DNA of 63,969 nucleotides, the filler included, from Asterionella formosa (taxonomy: Eukaryota): NCBI GenBank assembly GCA_002256025.1. It is 9 parts of 9 records of this genome, joined end to end, with 100 filler letters (N's around TTAATTAATTAA, not from the genome) between each part and the next. Parts side by side here need not be neighbours in the genome. Positions count along the whole stretch, not along the records: positions 21,583 to 28,662 come from NKIB01012531.1; 8 more parts are not named here. One strand, written 5' to 3'. The first letter of the stretch is position 1. Each line of letters starts with the position of its first letter. The translations under genes were made by a program, and so were the position numbers. This document shows positions 1-63,969 of this stretch, piece by piece. The notes beneath the pieces were generated by a model that was not told the DNA's origin, ran no database searches, and worked only from the letters and a program-made list of their open reading frames with translations.

Positions 1-1130
1 AAGTACCACATTGATGGCTTCTTTACATTAAACATACTCCATCCTTCGAAGGCGCAATGTGTCAAAGCCACAATGTTTTTCGTTATTGCGTAAACTTTTT
101 CTTTCTTGTCATGTGCTTTACTACTATGCATATTTCTTTTCATGAAGCAGGCATTGTTTGTTAACATGACAGAACGATTTCGAATAACATTTTATCATAT
201 ATATAAAGAGTACCAGAAGCAGGTAGCAAGTGATAAACTGGGGGTACCAGGTAGTCAGAGTATTAGGTAGTAAGCGAGCAACAGAACGCCATATCCTTTT
301 CATGAAATCCATGAAATGTCATTTGGAAAGCAAGTTGTCAAAGGGTCAGAAGACTATGATATAAAACAGTGGAAGGGAAACGCGGAGCTTTTTGCGGCGC
401 GTGTAGAGGTGCAGCTGGTGTAATGGTAACCGAGTGTAGTACTTGTTGAACAGAGCACAGGAGTGTAATATGCAGGTTCCGCCAGCGTAGTGTTTACAAA
501 ATAAACATGCCGGCATCAAAACAGCTATAACAAGGAAAAACGACATGACAATGAATGTGATGGCTGGTTATTGAGGATACCGGTATGTGATATGCATCAA
601 TCCATATCACAAATCATATTATTGTGATGTACATATCAACGCATCCGTATACTTTGATCCTATCCACTGTATAATACTATCATATTAACTGTTGGCTTTC
701 ACTGTATACATTAAAAGTCGAATTTATGTATTAAGTACCATACTTTATGATTTATTTATTTATTTTCTGTGATGTATCGATAACACTTGCGTACATATTT
801 ATCGTATTTTATTGTCATTGTATTATTTTAACATAAGCATATTTTGATCAAAATTCTATGACAAACATTTTAAGAAATCATCATAGTTCTATGATCAATG
901 TATCATAGCTATGTGATATACTTTATTCAATATTACATATCATACTTTGGTGATGTATACATCGATGTAACCCTATCGTGATATCACATTATCATCTTAT
1001 AAATCATTCAATGTTGATTGGGAACTGTTCTGCATCGTACTACAGAGTATGATATTATATCACGTACTTTAGTAGCTAAGTCACTCCTGCTATGTACACA
1101 AGTTGAAAGTGCAAGTACAAGCACGCTAAT

Positions 1131-1550
1131 CAGGTTTGAGGCAACGGACAGTGGTTCCAACGAGCGAATGACGATACCATGGGTACCAATTTTTCCAGTG
1201 GCAAAACCGCAATGATGAAGGACACTTGTCCCTCTATTGATGAGGATGACACGGACACCGACTTTTCCTGGAGCAAACAAAAAAGAAGAGACCCACTTGT
1301 CGCTCTATTGATATTAACAAAGATGCCGACAAGTTCAACAGTGAATACAAGAAGAACATACCATTGAAAACCAGTCGACAGTGTGTGTACGCAAATGCCA
1401 AGCAGGTTTGAGGCAACGGACAATTCCAACAAGCAGAAGACGATACAGATATCAAATTTTTCCTACAAGCAAACAACAATGAAGAGAGCCACTTGCTTTT
1501 GCTCTCTTGATGGTATCAAAGATGCGGACAAGTTCAATAGTTAATTCAAG
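1131..1550. repeat. Degenerate direct-repeat cluster
   Basis: CAGGTTTGAGGCAACGGACA occurs at ~1131 and ~1403. The block ...TTTTCCT...AGCAAACAA...GAAGAGA..CACTTG...AAAGATGC.GACAAGTTCAA occurs at ~1263-1340 and ~1457-1540. Confidence 0.6.
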
Positions 1551-1884
1551 TACAGTATGCCAAATGCAGAAACGAGCGAGCGATATGAAAAGAAAGAAAT
1601 TCTAATCAGAATCATTCTATAACTATAGCTATGTGGACAGTAGTCTGTTATGCAAATTTCGTATCTCCTACTATGCTGAAACTCAATAGTAGATGTAGTA
1701 TCATGTGAGAATTGAAAATGTCATCAAGAACAAGTAGAATGTGTTTGTTTACGGGTTGATTGGCGAGATTGTAATGCTGGTGGTTGACAAAACGGATTCA
1801 CAATGTGCGCTGTGTGTGGAACCATTCCGAGTTCGAATGATTTCTTCTCTGTATGATTTCTTCTCTGTAAACTCTTAATTGAAT

Positions 1885-2215
1885 GATTATGAATAAAGGT
1901 TCACTGCACATGACGATTACTCAAAGATATAATGATGATCACTTGACCAACAATTGAAGACGCTGTTATCGCAAACAATCATTCCACTTGTCATTGCTAG
2001 TATTTCGTTGTTGTTGCAAAAATCAGAGTGATGATGGATGGAAATGACAAGCCAAATTACATTACTTCAGCTGGTACATTATCCTACCAAGAAATTCGAA
2101 TACAGGAATCTAATAGAAACAATACATATAAAAATTAAATATATGTAGTCAAAAGGGTTACTATTTAAATTACAAGGGCATTTATCAAAATAATTAGAAG
2201 ATATAACGAAAAATT
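1885..2215. repeat. Dispersed AT-rich repeat, probably part of a non-autonomous element
   Basis: A reverse-complement copy lies at ~51868-52200 and a partial copy at ~9575-9650. The adjoining part of the contig-8 copy (~51770-51860) matches 21385-21482 in reverse complement. Confidence 0.75.
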
Positions 2216-2289
2216 ATGATCAGATGATCACAATCCTATTATGCATAATGGAAATATAATAGTTTTTATTTGCAGACGCCAAGGATACC

Positions 2290-3250
2290 CATGAGCTGAT
2301 TGTCCCAAGGTTTTAGGCGTCCAATGCATGCAGGAAAACGAAAAAGACTGTGCAAGCATGTGACATGGATCAAGTTGGGTACTAGGTGGAGGAGTATGGT
2401 GAACACAAGGTGTGGGTATTCATTGTTGTGCACAAACTGGTTTACCAACTCATTTGCACCTGTGGCTACTATGGATACAAGCATCAAAGTTGTCTTTGAA
2501 ACCACTACTGTGCACAAGAAAAAATAGACATGGGAAGTCATTGATGTCAAAGGATCCTTTCTTGAGTGAGATATAGAGGAAGACATCCACCTTGAATGAA
2601 CTAAAGGTGTTGCCAAATGGGTTCTGAAGATAACAAGGTTGTTTTAGACAATTGCATTCGTCTAAACTATGCATGGACAGTAGCTACAATCTACATGACA
2701 GAGGGGCATACAAGAAATTCTGATTGGTAATGAAACAGGAGAGCCAAGTAGACCCATGCCTCTTTTACTTGAAAAGTGAATTTAAGATTGGTTCTAACTG
2801 TCTATATCTTTGTTCATGACTGCCTTTTCACAGGGGAACAAACCAATGCTGACTGGCTTAACTGAAGCCAAGAAGCAGGTCATTATCAATGAACTTGGAC
2901 CAATCTAGAGCCATATGGGAGTTTTATGACTTGGAAACAGATGATGATGGAAGATTTCTTGAATCTACTATGGAGAATTTCATTAAAGTTGTTCTGCTCT
3001 ATCAGAAGATCTTGTGGTGCTCCATGAATTATTTGTGGAGTAAGCTTTTTAATTGGTGAAAGAATCATTGGTTCTGGATGGGACAAATTCAGTGAATTAC
3101 TTTGAAATTAAGGCCACAGTTTCTTTGGGGAGAGTAGTCTCATACTTTGTATAAATATGCCACCATTTTCGGGGTGTCAACTGTTCCATGTCCTCCTTCC
3201 TTTTTTTGCTTGAAAGGTATGTTGATTGCAGGGTACACTGTTCATCATAT
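2290..3250 (+). pseudogene. Degenerate Ty1/Copia pol (reverse transcriptase) fragment
   Basis: Broken frames carry Copia RT motifs: FTNSFAPVAT..TSIKVV, WEVIDVKGSFLE*, VDPCLFYL and a decayed YVDD-like FVHDC. There are multiple stops and frameshifts. Confidence 0.7.
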
Positions 3251-3416
3251 ATTCTAGTGACTTTGATAGAGACATGGAACTTGGTTGCAATCCACCTGTA
3301 CAACCATGTTGATTATGGTCGTTGTCCCAAGCTAAAGTCTTGCTTCTTAGTCTATTCAAGTCAACCAGTTGAAGGAGTGACTCATTGTTGTTGTCTTCGG
3401 ATGGTGCTAGGGTTGT

Positions 3417-5084
3417 CTAGACAACAACAGAAGGATCAACAAATATAAATGTTTCATTGCTGGCCTTCTCATGTGTACTTGCTGCATCGAAATTCACTTT
3501 AACGTGACTGGTCTTGTTTGAAGCTACTCTGGGCACCGCTGGCATATTTGGATCAGATGGTCCTCCAGACGATTCCAGCTGTGTTGTCCTATTGACAGAG
3601 CAAGGGCTTAATGACTTGTCTGATTCCAGATGGATGGACTCCTTTGAATTTCTTCTTGACGAAAAACTAAAAAAGCGCCTTTTAAACAAAATCTGCTTCA
3701 AACGATGCCGTTGAGGCACAGGAACCTCATCCACCGACAACACTGCGGGAGTATCAAATTGCTTGGACACCACTTGCGACCTATACTGTGCTTGTTCATT
3801 CAACTGAGGTGATGCTTTGGAAGCCATGCAAATGAATGGTGAAACTATGTCATGAAACAAAGTGCCACACCCTTCACCTGGTGACGTTTCTGCCTCAGTT
3901 TCATCCTTCCTTGATGGTGTTATTGGCATCCTCTCACTCCTGGGTCCTTGTCGCCTTGCAGATGTTAACCACGACACTTGTGGTTTCGTTATATTCATTG
4001 GCTGACACGGATTGTTTAGTTGAGAAGGAAAAGTGGGAGCCAAGCACGCAAATAGATAAAGAACTAAATCCTTGAACAAGGCATTCCAACCTTCTTGGTC
4101 CATAGATGGCGAGTGTTGACTTTTAGTTGATGTTCCATTGGTTTCCTTTCTCCAATTGAGTATTGAGGAATACGAGGTAGATGCTTTGCATGCATTGTAT
4201 CGATCAGGTATGTCCTCGGCACAGCATTCGATGAATGGAGATAAGCTAGCGCTTTCTGAGACAATGGACAAGTAGCTGCTGCCGTCATCGTCAAAGGTAT
4301 CCGTCCATGACAGCGACCAACTTGTTACTCCAGAAGACAAATCATCCGCTTTGATACTCAGCTCTTCTTCCAGTGTCTGCTGGTTACGGTTGTTGACAGT
4401 AATTTTTGTGGCTTTCGAATTGGTAGTTCCAAAAATGGTCCCTTCCAAAGCTGGCGGCGTTGATTCGTTGCAACAATTTTCTTCAACGTCCAACTTACCC
4501 ACCACCGAGAGCAATGCCCCCAATACTTGCACTCTCGAGACTCGCTTACCATGTTTGACAGAGCTTTGAAGTTGGTCTTGCATTTTTTGTAATGCGACTG
4601 TCACGTCAGTCACGGCATCCTGGGTCAGCGAGATTTGCGATGTGCTTCTACTACTTTTCGAGGACATTGTGTTTTGATCAGAAGAGGATGATCGGTGCAT
4701 GACAAGTGGGGGAGTGGCCCTTTTCTTGCTTTGTGAAAATCGTTTATCCATGTTTTGATTGACAGTTTCGCAAGTCTTGGTGGTATCCAGTAACGGAGAA
4801 GTGCAAGTTCTCGGCCCCTGTGACGGGGTACCATCGTCGTTACGAAACCAGCCCCATTCTGATACTTTTAAACCTTGATGTTCATTGGGTACGCAAGTGC
4901 TTGTATTCCTTGTCAACATCATGTAATTCCTTCTGAAAGTTTCCTCCTCCTGAGCTGTCAGAGCTGCGTCGTCGTTGTCCCATGAAGGGAAAGGAACGAG
5001 GTCAAACTCCCTCTCTGAATCCTTTTCAGCATTCAGACGAAGACGACGAGGCGACAGCGAGTGGCGGAGGGTCTTCATGGGCAT
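3417..5084 (-). CDS. Hypothetical Ser/Thr-rich, probably largely disordered protein (555 aa)
   Basis: Uninterrupted 1668-nt ORF with higher GC than its flanks. No recognisable domain. Confidence 0.7.
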   Translation of the reverse strand: MPMKTLRHSLSPRRLRLNAEKDSEREFDLVPFPSWDNDDAALTAQEEETFRRNYMMLTRNTSTCVPNEHQGLKVSEWGWFRNDDGTPSQGPRTCTSPLLDTTKTCETVNQNMDKRFSQSKKRATPPLVMHRSSSSDQNTMSSKSSRSTSQISLTQDAVTDVTVALQKMQDQLQSSVKHGKRVSRVQVLGALLSVVGKLDVEENCCNESTPPALEGTIFGTTNSKATKITVNNRNQQTLEEELSIKADDLSSGVTSWSLSWTDTFDDDGSSYLSIVSESASLSPFIECCAEDIPDRYNACKASTSYSSILNWRKETNGTSTKSQHSPSMDQEGWNALFKDLVLYLFACLAPTFPSQLNNPCQPMNITKPQVSWLTSARRQGPRSERMPITPSRKDETEAETSPGEGCGTLFHDIVSPFICMASKASPQLNEQAQYRSQVVSKQFDTPAVLSVDEVPVPQRHRLKQILFKRRFFSFSSRRNSKESIHLESDKSLSPCSVNRTTQLESSGGPSDPNMPAVPRVASNKTSHVKVNFDAASTHEKASNETFIFVDPSVVV

Positions 5085-5572
5085 GCTCTATTTCTGTTGT
5101 TATCTTCTGACTTTCCTTTGTGATCTCCAATGAATTATAATTTGCCGCCTCATTTGTGAACATGGAAATATGCATAAAATTGTTTTGACTTCTCATAAAC
5201 ATGAAAAGGAGAGGAACGGCCGGCGATTATAATGTGTATGGATGAATGCATCTCTTCTTGACCCAATATTCAAATAAGCACAACATGCAAACGCAGACCG
5301 GGAGTAAAGCACATCCGGCGTTCACACATAAATAAATGAAGTATGTACCCGCCGAACTAAAAATATATAAAATGGCCACTTTGTCCCGCTCCGTATAGGA
5401 TGTCGGGGAGGAGATAGCAGGCTCGGTACACTAATTTGGAAGTAAAAAAAATAAGCGGTTAGAAGTTAAATTGCACATCATATGATCGAGCTAGATAGAG
5501 CACGGGGTAGGCTACCTGTCATTTTTATGTACCTACCGGTAATATAAATGCTGGATGCTGCTAGGTCGTATA

Positions 5573-5990
5573 CTAGTAAAGAACTGCTGTGACCCACTGA
5601 GTTCTCCTATTCGTGTGATTACTTCGACTAAACCTATTCCACGCCTTGCGAGAATCAAACTTCCAGGTCTTGTTAACCAAAGGAGTCAGCAGGTTGTGAA
5701 TCTGTCGGTATTCTCATTGAAGGTGAGGTACTGAGATACGAACCCTTTAATCTGGACAAAATTGGTCAAATGGGTCACAGCAGTACTTAAATTTTTATGT
5801 ATAATTAATTGTACATACCATTGTGATCACAGATTACCCCATTTGGTTTTCGCAAAATTATTTTTATGAATTTTCGCATCCATTATATTTATATACATAT
5901 GAATATTCAATCGTGCTTATAAAGTCTACGCTGTTAATAATCTTTGAACAAAATGTTCTATAAAGAATCATCAATTAGAAAAAATTCTAA
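5573..5990 (+). mobile_element. Degenerate terminal fragment of a pogo-like DNA transposon
   Basis: TA|CTAGTAAAGAACTGCTGTGACCCACT matches the terminus at 12278 (CCAGTAAAAAACTGCTGTGACCCACT). Both also share the internal GATTACCCCAT motif. Confidence 0.55.
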
Positions 5991-6006
5991 TATTGAATGA
6001 GACTTT

Positions 6007-6212
6007 GGATTGCTGAAGGCAATACACGCCCGAGGTGGTCTCTTGCCTGCGAGTATACATGTGTTCGAGGCTGGGTGGCGCGAATAGGTTGACCGTACGA
6101 GTGGCGCCCCCGGCGCTGCGAGAAGGTCACCCTACGAGTGCCATCCCAGTCGAGTACACATGTATACGAGAAGGCAAGTAGCCGCCGAGAAGGGTATTGT
6201 TGAGGCAATTCC
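6007..6212 (+). ncRNA. Candidate structured RNA (or ssDNA): long rod-like hairpin with six periodic tandem G-A motifs
   Basis: The arms pair through GGCAATAC/GTATTGTT, GTGGT/GCCGC, TTGCCT/AGGCAA, TATACATGTGT/ACACATGTATA, GCTGGG/CCCAGT, TAGG/CCTA, TGACC/GGTCA and TGGCGCC/GGCGCTG. These helices are separated by CGAG-CGAG (or YGAR) appositions. The G-U pairs work only on the + strand. No family recognised. Confidence 0.5.
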
Positions 6213-6570
6213 CGCTCTAGCTATCGTCGCGTCATTCGCTTACCTACTGCCCACAAATTTAGCATAAATGTCAATTTTAGCCTACTATTGCCCATCATAT
6301 ATTTCCTATCTTCACCTCGAAAATTGCCAAAGGTCCGATATTGCCCATCATTAAAATATATTTTATATATTTCATATGTTCGCATTTTGGCAAGACAACA
6401 GACACCAATTGCCCCTCGGTTTTCCAGCCCTGGGATTGCCGAAATCGGCAAGGGGTCTACTTAAGGAAACTATGTTATATACTATACAGATTTCAATAAT
6501 TTATTTCTAGAATTCACCTCGTCTTTGTTCGTCTCCTGAAAAGTGGACTCCGGCAATTCACCTTTCACCA

Positions 6571-6992
6571 TGTTAAAGTGAGCTCATCTACGTAGTTAGG
6601 ACTCGGAGTCAAACGAGTCAAACGATTCGAATGAGTCCACTTTGATGTACCAAGCTCTCATCAACCACACATTATACTTTGCTACTCCGACTATAATGAG
6701 CCGGACAACATAAGCTATTTCGGAAGACCGATAGTTTGAAATGAATGATCATGGTTAAATACCTATGATCAGTAAGTGTGAGATAGACATGGGTCTATCT
6801 ATGATTGTATGTTCCTAGAAATGCAAACAGCATTTGGAGAATAGTTCGTTTGTTTTGTTCAAACAGAACAACCTAAACTAGATTAGTAAACTCACAATAA
6901 GAATATAGAAACGGAAAGAGAAACGAACGTCTCTATCTATAGTCTTCTTTGTCTAACGATATAGATCTATACAAAAAGGTAATACTTTAACA
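6571..6992 (+). mobile_element. 5' LTR of a Ty1/Copia (CoDi-like) retrotransposon
   Basis: Starts TGTTAAAGT and ends ACTTTAACA, a perfect 9-bp terminal inverted repeat with TG...CA ends. A Gag-like start follows 30 nt downstream. Confidence 0.7.
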
Positions 6993-7021
6993 CGTTTATA
7001 AACGAACTTAAGTGTTTTAAC

Positions 7022-7100
7022 ATGTCTACAGAAATGTCTGAAGAGAGCATGAGGCTCATCAAGTTTGATGGCAACGAAACGAACTGGTACCAGTGGAGCG
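7022..7100 (+). CDS. gag: Copia Gag N-terminus (truncated by contig end)
   Basis: MSTEMSEESMRLIKFDGNETNWYQWS fits the Copia Gag N-terminal FDG..NW..W motif. Confidence 0.65.
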
Positions 7101-7200
7101 NNNNNNNNNNNNNNNNNNNNNNNNNNNNNNNNNNNNNNNNNNNNTTAATTAATTAANNNNNNNNNNNNNNNNNNNNNNNNNNNNNNNNNNNNNNNNNNNN
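7101..7200. other. Artificial contig-joining linker (one of eight)
   Basis: N44-TTAATTAATTAA-N44, with stops in all six frames. Identical linkers start at 14299, 21483, 28663, 35841, 43014, 50184 and 57353. Confidence 0.98.
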
Positions 7201-7559
7201 CCTTTCTGCACTTTCTCGCCAAAAGTTAAGCAACTACTGATGCTATTTGAAGGTTACCAATGTAATTGATTCACCTTCAAACCCTACCAATGTTGAGCAA
7301 TTGCTGTCGGAAAAATCAATAAAATTGCCCTTCTCAACAGTCTCCAAAATATCGGAATGAGAATCCTCACTATGCGCCAAAACGTCCTCATCGGAATAGG
7401 AGTCTTGTGAAGGAATTTCCTTTTAGTCATAAAATCCTCTGTATATAGCAATGTCTGTGCACTAATTTCCGATCTTATAAATAATTCAAATGGAGTCATT
7501 GATATTCATAAGCGCTCCTACAAATTCCCACTCTCAATGAAGTTTGGCGATCCTAGCTA

Positions 7560-7925
7560 CATCTAAGCCGCGTGTTATGTGAAGTGACCATCACGTAAAT
7601 AAGCCTAGTTGATTTTGAATGGATCACATGAATTACTTGAATACATCAAAATGCTTACTTGAATATATCTATATATTATCTGAATACATCACGTTAATTA
7701 TTTGATCAGAGTATCATGCATGCATTCCTGATCATCACTATATTACTTGATCACCTTCACATAATTAATTGAAATACTTCATACACGTAATTATTCGAAA
7801 CACTTCAATTAATTCTGTAATTTAGTTCACATCGCCTTATAATTTTGTTCACGTAATTCTATAATATAGTTCACGTAATGTATTAAATTTGTTTACGTAA
7901 TTCTGTAATTTTGTTCACGTAATTT
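7560..7925 (+). mobile_element. Terminus of an unclassified TIR element (CATCTAAGCCGCG...) with subterminal tandem repeats
   Basis: Near-identical to 42647-43013. An inverted terminus CGCGTCTTAGATG lies at ~43208-43220. TTCAC(A/G)TAATT is repeated many times. Confidence 0.6.
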
Positions 7926-10900
7926 AAAAGTACTATCAAATATGTTGATTACTAATTCAACTACCGGTATTTCACATTACATGGGAAACAAATCTCGATA
8001 TGCAATCAAACACAGCAGTTCTTTCAGAATGATGGCATCTTCAGTCTTGAGAAGGCAGGCATCATGAGACGTCTATAAGGACAATGCAAGACAAACAGTA
8101 GCTGTTCATTCTGAATGAAAAAATAAAAAAAATAAAAAAAGAATATTCATTCTTGAACAGGCATCATGGTGCGAAATTGCAACAGGAATGCATTACACTG
8201 ACTTCCTTCTTGTCCTTGAAATGACTTCTTCATTGACCTGCAAAGATTTACATAACAACAGTGTGTCAGTAATTCATTTAATAGAACTCCTAGCAACAGC
8301 ATAAAGCAACACACACATGTGCTATTCAACTGTTTCACGAAGCAGTCAAGTTGACAGCAAGACACCGGCATTAGCCACCATGCAGCACCGCAACTCACTG
8401 ATGCATTCAAAATAATGCTCCTGTTGTGAAATGGATGGCTAAAACGTAAAATAAATGTAGAGAACAATAACAAAAGCGAGTGATTTATCGCTCGCTTTGC
8501 TAATGTGATGAAAAAAACTGAGAATTAAGATCACGGGTCTCCATATTGCATCATTTCACCTTCTATCACTCCTGCTTTCAAAAGAACACTCCTTTTCTAA
8601 AAAGGCCTGTTCAAATGTCAAATGAATGTTGAGAACAGCAGCATATCATTATGAATTATCACTCGCTTGGTGATATGATAGCAAAAACCTTAAAAGTATC
8701 CATTGCGAACGATCTCAATGTTGCATCATTCCACCTTTTGTTAGTGCAACAAACCATACTATATGAGCTGGCTGATAAAATATTTGTTTATAGTGAGGCA
8801 GCTGAAAATCTGGAAGGGGGATGCTAGTAGTTATAAGGGTCGTCCCCATGTTGAAAATGAATTGTTCACAATGGTGTTGAATGTTGGTGTTTTAATGAAT
8901 TCAGAGGGTCAAAAATCCTGGCGCAGCCATGACTTCATCGTTGTAGCTACCAACAGAACCTACTATCTACACGAAAAAATCTGGCGCAGTCTTGCTAACC
9001 ATTTCGTCGGGAAAATTTCTGAGGCTAGCTGCAAGTGTGACTTGAACAAATATGACAAGAGGGAGAGGACACAGCCAATAGTTACTCCTAGCTAATTGCA
9101 TATGCACTGGATGAGCTACCATTAGCCTCGTCCTAGTACTATAGTAAAAAATACGCCTAGATTTTCTATTGAAAACAATCAACTGATGATTTAACCAATT
9201 CACTTTCATGATGAAATTTTAATCTGTTGTGCGTGTCTTCCTCAACTCTGTGTGATTTGTAAATTCAGAGCATTGTAGCAACTGCGTGGCAACCCATCGG
9301 TCGTCCCATGCTTGTTCCGCCTAAAAAGAGCTCTTGGATCCCTCGAGTGTCATTGACTCCATATGACGATTTTTTCCTTCTCAGTTCATCTTCTAGCTAG
9401 AATGGCTTCTGTTACTGATTTCACTCGTCCATCTGGCCCTAATCGGCCGGTTTCCAGTCAAATTCAGTTTGGTCAAAGCGCACCCTCTCCTGATCCCATC
9501 AGCCAACGCCATCGTATGCAAATAAAAACCATGATATTCCTATGATGCATCATAGGATTATGATCATCTGATCATAATTTTTCGTTATATCATCAAATAA
9601 TTTTGATAAATTCTCTCGTAATTTAAATAGTAACCCTTTTGACTATGGAAATTTAATTATTAAATGTAGCTAAACAACATCCAATATAGAACAGCTCAAT
9701 CTAATTCTCCGTAACATCGTCTCTCTAACAAGAACGTAATACATCTAGAATTGAAACGGAGCAAAGAAGCATGAGACTATCTATTTATAGTAACAGAGTG
9801 ATTCTGGTTTCGTAATTTTCATGTCTCATCAGATTTCCTTTGTCATCGTACTTGTTCCTTGCCTTTGAAGACAGGAGCGTATTATTTGATTTATCTGGAA
9901 TGCTTCAATGGATGGCAGCAGTTGGATTTAGACACAAACCTCGACAAAAGCACTACTTTGTAGATGTTCATAAAAAGCCAGACACTTTGGTCTATCGACC
10001 ACCAGTCCGTCTATGCTGCAAAAATGCAAGAAGTACAAGTTGAATGCCCATTTATGGATTCAAGTTTCAGTAGTGCAACAATGTAAATTATTAGAAAACG
10101 GAAGTCACATTTCATCTAATTACGATTTTCATTAGCTATCATACTAGTATTGATTGAGAGGAAGCAATGAAAGAATGCTAAACGGGCGGGGGCAAACACA
10201 GAGAAGCCTACTAATTTTTCTCCCCAATGATCCCAGACCCTTCTTGAATGACACTTGCTACAGAAAATGGAGAACAGCCGCCATGATCTGTTGATTGTTT
10301 ATGTATGCCACTGACCAAAACCTCCAGAAATCGCAATGAGCGAGTTGTTTATTGACTTGAATGACCAAGGGATCAAAACCAGTGGAAAAAGCAAAAGGGA
10401 ACTAAAAATTCTCTGCAAACATCAGGACAATTGTGAAAGAGAAATGAAGGTTCTTGGGGGGAGAAGTAAAGGGATAATTGCTTCTGGTCTTGCGGGAACA
10501 AGAATGGATTGACCCAAACAATGTAGACAAATAGGTACCTACCGGAAAAGGAAGCAATGCTTTCGGCATCATCAATCTATTCACAAGCCTGCTTTACCTG
10601 ACATCAATATAGCTACCTCGACTTCATCAATGAAGAAGTCAATGGGTGGAGCATGTGAGGAATATCGGGGTTGAGGTTTTCTCGACGCCAACGTGGACCT
10701 GCTTGGCTGAACTCCTTGCAGATGAAGGCATTGAGTAACCTGGGACTGTGAAGCCAAAGGACAAAGAAAAATCTATGACAAGGGTGGTGAGATAGTGTTC
10801 AGGAGGGGGGAGCAAAAGTTATCATAGCTGAACGCATTCGAAAATTCGTAAAGACAATAAATGGTGGCATACCATGGCTGCTCTTGGCTGACAGTTGCCA

Positions 10901-11807
10901 AATCAAGTACAAACACAACGAGGGTGCACAAAAGACAGTCCAATTTTAATCAACTAACTGGTACTTCGTTGTGAGACTCACCATTCTGCAATGGGGTGGA
11001 CTTTGATAATTGCTTCGTTCGAAGCACATTCAATTCGAATGCTGTCCAGTGAAACAGCCAATGAAAACAATTGTGGCGAAAAAGCGCAGAACAGATCAAG
11101 AGTTTTCATTGGAATTAAAATAACAGGGCATAGATGATGCACTGCTCCTTGTGTAGACTATATTTGATCATTTCAATATTTCATGCTATACCACAGGTGC
11201 AGCATGGATGACTCCTCCCGCCCTTTCATTAGATATGCAGCCAAGTTGCGATAAATCTACAGGACCTATAGGATTGGTAGTCTGGTGGTCATCATTTCCG
11301 CATTGTATATACCAATACTAGGAGTCATGTATGCAAGAATGCTGCGATAATTCTTACAAGAAATAAAAATTTGGTAGCTTGGGGGTTATCACTTCCGTAC
11401 TATATACAGGGGGGAAGGGGTTGCATGCATGAGCAACTTCTCCGGTATAAACTATGATCTTTAATTAATAAATTTTGATTTGTTTATCCTATACCTTTGA
11501 TCATAACATATTGATCATATGATGAACGGTGTCGTTGATGAGAAAATGAAAGATCAAAATTTATTTTCAGGAATCAGGATTAAATGATCTTTAAAATATG
11601 ATCAAATGATCCTAAACACATGAGCATATTCAGTTTTCCGCTGCACTATTGTGGCATTTCCATGATAGAAATAATTCCCAGCAAGTATACAGTACTACCG
11701 GTAGGCCATATAAATTTTGGTCAATATGTCTATATACATAAATGTATGATTTCGACCATTTGAAAAATTGGTGATGACTCCCCTCCCATTTATTAAGGGG
11801 CTTAATT

Positions 11808-11930
11808 AAATCAGCCACTGACTTGTAGGTACAAGAATTGACACAAAACAAATTGAAAAAATTCAACAGGTCGTGGAAAACTATGAACTCATCATACATT
11901 GTATATTTTTGAATTATGTAAAATCAAAAT
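11808..11930 (+). repeat. Dispersed repeat
   Basis: Near-identical to 50284-50405 (AAATCAGCCACTGACTTGTAGGTACAAGAATTGACAC...). Confidence 0.8.
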
Positions 11931-12021
11931 TTCTAATCAGCGCTATGATCACGGTTCTAATACAATATCGCAAAACACAAGGCACTGAAGGGAAGCAAAG
12001 GGAAGCAACCGAGCGCTATCA

Positions 12022-12274
12022 ACATGCTGATGGTTGTAACAACAAGAGATTCATCGCGAAAACGCTTTTAGCTATATTTTTAGAAATCATGGTTTGTACC
12101 AGGCCTACGAGAGCTACTATATGTTCTTCGATCATGCACCCAGCCATACATGCTGATGGTTGTAACAACAAGAGATTCAACTCGAAAATTTTTTTAGCTT
12201 TATTTTTAGAAATCATGGTTTGTACCAGGCCTACGAGAGCTACTATGTGTTCATCGATCATGCACCCAGCCATA
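12022..12274. repeat. Tandem duplication, 2 x 126 bp
   Basis: ACATGCTGATGGTTGTAACAACAAGAGATTCA...CACCCAGCCATA occurs at 12022 and 12148. Confidence 0.9.
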
Positions 12275-12277
12275 CTA

Positions 12278-14298
12278 CCAGTAAAAAACTGCTGTGACCC
12301 ACTAAAAAAAAATTGGAACCGCTGTGACCCACTGAACAGGAGAAAAACACGGTTTGACCCTACCAAATGCAGATTTGTTAATTTTAAAACTTCGACCCCA
12401 ATCCTGAGCATGTACGCTCTAAGGCTATGCCATTAGATATAAGTTTATAGCAATTGGTTCTTCCTAAAATATTGGTTGAAAAGTGCGATCGACGAAAATA
12501 TTGCCAGAACACGGATTACCCCATGTTTTGAGGACTCACTGTTATATGATATACGCAGCTTAATACAAAAATATCGCCTTCGATTTATTTGTTGTATGAT
12601 TCCTGTCATATCCTTATCCCTGTCACTTGATAGTGCCTAAGTAACTTGAGCATCATAAAATAAGCGCCCTTTCACCCATACACTTGAAAGGAAATGTGAA
12701 CATACCAGTATAGAATTTTTAGCTCATAATATGCATCCAAACTATGGCAAAAAAGAAATCGACTGTGCCTTCGGGCAAGGCGGCTCAGTCTATTAGCAGC
12801 ACAAACAAAGCCAGGATGATTGAACATTGCCTATTAAACATCTCTACAAATATGGAAGTGTTGAAAGCGAACAATAATGGAAAACTACCATATGGCGCAA
12901 TTTCTTGTGCTGTGCACGATGTAGAAGAACTTGTCCCATGGGTGACTACACAGAAAGTGAAATACTTTCTTAGGAAAATGAGGTTATCTGGTGGCCCCAG
13001 TAGCTACCAGCATGGACAAACAGCCTGCTGAGGAGGATGTGCATGAAGAATCACAAGAAAGCGAAATATCTATGCTGACAATGGAAGGTGTAGAAAATTA
13101 CAGCTATAGCAGAAAAATTCATTATCATTCTTCCATTAATACTATGATTATGTCTACAAGTTCTAGTTTGCCTCCTGCCAGCACTACTACTGCATCAACT
13201 GAAAGTAGCAGCACCATTTCTGCCACTAGAACCCTGCCCTATGGTGGTCGTCCAAAGGGAACAACCGCAGTAGCCAGCTCCATCATGGCAGAAAAAGTGA
13301 AAGAATGTATTTCCAATTCGGCAGCAGAATACATGAGGGTGAGAGAAGAGGGAAAAGAAAAAGGAGGAGGAGAATCACGAGTGAAGAGAAATACACTTGC
13401 CTGTATAATATTGAGAGAAAAGGAGGCGCTTGGTATTCCTCCTGCTGTCAATATTAATTTCGAAACAGTTAGAACACGTGCAAAAAGAAAAAACAATCAA
13501 GGAACAAACACAGCTCGCATCTCACCTATGCTTGAAGTGGAACCTTACATTGTGGAGCTCATTGATCAGTTGGGTAAAATGCGTCCGCCCATCACATGCC
13601 GAGAGGGAGCGACTGCAACTTGCAAATTCACTTCTTGGGAAAAAAGATTTGCGAGATTATGCACAAACAAAAAAGCGGTAGCAGAGCGAGGCTGGAGACC
13701 TTTGAACTATAATTGTTTGTTGAATCCTGAAATACAGCTGACGAAATTTGGTGTTGTCCCATTGAATTGAATCTCACACAGCAACAGAACCTTTATTACA
13801 CCTGACCAGCTCAACCTGCAAGAAGGACTTTCAGGAACTCTTACAAATCAAATTGTTGAATACATAAACAGAGAAGATGTGCGAAATGGTAATGATGCAG
13901 CAGAACATGCCAGGAAAAGAAAACAAACAGCACAAGCAGCAATCGACAAAAACAAATGAATGAACACAGGACTGCATTTTGCTGCTGGAAACACTTGTCT
14001 AGGACCACCGCTTTTTGAGCATATGCTGGAAATCAAACACCGGCATGAAATCCAGGAACAAAACAAGAAGCAGAAATTGAATCAACGGTTTTTTGAATTG
14101 TCACAGAAGGTACAGGCCATCAGAGAGACTGGAAAGAAAGCTGGAAGCTACAACGTAGCTGAACTGAAAACAGTGGTGACATGGTACAAGCGCAACGGCG
14201 ATGCGCCGCTTCCAATAAACAGACAGAACTTGTTGGCAAGATATTTGGAGACTTGTTGCCGTGGAGAAAAGGATTCTCCATATCCAATTCGGCCTGTT
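12278..14298 (+). mobile_element. pogo-like (Tc1/mariner superfamily) DNA transposon, internally deleted; transposase pseudogene at 12744-14298
   Basis: Terminus TA|CCAGTAAAAAACTG. Frameshifted ORFs carry GGRPKGTT, SPMLEVEP, ERGWRPLNYNCLLNPEI and the C-terminal ELKTVVTWYKRNGDAPLP shared with the other copies. The catalytic core is deleted. Confidence 0.8.
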
Positions 14299-14399
14299 NN
14301 NNNNNNNNNNNNNNNNNNNNNNNNNNNNNNNNNNNNNNNNNNTTAATTAATTAANNNNNNNNNNNNNNNNNNNNNNNNNNNNNNNNNNNNNNNNNNNNG

Positions 14400-17300
14400 G
14401 GAGCTCGGGAAAGTCGTGCCTACTCCAAGGCTGGAAGTGTGGCGTACAGTACCGTCTCGGCCATCAAGACGGTGTTGTCGTTGAATGCCATTCCGGAAAT
14501 GATTCGTCAATATAAGGACGCCACTCTGGAAGCCTTCAATTTTGCTGTGGGTCCCTTGTGGTCGCAAGGATTTGCGTTTGGTAAGATTGTGTGGTTTCAA
14601 ATGATTGGTTTCCACAAATGAAATTGATTTTCAGTTGCTGAAACAGCATTGCGACTACTCTAACATACCGACCTTTTTATCATCCTGATACAGGTTCTAT
14701 GCTTGGAACTTTTATTATTCTCTACTGCATTTTGGCACTGTTTGGAACCTACTTGTTATGGTCAGACGTACAAGATTCTGGTTGCGACCCTTCGGAAGCT
14801 GTGGACAATAATGCAACGTGTAGCAATACGGGAACGCAAGTATTTGGTGCCATGCTAGGTGTTGCCTTTGCTTCACAGGGTGTGTCTCAGGTTGGAAACT
14901 TTGTCGAGACCTTTACAGCGGCTCGTGTTGCTGCCTATCCAGCCCTACAGGCGATTCATCGAAAGCCAGGGGCTCCGGCGGAAGAAATTTATGAGACCCA
15001 AGAGGAATCGGCAGATTCTTCCAAGTCCGCGGACCAGTCCATGAACAAGTCGACTAAAAGTACAGTAAAAGAAGAGGGCGAACGAAAGCTCAAGGCTATC
15101 TTACCAGCGTACAATATCGATGCTTTCTCTGATGAGGGCCTAAAACCTACCAACATTAAGGGAAACATCAGCTTCAAGGATGTTGTGTTCACGTACCCTA
15201 CTCGACCAGACAATCGTGTTTTGAAAGGACTTAACTTGGAAATTGAAGCTGGGAAAACAGTAGCTCTCGTCGGACCGAGTGGTGGAGGTGAGTGAGGTTG
15301 TGAATGCTTTATGACCAACTGCGGAAAACTATCTAACATGGTTTTGCGCATTCTGTATCTTATCTTAGGCAAGTCAACGACAGTGGCGTTACTTGAACGA
15401 TTTTATGACCCATTGAGCGGAACCATCGAGCTCGACGGCATTAACTTGAAGGATATTAATGTGCACCACCTTCGCTCATTGATTGGGTATGTTGGTCAGG
15501 AGCCCATTCTGTTCGCTACTTCAATTGCTGCGAACATCAAGTACGGCAACCCTAGTGCCACTCAGGAGCAAATTGAGGCCGCAGCCAAGATGGCCAATGC
15601 CCATGATTTCATTTCTTCGTTCCCGGACGGGTACGCTACTCAATGTGGAGACAAGGGAAGCCAAATGAGTGGCGGTCAAAAGCAACGTATTGCTATTGCT
15701 CGTGTTCTTGTCTCCAACCCCGAAATTCTCCTTTTGGATGAAGCAACCTCTGCCCTTGACTCTGAGTCTGAGCTCGTTGTACAGGATGCGTTGGACAATG
15801 TAGTGGCGAAACAGAAACGTACAACTATCGTCATTGCCCATCGGCTAAGTACGATTCGCAACGCTGACACAATTGCTGTGATTTCTGGTGGCGTTGTTGC
15901 CGAACAAGGTACTCACGACGAACTCATGGCTCTTGAAACGGGCCATTACCGCACGCTTGTTGAGAAGCAAGAGCGTTCTGGCAACTCTTTGCCATCGTCG
16001 CGTTCTAGCAGCGAAGCGGACTTGACTAAGCTCGATGACGATTCCGGTATTAAAGTCTCTGTCATTGACAAAGGCAGTTTGCACTTCGAGTTCAAAGACG
16101 TGAAGTTTGCGTACCCCACCCGTCCTAGCAAGAATGTCTTCAACGGGTTCAACCTTTCGATCAACAGAGGAGAAACGGTTGCTCTTGTCGGGCCATCTGG
16201 AGGGGGCAAGTCCACGACTGTTGCTATGATTGAGCGTTTTTACGACTGCAAAGAGGGATCAATTGAATATATGGGAAATGATATCAAGTCTTTGAATGTT
16301 CATTGGTATCGTGATCAAATTGGTTACGTCGGCCAGGAACCAACCCTTTTCAACACTACAATTGGTCAGAATATCGCATACGGTGCTCCTAATGCAAGCA
16401 AGAGTGATATTGAAGCCGCTGCTGTTCAAGCAAACGCTCACGATTTCATTATGGGCTTTCCCGACGGCTATGAGACATCAGTGGGCGAACGAGGCACTCA
16501 ATTATCCGGTGGTCAGAAGCAACGTGTTGCTATTGCTCGGGCATTGATTAAAAAACCAAAAGTGCTCATTCTCGATGAAGCGACATCTGCCCTTGATACA
16601 GAATCAGAAGCTGTGGTCCAAGCTGCTCTGGACAAGTTGATGGCTTCCAGCGAGCGTACCACCATCGTCATAGCTCACAGACTATCCACCATTCGCAATG
16701 TAGATCGTATCGCCTTCATTGCAGGAGGAAAGGTCCTGGAGTATGGCAGCCATGAAGTTTTAATGACAAAAGCTCACGGTCGATACAAACGTCTCGTTGA
16801 CGCCCAGAGCAGAGGTGCTAACACTGAAAACCAATCTCTCAAGAAAAGAATGGATGACAAGTCGGCTGATGACGGCGATAACGCGGAAAAACCTGATTTT
16901 GAGGCCGAACTTGAAGAGCTCGAACAAAAAGCATTCAGCATTACACGTGCAAGGGCGATGTCCAAGCCAGATGTAACATTCATGTTTCTTGGTGCCATTG
17001 GTGCTATCATGGCTGGTGGGGTGTTCCCAAGCTGGGGTATCCTCTTTGCTGAAACGATTGATCTATTGTTTCGTCCTGTGTTCGATTGCACTCCTGAATT
17101 TCTTTCTGCTAACGCCTTCGACACTTGTGAGGAATACTGGCAGTACATCGCCCACGACATGCGACAGCAATCATTTGAACTTGCTGGATACTGGCTTGTC
17201 GTTGCATTTGGCTGTATCTTTGGCAACATGTTTGCAGTATGGGGATTTGGAATGGCTAGTGAGCGTTTGAACAAGCGTGTTCGTGATTCTGCTTTTGCGG

Positions 17301-18016
17301 CACTCATCCGTCAGGAAGTTGGTTTCTTTGACAAGCGAAGCGTCGGTGATATCACCAGTGAGTTGCAGACTGATACGGCCCGTATTCATTCATTTTCCGG
17401 AGAGCCAATTCGAAGTTTCTTGATCGCCATGAGTTCGGTTATCACAGGCGTAGTTGTGAGCTTTATTTTTATGTGGCCCTTTGCACTCATTGCAATGGCA
17501 TGTATTCCTTTAATGGGATTTGCTACCTCTATGGAAATGAAGATTATGCTTGGCGAGGATGAATCCTCCGACAGCAGCAAGCCAGATGAACTCAATAGTT
17601 CAGGAGGCATTGCTGTAGAGACATTGCTTAATGTACGGACAGTGTCTGCTTTGACACTCGAAAAGAGCCGATTTAAGAACTACGAGGATGCCCTTGACCG
17701 TGAATCTCCAAATTACATTCGTGCTGGTTTCGTTGCCGGATCTGCGTATGGGTCTTCCATGTTTATTCAACAGTGGGTCAATGCCCTTCAAATGTGGTGG
17801 GGTGGTTATGTTCTTTTCAACTACCAAGGCTTCACGTTTAATGACTATCTGATCTCAAATTTTGCTCTTTTATTCTCCCTTTTTGGACTTGGTGCCGCCT
17901 TTCAAGGATTAACTGACAAAAATGAGGCAATGAAGAGTGCTGGACGAATTTTTTACTTGTTGGACAGGAAAAGTGAAATTGATCCATTAAGTGAAGAGGG
18001 TAAAAAGTTGGACTAA
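14400..18016 (+). CDS. ABCB (MDR/P-glycoprotein-like) full transporter, 5'-truncated, domain order TMD-NBD-NBD-TMD; exons <14400-14580, 14694-15287, 15369-18016
   Basis: GT-AG introns at 14581-14693 and 15288-15368 restore the frame, and the second splits Walker A GPSGG|GKST. There are two NBDs, each with Walker A, a signature (MSGGQKQR, LSGGQKQR), Walker B LDEATSALD and H-loop IAHRLST. ABCB-type TMD segments lie before NBD1 and after NBD2. Confidence 0.93.
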
Positions 18017-18979
18017 ATCCACTGTCAATGGCTGAAAACACTCTGAATAATTGGCAGTTAATGGTCATAATATAATTATTTCTTCATATTGCATTCACTT
18101 TTCAGCTCATCTTCTGCATCATTTTCCTCAATTCACGATCCCATATTGCATTTATACCTAACTGTCATGAGCCTGAGCAAAAAACTGTAATCTTGCTTAC
18201 TACTGCTTGTGGCCTTGCAAGGGAGATGATAACATTCCTTGCTGTGCACAGTACCTAGACAAGTTTAATTCTAATTTGAATCTTTTTGAATTCAAAGTGA
18301 AGGATCTAACTAGAAGTAGTAGTTTATTGAATTTATGAGCATTTAAGTTAGTTAGTGTACCTTGATAAAAGTAACATTATTGAATACTTCCATCAGCCAA
18401 AAATTTAAGTAAAGTTCTGATAAATCGGATATTATTCTAACCATTTATTCGTATGTGGGATCACTCACCATGAGGTACTCTGTCTTTCATTAGGAGGTAA
18501 CCTGGTACTTTGGGAGGTACAGCTGGTAGCATACCACATGGAGCTGTTGCGGTAGTCCTGTTATCATACCATCAGCCTCTAATTGACTAGCAACTGTGGT
18601 AGTTAGAATATTAGCCTCATTCATGTTGCTTTAGATGTTATAGCTACTCATCCAAGCAATGCTATGCGACTATCATTGATGATGGTGATTGACATTGCCT
18701 GATCGCCTTATTCTTCACTTGCAAGAGGGGTGTCCGAATGCTACATAGACAACACATGCCAACTATACTCATGAAACTATTTATCATTCTACTATTGGAA
18801 TATATGGACATCAATCTCCTTTCAGAGCATCTCCCCCACATCGACCTAATACCAAGCCAATCGCAGTTGCGAGTCATTACATGTCATGATGTGTTGTGTT
18901 GGTCGAAAAAGCAAAAATATTTTAGCCACCACATCAACCAAGACCAAATATGCTTTGATCTGTTGAGATCTATGTAGTT

Positions 18980-19659
18980 CTTATCCCAGATGGCAAGGAG
19001 CAGACGTCAACAGCATGCATGGCTCGATGGGGAACGATAAATCAAGACGTCACAAAGTTCTGCGGCCTCTTTGCACCGGTGACAAGTGTTCCAAAATCGG
19101 GATGGACGTCGGATTCAATATATTGAAGAAGCTATGCAGCTATATAAATTAGAAGGAAAGCAAAAAGAAAAGGCCAGGCAAAAAATTTATTTTCGATGGT
19201 GTTGGCATATTTTAAAAGAAAGCCCCGAATTGAAAGGGTGGTTGTGGTTATGTTTGTGATCACTTAAAATTGAACCTTGATGATTTGAAGTATGAGTTGC
19301 GTCCAATGGGGGCAAAAGCTGTCAAGAATGAAAAGCTTGTTGCAAATGCTCAGCTTGTCATTGAGCAGAAGCATTTTACAATGCTTGAAATAAAGGTGAA
19401 AACTCAACGTGATGAGTTTCTATTCAATATATTGTCAACGAATAGTGAATCAACAAAAGCAAAAAAATAGTTTTCCATGAAGGCGCAAGAAGCAAGCAAT
19501 GGAGGAGATAGGTGCTGTGATTGGGAAACTGGCTGCCAAAAAAGGCAAAAACAAATAGTGGAGTTTAGCAGTTCTGCTGAAGCAGATGTTTCAACTTGTC
19601 CATCAGCATCTACTGATTATGATGAATCGATTCTAGTAACTGAACAAATAGGGTTTTAA
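18980..19659 (+). pseudogene. PIF/Harbinger accessory (Myb/SANT-like, NAM-associated type) ORF, degenerate
   Basis: Fragments RWGTINQDVTKFCGLF, SGWTSD, EEAMQLYK, FRWCWHILKEAP and RPMGAKAVK match the Harbinger second-ORF pattern. It is convergent with a Harbinger transposase. GAGCATCTCC at 18825 resembles a Harbinger/Tourist TIR start. Confidence 0.7.
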
Positions 19660-19955
19660 AATAATTTGGTTATGAATTACTTTGCTAGTATCATTTCATT
19701 GTTTCCGATTTACATTGTAAGAGTAAATAGATTTAAAATTGAATATAAATTATTGCTATATTATATTTATCCTCATTTTGAGTCCTCAAGTGCTCAATCA
19801 AATCATTTCGCAATTGACAGTGCTCACCTTCATTCATTTATTTCATTCGAATTGCTTTGAAATCTAGAAAAGCATGCACGTTGTTGTGATTCACATTTTT
19901 GACCAAAAGCCATCTTGACTGTTATCAAATTAATATTCGTTTTTGTCTTTGTATC

Positions 19956-20962
19956 CTACTCATCTTCTGTAATAATCTTGTGTAGTATGATACATGTAAT
20001 GATGACATAATTCATTGCACCCACTGACCAAAGTTTTCTCGGAAGTGCCAGGATCCTCCACCTTGCTTGTAGCACACCAAATGCTCGCTCTACGTCCTTG
20101 CGTTGGGCCTCTTGAACCATTGAAAATTGTACACACTTGGCACCTTGTGGTTCCGAAATTGTTTTGACAAAAATGTGCCAATCTGGATAGATGATGCCAT
20201 CAACCGAAAAGTGACCTAGTAGGTTGTGTTCTTTGTTGTTGATTGTGAAGTTGACGGCAGGAGTCCTCCTTCCAAATGTCAAATCCTGGAAAAACGGAGA
20301 ACGATCCAAAATATTGAGATTGCTTTTAGCACCTGGCATTCTAAACCACGCGTGCCAGAACCAAAGTCAATAATCAACTGCAGCTTCCAAAGTAACAGTT
20401 GCCACTCCATCTTTTCCTTGAAACGTTCCTCTGTGTGCCTTGGGACAATTCTTCCATTCCCACTGCATCACATCCAATGAACCAAGAAGTCCTGGCCAAC
20501 CTTTTTAGATGTAAAACCATTTCCATGTCATCCTTTGTAGGAGCTCGCAAATATTCTGTTCCGTAGTACCTGCTGATTGTTGAGCTACAAAACACTTTTA
20601 GGTTTTGGAGTGTAGTCTATTCAGCCATTCTTGTGAGGTCATCCAGATGATCTGTCGAAGCTCTTTAAGCCAGCATTTGAAGCGCTGAGGTTAACTTTTG
20701 ATGTGACGAAAAACCGACCAGACCCAAGCAAGGCATCTTTCTTCTGTTCAAAGTATGGATTTGCCTCAACCAAATCTTCAGGAATCTTTTCAAATAAGGA
20801 GCGACGCATAAAGAAGCGCCTCCTAAAATGTACAGGTGAGTAGATTGCATTCCTGCCAAAATAGTTGTCCTTCAACATGTCTGTGAATAGATTTTCCAAT
20901 AGATCTAACGTTTTACTCAGCATACGATAAAAACCTGATTGATCATTCAAATATTTTGACAT
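19956..20962 (-). pseudogene. PIF/Harbinger DDE transposase (HARBI1/ALP1-like), frameshifted
   Basis: Motifs FRRRFFMRRSLF, GFSSHQKLTSALQMLA, EYLRAPT, WKNCPKA, SNLNILDRSP, DGIIYPDW and QEAQRKDVERAFGVLQARW are spread over several frames. Confidence 0.88.
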
Positions 20963-22365
20963 GTTGAAGAAAATTTCGATATATCAACAATATCAATGTT
21001 AGCAAAAGTGTTGCAAAACGATTAAAGCATCTCCAGCCACACATGTGCCACTAACTGAAGACATAAACCATCGATATAGTAACTTTACGTCGTTCCAATC
21101 GACATAACGAGCATCAAATGAGAGTATTGTAACTTACCTATGCTCTAACTGTTGATTGATGGGTGACAGGGTAGCGTTGTTAACCCTCACATCTGCATGT
21201 ATGGAAGGGAAAGATGTTATAAATGTCGAAATCCTAATTAATGGACACAGACAATACAAAGCCTCTGCAGCATTGTGCACAAAGATATTAAGTGCGGTTT
21301 CTTACCTCGTAATTAGGTTGATTTTTATCGTTCGTCCTGAGGATGTATAGAAACTTTCTTCAAAAAGTGTGTATAACATACCTCTGCAAATAAAAAGTCT
21401 TATGCATATAGGATCAAGGGTATTGTACGCTAAGTGGCACAGGATTTTCGTATATATGATAATTTTTGGATCAAAACTATGANNNNNNNNNNNNNNNNNN
21501 NNNNNNNNNNNNNNNNNNNNNNNNNNTTAATTAATTAANNNNNNNNNNNNNNNNNNNNNNNNNNNNNNNNNNNNNNNNNNNNGTATAGCTATTGTTGTAT
21601 ATACATGATATGATAAACCGGTATATGATGCATCCTATATGTAGTGATTATACAACAATAATAATTGGGTTTCTAGTGACTACATTCAAAGTAGTCAATA
21701 TGGTATCCTTCATTTAGGTAACTTTGGAAAAAAACCTAAACGTAATGCTTTTGGGTAACTTATTGGGATATGCTGGGCACGGAATCCCCTAAACATAATG
21801 CATTTGCATTGGGTTTTTCACTCCTGATAGCATTGTTTTTTAGGGTTGCCAAAACCAAACTTTCTTTGGTTGGTGTTTTGCCCCCCCCCATTAGCAATGG
21901 CCTCATCCTTGTCAATGAAGGTGAGTATTCATTGACAAGGAAACTGCTTGTTTAGTGGAAATTGGTCTCATCATCAATTGCCAACTCAGTCATTGCTCTA
22001 GTTGATGAATGGGGGCAGAGGGGTAAAAATTACTATATTTAGGAGCTCCAAATCACCTCTTACTTGGTTGTATATTCCACTAACAATATATTATGTATAC
22101 CTTACCCCTTTGTTGGGAGACAATTAAGGTTCTGAGCCATTTATTTGAGGTCATTGGTCGTTGGCGGAGCATCATCAGCACATGGTGTAGTGTACTATGT
22201 ATGTAGTGACAAGCACGCACTTCTGATGTCAAGGATTTTGAATATTGGCGAAGCAGCGTCGTAAAATAAATGGTATGTATTCCTTCAATGCTTCACAAAT
22301 ATTAACAACAAGCAGTTTCGTAACAGTCCTCTCGCCCTCTCTGACGCTCGCTATCCTCCAGCACC

Positions 22366-24928
22366 ATGCCCCCCACCATCGAAGAGCTCCCTTCCCGAGC
22401 TGCCTTGCGTCAAGCGCGGCGTGTATGTGTCAAGGCCGGAACGTCGGTCGTGACCAACGAAGACGGCCGGCCCTCGTTGACTCGCTTGGGGGCCATCACG
22501 GAACAAATCGCCGAGCTTTGTCGGGAGGACGTGCAGGTCATATTCGTGTCATCGGGTGCGGTCGGGATGGGCAAACGAGTCTTGCGCAAGCAGGGACGAA
22601 TGAATATGAGCTTTCTGGAGCTGCAAGCCGATACTCACAAATCGCTGGACGAAAGTTGCGACCACTCGACGCAGAAGGAAATGAGAGCGGCGACTGGCAC
22701 TACCTTTGGGAGTCTCGTGAATCTGCAAGCACCTGCTCGTCCACACACACAAGCGGAGAAGAAAAAATACTATGACAGCGCATGTGCCGCAGCTGGACAG
22801 TTTGAAATGATGAACCTATATTCAAGTCTCTTTGATCAAGTTGACATTTCCGCCAGTCAAATATTGGTCACACAACAGGATTTCGTGGACCCTCATCGAT
22901 TGAATAATCTGACTTATGCGGTGGACCGCTTGCTAGGACTCGGCATGGTACCCATTGTCAACGAAAATGACGCTGTCTCGGCAAATCAGGGATACACTGC
23001 TGAGGACGTATTCAGTGACAATGACAGTTTGGCAGCCTTGTGTGCGAGGCACTTCGGTGCAGAAGTTCTTTTGCTTTTGACAGATGTGGACGGTGTCTAC
23101 GACAAGTCGCCCAAGGATGATCCATCCGCAAAATTGTTATCATTTTATCCGAACACGGGAACGTCTGTCGTCATTGGAGAGAAGTCTGCACAGGGACGAG
23201 GAGGTATGGGGTCCAAGATTGATGCTGCAATGAGTGCGGTGGCACCTGGATCGAACTGTGGTGCCTGTGTCGTGGCCGCTGGATCAGATTTGAATTCGAT
23301 TCGGGCCGTTTTGGGACCCAAGCCGTTTCCGAGCAAAGGAACCATGTTTGTCACGGCTGGTAGTGAGTTAGAGCGACAAGCACAAATTGAATTGGATGCA
23401 GGGGTGAGTCATGATGTCATCGTATTGCGTATTTATTCAACTGAAAAGACACGCTGGAATTGGATATTCGTCGTTATATGGTAAAATCATGGACACTCAC
23501 CAGTTATATGTTGTCCTTCATTTAGGACTCCGGGAACATCTCCCAAGATGCCCGGTACAAGGCAACATCAGCCCGCAACGAAGCCAGAAAATTACAAGCA
23601 CTTTCCCACTCAGTGAGAAAGGATATTTTATATGCCATTTCAAATGCCTTGATTGAACGTCAAGAATTTTTACTAGAGGAAAATATGAAGGATGTTGTAG
23701 CTGCAGAAACCGACGGTATTTCCCTGTCTTTGCGAAGTCGACTAAAATTGAGTGCGGGGAAGTTAGACACTCTGGCGTCAGGCATTAAACAAATTGCTGA
23801 CATGCCTGATCCACTTGGAGTTGTTAAGAGTAAAAGGGAGCTTGCTAGTGGGTTGGAGTTGAGTTTGATTACTGTGCCGATCGGCGTCTTGATGATTATT
23901 TTCGAGTCTAGACCGGATAGTATGCCACAAATTGCTTCCTTAGCTATTGCTAGTGGCAATGGTTTGTTATTGAAAGGGGGAAAGGAAGCCATCCATTCCA
24001 ATGCTGCGATCCATAAGGTTATAGGAGATGCGATTGAAAGTGGGTCTGGTGGTCGAATTACAAGGGACATTATTGCCTTGATTGTCAGCCGCAGTGGGGT
24101 AAGTCAATTCTTCGGTTCTTGGATTGTTGCGTTCCCTACTGCACAAGGATCTCACATTGTGATTTACACAAAAACATATAGGTCGCTGACATGCTCGCGT
24201 TGGATGATGCCATTGACTTGGTCATCCCTCGTGGCTCTAACGCCTTGGTATCATATATCAAAGAAAACACTCGCATTCCTGTTCTTGGCCACGCTGATGG
24301 AGTATGCCATGTTTACTTGGACGAGTCTGCAGATACAGCGTCTGCAATCAAGATTGTTGTAGACTCCAAAACAGATTATCCTTCAGCGTGCAATGCAATG
24401 GAAACCTTGTTGCTTCATAAGGCGACGGTTGTCAACGGAGTAGCAAGTGCGGTGCTCATGGCCCTTCGAGCGGCACGCGTAAAGTGTTTGGGAGGTCCGA
24501 ATGCCATGAAAGTGGGTCTTACAGATGTCGCATCCGAGAAACTGAAGTTTGAATACGGAGACTTGACTTGTCTGGTGGAGGTTGTTGAGAACATGGACGA
24601 AGCCATTGATTGGATTCACAAGAATGGAAGTGGCCACACAGAAACTATTGTGTGCAGCGAGGACAGTCCAGCCGGTGAAGAATTTCTTCGTCGAGTCGAT
24701 ACTGCATGTGTTTTCAAGAACGCTTCGACACGATTCTCAGACGGATTTCGGTTTGGACTTGGAGCCGAAGTTGGTATATCGACCGGACGCATTCATGCTC
24801 GTGGGCCTGTGGGTGTCGAAGGTTTGCTAACAACCAAGTGGCAACTTCGGTCACAAGGCACAAGCTATGTAGCCGAGTTTGCTGGAGATACCCCGTTGAA
24901 GACGTACACCCACAAGGATCTTGTTTGA
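22366..24928 (+). CDS. P5CS: Delta-1-pyrroline-5-carboxylate synthase (glutamate 5-kinase plus gamma-glutamyl phosphate reductase); exons 22366-23403, 23526-24098, 24182-24928
   Basis: ProB motifs VKAGTS, VSSGAVG, PIVNENDAVS, FSDNDSLAA and GRGGMGSK. ProA motifs VPIGVLMIIFESRP, LLKGGKEA, SACNAMETLL, NASTRFSDG and GISTGRIHARGPVG. GT-AG introns at 23404-23525 and 24099-24181 restore the frame. Confidence 0.96.
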
Positions 24929-26519
24929 GATATAGACAAATAGTTGGGATACTCAGCCAAGAGTTCATCATATCTATCGAGCAGATATCTGCCTACACAA
25001 CAGTTAAATACGAGGAAATGTTGGTAGCCTCTAATCACAGTGACAACCATTACAAAATCTATTTCGTGCAGCTTTTTATCGCCCTTAAACCAACTGGTGA
25101 CGGCGGTGAATTCGCTTTTGTTGAAAATTCTGATCCCGTTTTTTGATTTGCATCCTGGTACATCTTCCTTCAGCGTTTCAAATCAGTTATCTCACAATCA
25201 TTCATTTCAAAAATAATTAGGTAAACGAGATAGACAACCACCTCTCCCCAAGAGATCATGACATTTTTAAGATGAACAGCACGCCTTCCTTACCACGAGA
25301 CTTGGCAAGCACTAGTCTTTTGAAGGCTACCTATTGCTGCTTCCAAGCTAGTATTATGGCTACGTTCTACCTATAGGTCGAAGTGGGAGGGGTTACGGTC
25401 CTCATTCTAGATTAGCTAACTTGTTTGAACAACCTTATAAATGAATGACACCAGCGGCTTCACCCTTTGTCGATTTATTGTGCATCATTGCGAAAGGGCG
25501 GTGTACAGGACAACTAGGTCTACCTAAATATCCCAAAATGACATTATTTCCATTTCCCAGTAGCGACTTTCCGAACTGTACCCTGATGACGCCAAGGAAC
25601 AAAATAGTAAAACATCCACTTCAACTACTGGTACATAGGTCAACAGAATACCATGATGATGGGACCTGTAACTAATGGTCGGCACCTGATGCTAGGTACC
25701 AGTGTATTCCTATGTATGTATTATCTAGCAACAGGGCAGGTGATCTGCTCCCACACCAGGTACCTGGTAACCAACTATGATTTGCACTGCCAAAGAATGA
25801 AAATGTTCCGTGCTGCGATTTTTTCTATAAATTGCTACATAATTACATAAATCACACAATCATACCTGGTATGCACCGTGCCAGGGACCAGGGGCGTGGT
25901 ACAAGGTACTGGTACCAGGTACCATACCGTTATTACAACTGATGACAGGCGATGTGCTGGTATATGCCGTAAAGGATTTGAAAGATCCAACCTCAAACGG
26001 AAACCACCAGCTAGGACTACCGGTAGTACATATTAAGTAGCCACCATTCATGTTGATGAAGATTCGCTCGCTGATTCTGACGCACCCACTTGCCTTTGCA
26101 GCTGCTGTCTACAGCATTATTGAAACATTCACTCCTAGGTATCACTATCGGGCCTTTATATTTCAGTTTATCTTAGTTTGGAGACCTGATTATATGTATA
26201 CGGGCAGACGGCGCAGGTGACTGAGAGTGCCAGGGAGCGTTCCTGAAGCGAACCCCAAATGAATAAAGAACAAGCAGAGGGCGAAAAACTTGAAATAAAA
26301 TCTTTCCTTAAAGGTCTTGAGCCCATGACGCCAAAGCGGGTGACTTGATGTTAAGACGAGCTTTGTTGCGTAGAATTCTACAGAAAATGTACCGGAAGCG
26401 GCATTCACAACGTCAGTAAGCACCTGGGAAAGAAAGTGGTCCACAGAAATCACAGGTACATACACGACCTCACAATCCATCAGCCCGATTGCTTCATGTT
26501 TTCTGATCTTCGTTGAACC

Positions 26520-27771
26520 ATGACCGCCGCCGTTGCTCCCCCCTCTCCGCTCCTTAACGAGACCCAAGGTGCTTCTGCGCTGGCACGTAAGCGTCGGCGT
26601 GAGATCCTCCAGACACTTCGGGCCACTTCCACCATTCCAGATGCCGCTGCTTCATCGGCTGCTGTCGTGCCTCCTCCTGCGCTTGTGTCTGCTACTGTTA
26701 TCGAAGTTCCTGCGGCCAAGAAGCCCAAGCTTTGTATCAGCGCAGATTCGTTTGACTCGCAGTCGAAGAAGCCACAGATGAAGTATGATCCGGAAGTGCC
26801 CATGACGAAGGATGAGGCTGCTGTTTGGAGAAGGGAGCAACGACGCAAACGCAATCGGGAGTCTGCCGCTGCATCTCGCCAGCGTCAACGTGACCGGATT
26901 GCTGAACTCGAAGATGAAATGGACGGATGGAAGGCCAAGTACGCTGATGTCTTGGCCAAAATTGCATCCCTCGAGCAACTCAAGGATACTGACGACCTCA
27001 TCGATTCTCTACCCCATATTACGGGTTCGCCAACCAGTGCGACCAGCTATATGAACACCAAGGCCCAACTGCATGAGCCGTGCTCTTGCTCAGACAAGCA
27101 CAACCCCGTCTCGGAAGACGAAGAAGAACAACAAGAATCTCCCCTAATAAAGATCTCTCGACCAGCATAGTCAAGATTTTTTCTACCTCTATTTCGATTG
27201 AGACGACCAAGTGGAAACATTAAAAATTGCATAGCGCAACAAACAAAGACTTTGTCCGCCGCGACACATGACCGGGTTTTACACAGCACTTGATTTTTCG
27301 AGTCTGTTCTAATGACAATATCACCTCCCGGGTGACATTGCAACCCCTCCTCCGACCCTGTCATGTTCACGTGCACTTTTTGTTGGTTGGAATGCTATGC
27401 AACTGATTTCCTCCAAGTCTACCAATCGTTGGGTTACTGTCGTTTCGACAGAGAGTAACCTTGACGCACACGTTGTGCGTTCTACTCTCTTTCGGCACAT
27501 GATATCGCCCTCTAAGATCACCATTCCAGCAGTGAAGATCACTGGTGAGATTATTGTTACTTCTACGTCTTCCGACAATTTGTTGCTTCCTATCGCCCTT
27601 TGCCCCGATCCTTGTGTCAGCCATGTTGCCGACGATGATGACGACGAGCACGTTCAGGAGCTCCGCCGCAAGAACACCTTTAAGAAGGCGACCTTACCCC
27701 TGCTTCTGTCCGACGAAGACGCGGAAGCTGAGTTTGACTCGTTCCTCCTTGACGCTGCTCAGTGGCTCTAA
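26520..27771 (+). CDS. bZIP transcription factor; unspliced ORF 26520-27170 (216 aa), predicted spliced form (exons 26520-27165 and 27530-27771) of 295 aa; candidate HAC1/XBP1-like
   Basis: Basic region RRKRNRESAAASRQRQR followed by the zipper IAELEDEMDGWKAKYADVLAKIASL. A downstream frame encodes an acidic/hydrophobic tail (..DEDAEAEFDSFLLDAAQWL*). The bZIP call is firm; the splice model is inferred. Confidence 0.85.
27149..27548 (+). promoter_or_regulatory. Putative IRE1-cleaved unconventional intron (27166-27529) with flanking stem-loops
   Basis: 5' hairpin AAAGAUCU-CUC-GAC[CAG^CAUA]GUC-A-AGAUUUU and 3' hairpin UCACCA-UUC[CAG^CAGU]GAA...UGGUGA. Joining after each CAG gives in-frame R-P-A-V-K. 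Confidence 0.65.
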
Positions 27772-29693
27772 TTTAAATGCAGAACCTATCTGTTCATTCC
27801 TTCACACTTTACCATTACTCCATATTCACTCTCACACGCAAAGCGCAACTGAATTCACTGCTACATTAGTTATAATTATGTTGTCTAGAACATTTTAAGT
27901 TATGGCACTTCCTTTTTATCTTGATTTAGGAAACTAGTGACATTCAATCAAGAGCTGCGTCTTTGGATTCACCCAGCGATTCATTGGTGCGGGTGGACTT
28001 GCATGTGATTTACTCTCAATGTTGTGAATCCCAACAGTACGGTGCATTCAAAGCATGATGTAGATAGTATTACAGTTCATCTAAAATCTTCGCCCGTCTC
28101 CTGTCGGTGCAAGTACCTTGGTACTCCCAGACACTAGACAATGGTAGATGATAGTACCTGGTACCGTAGGAAAGAGAAATCAGAATTGACCATTCAAAAA
28201 AATCATTGAGAGCAAAGCAAAGGCAGATAAAGATCGTGACGTTGCATCCCGAAGGTAACTGGACTGTCTCGTAAGTACTTAGTAACGACGTTTATGGATC
28301 ACGATAGTAAGAAAAGTAGGCAAAAAAAGAGTCTCAGTCGACGAGGGATTGAGAAAAAGTTGGTAGAGATGGAGAAACTACGGCATCATAGTGATGCAAA
28401 GACGGTTGGTCCATGACGTAATAATAGTCAACGCAATGCGAAGTGGTAGTCGACAGTGGACGTGGCAAGAAATGTTAATCGACAAGTAGCAAATATGCTG
28501 GTACCGTAGTCTAATCGGGCAACGATGGCATCATGGTGATGCCAGGAAAGCTACTTATGACGTATCTACGATGTTTACAAAAATCAAGTTTCCGAAAGTG
28601 ACGAAAAAAGTGAGAAAGTAATGCATCAATGCTTACCGAGGTATTCTCCAGAGGCAGACTTCNNNNNNNNNNNNNNNNNNNNNNNNNNNNNNNNNNNNNN
28701 NNNNNNTTAATTAATTAANNNNNNNNNNNNNNNNNNNNNNNNNNNNNNNNNNNNNNNNNNNNAGCAGTATGGATAAATCTACTACTAAAGAATACAATGT
28801 TAACATCGAAACTCTGATTTTGAAACTTTGATGCTAATGAATTGCTACTAGTAGTTATTGAAATGAACAAAGGAATTAATTTGGTTCAAGCAGTCAACCG
28901 AAGAATCAGGCCACGATTGTTGAATGTTGTCAACAATTTTCAACAGAACAAGTAGTACTGACACTACTAATAGCTAGATATTCATTTCATCTACATTCTA
29001 TCATTTGGTTGAGGTTGAAATGAAGTGATAGTGAGTCGTAATTTACATATTGTGTGTTTGCTATAGTTACAATATTTTTTGTCATCTGCTCCACCCTGCA
29101 ACGTATTATCAGTACTTTCTGTATTAGGTATGGATGGGTGTAGTCCGCCCGAGGTAGAAGTCGTTCTCGTGTGTACATTTTGTACCGACCATTTTTTAGG
29201 TGTCGGTTTGACCTAAAATTCAGGGTGTGAATAAGAAGTTTTGATTGATCATGGTTTTGCCTGTGGATTCCATCATAGCTTTCGGGCTGCAAACTGCTCG
29301 GGAGCAAAGAGGACGATTCATGCACTGTTGCTCCTTGTATTTCTTGCACTCCTGTGAATGTATTGGCTGCGCACTATTGCCTTTCCGGTCAGGGTATACC
29401 GGTACCAGGGTACCGTAGCTTATTACTCGTAGCTGCCGAAGTAGAAAATAATAACAGAATTTTAACTCATCATCATGGTGGTGTCAATCATTGGTGGATT
29501 ACATTTCTATTGCACGCTGCCGAGGAGCTTTCCCATATATATATTTATTCTTTTGCCACGACCCTAGACCTAAGATACATTATCTACTTTCAGTTAGTAG
29601 TACCCCTGGTACCAGGTACCTGGTACAGGTAACCAGGTAACCAGGTAACCAGGTAACCAATAGATAATGAGCAAGAGTTTTAGCTACCGGCAA

Positions 29694-29916
29694 GGCTGCG
29701 GCCCCACAGCTACACATTGCGAGGTCTGTTTTCCTCCGAAATATATCAATTTTTTTAAATGGAACTCTATCAATCTGGCACCGATTCCTATTTAATTCAA
29801 ATATTCTAATCGACACTCAAATCATGGGAATTCATAGAAGCAAACTCCATGTTCCCTCCTATTTTTACAACACTAGCAGTGTTTTCTACAAGCTGGGTTT
29901 AAGCTGGGCCACAACC
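29694..29916 (+). mobile_element. Short non-autonomous TIR element (GGYTGCGGCCC...GGGCCRCAACC), TTAA-flanked family A
   Basis: Ends and interior match the longer copy at 37841-39021. The right flank is TTAA, immediately followed by TTAA|GGTTCCTGGCATTT of family B (29925-~30163, homologous to ~44740-44985). Confidence 0.7.
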
Positions 29917-30164
29917 TTAATTAAGGTTCCTGGCATTTCAACTCTAGATTAGAGGTAGGGTTCTTAAAAAAATATTGAGTCAGAGTACTCAAACAAACAC
30001 TTCATATAAGTAACACATAAATGTACATCGCTAAACGGAGCTTTCACCAATATACACCCTTTCCATATACTTAGATACAGTCTTCTGACAAAGCCGGGGT
30101 ATATGTCAACGCTATATATCATCAGGATATAGGATCTGTCGAGAAAGTGCAGAAATGAACATCG

Positions 30165-30690
30165 GTATTGTGTGATAATTCCCGAGCGAGCTTTGGGGGA
30201 AAGTTCAGCACCATCAGGCACAATGCGGTCATAGACCAGGCCAGAGCGATAAGGGTTAAGGGCATGGCGACAATCCACCATATCAAACCGGTCAAGGATA
30301 TAGCGAAGGTAAGCCTCCTGGGATAAATGAACACTGAGGTGACCAGTGGAGGCATTGGGGTGCCAGGCAAAGTAGATATCAAGGAACCATGAGATGGGTC
30401 CCATCAAGTCAATGCGGAGACAAGCCGCCACAGCGGCCTCAAACCACCACTGCTCAACCTCATCACTAACAGAGAAGTAGGCAAAGTCGTCCACATATAT
30501 GCCCACATAAAGGGGAGGGGAACTGGGCATAGGATAACCAAAGAAAATGCAGGGTTCATAAGGGCACTGGGATAATCCCAGGGACAGGAGAATGTCCCGA
30601 AAACAGGTAAACCAATGGTGAGGTATCCGACGAAGATCATAGAGAATTTTATGGAGGGCGGCGCCAGTAGGTACCAGGCTTGGAAATGGG
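30165..30690 (-). pseudogene. Ty1/Copia reverse transcriptase fragment
   Basis: LHKILYDLRRIPHHW, PYEPCIF, YVGIYVDDFAYF and LSQEAY. The ORF runs on into unrelated repeat DNA. Confidence 0.85.
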
Positions 30691-31029
30691 GCAACCATGA
30701 GGGGGTTTAATGACAACCAGTTATGTGTCGGAAAATGCATAAACCGTCAGTCAGTAGTACCTTCAACCCTCCCTTGAATTCCTCATTGTGGTTTATTAAC
30801 GAACACGTCATCATCAACATTATGTTCTATATTGTTTTGATCTAAATGAAAGCATAGTTGAAGTACTTGATCCTGCACATGGAATGTGTTTGGAAGGTCA
30901 TTGGAAATGCATTCACGAGATTGCACGTGAATACCGAATTTGAACAGGGTCAAAAAATGTAGTCAAGTTGAAAATAGAGTTTGAAAAATGGAAATCAGGC
31001 AGCAGGAAGAAGGCTAAATCACTAAGGAT

Positions 31030-31470
31030 TTTTGAAAACATTGGGTGAGAAACCAAGAATCAGAGGTTATACTGACGGCGAACCTCAGTTTAAGATTGCC
31101 GGTGGATCCCCGGAGAGTGAGCTTGGCGCCCAGTTCCAGTTGGTGTTCCACCGCCTCATGAAATATGTTTTTGTTAAGTCTGGCGTGTTTGGAGGGAATT
31201 TTGGTATGTTCTGTCCCTGCTTTGCCTGCATGATGTGCTTCAGCAATACTTGTCCTTGCTCTGCTACCGCTTTTTTGTTGGTGCGTAATCTCGCAAACTT
31301 TTTTCCCAAGCATATGCAACAATTCCGATTATATCTGACTTCTCAATTGCAAATGGAAGATGGTACAATGCCCTCTTGGTGAGTAAGTCTCTCATGAGAC
31401 ATCCATTCTGTTCTGTCGAATCCCCAACTTGCCAGTATGATGTTCCAGAGGTGACCCCAATACACACATG
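31030..31470 (-). pseudogene. pogo-like transposase fragment
   Basis: CIGVTSGTSYWQVGDSTEQNG, IIGIVAYAWEKS and TNKKAVAE, homologous to 39900-40200 and 13640-13690. Confidence 0.75.
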
Positions 31471-31473
31471 CCA

Positions 31474-32610
31474 TCATGCATGCAAGTAAAACTGAACAGG
31501 GTTAGCTGTGTTAATATGATGAGGAACGTCTATGAATGAAAAATGCGTTAGGCAGAACACTTTTGCTTCATTAACGACTGCCCGAAAATTATCGCAGTAT
31601 AACGTATTATTTTTGGATTGATCATACAGAAAAACGCATTGATCAATCACTTTTTTGCGACTGATCAAAAACATGTATATGATAGATCACACAGATATCA
31701 TAAAATATCATACATATTGTCATCCTATCAAACAGATTTTTTTATTTTGCGTCAATAAGTGATTCGTCTCTATTATACATTGATTATATGGTTAAAGCAA
31801 TTTCTTTTATAAGGTGATTGGAATGATGGTTCTTTTATGTTATTTTCGATTCAAGTAGCAATCTGTATTTTATGATTGATACATTTACGTTCTTTGTTCC
31901 TATCCTTCAATCCAATAATATATATTTATATACAGATTAATATATATATATATATATATATAAAATTGCATTGCTTGTTTCGCATTTATGCGATCTGTTT
32001 ATCATATTGCTGGTTTTTTACATACATCGTTCACCAGCTGACAAATAGGAGGGTTCGTGATCACTAAAAGTCGCTAGGTAGGTTCATAAAGTCGGCAGTT
32101 ATGGCTGGCCCTTGGCACAATAACTTAACTAGACATCATCGTATGGTCAACCCATGGATTTGAACAAAACATGCATGCAAGAAAAACTGAACAGGGTTAG
32201 CTGTGTTAATATGATGAGGAACATCTATGAATGAAAAATGCGTTAGGCAGATCACTTTTGCTTCATTAACGACTGCCCGAAAATTATCGCAGTATAACGT
32301 ATTATTTTTGGATTGATCATACAGAAAAACGCATTGATCAATCACTTTTTTGCGACTGATCAAAAACATGTATATGATAGATCACACAGATATCATAAAA
32401 TATCATACATATTGTCATCCTATCAAACAGATTTTTTTATTTTGCGTCAATAAGTGATTCGTCTCTATTATACATTGATTATATGGTTAAAGCAATTTCT
32501 TTTATAAGGTGATTGGAATGATGGTTCTATTATGTTGTTTACGCTTCAAGTAGCAATCTGTATTTTATGATTGATACATTTGCCTTCTTTTTTCCTACCG
32601 TTCAATCCAA
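31474..32610. repeat. Local direct duplication (~440 bp, two copies)
   Basis: ~31474-31910 is near-identical to ~32171-32610. The two duplicated ORF-track peptides MFLISRKKVIDQ... reflect this. Confidence 0.9.
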
Positions 32611-34399
32611 TGCCTTGTTTGTATTTCATTGAACGCCTTTGATTCTAAGCTTTGCAACCGAAATAACGAAAAAAGATCAAGTATTGATTTATGATGCTGT
32701 AGTATACACAACACTCTATTTCTATGATTCTGGCTGTAGAACAGGGAAAGATAGAATGTGTGAACGAAATCTTTGGATTATACATTCAGTATCCTCCCTT
32801 AATGGTGCATAGCTTCTTACTTTCTCGAAAATACATGTGACATATTTTCTGAAAGCGATATGATGGGCAAGTAAGTAAGTTTCAATGATTCGAACATGAA
32901 CGACTGCATATCAATATGATAAACATTTCTATTTTGGCATACGTCGTCACTAGGTTGATAGTTCCTATTCTCTTAGTTGTCTGTAGTAAACAATAGAAGC
33001 CAGAAGTCAGAGCTTATATCATTGAACTATTCATTTATACACACACATGTTCAACGACGATTTGTTTATCACATATGTTTGTGAAACAAATTCCTGATTA
33101 AAAATTCAGAATCACTCTTTATGCATGGTAGCATGAACTTTCAACTCGAAAAGCCAAGTATCATTGATCCTGAAAGGGACAAGAATTGATGAGCAAGTCA
33201 AGTAAGTTTGAATGATTCGACCTTATATAGCTAACTGCACATCGATAGCAACATTTCAATTTTGACTTCTTACCTTGTCCTCAGATTGATTGTTCTTGTT
33301 GTTTTATTTATCTCTAGCAGACACTGATTGTGGTGACAAGTCAACTTGATAATAGGCATAACATCAAGCAGTCAAACAAATATATTATTATTCACATTTG
33401 TTTGTTGCAGCAACAACAGATGGATTCAATTTCGCAATCATTTCTATAACACGCACATTATCGTCAATATTCACGTTCTTCGTTTAACAAACGCAAATAA
33501 GAATTCAAGTTTTATCACTCTGCGGCCCACAAGTAGGCTACTTTGCATCACATGATGATCAATGGAGAACAACGCACAACGTTAGAATACATGAGCGAGT
33601 AGTATTGCTTCTGGAGCGACGAGTGCCTCAAACAACAAGCAACAAGAACCACATCTGTTGCAATTTTCAGCACTTGGTGTTGCATCATTTGCAGCAGCAA
33701 TCCCGCCTCATTCTCGCTCTTCACGACCAGCCATTCCACCAGTGCGTATCAAAATTTGAATTAACCGCTTCTAAGGACTTACAAATTATTATTATATATG
33801 TCTTGATTGAGTATCTATTTAATATTATCATTCATGTATGTATATATGTATGTAGCTACTAACTTGCTTGTTCAAAATTTTGACACCAATACTGTGCGTC
33901 AGAGTAAATATCATGAACAATCACATCATGTTGACATCAAAATGAGGTGATGATATATTAAGTGTTTTTAAGTTATTGATCAAACACTTTTAAAAGTGTG
34001 CGATCTAAGGTTTAAAAATTTGTCAGATCAAAAAAAATATTTTGTGTGATTATAACTTAGAAAGTGATTGATCATACAGAAAAAATGATTGATCAAACAC
34101 TTTAAAAAAGTGTCCGAAACAATTTTTCCTATCAAAAAAATATTCCTATGTGTTACGCTCAACATTTAGCTCGAACCAATATTTTTTACCTTAAATCAAC
34201 AGAAAAATGAGCTCCGTCTGAGCTTAAACAATAGCTCCGATAAAGTAGAAGAATTTATCCAGTGGTGACCCAGCCTATAACTAATTATCGTATACATGCA
34301 TAGAATACTCATAGTACACCATAAGGTAATAATGATCTGTATTGTGATGAGTGATAGGTGATTGTTGTGTCGGCATTTATATTTTGTACTAATAATTTG

Positions 34400-34828
34400 G
34401 GTGCACCATGATTTCCATCAGTGAATTTATCTCTTTATTTTGGCGCATGAGCAAAAGCAAAATGACATCTTAGCCATATTTAAATTTTTTTAGAGGATAC
34501 TAAACTAGTTTTCTAGCAAAAGAATATTCTCATACCAATATACATAGGACATAAAAGGTTATGCTTGCTCAATAGAGTGAAAGTGCAAATATCCAATTTT
34601 CACAATTTTGCATCAACAGCAACTTTGGGCAATAATACCTAATTACAAAGGTACACAATGCAACAATATAACCATGTAAGTATTTACTTGCTATATAAAT
34701 CTGACCAACTTGTTTGTGACAATAAATAGCATGTCTTGCAAACTTAAGTTTAAACCATGCATTTACTCCATTTAGTGGTGGCTTACAGCTCAAAAGTCGC
34801 TGTAGCAGTGGCTTACAATTTTAAGTGG
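34400..34828 (-). mobile_element. Left end of a pogo-like element (reverse orientation)
   Basis: Reverse complement of 45452-~45860, ending ...GTGGCTTACAATTTTAAGTGG|TA. Confidence 0.75.
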
Positions 34829-34846
34829 TACCTGGTACTGGTAACA

Positions 34847-35782
34847 TCATTTATTGACACTTGATGTGGGACAATTATGCCTCTCCATCAAGGTCAAAAC
34901 ACGCAAGAGTGATTCAATCGAGCTCTTTCGATGACTTGGACTCAAATGGAGGGGCTCATTAGCTTGAAGCCCCTTGATCAGGTTCCGTAAATCACTAGTT
35001 ATTTCGATCAGAGAAGATTTCTCTACTTGATCCTCAGAGTGCAAATTCAGATTTGACATGGAAGGCTGCTTCACAGTCAACCCCGCAAAGACACGCTTAA
35101 TTGTCTCACTTCCAATTTGATCAGAAGCCTTTCTCTTGACTGTGGTAGTTGGAACTTTGGAGACTGTATCAATGTCCTTGAATTCCCTAAAATTGACATT
35201 GTTGTCAGGTTGTAAGATCAATGGAGGAAACGTCAGATCTTGCTCTACCACGAAACTTTGAGATTCACTGGACCATTGTCGCAATCTAGCAGATTTCGGA
35301 TCGGAATTTGGTGGAAGTGACAACTCGCTAGTGGATGAAAAAGCAGTGCCTTGACCATGACCACGAAGCAAAATTGGAGTAGCCAACTCGATTGGTTCAA
35401 GCTCCTGAACAGCGTTGTCAACGTTTGGTGTACACTCATGTACTTTACTTAAATGCGACATTTTATCGGGAGCATTCATTCTTGGGTTGTCTTTCAGCAT
35501 GGGAACAAGTCGACAATTACTGTTCGCTTTGTGGTGATCAAACTCAACAGGCAGGTATTCCCCTTGGCATAGACTCCGGTGAAAGCCATTTGAGGCAACA
35601 CTCTCGTCAAGTTGCGTCACATGGAGAAATCCAATTTCACCCACCGAAGCATCCATGCCCGTTGTCATATCCTCGTGTGATGAACTGGAAAACCTTCCAG
35701 GCCTACAACCATGACCCACACATTCATTGCATATTAGAGGGGTTGATGACATTGGTCCCACAACCTTTGAGCGAGGATGCAT
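34847..35782 (-). CDS. Hypothetical protein (311 aa; possibly the last exon of a gene truncated at the contig edge)
   Basis: Long open frame with coding-like composition. No domain recognised. Confidence 0.55.
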   Translation of the reverse strand: MHPRSKVVGPMSSTPLICNECVGHGCRPGRFSSSSHEDMTTGMDASVGEIGFLHVTQLDESVASNGFHRSLCQGEYLPVEFDHHKANSNCRLVPMLKDNPRMNAPDKMSHLSKVHECTPNVDNAVQELEPIELATPILLRGHGQGTAFSSTSELSLPPNSDPKSARLRQWSSESQSFVVEQDLTFPPLILQPDNNVNFREFKDIDTVSKVPTTTVKRKASDQIGSETIKRVFAGLTVKQPSMSNLNLHSEDQVEKSSLIEITSDLRNLIKGLQANEPLHLSPSHRKSSIESLLRVLTLMERHNCPTSSVNK

Positions 35783-35940
35783 GCAGATTCCTCCTGGATA
35801 ATTTCCAATGACGCTTCTCGGTGAGTCGCTATGATCTCCANNNNNNNNNNNNNNNNNNNNNNNNNNNNNNNNNNNNNNNNNNNNTTAATTAATTAANNNN
35901 NNNNNNNNNNNNNNNNNNNNNNNNNNNNNNNNNNNNNNNN

Positions 35941-36650
35941 TCCATTTGTGTGCCCGTTTGTTGAGTGCTCTGATCGCTTGCACCTCGTTCAATGTTGCTT
36001 TATAATCCATAACTTTCTTATTCGCTTTCTCACTCTCCTTCTACTCTGCTCTTCTTTTCTCCTAGTCATATCGTCCAGTGCTTCCGTTCCCAGTTTAAAG
36101 CGTCCAGCCACCACATGAACCACTTATTTTGCGCGATCGCCAATAGCGCCAACTGGCAAGCCATCTGATCAAGATTGATGCCCACCACATGCTTATGGTG
36201 CTGGAGCAAGTTTCATGGTCTCAATTGAACATTTTTTTCGTTTGTATTTGTTTCCCCCCTTCTCACCGGAAAGTTGTGTTTGTTGAGTCTCATGCTGTTC
36301 CGGTCTATCGGCTAGATTATTGTTTCTGTCACTGCTGTGTTTATCTGCATTACATGTATCTGGTGTCAAAGTGGACGATGCAGTAGTGGTGGCTCTGGTT
36401 CCAAAGGTAAGTGTACTGCTAGTTTCGATTCGTTCTGCTGGGGAACAATCCAATAGCACTATAGAATTCAAACCCCCTACTACTAGATCTTTGCTGTCAT
36501 TATTCAATTTCTTCAAAGGGTACTTCACCATGTCTTTTGTTAGCCACGTTACTGTGTCAACTTTGTCTGCTACTAATAATCTAGATAGCAATAGCGCCAC
36601 TTGGTAAAACAACTCCTCTACCGCTAGCCTTTCTAGCATCTACTTCTCTG
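35941..36650 (-). pseudogene. Internally deleted pogo-like transposase remnant
   Basis: The N-terminal TWLTKDMVKYPLKKL matches PWVTTQKVKYFLRKM (12744 ORF). The C-terminal VVAGRFKLG...LNEVQAIRALNK matches FAAGNTCLG...SQKVQAIRETGK. Confidence 0.55.
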
Positions 36651-37840
36651 ACATTGTTGTTTAGAACAAGCTTTACTAAATCCTTATCTAGAGACTTACA
36701 AATAACTCTGTACTTGCTCGGGGTTTGGCACTTCTTCGGTTCATTATACTAAGTTGTAAGATCCGGAGAAATGAAAATGTGGTATATTGTGATGGTCTCG
36801 AGAGCATTTCAGGATGCATCTATGTTGACAGTACAAAATCACTAAATTGCTATGGTGCGAACTACCGGTACCTGGTAGTGTGCATGTTTACATTGGGATG
36901 TCGCACACAATCGCGCCGTAATTATAATCCACCTCAAGAAAAGCGTTAAAGGAAGCTATATTAATTTGGAGTATAAAACATTATATAATATCGTATATGA
37001 ATATAAAATGTCGGCCCAGCTAAACGAGGTAATTTTATTTTCTTCCGATGTGCCTCACTCAACATTTTCGAAGTCGTTTATCTCACCAACTGGAACACAA
37101 CATCGATCGGGCGTTAAGCCATCCTAAATGTAGATGCGTGAAACAAATGACTTGTTCATAGTAAATATTGTCGTATTGCTAAAATTGAAAAAGTTTGTAG
37201 TACAAAATGTAAGATTACCCCGTTATAGTGGTCTAAGCAGTTCATAGTGGTCTTAAGCAGTTTTTGACTGGTACCAGGTACTTCAACAGGTCTTGTCGGA
37301 GTTACGGTAAAAGAGGGGTTTTACTATCAGGAAAACAGCGTTGAATTTCTCATTTACTGCGCAGCTTGCTCTGGTATACGGTGGAGCCTACGTACATTGC
37401 TTATCAGGTCGTAGGTAAAATACAGGACTTTGGTGTCAAATGTCCAGCGATGTGAAAGACAATTTTGACAGCAGTTCTTTGGCTTCTTATTCTATTTCAT
37501 GCCAGGATGGATACATACTATCATCAACCTCGCAAAATAAGTCGTGGTGTTCATCTTGATTCCTAGCGGCGATCACGATTGAGGGAAAACATCAACACTA
37601 CTGTTACTATCATGGTAGGTCCTGGTACCTGGTACCTGGTACCTGGTACCTGGTACCAAGTACCAGGTACCAGTGAAAAACTGTTAGCCACTGCTGTGGA
37701 GACTATTGAACTGTAAGCCACAGCTAAACGGAGTAAACGCACGGTTTGAACTCAGTTTGCAAGATACCCCCCCCTATACTTCATTGTCCTTGACCCCCCA
37801 ATGTATACTGCCGTGACTGAATTTGACTGATTTTACTTAA

Positions 37841-39021
37841 GGTTGCGGCCCCGCAGTTACCAATTGCAAGGTCTGTTTTTTCCCAAAATACTTTCATGAT
37901 GGACCTCAATCCACACATCACGTTCAAGTAAATAAAATAGTTAAAGGTAAAATTAGCTTTCAACATTACGACCACTTTGCATATGCTTAAATACTTTCAT
38001 TGCTCGACTTAGGGGTATGATCTATATACAGATATGCTAAGGACCCCATTTCTGGAGAGAAGTGGCAGTTATGTATCAGAGATTTGTAACTACCGCAAAA
38101 CTAGTCAAAAAAAGGGGCTACGAAGCTTTTCAAAAAATTTACGATACATAACTGCCACTTCTCTCCAGAAGTTAACTCCAGACATGATAGGGTACACGGC
38201 TATCTATTTTAATCGTCATGAAACCCCGAGGATGTAGAGCAATCCTCTTCCAAAAAGTCGACCCGATCGGTTTTTTCAACAGTCGCCTAAATATTGGAAT
38301 CGGAATTTGTACTTGCAAAAACGTTCTCGTAGACTTAGAGTCTTGCGTAGGTATGTTTTGCTGAATAATTCTCTGTCCGAAAAGACTCCAGGGTGAGTTC
38401 CCGCGTCACTGCACAAATTCTGATTGGTTGAATTGAATTTACTCACCTGCTCCAGACTGGCCGGAGTATCCCAATCTTGTAAAATTACGCCAGCCATACT
38501 TGAACCACAAGTATTAGATTTAATGTACCGGTACTTGGTAGGTAAAATAAGTGCTTCCGGTAGTTTCATTATCTGTCGTCATTAGGTAGGTACCTTGGTA
38601 CACCGTCACTCCGGTATTGGTTTATATACCGGTATGTGCCTTTGAGTGTAGGGAAATACCGGTATGCCTTTTTGGGGTAGAGCAATATTAAATCTACATA
38701 CAGCAACAAAGATTCAATATAAACGGATTAAAAAAATCATGAACTTACATTTAGGCATACTCCTGATTTATATGTGTGTTATGGCGTGGAACAAAATTAT
38801 GTCCACATTCAGCAACGGAGAGATAGTGTAAACGTTCAAATATCATTTTTGTTTGTTTAAAATGGAACTCTGTCTATCTGGCGCCGACTCTTATTTAATT
38901 CAAATATTCAAATTGACACTCGAATCATGGAAACTCATAGCAGCAAACTCCCTGTTCCATGCCGTTTTAACAACCCTAGCGACGTTTTCTCCAAACTAGG
39001 GTTAAGCCGAGGGCCGCAACC
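37841..39021 (+). mobile_element. Non-autonomous TIR element with TTAA target-site duplication (Kolobok-like RR...YY ends), family A
   Basis: TTAA|GGTTGCGGCCC ... GGGCCGCAACC|TTAA. Other ends lie at 29694, 29916 and 54337. Confidence 0.75.
38050..38170. repeat. Perfect 28-bp inverted repeat with a 65-bp spacer
   Basis: TTCTGGAGAGAAGTGGCAGTTATGTATC (38050-38077) and GATACATAACTGCCACTTCTCTCCAGAA (38143-38170). Confidence 0.9.
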
Positions 39022-39274
39022 TTAAGAGGGGTCCAGGACAATGAAGAGATTTCCTTATTACTGGACCTAAGTAAATTTCATTAGTTCTACAGGATAGCGC
39101 ACTTTTCTAAGATATATATATTTATATAAATATGATAATTATTTCCGTGTTGTGAAAAATGAGAGAGTTCTTCACATCTCAAGAAAAACACGTCTTCATG
39201 TTATTATTGGCGATCTCAATTTTCGTTGTCATTATTAGTGTTATTAATTTACTTCATTTACGATTGTATTTTAA

Positions 39275-40870
39275 ATGTCATTCTTAATACAGGTAGCAAG
39301 TAGCAAAGCTTCTAAAGAAATGGTGGCTGGAGGAGTTGCAAGACGATGCCCATACAAACAGTGGCATTCCAAAGAAGGGTTTGTAGTTGCTGAGGAGCAG
39401 AAAGCATTTGGGTTAGCAAGCAAATATGAACTAATCCGACTTGACCGTCTCCTCTTTGTGGACGAAGTTGGGTCCAATACATCCAAAACAAAAGATGGAA
39501 ATGCCGGTGGTGAAAAGTTTCTTTGCACAGCAGGAGGTGGCCGTCCTCAAATCCGGGCCTCAACAAAAGATGCGCACTTTACTGTCCTAGGATTCACTGC
39601 AGCCAATGGGAGCCTTGGAAGAAGAATGGATTCTTGGCATGGATCCATTTGCTGCTTGGGAGGGAGAAGAGAAAAACATACATGGTAACAGCGGAAAGGG
39701 GAAAAAATATCCACAAGGACCAGTCTGTGATGTGGAAGGGAAACAATTGCATACATATTGCTGTGTTTCGAAAAACGGCTCTATCACTCCAGAGCTTCTG
39801 TTTGGAATGCTAAAGCACATGATGACTCTGGAATATTTTCTCGAAACAATGGGCTTCCACCCTTCCTAATTCTTGATGGTCATGGGTCTCGATTTGACAT
39901 TTTGTTCCCAAAATATATGAACAACCCAGCTCACAATTGGACAGTCAGTATTGGTGTTCCTTATGGTACAAGCTACTGGCAGGTTGGAGACAGTAGTGAA
40001 CAAAACAGTTGTTTCAAAATGAATATCCCAAAAGCAAAACTCAAATTATAGGTACTCACCTTAAAAACAGATCACAGGCAAGAGCTTACAATTAACAAGG
40101 TCGATATTCTTGGACTGGTGAATATGGCATCATGGGACAACTCCCTTGCAAATGTCGTTGCAACAAACAAGAAAACGATTTCCGAACGAGGATGGTTCCC
40201 CCTGATCTATAATGTCTTGCTGCACCCTGAGATTCAATTGACCCAACCGCAACAGATCATAATCAATGCGCCCACAGAGACTTCTGCTGCTCTTCTTCCT
40301 GATGAGTCAAACATCCATACTGGATTTGCTGGAACAATTTTTGGAAGAATTAACAAGTTTTGCAAACGTGAGGATGTGCGAAATGGAATTGATCAGGAGG
40401 CACAAGCTAGAAAGAGTAAGGAGACAGCAGATGCCCAGATCGAAGGACATAAGAAAGAAAAGGATAACAGCAGGACTTCTGGCCTCTGCACAGACATTTG
40501 CCCTTGGACCAAATATTCTTGCTGCTACACAGGAACGAAAGCGAATTTTGGACATTGTCAACAGGTCAAAAGAAACAAATAGGCAACAAGAATACCACAC
40601 ACTTCGACAAAAAGTTCTTACATTGAAGGAACAGAACAGAACAGAACAGAACAAACCAAATGAACAAATGAACAAATGTCAGTGGCAGAGCTGAAATTGA
40701 TTGTGCGTTGGTAAATGCGATCAGGTGATTTGCCTGTTCCACAAACACCAAGGCACAATGTAATTACAAAATTTGATGACACCAATCACCGTGGTGAGCA
40801 GCAGCTGCACCTTCTCCTGCTGCTGCTACTGGTCCTACTAATGATCCACCATTCCGTGATGAAGTTTGAG
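39275..40870 (+). pseudogene. pogo-like DDE_1-type transposase (DD37D), frameshifted
   Basis: Catalytic motifs LLFVDEVG, FLILDGHGSRF and GTSYWQVGD, with 37 residues between D2 and D3. Also HFTVLGFTAANG. Many frameshifts. Confidence 0.85.
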
Positions 40871-41427
40871 ACTCCACAAGTAAAAATTGAATGAGAAGCT
40901 CATGATTTATATAATTCATCAGAAGAATTCTCTGATGATGATACTGCCCTGGAAAAGTGTAAAACGTAAAGTAATAAAGGAGAAAAAAACGGTTTGGGGG
41001 GGGGGGGGGGAAAAATTTACAAAACCCCTTAGAAAAAAATATACACTGTAAGCCACCGCTATGCAACAACCTTAGTGACTTGGGAAAAATTATATCATAA
41101 TGGCTCGATACACTGAATCAAAACTGATAACTTAATACAAAAAAATACTTTAAGTCGGAAGATAGAGTAAAATAGCGGTGGCTTACAGATTTGAACTGGA
41201 CCAGTATTTGCACCAGACAGGAGGCTGAGGAAGGGATCCTTGTTACTTCACGGTTCCTGCTTTTGAAACCCCTAGGCAAAAATTTAAATATTACTTAGGG
41301 TTGCCGAAATTCCCTGGAACTAAGAACTTTTACATGCTAATTTTGGTTATCAATGATTCCATTTGAAATATTTAAATCAGTGCAAATTTGTGTGTACATA
41401 CATTAGATTCCTTCTCAAATGCCCTAA

Positions 41428-41460
<33 letters not shown>

Positions 41461-41835
41461 CTTCATTGCTGAATGTACAAACAGCTAGTACTCCACCGGT
41501 AGAATACTCTGATCAACAAATATGTTTCATATGTATGACCCAGCAGCTCAGACAAATATTTGAAAGTGCATTCTAATAATGTAACCTGCAGTTGTGGTAG
41601 TTTTGCTATATCTAGTTCCATGAAAGACTTCATACCAGCAATACTGATTCCAATTCCAAATTGATACATGTTTCTCTTCTTGATATCCGTATAATAAACT
41701 AACCCGACCGGCTTGTTGTTCCTATATATATTTAGCTTTTATCTGATTTAGACTAAAATATTGAGACCAATCTGTTTTGCTTATTCTGCCATTTGCTTCT
41801 GTTCGATTTGCGTAAAGTAGGACCGTTTTGCTTAA

Positions 41836-42646
41836 GGTTGCTGCATTTGAACCCCTAGGCAAAAATTAAAATATTGCTTAGGGTTGCGAAAATTCCCTGG
41901 AATTAAGAATTTAATTAGCTATTTTTGAATGACGTGATTCCATTTGAAATATTTGAATCAGTGGAAATTTGCGAATACGTACATAGATTCCTTGTCAAAA
42001 TCGCTAAATATATATATTGACACTCTTAGTCGCTGAATGTATATATATGCTGAAAATACGATCAACATGTATGCATGGACACTCTATACTCCGATTAACG
42101 ATTTTATATGCTAAGCATTGAATCCGTTCGACATATTCAAATCGTTTAACAAACACATATATAAATATATATATATTTAGGTTCTACATCGCTTCATGTG
42201 CATACACCATTACTACAATGTATACTCCTATCAACGAATATGGGTCATGTATACGACCCGGCGGCTCGGCAAATATTTGAAAGTGCACCCAAGGAGCGGT
42301 ACGCGTACCGGTATGTCCAATGATGATCATCTACTGGTACCCGTCGTGAATATAGCACCGGACTGTCAGTACACCCAAGAAAATGTTACATGTTAATCCA
42401 ATGTGGCCAGCGTGGGTTTGCACGACCTCGCAAACCAGGCCAATCAAACAGAGGAATGTACTTCATGCTTCACCAATCATATTATATATGTGGAAGCGGG
42501 TACTTACAATGGAATTTTCCGGACAGGAGATTTTAGGACTAAAAATTCCGGCACACGACTGCCATTCCGATGATGACGTTTCGGCACTTAATAATTCTGA
42601 TTCCGATATTTTGGCGACCGTAGAAAAGGCCGATTTTGTCGAGTTT
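41836..42646 (+). mobile_element. TTAA-flanked element family B (GGTT(C/G)CTGCATTTGAACCCCTAGG...)
   Basis: The same terminus occurs at ~41252, 41836 (after TTAA) and 49960 (after TTAA). Interior 42400-42645 is homologous to 45160-45400 in reverse. It is interrupted at 42647 by the CATCTAAG element. Confidence 0.65.
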
Positions 42647-42844
42647 CATCTAAGCCGCGTATTACGTGAAGTGACCATCACATAAATAAGCCTAGTTGAT
42701 TTTGAATGCATCACATGAATTAGTTGAATACATCAAAATACGTAGTTGAATATATCTATATATTATCTGAATACATCACGTTAAATATTTGATCAAAGTA
42801 TCATGCATGCATTCCTGATCATCACTATATTATGTGATCACGTT

Positions 42845-42980
42845 CACATAATTATTTGAAATACTTCACATAATTATTTGAAATACTTCACATAATTATT
42901 TGAAATACTTCACATAATTATTTGAAATACTTCACATAATTATTTGAAAATACTTCACATAATTATTTGAAATACTTCAC
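42845..42980. repeat. Tandem array of a 22-bp unit, about 6 copies (CACATAATTATTTGAAATACTT)
   Basis: Directly visible. Subterminal to the CATCTAAG element end at 42647. Confidence 0.9.
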
Positions 42981-44006
42981 GTAATTCTGTAATTTCGTTC
43001 ACATAATTCTAGANNNNNNNNNNNNNNNNNNNNNNNNNNNNNNNNNNNNNNNNNNNNTTAATTAATTAANNNNNNNNNNNNNNNNNNNNNNNNNNNNNNN
43101 NNNNNNNNNNNNNTCACATGAAACCGTTAAAAGTAATCTTTTTTACGTGAAGAGTGGCATTAATGCATGTGAAGTACCACATAATTAACACTCATACGTA
43201 GACGAAATTTCGAAAAGTGGCGTATTTCGCGTCTTAGATGCAGGGTGGTTAATCGATGATAGCTGGCAATCAGTTGGGCTTGAAAAGGCGAATTAAACGA
43301 AGAAGTATGACTCTATACTAGGCATGGATGGTAAACAGAATAAATCAGACGAATTTCATTATCAAACGAACATTTCAAGGCTGTTATGATAGCTATCTAG
43401 TCAGCAACATTCTATTTTAAAATCACATCCACACATGCAACGAGCTGTTAGAATGGTGGTTGCATTACCAACATGCAACTATCACAAGATACTAAAACCC
43501 AAAGATCACCTGCAATTTTGCTGCATACTAGCTAGTATTTCAGAGATTGACTAGACAGCTGGGACTTCGGTTGATTGCTGTGATGATCGATCGTCGCTTC
43601 ATACCATAGCTAGCAATGACAAAGGTGAGCCATGGTAAACTGTAGACCGATCATATAGTTTCGCAATATTTAATGACAAGGTCAAAGAAAAGTTCATGCC
43701 GACAAGATTCTACAAAGCACCGTTACGTAATGACATGTATGTATGCGCATCCATTAGGTACTAGGTACCTGGTACCTTGTACCGGTATTAGTAATGCATA
43801 ATATGCATCATAGTAAGTCATAACTACCGTCCAGTATGATTCTCTATTTATCTACCAGTACATCAATGCTTCATGTCAGGTATCAGGTACCAGTAGATCC
43901 AATGCATCACGTACCGACCTCAAGTTAAGTACGGTATGAACCAACAGAATCGGTCATCCGTTTTACACTGTACAAAAGTATTGAATAATGCAGCAAGTCA
44001 TTATTA

Positions 44007-44131
44007 GGTTTTCCCGCACCTAAAATTCCAAGAACTGATTTTAACTTTTGTCAGTAGCCTTGTGCCAACATTTGTCTGTAGGACGAGAAAATATTCTCAA
44101 TCCTTTCCTGCATTTTAGGTGCGGAATAGCC
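44007..44131. mobile_element. MITE of ~125 bp with ~20-bp imperfect TIRs
   Basis: tta|GGTTTTCCCGCACCTAAAAT ... ATTTTAGGTGCGGAATAGCC|taa. Confidence 0.55.
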
Positions 44132-44181
44132 TAAAATGACCCTCAGGGGCAATTGATTTAACCTCAATTCTCCACCTTCTA

Positions 44182-44735
44182 CCAGTTAAAAACTGTAAGC
44201 CACCGCTATGAAGACTTTTGAACTGTAAGCCACCACTAAACGGAGTAAACGCACGGTTTGAACTTAGTTTGCAAGATACGTTACTAATTGTCATGAAGGA
44301 GTTGTTCAGATTTATATAGCGAGTAAATACCTACGTAAAAGAGTGATGATGTTCTTCCGATAGAACTAATTTAGAATAATTAATTGGGGGTACGAGATCA
44401 TTATGCTTTCGAATACGCTATGCGTCAGAAGCATTTGGTGATGATACAAGCGCAAAAAGCATATTGTATCGGGCCTAACAGGTAAAGTAATACGAAAAGA
44501 ATTTCTGTAGTATAAAAGGAGTAAAAATAATCACGGTTTGGGGGGGGGGAATATACTCATGTATGAATAGAAAAATATGCACTGTAAGCCACCGCTATGC
44601 AACAATCTTAATGACTTTGAAAAAATTAGATCTTTGTGGCTACATAAACTGAATCGAAATTGATTACTTATTTGTTGAGTAGAGTGCATCGTCTAACATA
44701 CTCTTTGTACTTGCATCAGGTTTTCATCGATAAAA
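44182..44735 (+). mobile_element. Short non-autonomous derivative of the pogo-like element
   Basis: The left end TA|CCAGTTAAAAACTGTAAGCCACCGCT is fused to right-subterminal sequence homologous to 47420-47670. It is cut by a family-B element. Confidence 0.65.
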
Positions 44736-45451
44736 GGGGGTTCCCATATTTCAACCCTAGTTAAGAGGTAGGGTTAAAAATATTATATTGAGTCAGAGTA
44801 CTCAAACACACACTTCTTACGAGTAAAAAATAAATGTATATCGCTAAACGGAGCTTTCACCAATATACACCCTTTCCATATGCTTAGATACAGTCTTCTG
44901 ACAAAGTAGAGGCATGGGTCAACGCTACATATCGTCAGGATATGCATAGGATCTGTCGAGAAAGTGCAGAAAGGAACTTCGGTTTTTAACTATGCTGAAA
45001 ATAGTGGATGTTACCGGGCCAACTCGTTTATTTGGCCTAGTTTAAAACCGAAGTTCCTTTCTGAACTTACTCGCCGAAAGTTACCTTCTGGGGCTATATG
45101 AAGATTACATATTAACTTAACTCTTCTTTATACCATGCCGACGTTGAGCTATCATCGTTCAAAAATTCGACAATATTGGCCTTTTCAACGGTCTCCAAAA
45201 TGTCGGAATCAGAATCAATAATCTCCGAAATGTCATCATCGGAACTGAAGTCTTGTGATTCAATTTTTCGTCCTACAATCTTCTGTACAAAAATTCCATT
45301 GTAAGTGTCCGCTTCACTATAAATATTTTGATTGGTCAAGTTCAATGATTGGCCCGGCTTGCAAGATCTTGCAAACCCACACCGGCCACACTGGATACAC
45401 TTTTAAAAATTTTCTTGTGTGATCGCCGTTACGCCGGTACCATTCCTGGTA

Positions 45452-47739
45452 CCACTTAAAAACTGTAAGCCACCGCTACGGCGACATTTGAACTGTAAGC
45501 CACCGCTAAACGGAGTAAAGCACGGTTTGAACTTAATTTACAAGATACGCTATTTATTGTCACGAACGAGTTGTTTAGATTTATATAGCGAGTAAATACT
45601 TCCGTACTTGTATTGTTGCATTGTGTACATTGTTAATTAGGTATTATCGCCCAAAGGTTGCTGTCGACGTGAAATTGCGAAAATTGGATACATTCATGTT
45701 TACTCGATTGAGCAAGCATCACCTTTTATATACCTATACCTTAATATTCCTCCGCTAGAAAACTAATTTAGTATCCTCTAAAATTTATTTAATATGGCTA
45801 CGACGTCATTGCGCTTTCGCTCGTGCGCCATATTAAAGAGATAAATTCACTAATGGAAAACGTCAAATAGGAATTCCTGGCACGCCCGAATTATGAGTAA
45901 AAAAATTAAATGCAAACACACCAATCACCCATCACCCATCACAATACCAACATCATGACCTCGAAAGCGTCTCAACAAGGCAATGCCATGCCTCGAAAGA
46001 AATTGTCTCCTGAAGAGTTGGTCCTGGTCAGATTTGTCTCAACAATGTGATTAGGGAGCTAGAAGCTTGGCCTAGATCCGTTTGCTGCTTGGGAAGGAGA
46101 AGATGAAAGCATACATGGCAACAGCGGAAAGGGAAAATGATATCCACAAGGACCAGTCTGTGATGTGGAAGGGAAACAGTTGCCTACATACTGTTGTGTG
46201 TCGGAAAACAGCTTAATCACTGCAGAGCTTCTGGTTGGCATGCTAAAGCACATGGATGACTCTGGCATCTTTCCTCGAAACAACGGGCCCCCACCATTCC
46301 TAATACTTGATGGACATGGGTCTCGATTTGACATTTTGTTCCTTGAATACATAAATAACCCAGTACACAATCGGACAGTCTGTATTGGTGTTCCTTATGG
46401 AACAAGCTGCTGGCAGGTTGGAGACAGTGGTGAGCAAAACGTTTGTTTCAAAATGAACATCACAAAAGCAAAACGCAAATTGCTCACCTTAAAAGCAGAT
46501 CACAAGCACAAGCACAAGCTTACGATTAACAAGGTCAACATTGTTGGACTGGTGAATACGGCATGGGAAAATTCCTTTGCAAATATTGCCAAAACAAGAA
46601 CGCAATTTATGAACGAGGATGGTATCCCCTGAACTATAATGTCTTGCTTCACCCTGAAATTCAACTAACCCAATCACATCAGAACATCAATGCGCCCACA
46701 GAGACTGCCACTCTCCCTCCTGATGAGTTAAACCTCCAAACTGGCTTTGCTGGAACAATTGTTGGAAGAATTAACCAGTTTTGCAAACGCGAGGATAAGC
46801 GAAATGGAATCGACCAGGAGGCCCAAGCTGGAAAGAGAAAGGAGACAACGGACTCACACATTGAGGAACACAAGAAGAGGATAACAGCAGTACTACTGGC
46901 CTCTGCACAAAACTTTGCCCTTGGGCCAAATATTCTTGGTGCTACACTGGAACGGAAGGGAATTTCAGTCATTGTAATAAGTACAAAAGAAACAAAAAGG
47001 CAACAAGAATTCAATACACTTTGCGGAAAAGTACTTACATTGAAGGAACAGAACAAAACAAAAGAACAGATGTCTGTGCCAGAATTGAAATTAATGGTGC
47101 GTTGGTACAAACGATCAGGTGATTTGCCGGTTCCACAAACAAGGCAAGCTCTGATTACAAGATTCGACAACACCAATCACCGTGTTGACCAGCAGCCGCC
47201 ATTCCCTCTCCATACACCTCCTATTGCTGTGGTTGTCGTTACTGCACCTCCTCCTGTTGCTATTCCCTCTCCTTCTACAACTGCTACTGCCGATCCACCA
47301 TTCCGTTATGAAGTTTGAGACTTCGCAAGCAAGTAATTGGATGCAAAGAAGCTCAAGATTAATGTTATGCATCAGAAGAATTCTCCAATGATGATGCTGC
47401 CCTGCAAAAGTGTAAAACGTAAAGTAATAAGAAAATATTTTTTGTAGTATTAATGGAGTAATAATAAGAAATAAACACGGTTTGGGGGGAAAATATATAC
47501 ATGTTCACAAAGAAAAATATGCGTTGTAAACAATGCTATGCAATAATCTTAGTGACTTTGGAAAAATTATTTCTTCATGGCTAGTTTCACTGAATCAAAA
47601 CTGATTCCTTAATAGTATAGCAGAGAGCATTGTCTAACACAAGCTTTGTACTTGCGTCAAGTTTTGATCGTTGAATTACATAAATATTTTTCGTCGAAAG
47701 ATAGGGGTAAAATAACGGTGGCTTAGAGTTTTTATGTGG
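45452..47739 (+). mobile_element. pogo-like DNA transposon with both TIRs and TA target-site duplication; deleted transposase pseudogene at ~45950-47318
   Basis: TA|CCACTTAAAAACTGTAAGCCACCG ... CGGTGGCTTAGAGTTTTTATGTGG|TA. ORF pieces carry FLILDGHGSRF, WQVGD, ERGWYPLNYNVLLHPEI and ELKLMVRWYKRSGDLPVP. Confidence 0.88.
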
Positions 47740-48384
47740 TACCTGGTACCTGGTAGTACCAGGTACAATAGATGTACAGCATCAGTTTTGTAGTTTTGTG
47801 CACAGCCATGGGTACATATTTATAGGTACCAGGTACCAGGTACTCTGCACCAATTATAATGGTCTGCCTACATAGACACTGGTATTACACGGCTGCACCG
47901 GGTTTCATCAATTTTTATTTAAAGAATTATTATTGACAAGGTTATGGATAAGACATCAAATGCGAGAAATTTATATACATCGTCGTACACAATATACAAT
48001 GAGAACTCCAAACTTGGGATAATCCGTGCTTTTCACTTTTTTTCCGATCGCCACTTTTGACCTAAATTAACGAAAGATCGACATCCAATCGGTTGAGAAC
48101 TAATAGAATGACTCCATCCGGTATATGCACAAGATCCATTCTGGAGCTTAAAAAATAGAAATGAATGATTTTTCTTAATAAAACGTGTTTTTTATAACGT
48201 CAGTGAGTCAATTCAGTTTGATATTTTTTCCAGTGGGTCAATGCAGTTTTTAACTGGTACCAGTACCTACTAGTCGATTGTGAGGGAGACACGATGCAGC
48301 ATGGTTATGATCAAGGTGACTTGGTCGACTGAATTCATGTGAACAAGCAAAGAAGCAAACATGCAATTCTTGTATTTCACGGTA

Positions 48385-49955
48385 CCAGTTATAAATGGCT
48401 TTGAGCCATGTTATTACATCGTTTTCCGACTAATTCTAGAATAATGCTAAAATCGATCCCCTCTTTCGCCCTTTGGCACGATATTAGTTAGTTCATTAAG
48501 CGACATGAGAATTGAATAATTTTTTACTTGAACACACTTTTTTACTGAGATCTATCCATTTTTAAAGTGACAATAACGGCCAAAGTGGCTCAAAGCCATT
48601 GATTAAATTTTTATCATACATGTAGGTTTTTTTATAGGCGACGGTTAGAAAATATAATATCGTTTGCATTTTTTCGCAGCCAGCAGAAGCTGCATCTTTC
48701 TTATACTGGTGTTGTCACTTATATTTCATCTTGTTGGTTCCATCAAAGACTCCTCGCATTTTTTCGCTGCAGTCGTTGCATCGCTCATTCTTAGAATCCC
48801 ATCGTATCTTGTCATGTAGGGTGAGGAAGTGGCGCCATTGCAGTTGCAACTGGTACTGTAGCATCGCCACACATCATAGTGACATGGTATATGGTAAGTA
48901 GAAGTCGCGTCGTTGTTGGGAATGGAAGATTGCCTGCTCGCTTGTAACATGTTGCCATTGTTTTCGTTTGCGCCACTATCCACTCTGTCGACTGTTTGTT
49001 TAGCTAGAGTTCTGATTGCATCAACCTTGTTTGCAAGCACTGTGTGTGCATCTATTTTCTTATACTCTCGCTCACTTTGCACTTCTTCCGCATGCCTCTT
49101 CCTTTTCAGCTCTTCATTGACCACTTCAAAAGTTAAAGTACCTGCCTGCAGCAACATGAAGACCGGCTGTGTATTGTTTATTGCTTGCAATCGCCCTTTG
49201 TGCTGTTTCTTTTCATTGGTCCTCATGATTGCGATAATGTACTAACCTGATCAACGAGGGTTCCAGTGATGCCTTGGCTCAAGTTTAGTCCAGATGGGAG
49301 AATGGAAGAGACTGGTTGATTATTGTTTGCTTCTGTTTGCAGATTTGGGGGGTTTTCAGTTGAATTTCTGGATGGAAGAAGAAGAAGTTGTAGTTCAATG
49401 AACCCCAACCTCATTCAGCAACAGCTTTTTGGTTTGTGGCGAAATGGGCAAAGTATTCATCTCATGATTTCGACACCAGATCAACAATGCATATCATCAT
49501 TTCCTACAGCAAATTTGGCATGGCGCCTTTCCTTTGGGGTGAGTAAGTCTCTCTTGCATTTTGTGAGTTGGATGTTTAAACTTGGATTTGTTGTCAGGGG
49601 TAAAAATTGATGAGGTATGTCCTGCCAATGACTGTGAATAATTTAGTGTCATAGTTACAGGTAATTGTACTAGTGAATGAGTTGCCTTTCCCGCCTGATT
49701 TAGCTTCTGCAAATGGTAATGGATCATAGGTTTTGTTAGCCAAGCCAGCAGTGTAGCCGCCTTAGATGAAACAATATTCAAGACTGCACCACATGGCTGG
49801 TAGTTTGCCATTGCTATTAGCCTTTAAAGTTCTTCCTAATTCCATAACTATATTATTTTAAATAAGTGACATGACAGTCTTATCCAAAGTATTAGGTATT
49901 ACCTTGTACTTTTTGGATGGTTGAGGCTGTTTTCTTGTTGTAAGTTTCATTGTTG
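48385..49955 (-). mobile_element. Degenerate pogo-like element (another subfamily)
   Basis: Terminus TA|CCAGTTATAAATGGC. Minus-strand remnants AWLTKPMIHYHLQKL, LNLSQGITGTLVDQV and LANKVDAIRTL are homologous to the other copies. Confidence 0.65.
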
Positions 49956-52900
49956 TTAAGGTTCCTGCATTTGAACCCCTAGGCAAAAATTAAAATATTG
50001 CTTAGGGTTGCCGAAATTCCCTGGAACTAAGAATTTTTATGAGTTAATTTTGAATAACGTGATTCCAATTGAAATATTTGAATCACTGGAAATTTGCGCG
50101 TACATACATAGATTCCTTTTCGAATTCAATAAATATATACATAAACGTTCTCCATCGCTCAATGTTTATATACCCTATCATACNNNNNNNNNNNNNNNNN
50201 NNNNNNNNNNNNNNNNNNNNNNNNNNNTTAATTAATTAANNNNNNNNNNNNNNNNNNNNNNNNNNNNNNNNNNNNNNNNNNNNAAATCAGCCACTGACTT
50301 GTAGGTACAAGAATTGACACAACAAAAATTGAAAAAACTCAACAGGTCGTGGAAAACTATGAACTCATCATGCATTGTATATATTTGAATTATGTATAAT
50401 CAAAATTGATATTAGTTTACACAGGATGTGCCGTATCATGAGGGTGTTTCAAACTATGAGAATGTTCAACTTTAAATACATTTAAACTTCTTACAGATCT
50501 TTATATATATGTATTCATGGCTGAAACATTTGAAATCATGTTTTCATGTGGTTCCTTGTTATGCATACACTTTGCTCCTGAATTGAAGGATTAACACAGA
50601 TGATGACGCGGAAAACGAAAGTTATAATAAAGCACAATGAGTGATACTTTCGGCTTAGAAGAGAAGGGTGGAATCAATTGATGGTAAGTCAAGAGCGAAT
50701 GCCTTTCATGTTCCTTGTCATGTTGCATCCACTTCCTGAAATGAAGGATCTCAAGCAACGAAAAACTGAATTAACAATACACCATGCGGCTAAGAAGGAG
50801 TGAATATGATGGGCGCAATCAACAAGCTGTGTATAGTATCACAGCATGTTAAGAGCATATGCCAGGATGATCAATTGTTGAGATTACAATTACGGAATGA
50901 CTCGTCCCCTTTCAGTGATTCAATAGCTCCTTTTCGATTTGGTAACTGGTCAACCATCAATGGCTGTGGATAAAAGAAATCGGTAAGTGCTGCCTATCAG
51001 CCATCTTTGGATCAATTTACAAATGTTAGAAAAACTGACACATATGTGTTGCTTCTTTCAGGATAATGGTAGACAAACAGTAATTGTAAGTTACAAACAG
51101 CAGTGTTGGAGCCCATTTATTGATCAATACTTTGATTCTCATTCAATCTTCGACTGACACATTCTTCTACAGAAATATGCATCAGCTACTTCCTCAATTT
51201 GTGGTAAGTGAAGCAAGAAAGAAGCGAAATGAATGTTGTTGTGTAAGCAAAACATGAACAGCTAACAATGAATTGTTTCTCTTTGTTAGTATGGCTGATT
51301 GGAACAACGAAACGGATTAAATAGTAATAGGAAAATGCGTGAATGCAAACTCAGATCCGTCAGGAGTAAATGGAAAAAAGCAAGCAGGGGAACAACGGCA
51401 AAGCAACCAGTACAACAACCTTCAGAATTGGATTGGGGGAGGTGGAAGTGAAAGCGGCACCAACAATCATTGCGATGAGAGCAATGTAGAACATTCTGTA
51501 GCCACTTAAGATATGATAGAATCATAGAACCATTCTTAGCTAAATATAGTTCTAAATATCGATCAATTCATCCTATTTAAGACAGTGATATCGATGAGAA
51601 TTACGATTATGCTAAGATAGATGTATGACAAAAGTATACACATCATATGACCATGTTTAACTAATTATATGATGCAATGGTCGTATTATAACTATGATAG
51701 TATCATCATACTTCAAGCTCGGTAAAAGTTTACTGCATCATCATAATTATATGATACATTGATCATATTTTTGATCGAAAAACTATCATATATGTGAAAA
51801 TCCTGTGCCACTTAGGGTACGATACCCTTGATCATATTTTCATGATATTTTTTATTTACAGACGAATATTTCGTTATATCATCTAATAATTTTAATAAAT
51901 GCCTTTGTCATTTAAATAGTAACCCTTTTGACTACATATATTTAATTATTATATGTATTGTTTCTATTTGATTCCTGTCTTCGAATTTCTTGGTAGGATA
52001 ATGTACCAGTTCAAGTAATGTGATTTGGCTCGTCATTTCCATCCGTCATCACTCCGATTTTTGCAACAACAACGAAATACTAGAGATGACAAGTGGAATG
52101 AATGTTTGCGTTAACGTCTTCAATTTGTTGGTCTAGTGATCATTATATTATATCTTCGAGTAATTGTCATGTGCAGTGAACCTTGTTCATAATCATTGAA
52201 TTAAGAAGGCAGCTACTTTTGTGAAAAGTCGGCATGTGAAATGTGTAGAGTTTGATGCCAAAGCAAATGTAGAGTTATTATGCAAAGCAAACGGCATTTT
52301 CCTTGAGTTTAACGAAATCACATGGACAACTAAAATTGTTGAAAGAGTTGTACATTCGTACCCCAAAAGAAATATGTAATTACGCCTCTGTATTTTATGG
52401 AGTCAAAGGTATCAAAAAATCATCTTCAGATTTTAATGATCTTTCATATGGGACCTTGAAACAATTACCTCTATGATCCATTATATTATTCATGAACTTC
52501 ATCCAAGTGATGTAAAGGTTATATTTGATCTTGATGAGAACCCAGAAAAGGGTAATGACAAACCGCATTAATACCAAGGTGATTGTCATCCAGCACTTTA
52601 TCAGGACCCTAACGGTCTTCGCGAACAACTTTAGAATCAATGCTCTGCCATTGGCATCCTCAATGATGTTGTTGGACCTAGAAGAATGAAAGACAAACAA
52701 ATCACATGCCAAATCAAAAGATTTAGGAAGCGAGATAAAAGGAAAAAGAAATGATGACAACTGGATCACAGTTACATAGACCAAAAAGAAAGAAGGATTA
52801 TGTCACCGGAGTCATGAACAACACTGGTGTTAAAAAACAATTAGCACATGAAGAGCATGACAATACTCATTCTATTTTAACTCTACAGTTTACAAGTATT

Positions 52901-53237
52901 TTAGATGGTAGCTACCGGTATGGAATAGGCGACACCACCACCATTGTCAAGAAATGTTTTTGTTAGAGGCGAGGTCTGATATTGAATTTGCAAATCTTGA
53001 TGAAGACTGCTACTCCGAGTAAGTGATACTAGTAAGAGCGGATAACACCTCCAGGGGCAACCGAATTTCTTTGAAAAGATCTGATTTGTGTTTTAGGATC
53101 TGCCAACCAAGCAAGGTTTGGTCAGTAGCAACTCTACTAGGGGTCCATCTTCATGTAGATTAAGAAATGGAAGAAACAACTGACTCACTTTTCCAACACG
53201 ACATCATAAGTTATAACAAAACGTCGAAATCACCTGA

Positions 53238-53960
53238 TTGTACACTCACGCTGGTTCAAAAACTCACATTACCCCAGTCATTCACAAAGGTCTCCTTCAC
53301 TCTGGCATTGAAGCTCCTCTTTGCAAACAACTTTGGAATCAATGCTCTGCCATTGGCATCCTCAATGATATTGTTGCCAGTAACCGACCTGATATATCAT
53401 TTGCAGTCCAACAGTGCGCATGTTTTTGCATTGATCCCAAGCTTTCTCATGAACAGGCTGTTAAGCGTATTGCACACTATTTACCCAGCAGTGCCGATAA
53501 AGGCGTGATTTTCTTCCCTGACCTTACTCAGTCACTTCACTGTTTTGTTGATGCTGATTTTGCTGGTCTCTGCTCAAGACCCAATTTCAGTGATGTCTCG
53601 CACTGGTTTTGTTATTTGTTATGATGGGTGTCCTCTCCTCTGGCTTTTCAAACTTCAGAGCAAAGTAGCTCTGTCCACTATGGAGGCTGAGTACATTGCG
53701 CTCTCCCAATCTCTTCGACTCTTCGAGATGTTATTCCTCTCGTCAATCTTATTGCCGCTGACCTTCAATGTGTAACCTACTTGCACCTCCCAAGCCTCAA
53801 ACACAAAAAACTCGCAGGCAGTCTCCACCCTCGGTCATGTCTTACCTTCAGTAATGTGGCATTTACCGGAGTACTTAGAGCTACATATGGATTCGTGTTT
53901 TGCTTAGGATCTACCATCCATCTAACTGTGATCCAGACATCATCATTTCCTGATCCTTTT
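53238..53960 (+). pseudogene. Ty1/Copia RT-RNase H fragment, rearranged
   Basis: RPDISFAVQQCA, HEQAVKRIAHYL, FVDADFAG, SRTGFVI and VALSTMEAEYIALSQSLR. Flanked by a duplicated block (~52760-52985 and ~53980-54200). Confidence 0.85.
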
Positions 53961-54529
53961 ATCTCACTTCCTAATTCCGACTGGATCACAGTTAGACCAA
54001 AAATTAAGGATTATGTCACCGGAGTCATGAACAAGACTAATGTTAAAAAACGATTAGCACATGGTGAAAAGCATGACAATACTCATTCTATCTTAACTCT
54101 ACAGTTTACAAGTATTTTCGAGGGCAGCTACCGGTATGGAATAGGCAACACCAGCACCATTGTCTAGAAATGTTCTTGTTAGAGGCGAGGTCTGATTTAG
54201 AATTTGCTGTTGCTGTTTTTAGAGCTATGGATTCGTGTTTTGCTTGTGATCTCTACCATCCATCGTCCATCAAGCAGAGGCGAGGTCTAATTTTGGGAAA
54301 AAAGGACCTCGCAATGGGAAACTCCGGGGCCGCAACCTTAATGATGCAACAGCCTGTACATAATATACAGACACATTTGAAGAGAAAAGGACATCGTAAT
54401 GTGTAACTGCTGGGCTTAAGAAACAACTTTTTCCAACTTGACCTCATAAGTTAGAACAAAAAGTCGAAAGTTTCCTGATTGTACACTTTTTATGCCTTTG
54501 CGAGAGTAAGATTGTAAGATCCTTTGACA

Positions 54530-54879
54530 ATGAACTTATTCTTGATTGTAGCGTCCACCATACTCCTCCTTCTGAATTTCACTGAAGCGGGTACTGCAGA
54601 CCTGGATAAGCTCTTTGACATGATGGAGAAGGATGTACTTGAGCTCGCCGAACAAGTCGAAGAAGCCTTTCAAGATCGATGCACCACCGCTCTTAATGAT
54701 TGCAGCTACAACAACTACGATAGTTGCGTTTCCCAGTTTTTAAGCGCAACATGCTATAATAGCGATGAGCTAGTAACGAACTGCAGCTCGGGTCCCAGTG
54801 ACAGCTGTGGTGCCTTGTTTGACTTCAACTCCTCAAGTGTGATCATGCCTAGCAAGATTGCCGACGGCAAAGACAGCAA
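54530..54879 (+). CDS. N-terminal part of a secreted Cys-rich protein (possibly alpha2-delta/VWA-like), apparently interrupted by an LTR element
   Basis: Signal peptide MNLFLIVASTILLLLNFTEAG, a helical segment DKLFDMMEKDVLELAEQVEEAF and Cys-rich CSYNNYDSC. The family assignment is tentative. Confidence 0.5.
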
Positions 54880-55210
54880 TGTGAGAATATTCGAAGTTCC
54901 TACGGGTGAATAGTCATACGATCCCGGTATGAAAGTATCTGATGGGTTTCCGGGTTTGTTTTCGGTTGTTGTTGGATTCGATTTGTAACTTGCTTCAGAT
55001 GCCGATGCCGTTTCCATCCAAGCTGCTGGGTCCTCCTTGACAATGTTTGGTGGCGATATCAGTATCGATTTGAGAGGTGGTATGGGCGATGTTACAGGTG
55101 TCATTCATGTATATTCGAATGTTCCCGGTCTTCTCTTGTTGCCGTTTTGTGAGCGATCCAACTGATGGTTGATGAGTTGCCTTTTGTGGGAATGACGATA
55201 CTATCTCATA
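54880..55210 (+). mobile_element. Putative 5' LTR of a CoDi-like Copia element
   Basis: Begins TGTGAGA and ends TCTCATA (imperfect terminal inverted repeat), directly upstream of gag. The boundaries are tentative. Confidence 0.45.
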
Positions 55211-55394
55211 TAACTAAAATAGATTCGTTCGATATTGATCCTGTCTTATTGGTTATTAAACTACGTTTATTTGTATTCGATATTTGGTGGTTTCCCTCAC
55301 GCTTCCCCTGCGCTTACAACGACAAAACGTTGTCTCCAGATTTTTTTTTAACATTCTTCGTCGATCTCCTCGACTTCGCGGACTCGCTCCCAAC

Positions 55395-56607
55395 ATGGCT
55401 CAAGCAATCAATGCCCCTGCGGCCTTTGTCTTTGCACTCATGCCGGCTCTTGCCAACCCCGATCCTGTGGATTACATCTCCAACAAAGGAAACAGGAAGT
55501 CTCCGCCTCTTTCTTCAAGCCTTGCAGCAGAGAGCGGATGCGTTTGGGTGGGCATCCATCCTTACTGTCCCTGATGACCAGAACATTGGGAGGAACCTGA
55601 TTACTGAATATGGGAGAGTGTCTATGGCAAATGTAGTGGCTCACGCAGCCGCACATGTCCATATGCATACGCGTGATGCACAGAACAGTGCACAACTATT
55701 TACGTGCATCTATGATTCTTTATCACTTGAGGCACTACTAAAAGTCTCCACGGACTCCGCTACGTACAGACTGGTATCACCTACTGACCACACCTTTGTG
55801 GTAGCCAGTGGAGCGGCATTCTTGAAACTCCTCATCACAAGGTGCACCGTGGATACCAGGTCTACTGTGGCGACAATTCGACGAACACTCAGTGCATTGG
55901 ACCAATACATGCTTTCCGTAAATTGCGATATTGAAAAGTTCAACCTACATGTTCGTGTCCAGCGCGATGCCCTCATGTCCCGTGGTGAAACCTCCTCTGA
56001 CCTTTTGACTAACTTGTTTACAGCCTATGAGGCTGTTGAAGACAAGGTTTTCCATGACTACATGGTAGGGCAGCAGGATCAGTATCATGATGGGAGAGTC
56101 GATTTTTGCGTGGACTCCGTAATGGATTTGGCTCTAAATAAGTTTAAGATGCTTGTTGAGTCCAAAAGGTGGAATTTGCCCTCTGTCCAGGATGCCAAGT
56201 TGGAGGCCCAAATTGTCGCCCTCACGGCCAAATTAGAGTATATCAAGGCAAACAAGTCACTCAAGGAGGTTAAAAATGATAAAAGGGAGAAAGCTCGCAA
56301 AGCCAAATTGTCCAAGAAGTGGGCATGGAAGCTTGTGCCACCTAAGGAAGATGACCCGAAGACCAAGACGGTAGACACCAAAGAGTATCATTGGTGCTCT
56401 AATGACGCCTCCTGGACGGTGCACACCGCCAAGGAGTGTAACATGAGCCCACAGGGCATGTCTCCTCCAGTGAATATCCCAAAGAAGCCCAAAGACAAAT
56501 CTGCCGAGGCCATCGCCCTCTCTACTGCCCTGGCCAGCATCATGGAGGGAAATGATGACGATGATGATTCTAATCAAGGTGGAGAGGATATGTCAGTTAC
56601 CGGCTAA
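55395..56607 (+). CDS. gag: Copia (CoDi-like) Gag with a frameshift or deletion near 55500
   Basis: MAQAINAPAAFVFALMPALANPDPVDY in one frame continues as RADAFGW...NLITEYG...DAQNSAQLFTCIYDSLS...DIEKFN...NLFTAY...WAWK...YHWCSNDASWTVHTAKEC (variant zinc knuckle) in another. Confidence 0.8.
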
Positions 56608-56622
56608 GAAGGTGGCCGGGGA

Positions 56623-57352
56623 ATGATGAGCAAATTAAATAGCATAATTAGCTATTGGTTTTATCAGTTCATTCTCTGTGGGCCAGCGTGCATGACCTCA
56701 TTGTCCGAGTTCTTTGGCCATACCGTGATGATGTGCCTATGGGTATGCTGGGCACTTGTGCTTGTATCTAGCATCCCAGTGCTATGCCCAGTGTTGGATG
56801 ACACCTATAGGACCCCACTTCGTACTCTATACATTCCTAAGCGGAATCGTTCAAAGATGATGTCACTAATGTCAAGAGTATGTGCAAGAGGGTGTGCGGC
56901 TATCAATACCACCTTGTGTCAGTTAGAGATTGCCCTTGCACAACCCATGTGTCACATGAAATTCCGAAAAACAAAAGTTTTCCGATCAGGGGTTTCCGGA
57001 GAGCGAGAGTCCGGTGTCTACCGAAAGCCACGGGAGTATCTGCGGGTTTCAGCACCTATGGATCAGCCCTTGCCATTTGGGATTGGTATGTCCACCACGT
57101 CACGAGCCGGCCCGGTTACCTCACCTTTTGATTCAGATAGTTATATGTTGATGATTGACAATTGTTGCTCTAAGTGTGTGACAAACTGCAGCACGGATTT
57201 TGTGGGAGTGCCTACACCAGTTCACGCTGAAATCAGCGGAGTTGGAGGCCCAATTGCGGTATTGCAAAAGGGAACGGTTAAATGGAGCATACAGGACGAC
57301 TTCGGTCGTATTCACCATTTTCGTATTCCTGGGACGTATTATGCCCCTGATG
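56623..57352 (+). CDS. pol: Copia pol N-terminus with aspartic protease (truncated)
   Basis: FDSDSYMLMIDNCCSKCVT, a protease active-site variant, followed by ISGVGG...KGTVKWSIQDDFG...IPGTYYAP. Confidence 0.75.
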
Positions 57353-57453
57353 NNNNNNNNNNNNNNNNNNNNNNNNNNNNNNNNNNNNNNNNNNNNTTAA
57401 TTAATTAANNNNNNNNNNNNNNNNNNNNNNNNNNNNNNNNNNNNNNNNNNNNG

Positions 57454-60400
57454 GTAATTCAACTGGAACACCACTAGCTGCTGCATTTTTTGGAGTGATT
57501 TAATGCATGAAGTTTGCGAGCGGCTACAGCTTGGCTCCTTGGTTGATAGCAATGACCCAAGAATATGGAGGAAATATTCAGTATGGTTTGCGCCTGGATT
57601 CGCTGTGATTTTGCCTGGATACAGCGTGCACAGGACCAATCTTCTTTCATTTTAGGATGAACGGAACACGGAATGACAGAAAGCAGTGGATCAATTGGCA
57701 GAACTTGACAGGACAAAATGTCTGCCACATATGCCAAATCGTTTAACTTATATTACATATATGAATCAACAACCAACAAGAAGCAAAGTGATTGCATGCA
57801 TAAAAAATGATTGTATCAGAGTCATCATATTTTTATAATAATATAAATCGTTTTTTAAGACTTCCACAGGATTTTAATGATTGCTTATCATCATTGACTA
57901 ACTAACAATGAAGCCGTTGATCCTACATTTGCTTAATTTACAATTTGATAGCTTGATCTATTAAGCAAAAGGCCCTCCTTGAAATGCTCTATGACAATCA
58001 CAGCAGTTAGCAGCAGCTACAATTGCAACTCTTTCTGGATTTGTCTCAAAATGGTGAGTCAGTTGCAGCTGCAACTGCACTTGTTGGTGTAGGTGAATTT
58101 ACGACACCCATTGGAGGAAAGCGAAATCCGCCAACACTACTGTTTGGTGGTCCTGTTCTTTGTATCGCCAGCTAGTAAAGGAACCACAGCATCTGATATG
58201 ATGGATTCACCGCCTAATTCTAAACAATAGCTAGCAAAAGCAAACTGAATACTGAAGATACAAAGGCATCATGGTCTGCCTTGTCCTCCGGTCCAGCATG
58301 GCCGAAATGGAACAATGATTTGCTGTGGTGGTTCATGCTCTGGTCACAGTTTATCGATCAAAGTAACCACAGTTTTCTGTCTTGAAACACCCAGCACTGA
58401 ACGTGAAGTCTTCAGCTAGACAGTGGCATAAACTCTTGCAATCAATCTTTAATAATTTTCACCTATAAAGCCGGGGTAGATGCCATCAGGTTATTCATAC
58501 CAAACCAGTCGTTTGATGAAGAGTTTTTCAAAATGATGTCCTTCTTATTGCAACCGAACACCTGCTAGAATTACTAAAATGACTCTATTGTACCTTCTAC
58601 TTGTACGTCACCACCTTTTTTCCTCATGAGTGCCGTTTCTGGAAAGACAGGGTGCAGCCCCACATCAAGAGCGTCACTCACTGTTTGTTAAATAGGGTGT
58701 AAGCTTAAGATCAATTGATTGTGGCAGCGTGAATGTAATGATTGGTTGTCATTTTCCTTGCTCATTGATGGAGGCGCTTGAACAGCATGCCTTTGGAATT
58801 CTGTGTATTAAACAATTTGAAAATAATACCATCGTAGTCTGCACAATCTTCATTCGCCCTTCCAATTAGCTAAAAAAATATACTTGCTCTTTGAAATGCA
58901 ACATCCGAACTAACAGTCGTAACAGCGGCAAAGCAACAAACGCTTTTTAAATGATTGGCTGTTTTGGAAGAATAGAACACATATTTTCATATTTTGGATA
59001 CAAGCAAATGGTGGAGACCCATAAAATACGCGTGTCTTGTTCTTTTAAATCCTTTTCCAAATGAGAATACACAATGAAAATTGACAGACCCCTTCCACAA
59101 AAAGTCTGGATTTTGAGGCTCCTCGAAATTGCTGCTCATCTTGCGTAATGTCATAGACAAGCTCAAGGAAGGACAATCAACCATCATGGTGGTAACCAGA
59201 GGATGCTCAAAGAAGGATAGATCGGAAATAAATGAAAGGAGCAGGAGCAGGAATGCCACTGTGAATATTTTGCGTGACAATGTTTACGAAACCAACAAAA
59301 CAAAATGCACGAGTTCCATTACTCCGGTACACCAACAAACAATGCCACATGCTTCTGCCAATTTGGAGATTGAAGTGTTTGATGATGATACGCCACCCCA
59401 CTTCCCCATGTTTACACCCACAGTTTTGATAGATCAAGAGTTGTCAATGAAGGATGAATGGATAGATTATGATTACATCATCTTTACGAAAATATGTGAT
59501 TTATTCCGATTTGAGGGCAAAGGCAATTGGCAGTGCCAGTGGATATCAATACAAAAAGTAGTGGATATGTATAACAGTTCAAGAGCGTTCATCACAGACT
59601 TGCAAATACCAGAGCCAGTCACCCAAGAACATATACTCAGAGTTTTTTCAAAGCCTTCCATAAAGCATATTATCACTGGGGTTGAAGCATTTGGGAGAAA
59701 TTGCATTCACCCATCCACATCATTTGTTTTTGCATTCAATGCTCAAATTGGCAATATTGACAAAAGAACAATAAAATTCAGAACGAGATTCTACTACTTT
59801 GACTTCTCTGGTAACCCCAAAGTCATTGAAGATCCAGTAAAATCATGGAACTGCGCATACTATGAGCCATTAGGAATCTTTCCTTTCGATCATCTCATGA
59901 CAGCAACACAACATATCCGGTTGAGTCATCTAAAGGCAACATTTCTTACAATGGCTTATGAAAATTTATTCTGTCAATGCCGATGGTTTTCAATTAAGGA
60001 ATGGGTCCGTGTGATTAATAAAGTGTGTATCGTGCTTAATCAGTTCATCTACAACTTTTTGGAATCGGAGCTTTGCATGGTCCTTACATGGATGGGAGAC
60101 GAAGTTGGTCGCATGGGTGATGGTCTAAGTCATTGTTCAGTGCTGTACTCGGAACTACAACAGGAATGTGATGGCAGCAAGAATCAAGAATCAGGTTTTC
60201 TATGTGTCAATTTCATGCGTGCTGCTGATCATACAAGATCCATTGAATCACCAATGTCAGTGTTACCACTTTGTAATGATTCAGCAAATGAGTTTTTAAG
60301 TCTCCGAGGTTTTGTTCATGATGTCCATTACATGGATTATAATTGTTGGTTTTCATCTGAAGCTGACAATCTATTCAACCCACATGATGGTGAAACAGCA

Positions 60401-63400
60401 CAAGAAGCAGCGGTGAAAATGTCAAAAATTCTTTGTGATGGAGCCAACAATACCTGGAAAATGATGGAGTTGGTTCAAGATTATGATTCCAGTGAACAAG
60501 GAGATGAAAGTACAATTATTACAGACAGTGGACAATTCAGTAGATATATTTCATATTTGCAGAGCAAAGCACTATACATGTCTTGCGCACTTTCACTTGT
60601 ATTGGAGGTGCAAGGTGAACAACATCAGCTTGACTGGTGCAAAAGATGCATTGAGGCTGTAAATATGATGCACGCTATTGGAAAGACATTTCTTCTTAAA
60701 AATGAAAGTGGAGGAAAAACTATTCAAAGGTGGTTTTCCGATTTCAGAAAAGAACGCAAGTTTCCAAATCCACTCAAATATTCATCTAAATATGGCCCAC
60801 TTTTCTTTGCAATGAATCCTGGATTGGACATCCCCATAAAGGAGTACTGGAATGCCAATTTGTTAACATTGAACTGTAATAGCTTCCAAGTTTACATTCT
60901 TGAAGAAGTGATTCCAGATTTGATCAAAGAACGCAATGCTGGAGGCGAGGAACTTATTTGTACAGAGCAAACAATTCTTCAGGAATGTGGCCTAAGAACG
61001 CTGTGTGTCGCTACTGCCTCAAACTGGATGAAATATCTAGGATTTAAGTCAGTAGAATCAGTATGATGATGCAATATTGATCTCTCAATCAATCCTTTAC
61101 TAACTTATATATTTTTCTTCATGTTTCAGGTATTCACGACACAAGAAAGGCTTTTATGTTGATGGGCATGAGAGGAAAGATGTTGTTGAATACAGAACCT
61201 GGTTTTGTTATGAATATCTTGTAAATATCGAAATTAGAGCCCCTTTATGGATACAGATTTCTAAGGACTTGGCAACAGAAATGCAGAATGAGGGCGAGCT
61301 GACTACAAACTATTTTGGATATCAGTACACTGATGAAGATACCTTGGTAGAAATGTGTGAATACCATGTTGATGATGCCGAAAGTTTTCCAGTGATGGTG
61401 CAGTTGACTGAGTTGGGAGCCCAGTTTGGTGGGCTACTCAGTAAGAGAATTGGAGAGAAGAATCCAGTTATTATTATTGGACAAGATGAAGCTGTCACCC
61501 ATGAGAAGTCAATGAACCCTTGTTCTTGGAGTGGGTCAGGAGGTCAGCAAGTAATGCGGCCAAAGAGTTTGGGAATGAGTTTTCACTATTCAGCTTTCAC
61601 ATCTCGTCAATTTCATGAATGGAACCCACAACCAACATCTGAACAGCTTACCAGAATCAATGATAATAGGATTGGTTCAAGTTATGTTGCTGTCGATGCT
61701 GCCAACAAAGTGAATGGAAAAGCTACCAAGGAAAACCTCAAAATGGAGAATCTTGGATTTGTTCGGTAAGTGATTGTGGTAGTATTAATAATTTTAAATT
61801 TGAAAATGCCCTCATTTCTTCCATTCTTAATATATGAAAATTGATCACAGCACATTGAAACCTGGAGCTCATCATGAAGGCTTTTGGACTGGAAACCATG
61901 CATTGATCCAAACCGAAGATTTGATGGACTGCATAAAAGTGATGTACCCACAGTTTGAGGTGATTGCACTCTTTGATCACAGTTCTGGTCATTGTCAGAA
62001 GCGTCCTGGCAGCCTAAATGTAGCTTCATTAAACAAGGGCTTTGGAGGCAGGCAACCTCAGATGCACAGTTCAAACCTGTTCAATAGCAACGATATTGGA
62101 GATTTTAATAATGGGCCAAACACCTTAAAGCAAGGTGATACACAAGAATTTCAATTTCCAGAGCATCCAGAGTCTTGGAGTGTAGGCCCATGGTGGTTCA
62201 CAGATGAAGAGAAGGAAATGTATATGAATGATGTTGAAACAGGCGAATGGAAGACATTAAAACTTGAGAAGAATGAGATGCTTCAATCGCTACATACAAA
62301 CGTAAGTGCTGAGTTGTTGCCTACACGATTTAGTGACCGGAATTCAGTATTTTTGACAGCACTATGCATGTTACATGGTCTGGAAACAACAAAACAATTC
62401 AACATTGTAATTCCAGGATGGGCTGGTAAGGCCAAGGGTATAGCACAGATTTTGTGGGAGCGAGGGAAAATTACGGGATCAACACAAGCACACTTTAATG
62501 CTTACAATGTTAGTGTCACAAGGGATAAAGAAACAGGGGAATACAAAGAATTGACCAGTCTAAAGAAAATTTTGGGAGACTGCCGTGACTTCCATGAAGA
62601 AAGATCCATGCTTGAGTGGGTAGGCTCTGAGATTGGTTTGAAAGTAATCTTGACGCCCAAGTACCACCCAGAACTTGCAGGAGAGGGTATTGAGTACCTC
62701 TGGGGTATGATTAAGAGCAATTAAAGGGCAAAACCACTTTTGGAGAAACAAGGAAAAAGGTTTGAATCAGCAGTAGAAGCTTCACATTCTCGCAGCTTTG
62801 TGACACTCAAAAGGATGAGAGCCGCAGCAAGAAAAGCACGTTCATTTATTGTCAGTTATATGATTATTACTGCAAGCAAAGCAGAAGAAAAAGATGGAAC
62901 ACCAAGGTGTCTTCAAGAGATGATTCTAAATCAAGATCCAGTAAATCTCTCAAAAATCTATGCAATGCAGGCCAACTATAAATGTCATCGCAATGCATTG
63001 GACTTTGCTGGTGGGTTTGTCAGGGTCCTTGGTGGTGGAACTGATTAGAATTAAATACCATCTATAATGAAAAGCAAGCTATGATTGTTGCTTTGAACTG
63101 AAAGAAGTTTTGTGTAGCTGCTAATGATGATGGTACATTTTCACGTATTTTTTTGTTCTGAAAGAATTTCAATTTATTCAAGAAAAGTACTCTCTAATAT
63201 ATAATTTGTCAATCATTTTTATAGTACAAGACCCAGCCATGTGCAGTAACGCAGTGGAGAAGCACCCCAAAAGTCTTGGAAATTAATTTGTGGCTCAACA
63301 ACTTCTCATGAAAGAATGCAAGATTGACAAAGACCTACATCAAAGTAATATTCAAGCTTTGATTCAATCAGGAAAAAATACTGGATGTAGAAGCAGTTGA

Positions 63401-63968
63401 GTAATGCATTAGGTTCGATGGTGGGTGGGTGTCATGTTGTGGACTGAGCATCAAGTACAAGATGCTGCTTGGTATAATAGTTTTGGGACCACAGGAATGC
63501 CCAATCAGAATTGCTTGATACCCCAACCCAATTAGGGGCTTGAGGAGGGGCAAAGTCAATATGTGGAAATATACCACATGCAGATCATTCATTGTCTTTA
63601 AATAAAACCTGGTGTTCCATGCAATTTCATGCTACTTCAATGGCTGCTTTCTGGTCAAAAATAATGACATTGGTATTGCAGTAGGCAAAAGCTTCTGAAA
63701 TCCTGATGATACATGTCCTGATTCATCAAAAGCTGTGGAGAATTCATAGCTAGATATGAGACCTACTATGTTCACATCTGTCTCCTCCCTCAGAAGCTGT
63801 TGATAGATGGAAACGACATGAGGTAAACTCAAATTTCAGCAAAATGAGGAGGCCCATCCTTCACTCCCTTGGGAATGTGTTAGTTGTTGAGCTTCTGACT
63901 GTCGTCATGTATAGTAACCCTCTCAAGCTCAATAATAGCAGCAGCTAGTGGTGTTCCAGTTGAATTAC
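57454..63968 (+). mobile_element. Putative >=6.5-kb DNA transposon bounded by inverted repeats
   Basis: 57454-57484 GTAATTCAACTGGAACACCACTAGCTGCTGC is the exact reverse complement of 63938-63968. The repeats enclose a DDE transposase gene. Confidence 0.6.
59186..63048 (+). CDS. Large IS630/Tc1/mariner-related DDE transposase (~1230 codons), exons 59186-61047, 61130-61765, 61851-63048, with one in-frame TAA at 62722-62724
   Basis: Two GT-AG introns (the first with a TACTAAC branch point) join the ORFs in frame. Motifs GFYVDGHERKDVVEYR, IIIGQDEA, LFDHSSGH, KGIAQILWERG and TPKYHPELAGEGIEYLWG. Confidence 0.8.
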
Positions 63969-63969
63969 T

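Follow-up and report, generated by a model that had tools for sequence, protein, structure and literature searches.

IRE1 finds its one substrate in different ways: yeast uses an RNA element, whereas in animals and plants substrate delivery depends on a hydrophobic nascent chain, XBP1u and bZIP60u both using a hydrophobic tail for targeting. The XBP1 intron is short (26 nt) and acts by frameshift, and Hooks and Griffiths-Jones 2011 is reportedly the key survey of HAC1 and XBP1 intron structures. The HAC1 mRNA of Saccharomyces cerevisiae has a 252-nt Ire1/Trl1 intron and a 3' bipartite element, the 3'BE (PMC6627864, PMC4279078, PMC13703316); the latter, on a stem-loop of the 3' UTR, brings the mRNA to Ire1 foci (PMC4279078, PMC13703316). 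The Arabidopsis bZIP60 intron is 23 nt long (PMC12781897), and for stramenopiles ERN1/IRE1 appears as a gene label in the legend of a figure on a brown alga (PMC6742357). A literature search, partly of excerpts and with most subscription journals outside its scope, turned up no IRE1 substrate reported from diatoms or any other stramenopile group, and no paper on the inner intron element reported here.

The DNA analysed (hereafter, the window) is a 63,969-nt stretch of the diatom Asterionella formosa, in which positions 27166 to 27529 had been predicted to be an unconventional intron with a nested multi-helix fold. Our preferred reading, to which we assign a probability of about 0.6, is that a diatom mRNA of the HAC1/XBP1/bZIP60 type has this segment as its long intron, with a rod-shaped fold that displays a protein-binding targeting element. 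The locus would supply a substrate together with a short RNA element that covaries and can be probed exactly by mutation; some diatoms kept in the laboratory are transformable. Its spliced form would be a ready RT-PCR marker of ER stress in diatom cultures and field metatranscriptomes.

The bZIP gene and its excised intron

The message is made up of the following parts:
26520..27170, + strand: open reading frame of the unspliced message, encoding a 216-aa bZIP protein that ends in ...ISRPA, with its stop (27168-27170) just within the intron
27166..27529, + strand: non-spliceosomal intron of 364 nt, CA...AG, corresponding to the RNA contig joint 27161>27526
27530..27771, + strand: exon 2, with 79 extra residues and an acidic end (...EFDSFLLDAAQWL), bringing the spliced protein to 295 aa

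A match to Pfam bZIP_1 above cut-off at residues 103-153 (E 1.1e-08) identifies the product as a bZIP transcription factor, and the named members among its 802 homologues are diatoms, pennate as well as centric. Among the 120 homologues listed of these 802, 105 stop at or soon after an SRxA motif, 11 extend into the acidic end and 4 do neither; the 105 gene models end at ...ISRPA without the conserved C-terminus because of the unspliced intron. Long and short isoforms with an identical N-terminal part were present in all three clusters checked, two of them with culture transcriptomes, and in-silico splicing led to a WL-stop end in 42 of 46 introns (three run off the contig and one differs). 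At the level of sequence, splicing does away with an early stop and supplies a C-terminus that is acidic and conserved. The family profile had no match among PDB sequences at E 0.01, and the 191 candidate stretches from a prokaryotic genome collection included no relatives. Upstream of the gene, an ACGTCA hexamer at window positions 26410-26415, which we take to be CRE-like, lies about 70 nt before the start of the X1 RNA contig (26483) and is a possible candidate site for self-regulation.

Excision was observed in RNA contigs of two runs from two studies (X4 and X6), whose joint 27161>27526 skips exactly 364 nt, with 6 letters, the direct repeat CCAGCA, fitting either side. The joint occurred in two of four runs, X1 and X8 yielding the unspliced form only, in contigs that drop rare forms. 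The spliced share differs widely among runs, the joined contig having a depth of 50.1 vs 32.2 for the intron contig in X4, and of 71.9 vs 7.8 in X6. None of the seven equivalent cut registers has GT-AG, GC-AG or AT-AC ends on either strand; with excision in RNA contigs, this bears out the prediction of an unconventional intron. With the register 27166-27529, each cut falls at a G^C, within the loop CAG^CAUA at the 5' end and CAG^CAGU at the 3' end, the exact bond being ambiguous within the repeat. An in-frame stop follows the 5' cut by 2 nt here, and by 2-95 nt in 46/46 introns, so the intron is 3' UTR in the unspliced message, as had also been proposed.

One metagenome scan yielded 115 relatives, and 80 loci were analysed, with P0004-P0006 (75-77% protein relatives) outside the 80. 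A strict pattern classed 36 of these loci as unspliced, 14 as spliced, 1 as incomplete, 20 as without a site and 9 as unparsed; looser patterns added 11 unspliced loci, and a more distant group contributed 3 spliced and 2 unspliced. The same junction was found in the 14 naturally spliced contigs and in the 3 from the more distant group; 6 spliced contigs with this junction belong to the AUG^ class, in which the repeat is 3 nt. The 14 spliced contigs are all shorter than 1.6 kb and the 8 loci longer than 4 kb with a site are all unspliced, as expected if long contigs are genomic. Altogether 46 distinct introns, including that of the window, measure 217-787 nt, plus one of 69 nt, and fall into all three length classes modulo 3. 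In X4, the contig of a relative (record 6) matches 27151-27174 and 27524-27548 with only 55 other letters between them, which implies a putative unspliced intron of about 70 nt in a short-intron paralogue or relative.

The cut sites lie within these features:
27149..27181, + strand: 5' splice hairpin, in which a GAC/GUC stem (27160-62/27170-72) closes the 7-nt loop CAG^CAUA with P 0.97; cut placed between 27165 and 27166
27149-56/27174-81, + strand: outer stem of the 5' splice hairpin, from the pair-probability fold
27524..27536, + strand: 3' splice site, where UUC/GAA can close the 7-nt loop CAG^CAGU; cut placed between 27529 and 27530
27122..27141, + strand: 5' strand of a predicted exon-exon helix with its partner at 27547-27564 (pair probabilities 0.6-0.99)

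Seven-nucleotide NNG^CNNN loops with complementary stems are present at both ends in 38/40 loci. The closing pair of the 5' loop has P > 0.5 in 32/39 loci, and at least three closing pairs are possible in 38/40; this loop departs from C-N-G, with AAG or AUG, in 18/46, and has U after the cut in 3. The 3' loop is CAG^CAGU in 42/46, with CCG in 3 and CGG in 1, and its stem is complementary in 38/40 but is not predicted to form (P 0.006 here, >0.5 in 0/39). The exon-exon helix is predicted to close a multiloop containing both splice hairpins, and at least five expected exon-exon pairs occur in 39/39 loci, a count without a control. Of 40 folds, nearly all allow the exon ends to pair after splicing, through GAUCU/AGAUC or CUUUAC/GUGAAG, at -2.7 to -6.2 kcal/mol. 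By analogy with described substrates, cleavage of the intron is very probably of the IRE1 type, and the intron would work like the HAC1/XBP1 switch.

HAC1 is alike in having a long non-spliceosomal intron that starts with C after G, contains a stop and gives a new C-terminus once spliced, and in a branch-point look-alike near the 3' intron end (PMC6627864); in its untranslated sequence, moreover, a long stem-loop bears a bipartite element that is short and conserved (PMC4279078, PMC13703316). Unlike the yeast 3'BE, which is located in the 3' UTR downstream of exon 2, the diatom element is inside the intron and leaves with it. Repeated helix-plus-NCUAA modules in the intron set the diatom loci further apart, as does intron-5'UTR pairing, which was not found in them. 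By its location the diatom element falls outside the 3'BE class, and it belongs to no Rfam family.

Metazoan XBP1, the substrate of IRE1alpha, is alike in an exon-exon stem that, like S1, closes the splice-hairpin multiloop. XBP1 has a bifurcated stem-loop and an RNA zipper; 7-nt loops are shared, the diatom 3' loop being close to C(C/U)G^CAGC, and the pairing of the diatom exon ends after cleavage resembles ES1 of the zipper (PMC4687415). In contrast to XBP1, the diatom introns are 217-787 nt long, occur in all length classes modulo 3, act by an early stop and tolerate AAG and AUG in the 5' loop. Plant bZIP60 and Chlamydomonas bZIP1 are likewise unconventionally spliced bZIP mRNAs of photosynthetic eukaryotes (PMC13545648, PMC3216516). 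bZIP60 has a short intron and a membrane anchor in the unspliced protein, whereas the diatoms have a long structured intron and no hydrophobic tail: a hydrophobic stretch after the bZIP is missing in 39/40 unspliced proteins, the exception being locus L057 (2.05).

Fold of the intron and its conservation

Beyond the splice hairpins, the fold of the window's intron comprises:
27195..27428, + strand: long rod (scaffold) of about 60 bp that encloses the apical junction; its shape is conserved and its sequence is not
27313..27342, + strand: second junction hairpin, right after the CUAA linker (P 0.6-1.0); sequence variable among relatives
27431..27510, + strand: 3' hairpin with the base GGGU/GCCC, lower stem P 0.87-1.0, and ACGCACA/UGUGCGU at its tip

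The helix strings named in the original prediction are all where it placed them, and the check that it had proposed, a folding z-score against dinucleotide shuffles, gave -109.4 vs -79.1 +/- 5.2 kcal/mol (z = -5.84; 0/100 as stable); the reverse strand of the 364-nt segment has z = -3.27. Pair probabilities, computed in the context 27120-27580, are mostly 0.8-1.0 and 0.61 at the lowest for CGAUUG/CAAUCG, GGAAA/UUUCC, UUGCAUAGC/GCUAUGCAA, CAACAAACAAAGA/UUUUUGUUGGUUG, ACAUGAC/GUCAUGU and ACGCACA/UGUGCGU. The string AGAC/GUCU is present as named but is not the preferred helix (P about 0.25), the register GAC(27205-07)/GUC being favoured at 0.72. The proposed local hairpin GGUUACU/AGUAACC (27432-27460) was rejected: it has P = 0.0 because its bases belong to the longer hairpin 27431-27510, and a variant at 27459 (C>G, 3/4 runs) breaks its pairing. 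The terminal CC of the 3' hairpin is paired upstream in 30/36 folded introns, a hairpin after the linker appears in the local folds of most relatives, as judged by eye, and a degenerate CAUUAA motif occupies an internal loop of the rod at 27218-27223.

In a scan of every second 364-nt tile of the + strand, with 10 shuffles each, the intron scored lowest of 82 tiles. Three other tiles also fell below -5.5, two of them rich in GGTACC palindromes and one with a long inverted repeat; stability alone would therefore not settle the question of the fold. Rfam 15, with its ribozyme, riboswitch, group I/II intron and HAC1/XBP1 models, gave no match at gathering score in the window, and its best match for 27100-27600 (E = 3.3, a CRISPR repeat) is a chance one.

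The body of the window's intron has no alignable orthologue among the relatives, only the last 21 nt matching, and two other tests were therefore used, based on alignable groups of relatives and on strain variants. Two alignable groups (5 + 6 sequences) share a consensus fold of the same layout, with two-sided changes in 18/126 and 12/64 pairs, counts that take the sequences as they stand with relatedness uncorrected. Covariation of the window's own rod rests on the strain variants, of which 8/10 sites fall at unpaired positions though 66% of the intron is paired (binomial about 0.004). The X8 haplotype retains -109.0 kcal/mol, a value equalled by 10/200 random variant sets; one variant (27378) breaks a predicted G-U pair, and another extends the 3' splice stem. 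Across relatives, z was below -3 in 36/38 introns vs 0/38 upstream and 0/35 downstream stretches, after removal of 6 near-duplicates and of the longest and shortest intron, with 8-10 shuffles each and flanks that are mostly coding.

An energy like that of shuffles and a lack of compensatory changes had been named as what would count against the fold; the energy is instead far below that of shuffles (z = -5.84), and the relatives' rods carry compensatory changes. The fold is almost certainly real and selected. Its conserved layout consists of the 5' splice hairpin, a long rod topped by a multi-way junction, the 3' hairpin, CUAA and the 3' splice site.

The apical element and NCUAA modules

The original prediction listed the variable helices of the scaffold and overlooked the sequence-conserved parts, 27283-27313 and 27507-27515, which contribute to two features:
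27283..27313, + strand: conserved apical element, a helix ACAG-(bulged C)-AC / GU-CUGU with a variable hairpin cap, followed by single-stranded UCUAAU
27511..27519, + strand: UCUAA linker, second helix-plus-NCUAA module, and GAUC, which can pair with GAUC of exon 2 (27537-40)

The rod ends in a three-way junction closed by 27274-78/27354-58, of which the apical element is one arm; the element has the consensus ACAG(C)AY...RUCUGU-NCUAA. An unbiased 7-mer count in intron interiors returned ACAGCAY and RUCUGUYCUAA as the top strings. The element was found in 44/46 introns, 41 by pattern and 3 by hand, those three each with a two-sided change. Across 39 introns without duplicates, pair 6 reads CG in 19, UA in 15, UG in 3 and unpaired in 2, and the rare changes in pairs 1, 3, 4 and 5 of the helix are all two-sided. 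An alignment of the introns with shorter caps (26/39) showed two-sided change in 8/9 pairs and 92% of cells paired, vs 77% when shuffled and 27-42% when slid; the motif pattern had fixed some of the letters that were subsequently counted. The helix is part of the whole-intron minimum-free-energy fold in 34/34, beneath 22-97 enclosing pairs, and its CUAA is unpaired in 37/37.

The motif has a single match in the window and 0 in 100 shuffles. A covariance model run over 243,749 bases gave 49 matches with E no higher than 1, a single one from each source and all on the sense strand; 23 are beyond the training set, none is in a spliced contig and none elsewhere in the window, and the weak matches L072 and L068 are located in introns of the distant group. 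What is new here is a covarying apical element at the rod tip that is confined to unspliced loci. A likeness to iron-responsive elements and hammerheads was dropped, since the hairpin capping the bulged helix varies freely in length and there is no Rfam match.

The element is missing from two introns and is therefore not needed in every case. The 258-nt intron L057:750-1007 is a plain rod (z -5.9) without it, and the hydrophobic stretch of the L057 protein may be an alternative targeting route. The 69-nt intron L042:1090-1158 has the exact CAG^CAGU loop at both ends, a small hairpin and then UCUAAU, and a different exon 2 end; it gave 0 matches to the covariance model.

CCNYUAA occurs 55 times in 40 introns vs 6.9 +/- 2.2, the window's copies lying at 27509-27515 and, in degenerate form, at 27218-27223. 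CC-N-(C/U/G)UAA lies 12-28 nt before the 3' cut in 37/40 introns, behind the 3' hairpin, CCNYUAA is found on the 5' strand of the rod in 12/40, and UAAGAUC in 31/36. Each intron holds two or three NCUAA modules, which are unpaired at 97/126 sites vs a 21% background.

Role of the fold and competing explanations

Two of the roles offered with the original prediction found no support. The fold gave no gain over shuffled interiors in bringing the two cleavage sites together, the cut-to-cut graph distance having a median of 32 in 36 introns vs 30.5 in 108 interior shuffles, and the ends of the intron alone being further apart than in shuffles (46 vs 21). Translation control through a yeast-type block by 5'UTR pairing fared no better, with duplex z < -2 in 1/29 loci, a median of 0.02 and -0.45 for this gene, from start codons that were chosen by rule and are wrong in some cases. 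A measure of insulation gave the 5' loop as closed in 30/36 minimum-free-energy folds vs 63/108 with a shuffled interior.

A further proposed role, that of a targeting element, is the one favoured, by inference: a sequence-fixed bulge and single-stranded repeats at the rod tip, the precedent of the yeast 3'BE and the lack of a hydrophobic tail all argue for targeting or gating, and the apical element is, with modest confidence, a protein-binding site that would act on splicing in one of these two ways. Under ER stress, IRE1 would cut the message and an RNA ligase would join it, as the likeness of the loops to those of XBP1 and HAC1 suggests. The rod would serve as a scaffold that stops some 330 nt from pairing wrongly with either splice hairpin, and would display the apical element and the NCUAA repeats to an RNA-binding protein, which would deliver the unspliced message to IRE1 on the ER or hold it there. 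The apical element would then do the job of the yeast HAC1 3'BE, such an element being needed because the unspliced protein is without a hydrophobic tail of the XBP1u/bZIP60u kind. An intronic signal of this kind would tag unspliced molecules alone, as splicing takes it away. The full proposal, held with a little less than even confidence, is a diatom switch of the unfolded protein response built on a structured intron with a self-erasing address label: a new conserved RNA family, made up of a bulged-C helix and repeated NCUAA modules borne on a rod whose sequence is free, that would be read by a protein, either bringing only unspliced messages to IRE1 or gating the 3' splice hairpin, predicted to stay closed pending some remodelling. 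If true, this would be an independent, RNA-based form of IRE1 substrate selection, outside the fungi and placed in the intron.

The main rival, unlikely but closely related, is that the intron is of the same IRE1 type and that the inner element controls the fate of the unspliced message, not its delivery. STAR/SF1-type proteins bind (A)CUAA repeats and are a lead for a repressor or decay factor that could silence or store the message through the NCUAA modules; alternatively, the rod could fold the long 3' UTR back, allowing escape from nonsense-mediated decay. The stop 2-95 nt past the 5' cut in every intron, which makes the intron 3' UTR, and the two or three largely unpaired NCUAA modules both agree with such control, and since no 5'UTR pairing was found that could provide a yeast-type block, the truncated bZIP may have to be restrained in some other way. 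However, the evidence is the same for targeting, and both can coexist; a pure compaction role would not require a sequence-fixed bulged helix.

It is improbable that the intron leaves by another route, served by the fold, be it the spliceosome with a non-canonical donor or another endonuclease. The 3' end CUAAG...UUCCAG does resemble a branch point and acceptor, with a CUAA that precedes the 3' cut by about 17-26 nt in 37/40 and an AG end in 42/46, and the 3' IRE1 loop is not predicted to form, the role of IRE1 being deduced from likeness. Set against this resemblance are the lack of any GT-AG, GC-AG or AT-AC register, a 3' end of CCG, CGG or CUG in 6 relatives (seen unspliced), and the complementary stems round 7-nt NNG^CNNN loops at both ends in 38/40. 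A dispensable branch-point look-alike is also described for yeast HAC1 (PMC6627864).

Also quite improbable is a neutral or passive spacer with the sole task of joining the cut sites in space. Such a spacer would agree with a rod whose sequence and length vary freely (217-787 nt) and with the existence of short introns (L042, and the X4 contig implying about 70 nt), but shuffling the interior leaves the cuts no further apart than they are in the real introns, and a sequence-fixed, covarying element stands at the far rod tip in 44/46. Most improbable of all, despite a 6-nt direct repeat CCAGCA at the joint, a very stable fold and excision evidence drawn entirely from cDNA assemblies, is that the spliced form arose when reverse transcriptase jumped over a stable hairpin from one short direct repeat to the other, with the structure as an ordinary 3' UTR element, because the repeat shrinks to 2-3 nt in 18/46 relatives and exon 2, reachable only after the skip (42/46), is conserved as protein; the 6 spliced contigs of the AUG^ class also share the junction, and the skip is the major form in X6 while absent in X1 and X8.

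Apart from the bZIP locus, the window contains two further coding features:
22366-24928, + strand: gene lying upstream and split over several ORF pieces, in which an amino-acid kinase domain (PF00696) is present; the piece 24191-24925 has no Pfam match
29964-30740, - strand: Copia-type reverse transcriptase fragment (PF07727)

The later pieces of the upstream gene read, in our judgement, like glutamyl-phosphate reductase, and the gene is presumably P5CS. The window has 39 copies of GGTACC where about 9 would be expected, and these form clusters of GGTACCT/GGTACCA units in tandem with strong folding (for example 25700-26030, 29350-29713, 37358-37721 and 47550-47913) that look like a dispersed palindromic micro-repeat. 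The low z of tiles 40998-41361 (z -5.8) and 6054-6417 (z -4.9) comes from long imperfect inverted repeats; the former shares sequence with the tile at 47550, the two possibly representing a small transposon family. Window positions 28663-28762 are N runs around the TTAATTAATTAA spacer, and a local duplication is suggested by two short ORFs, 31474-31674 and 32136-32369, that are nearly identical.
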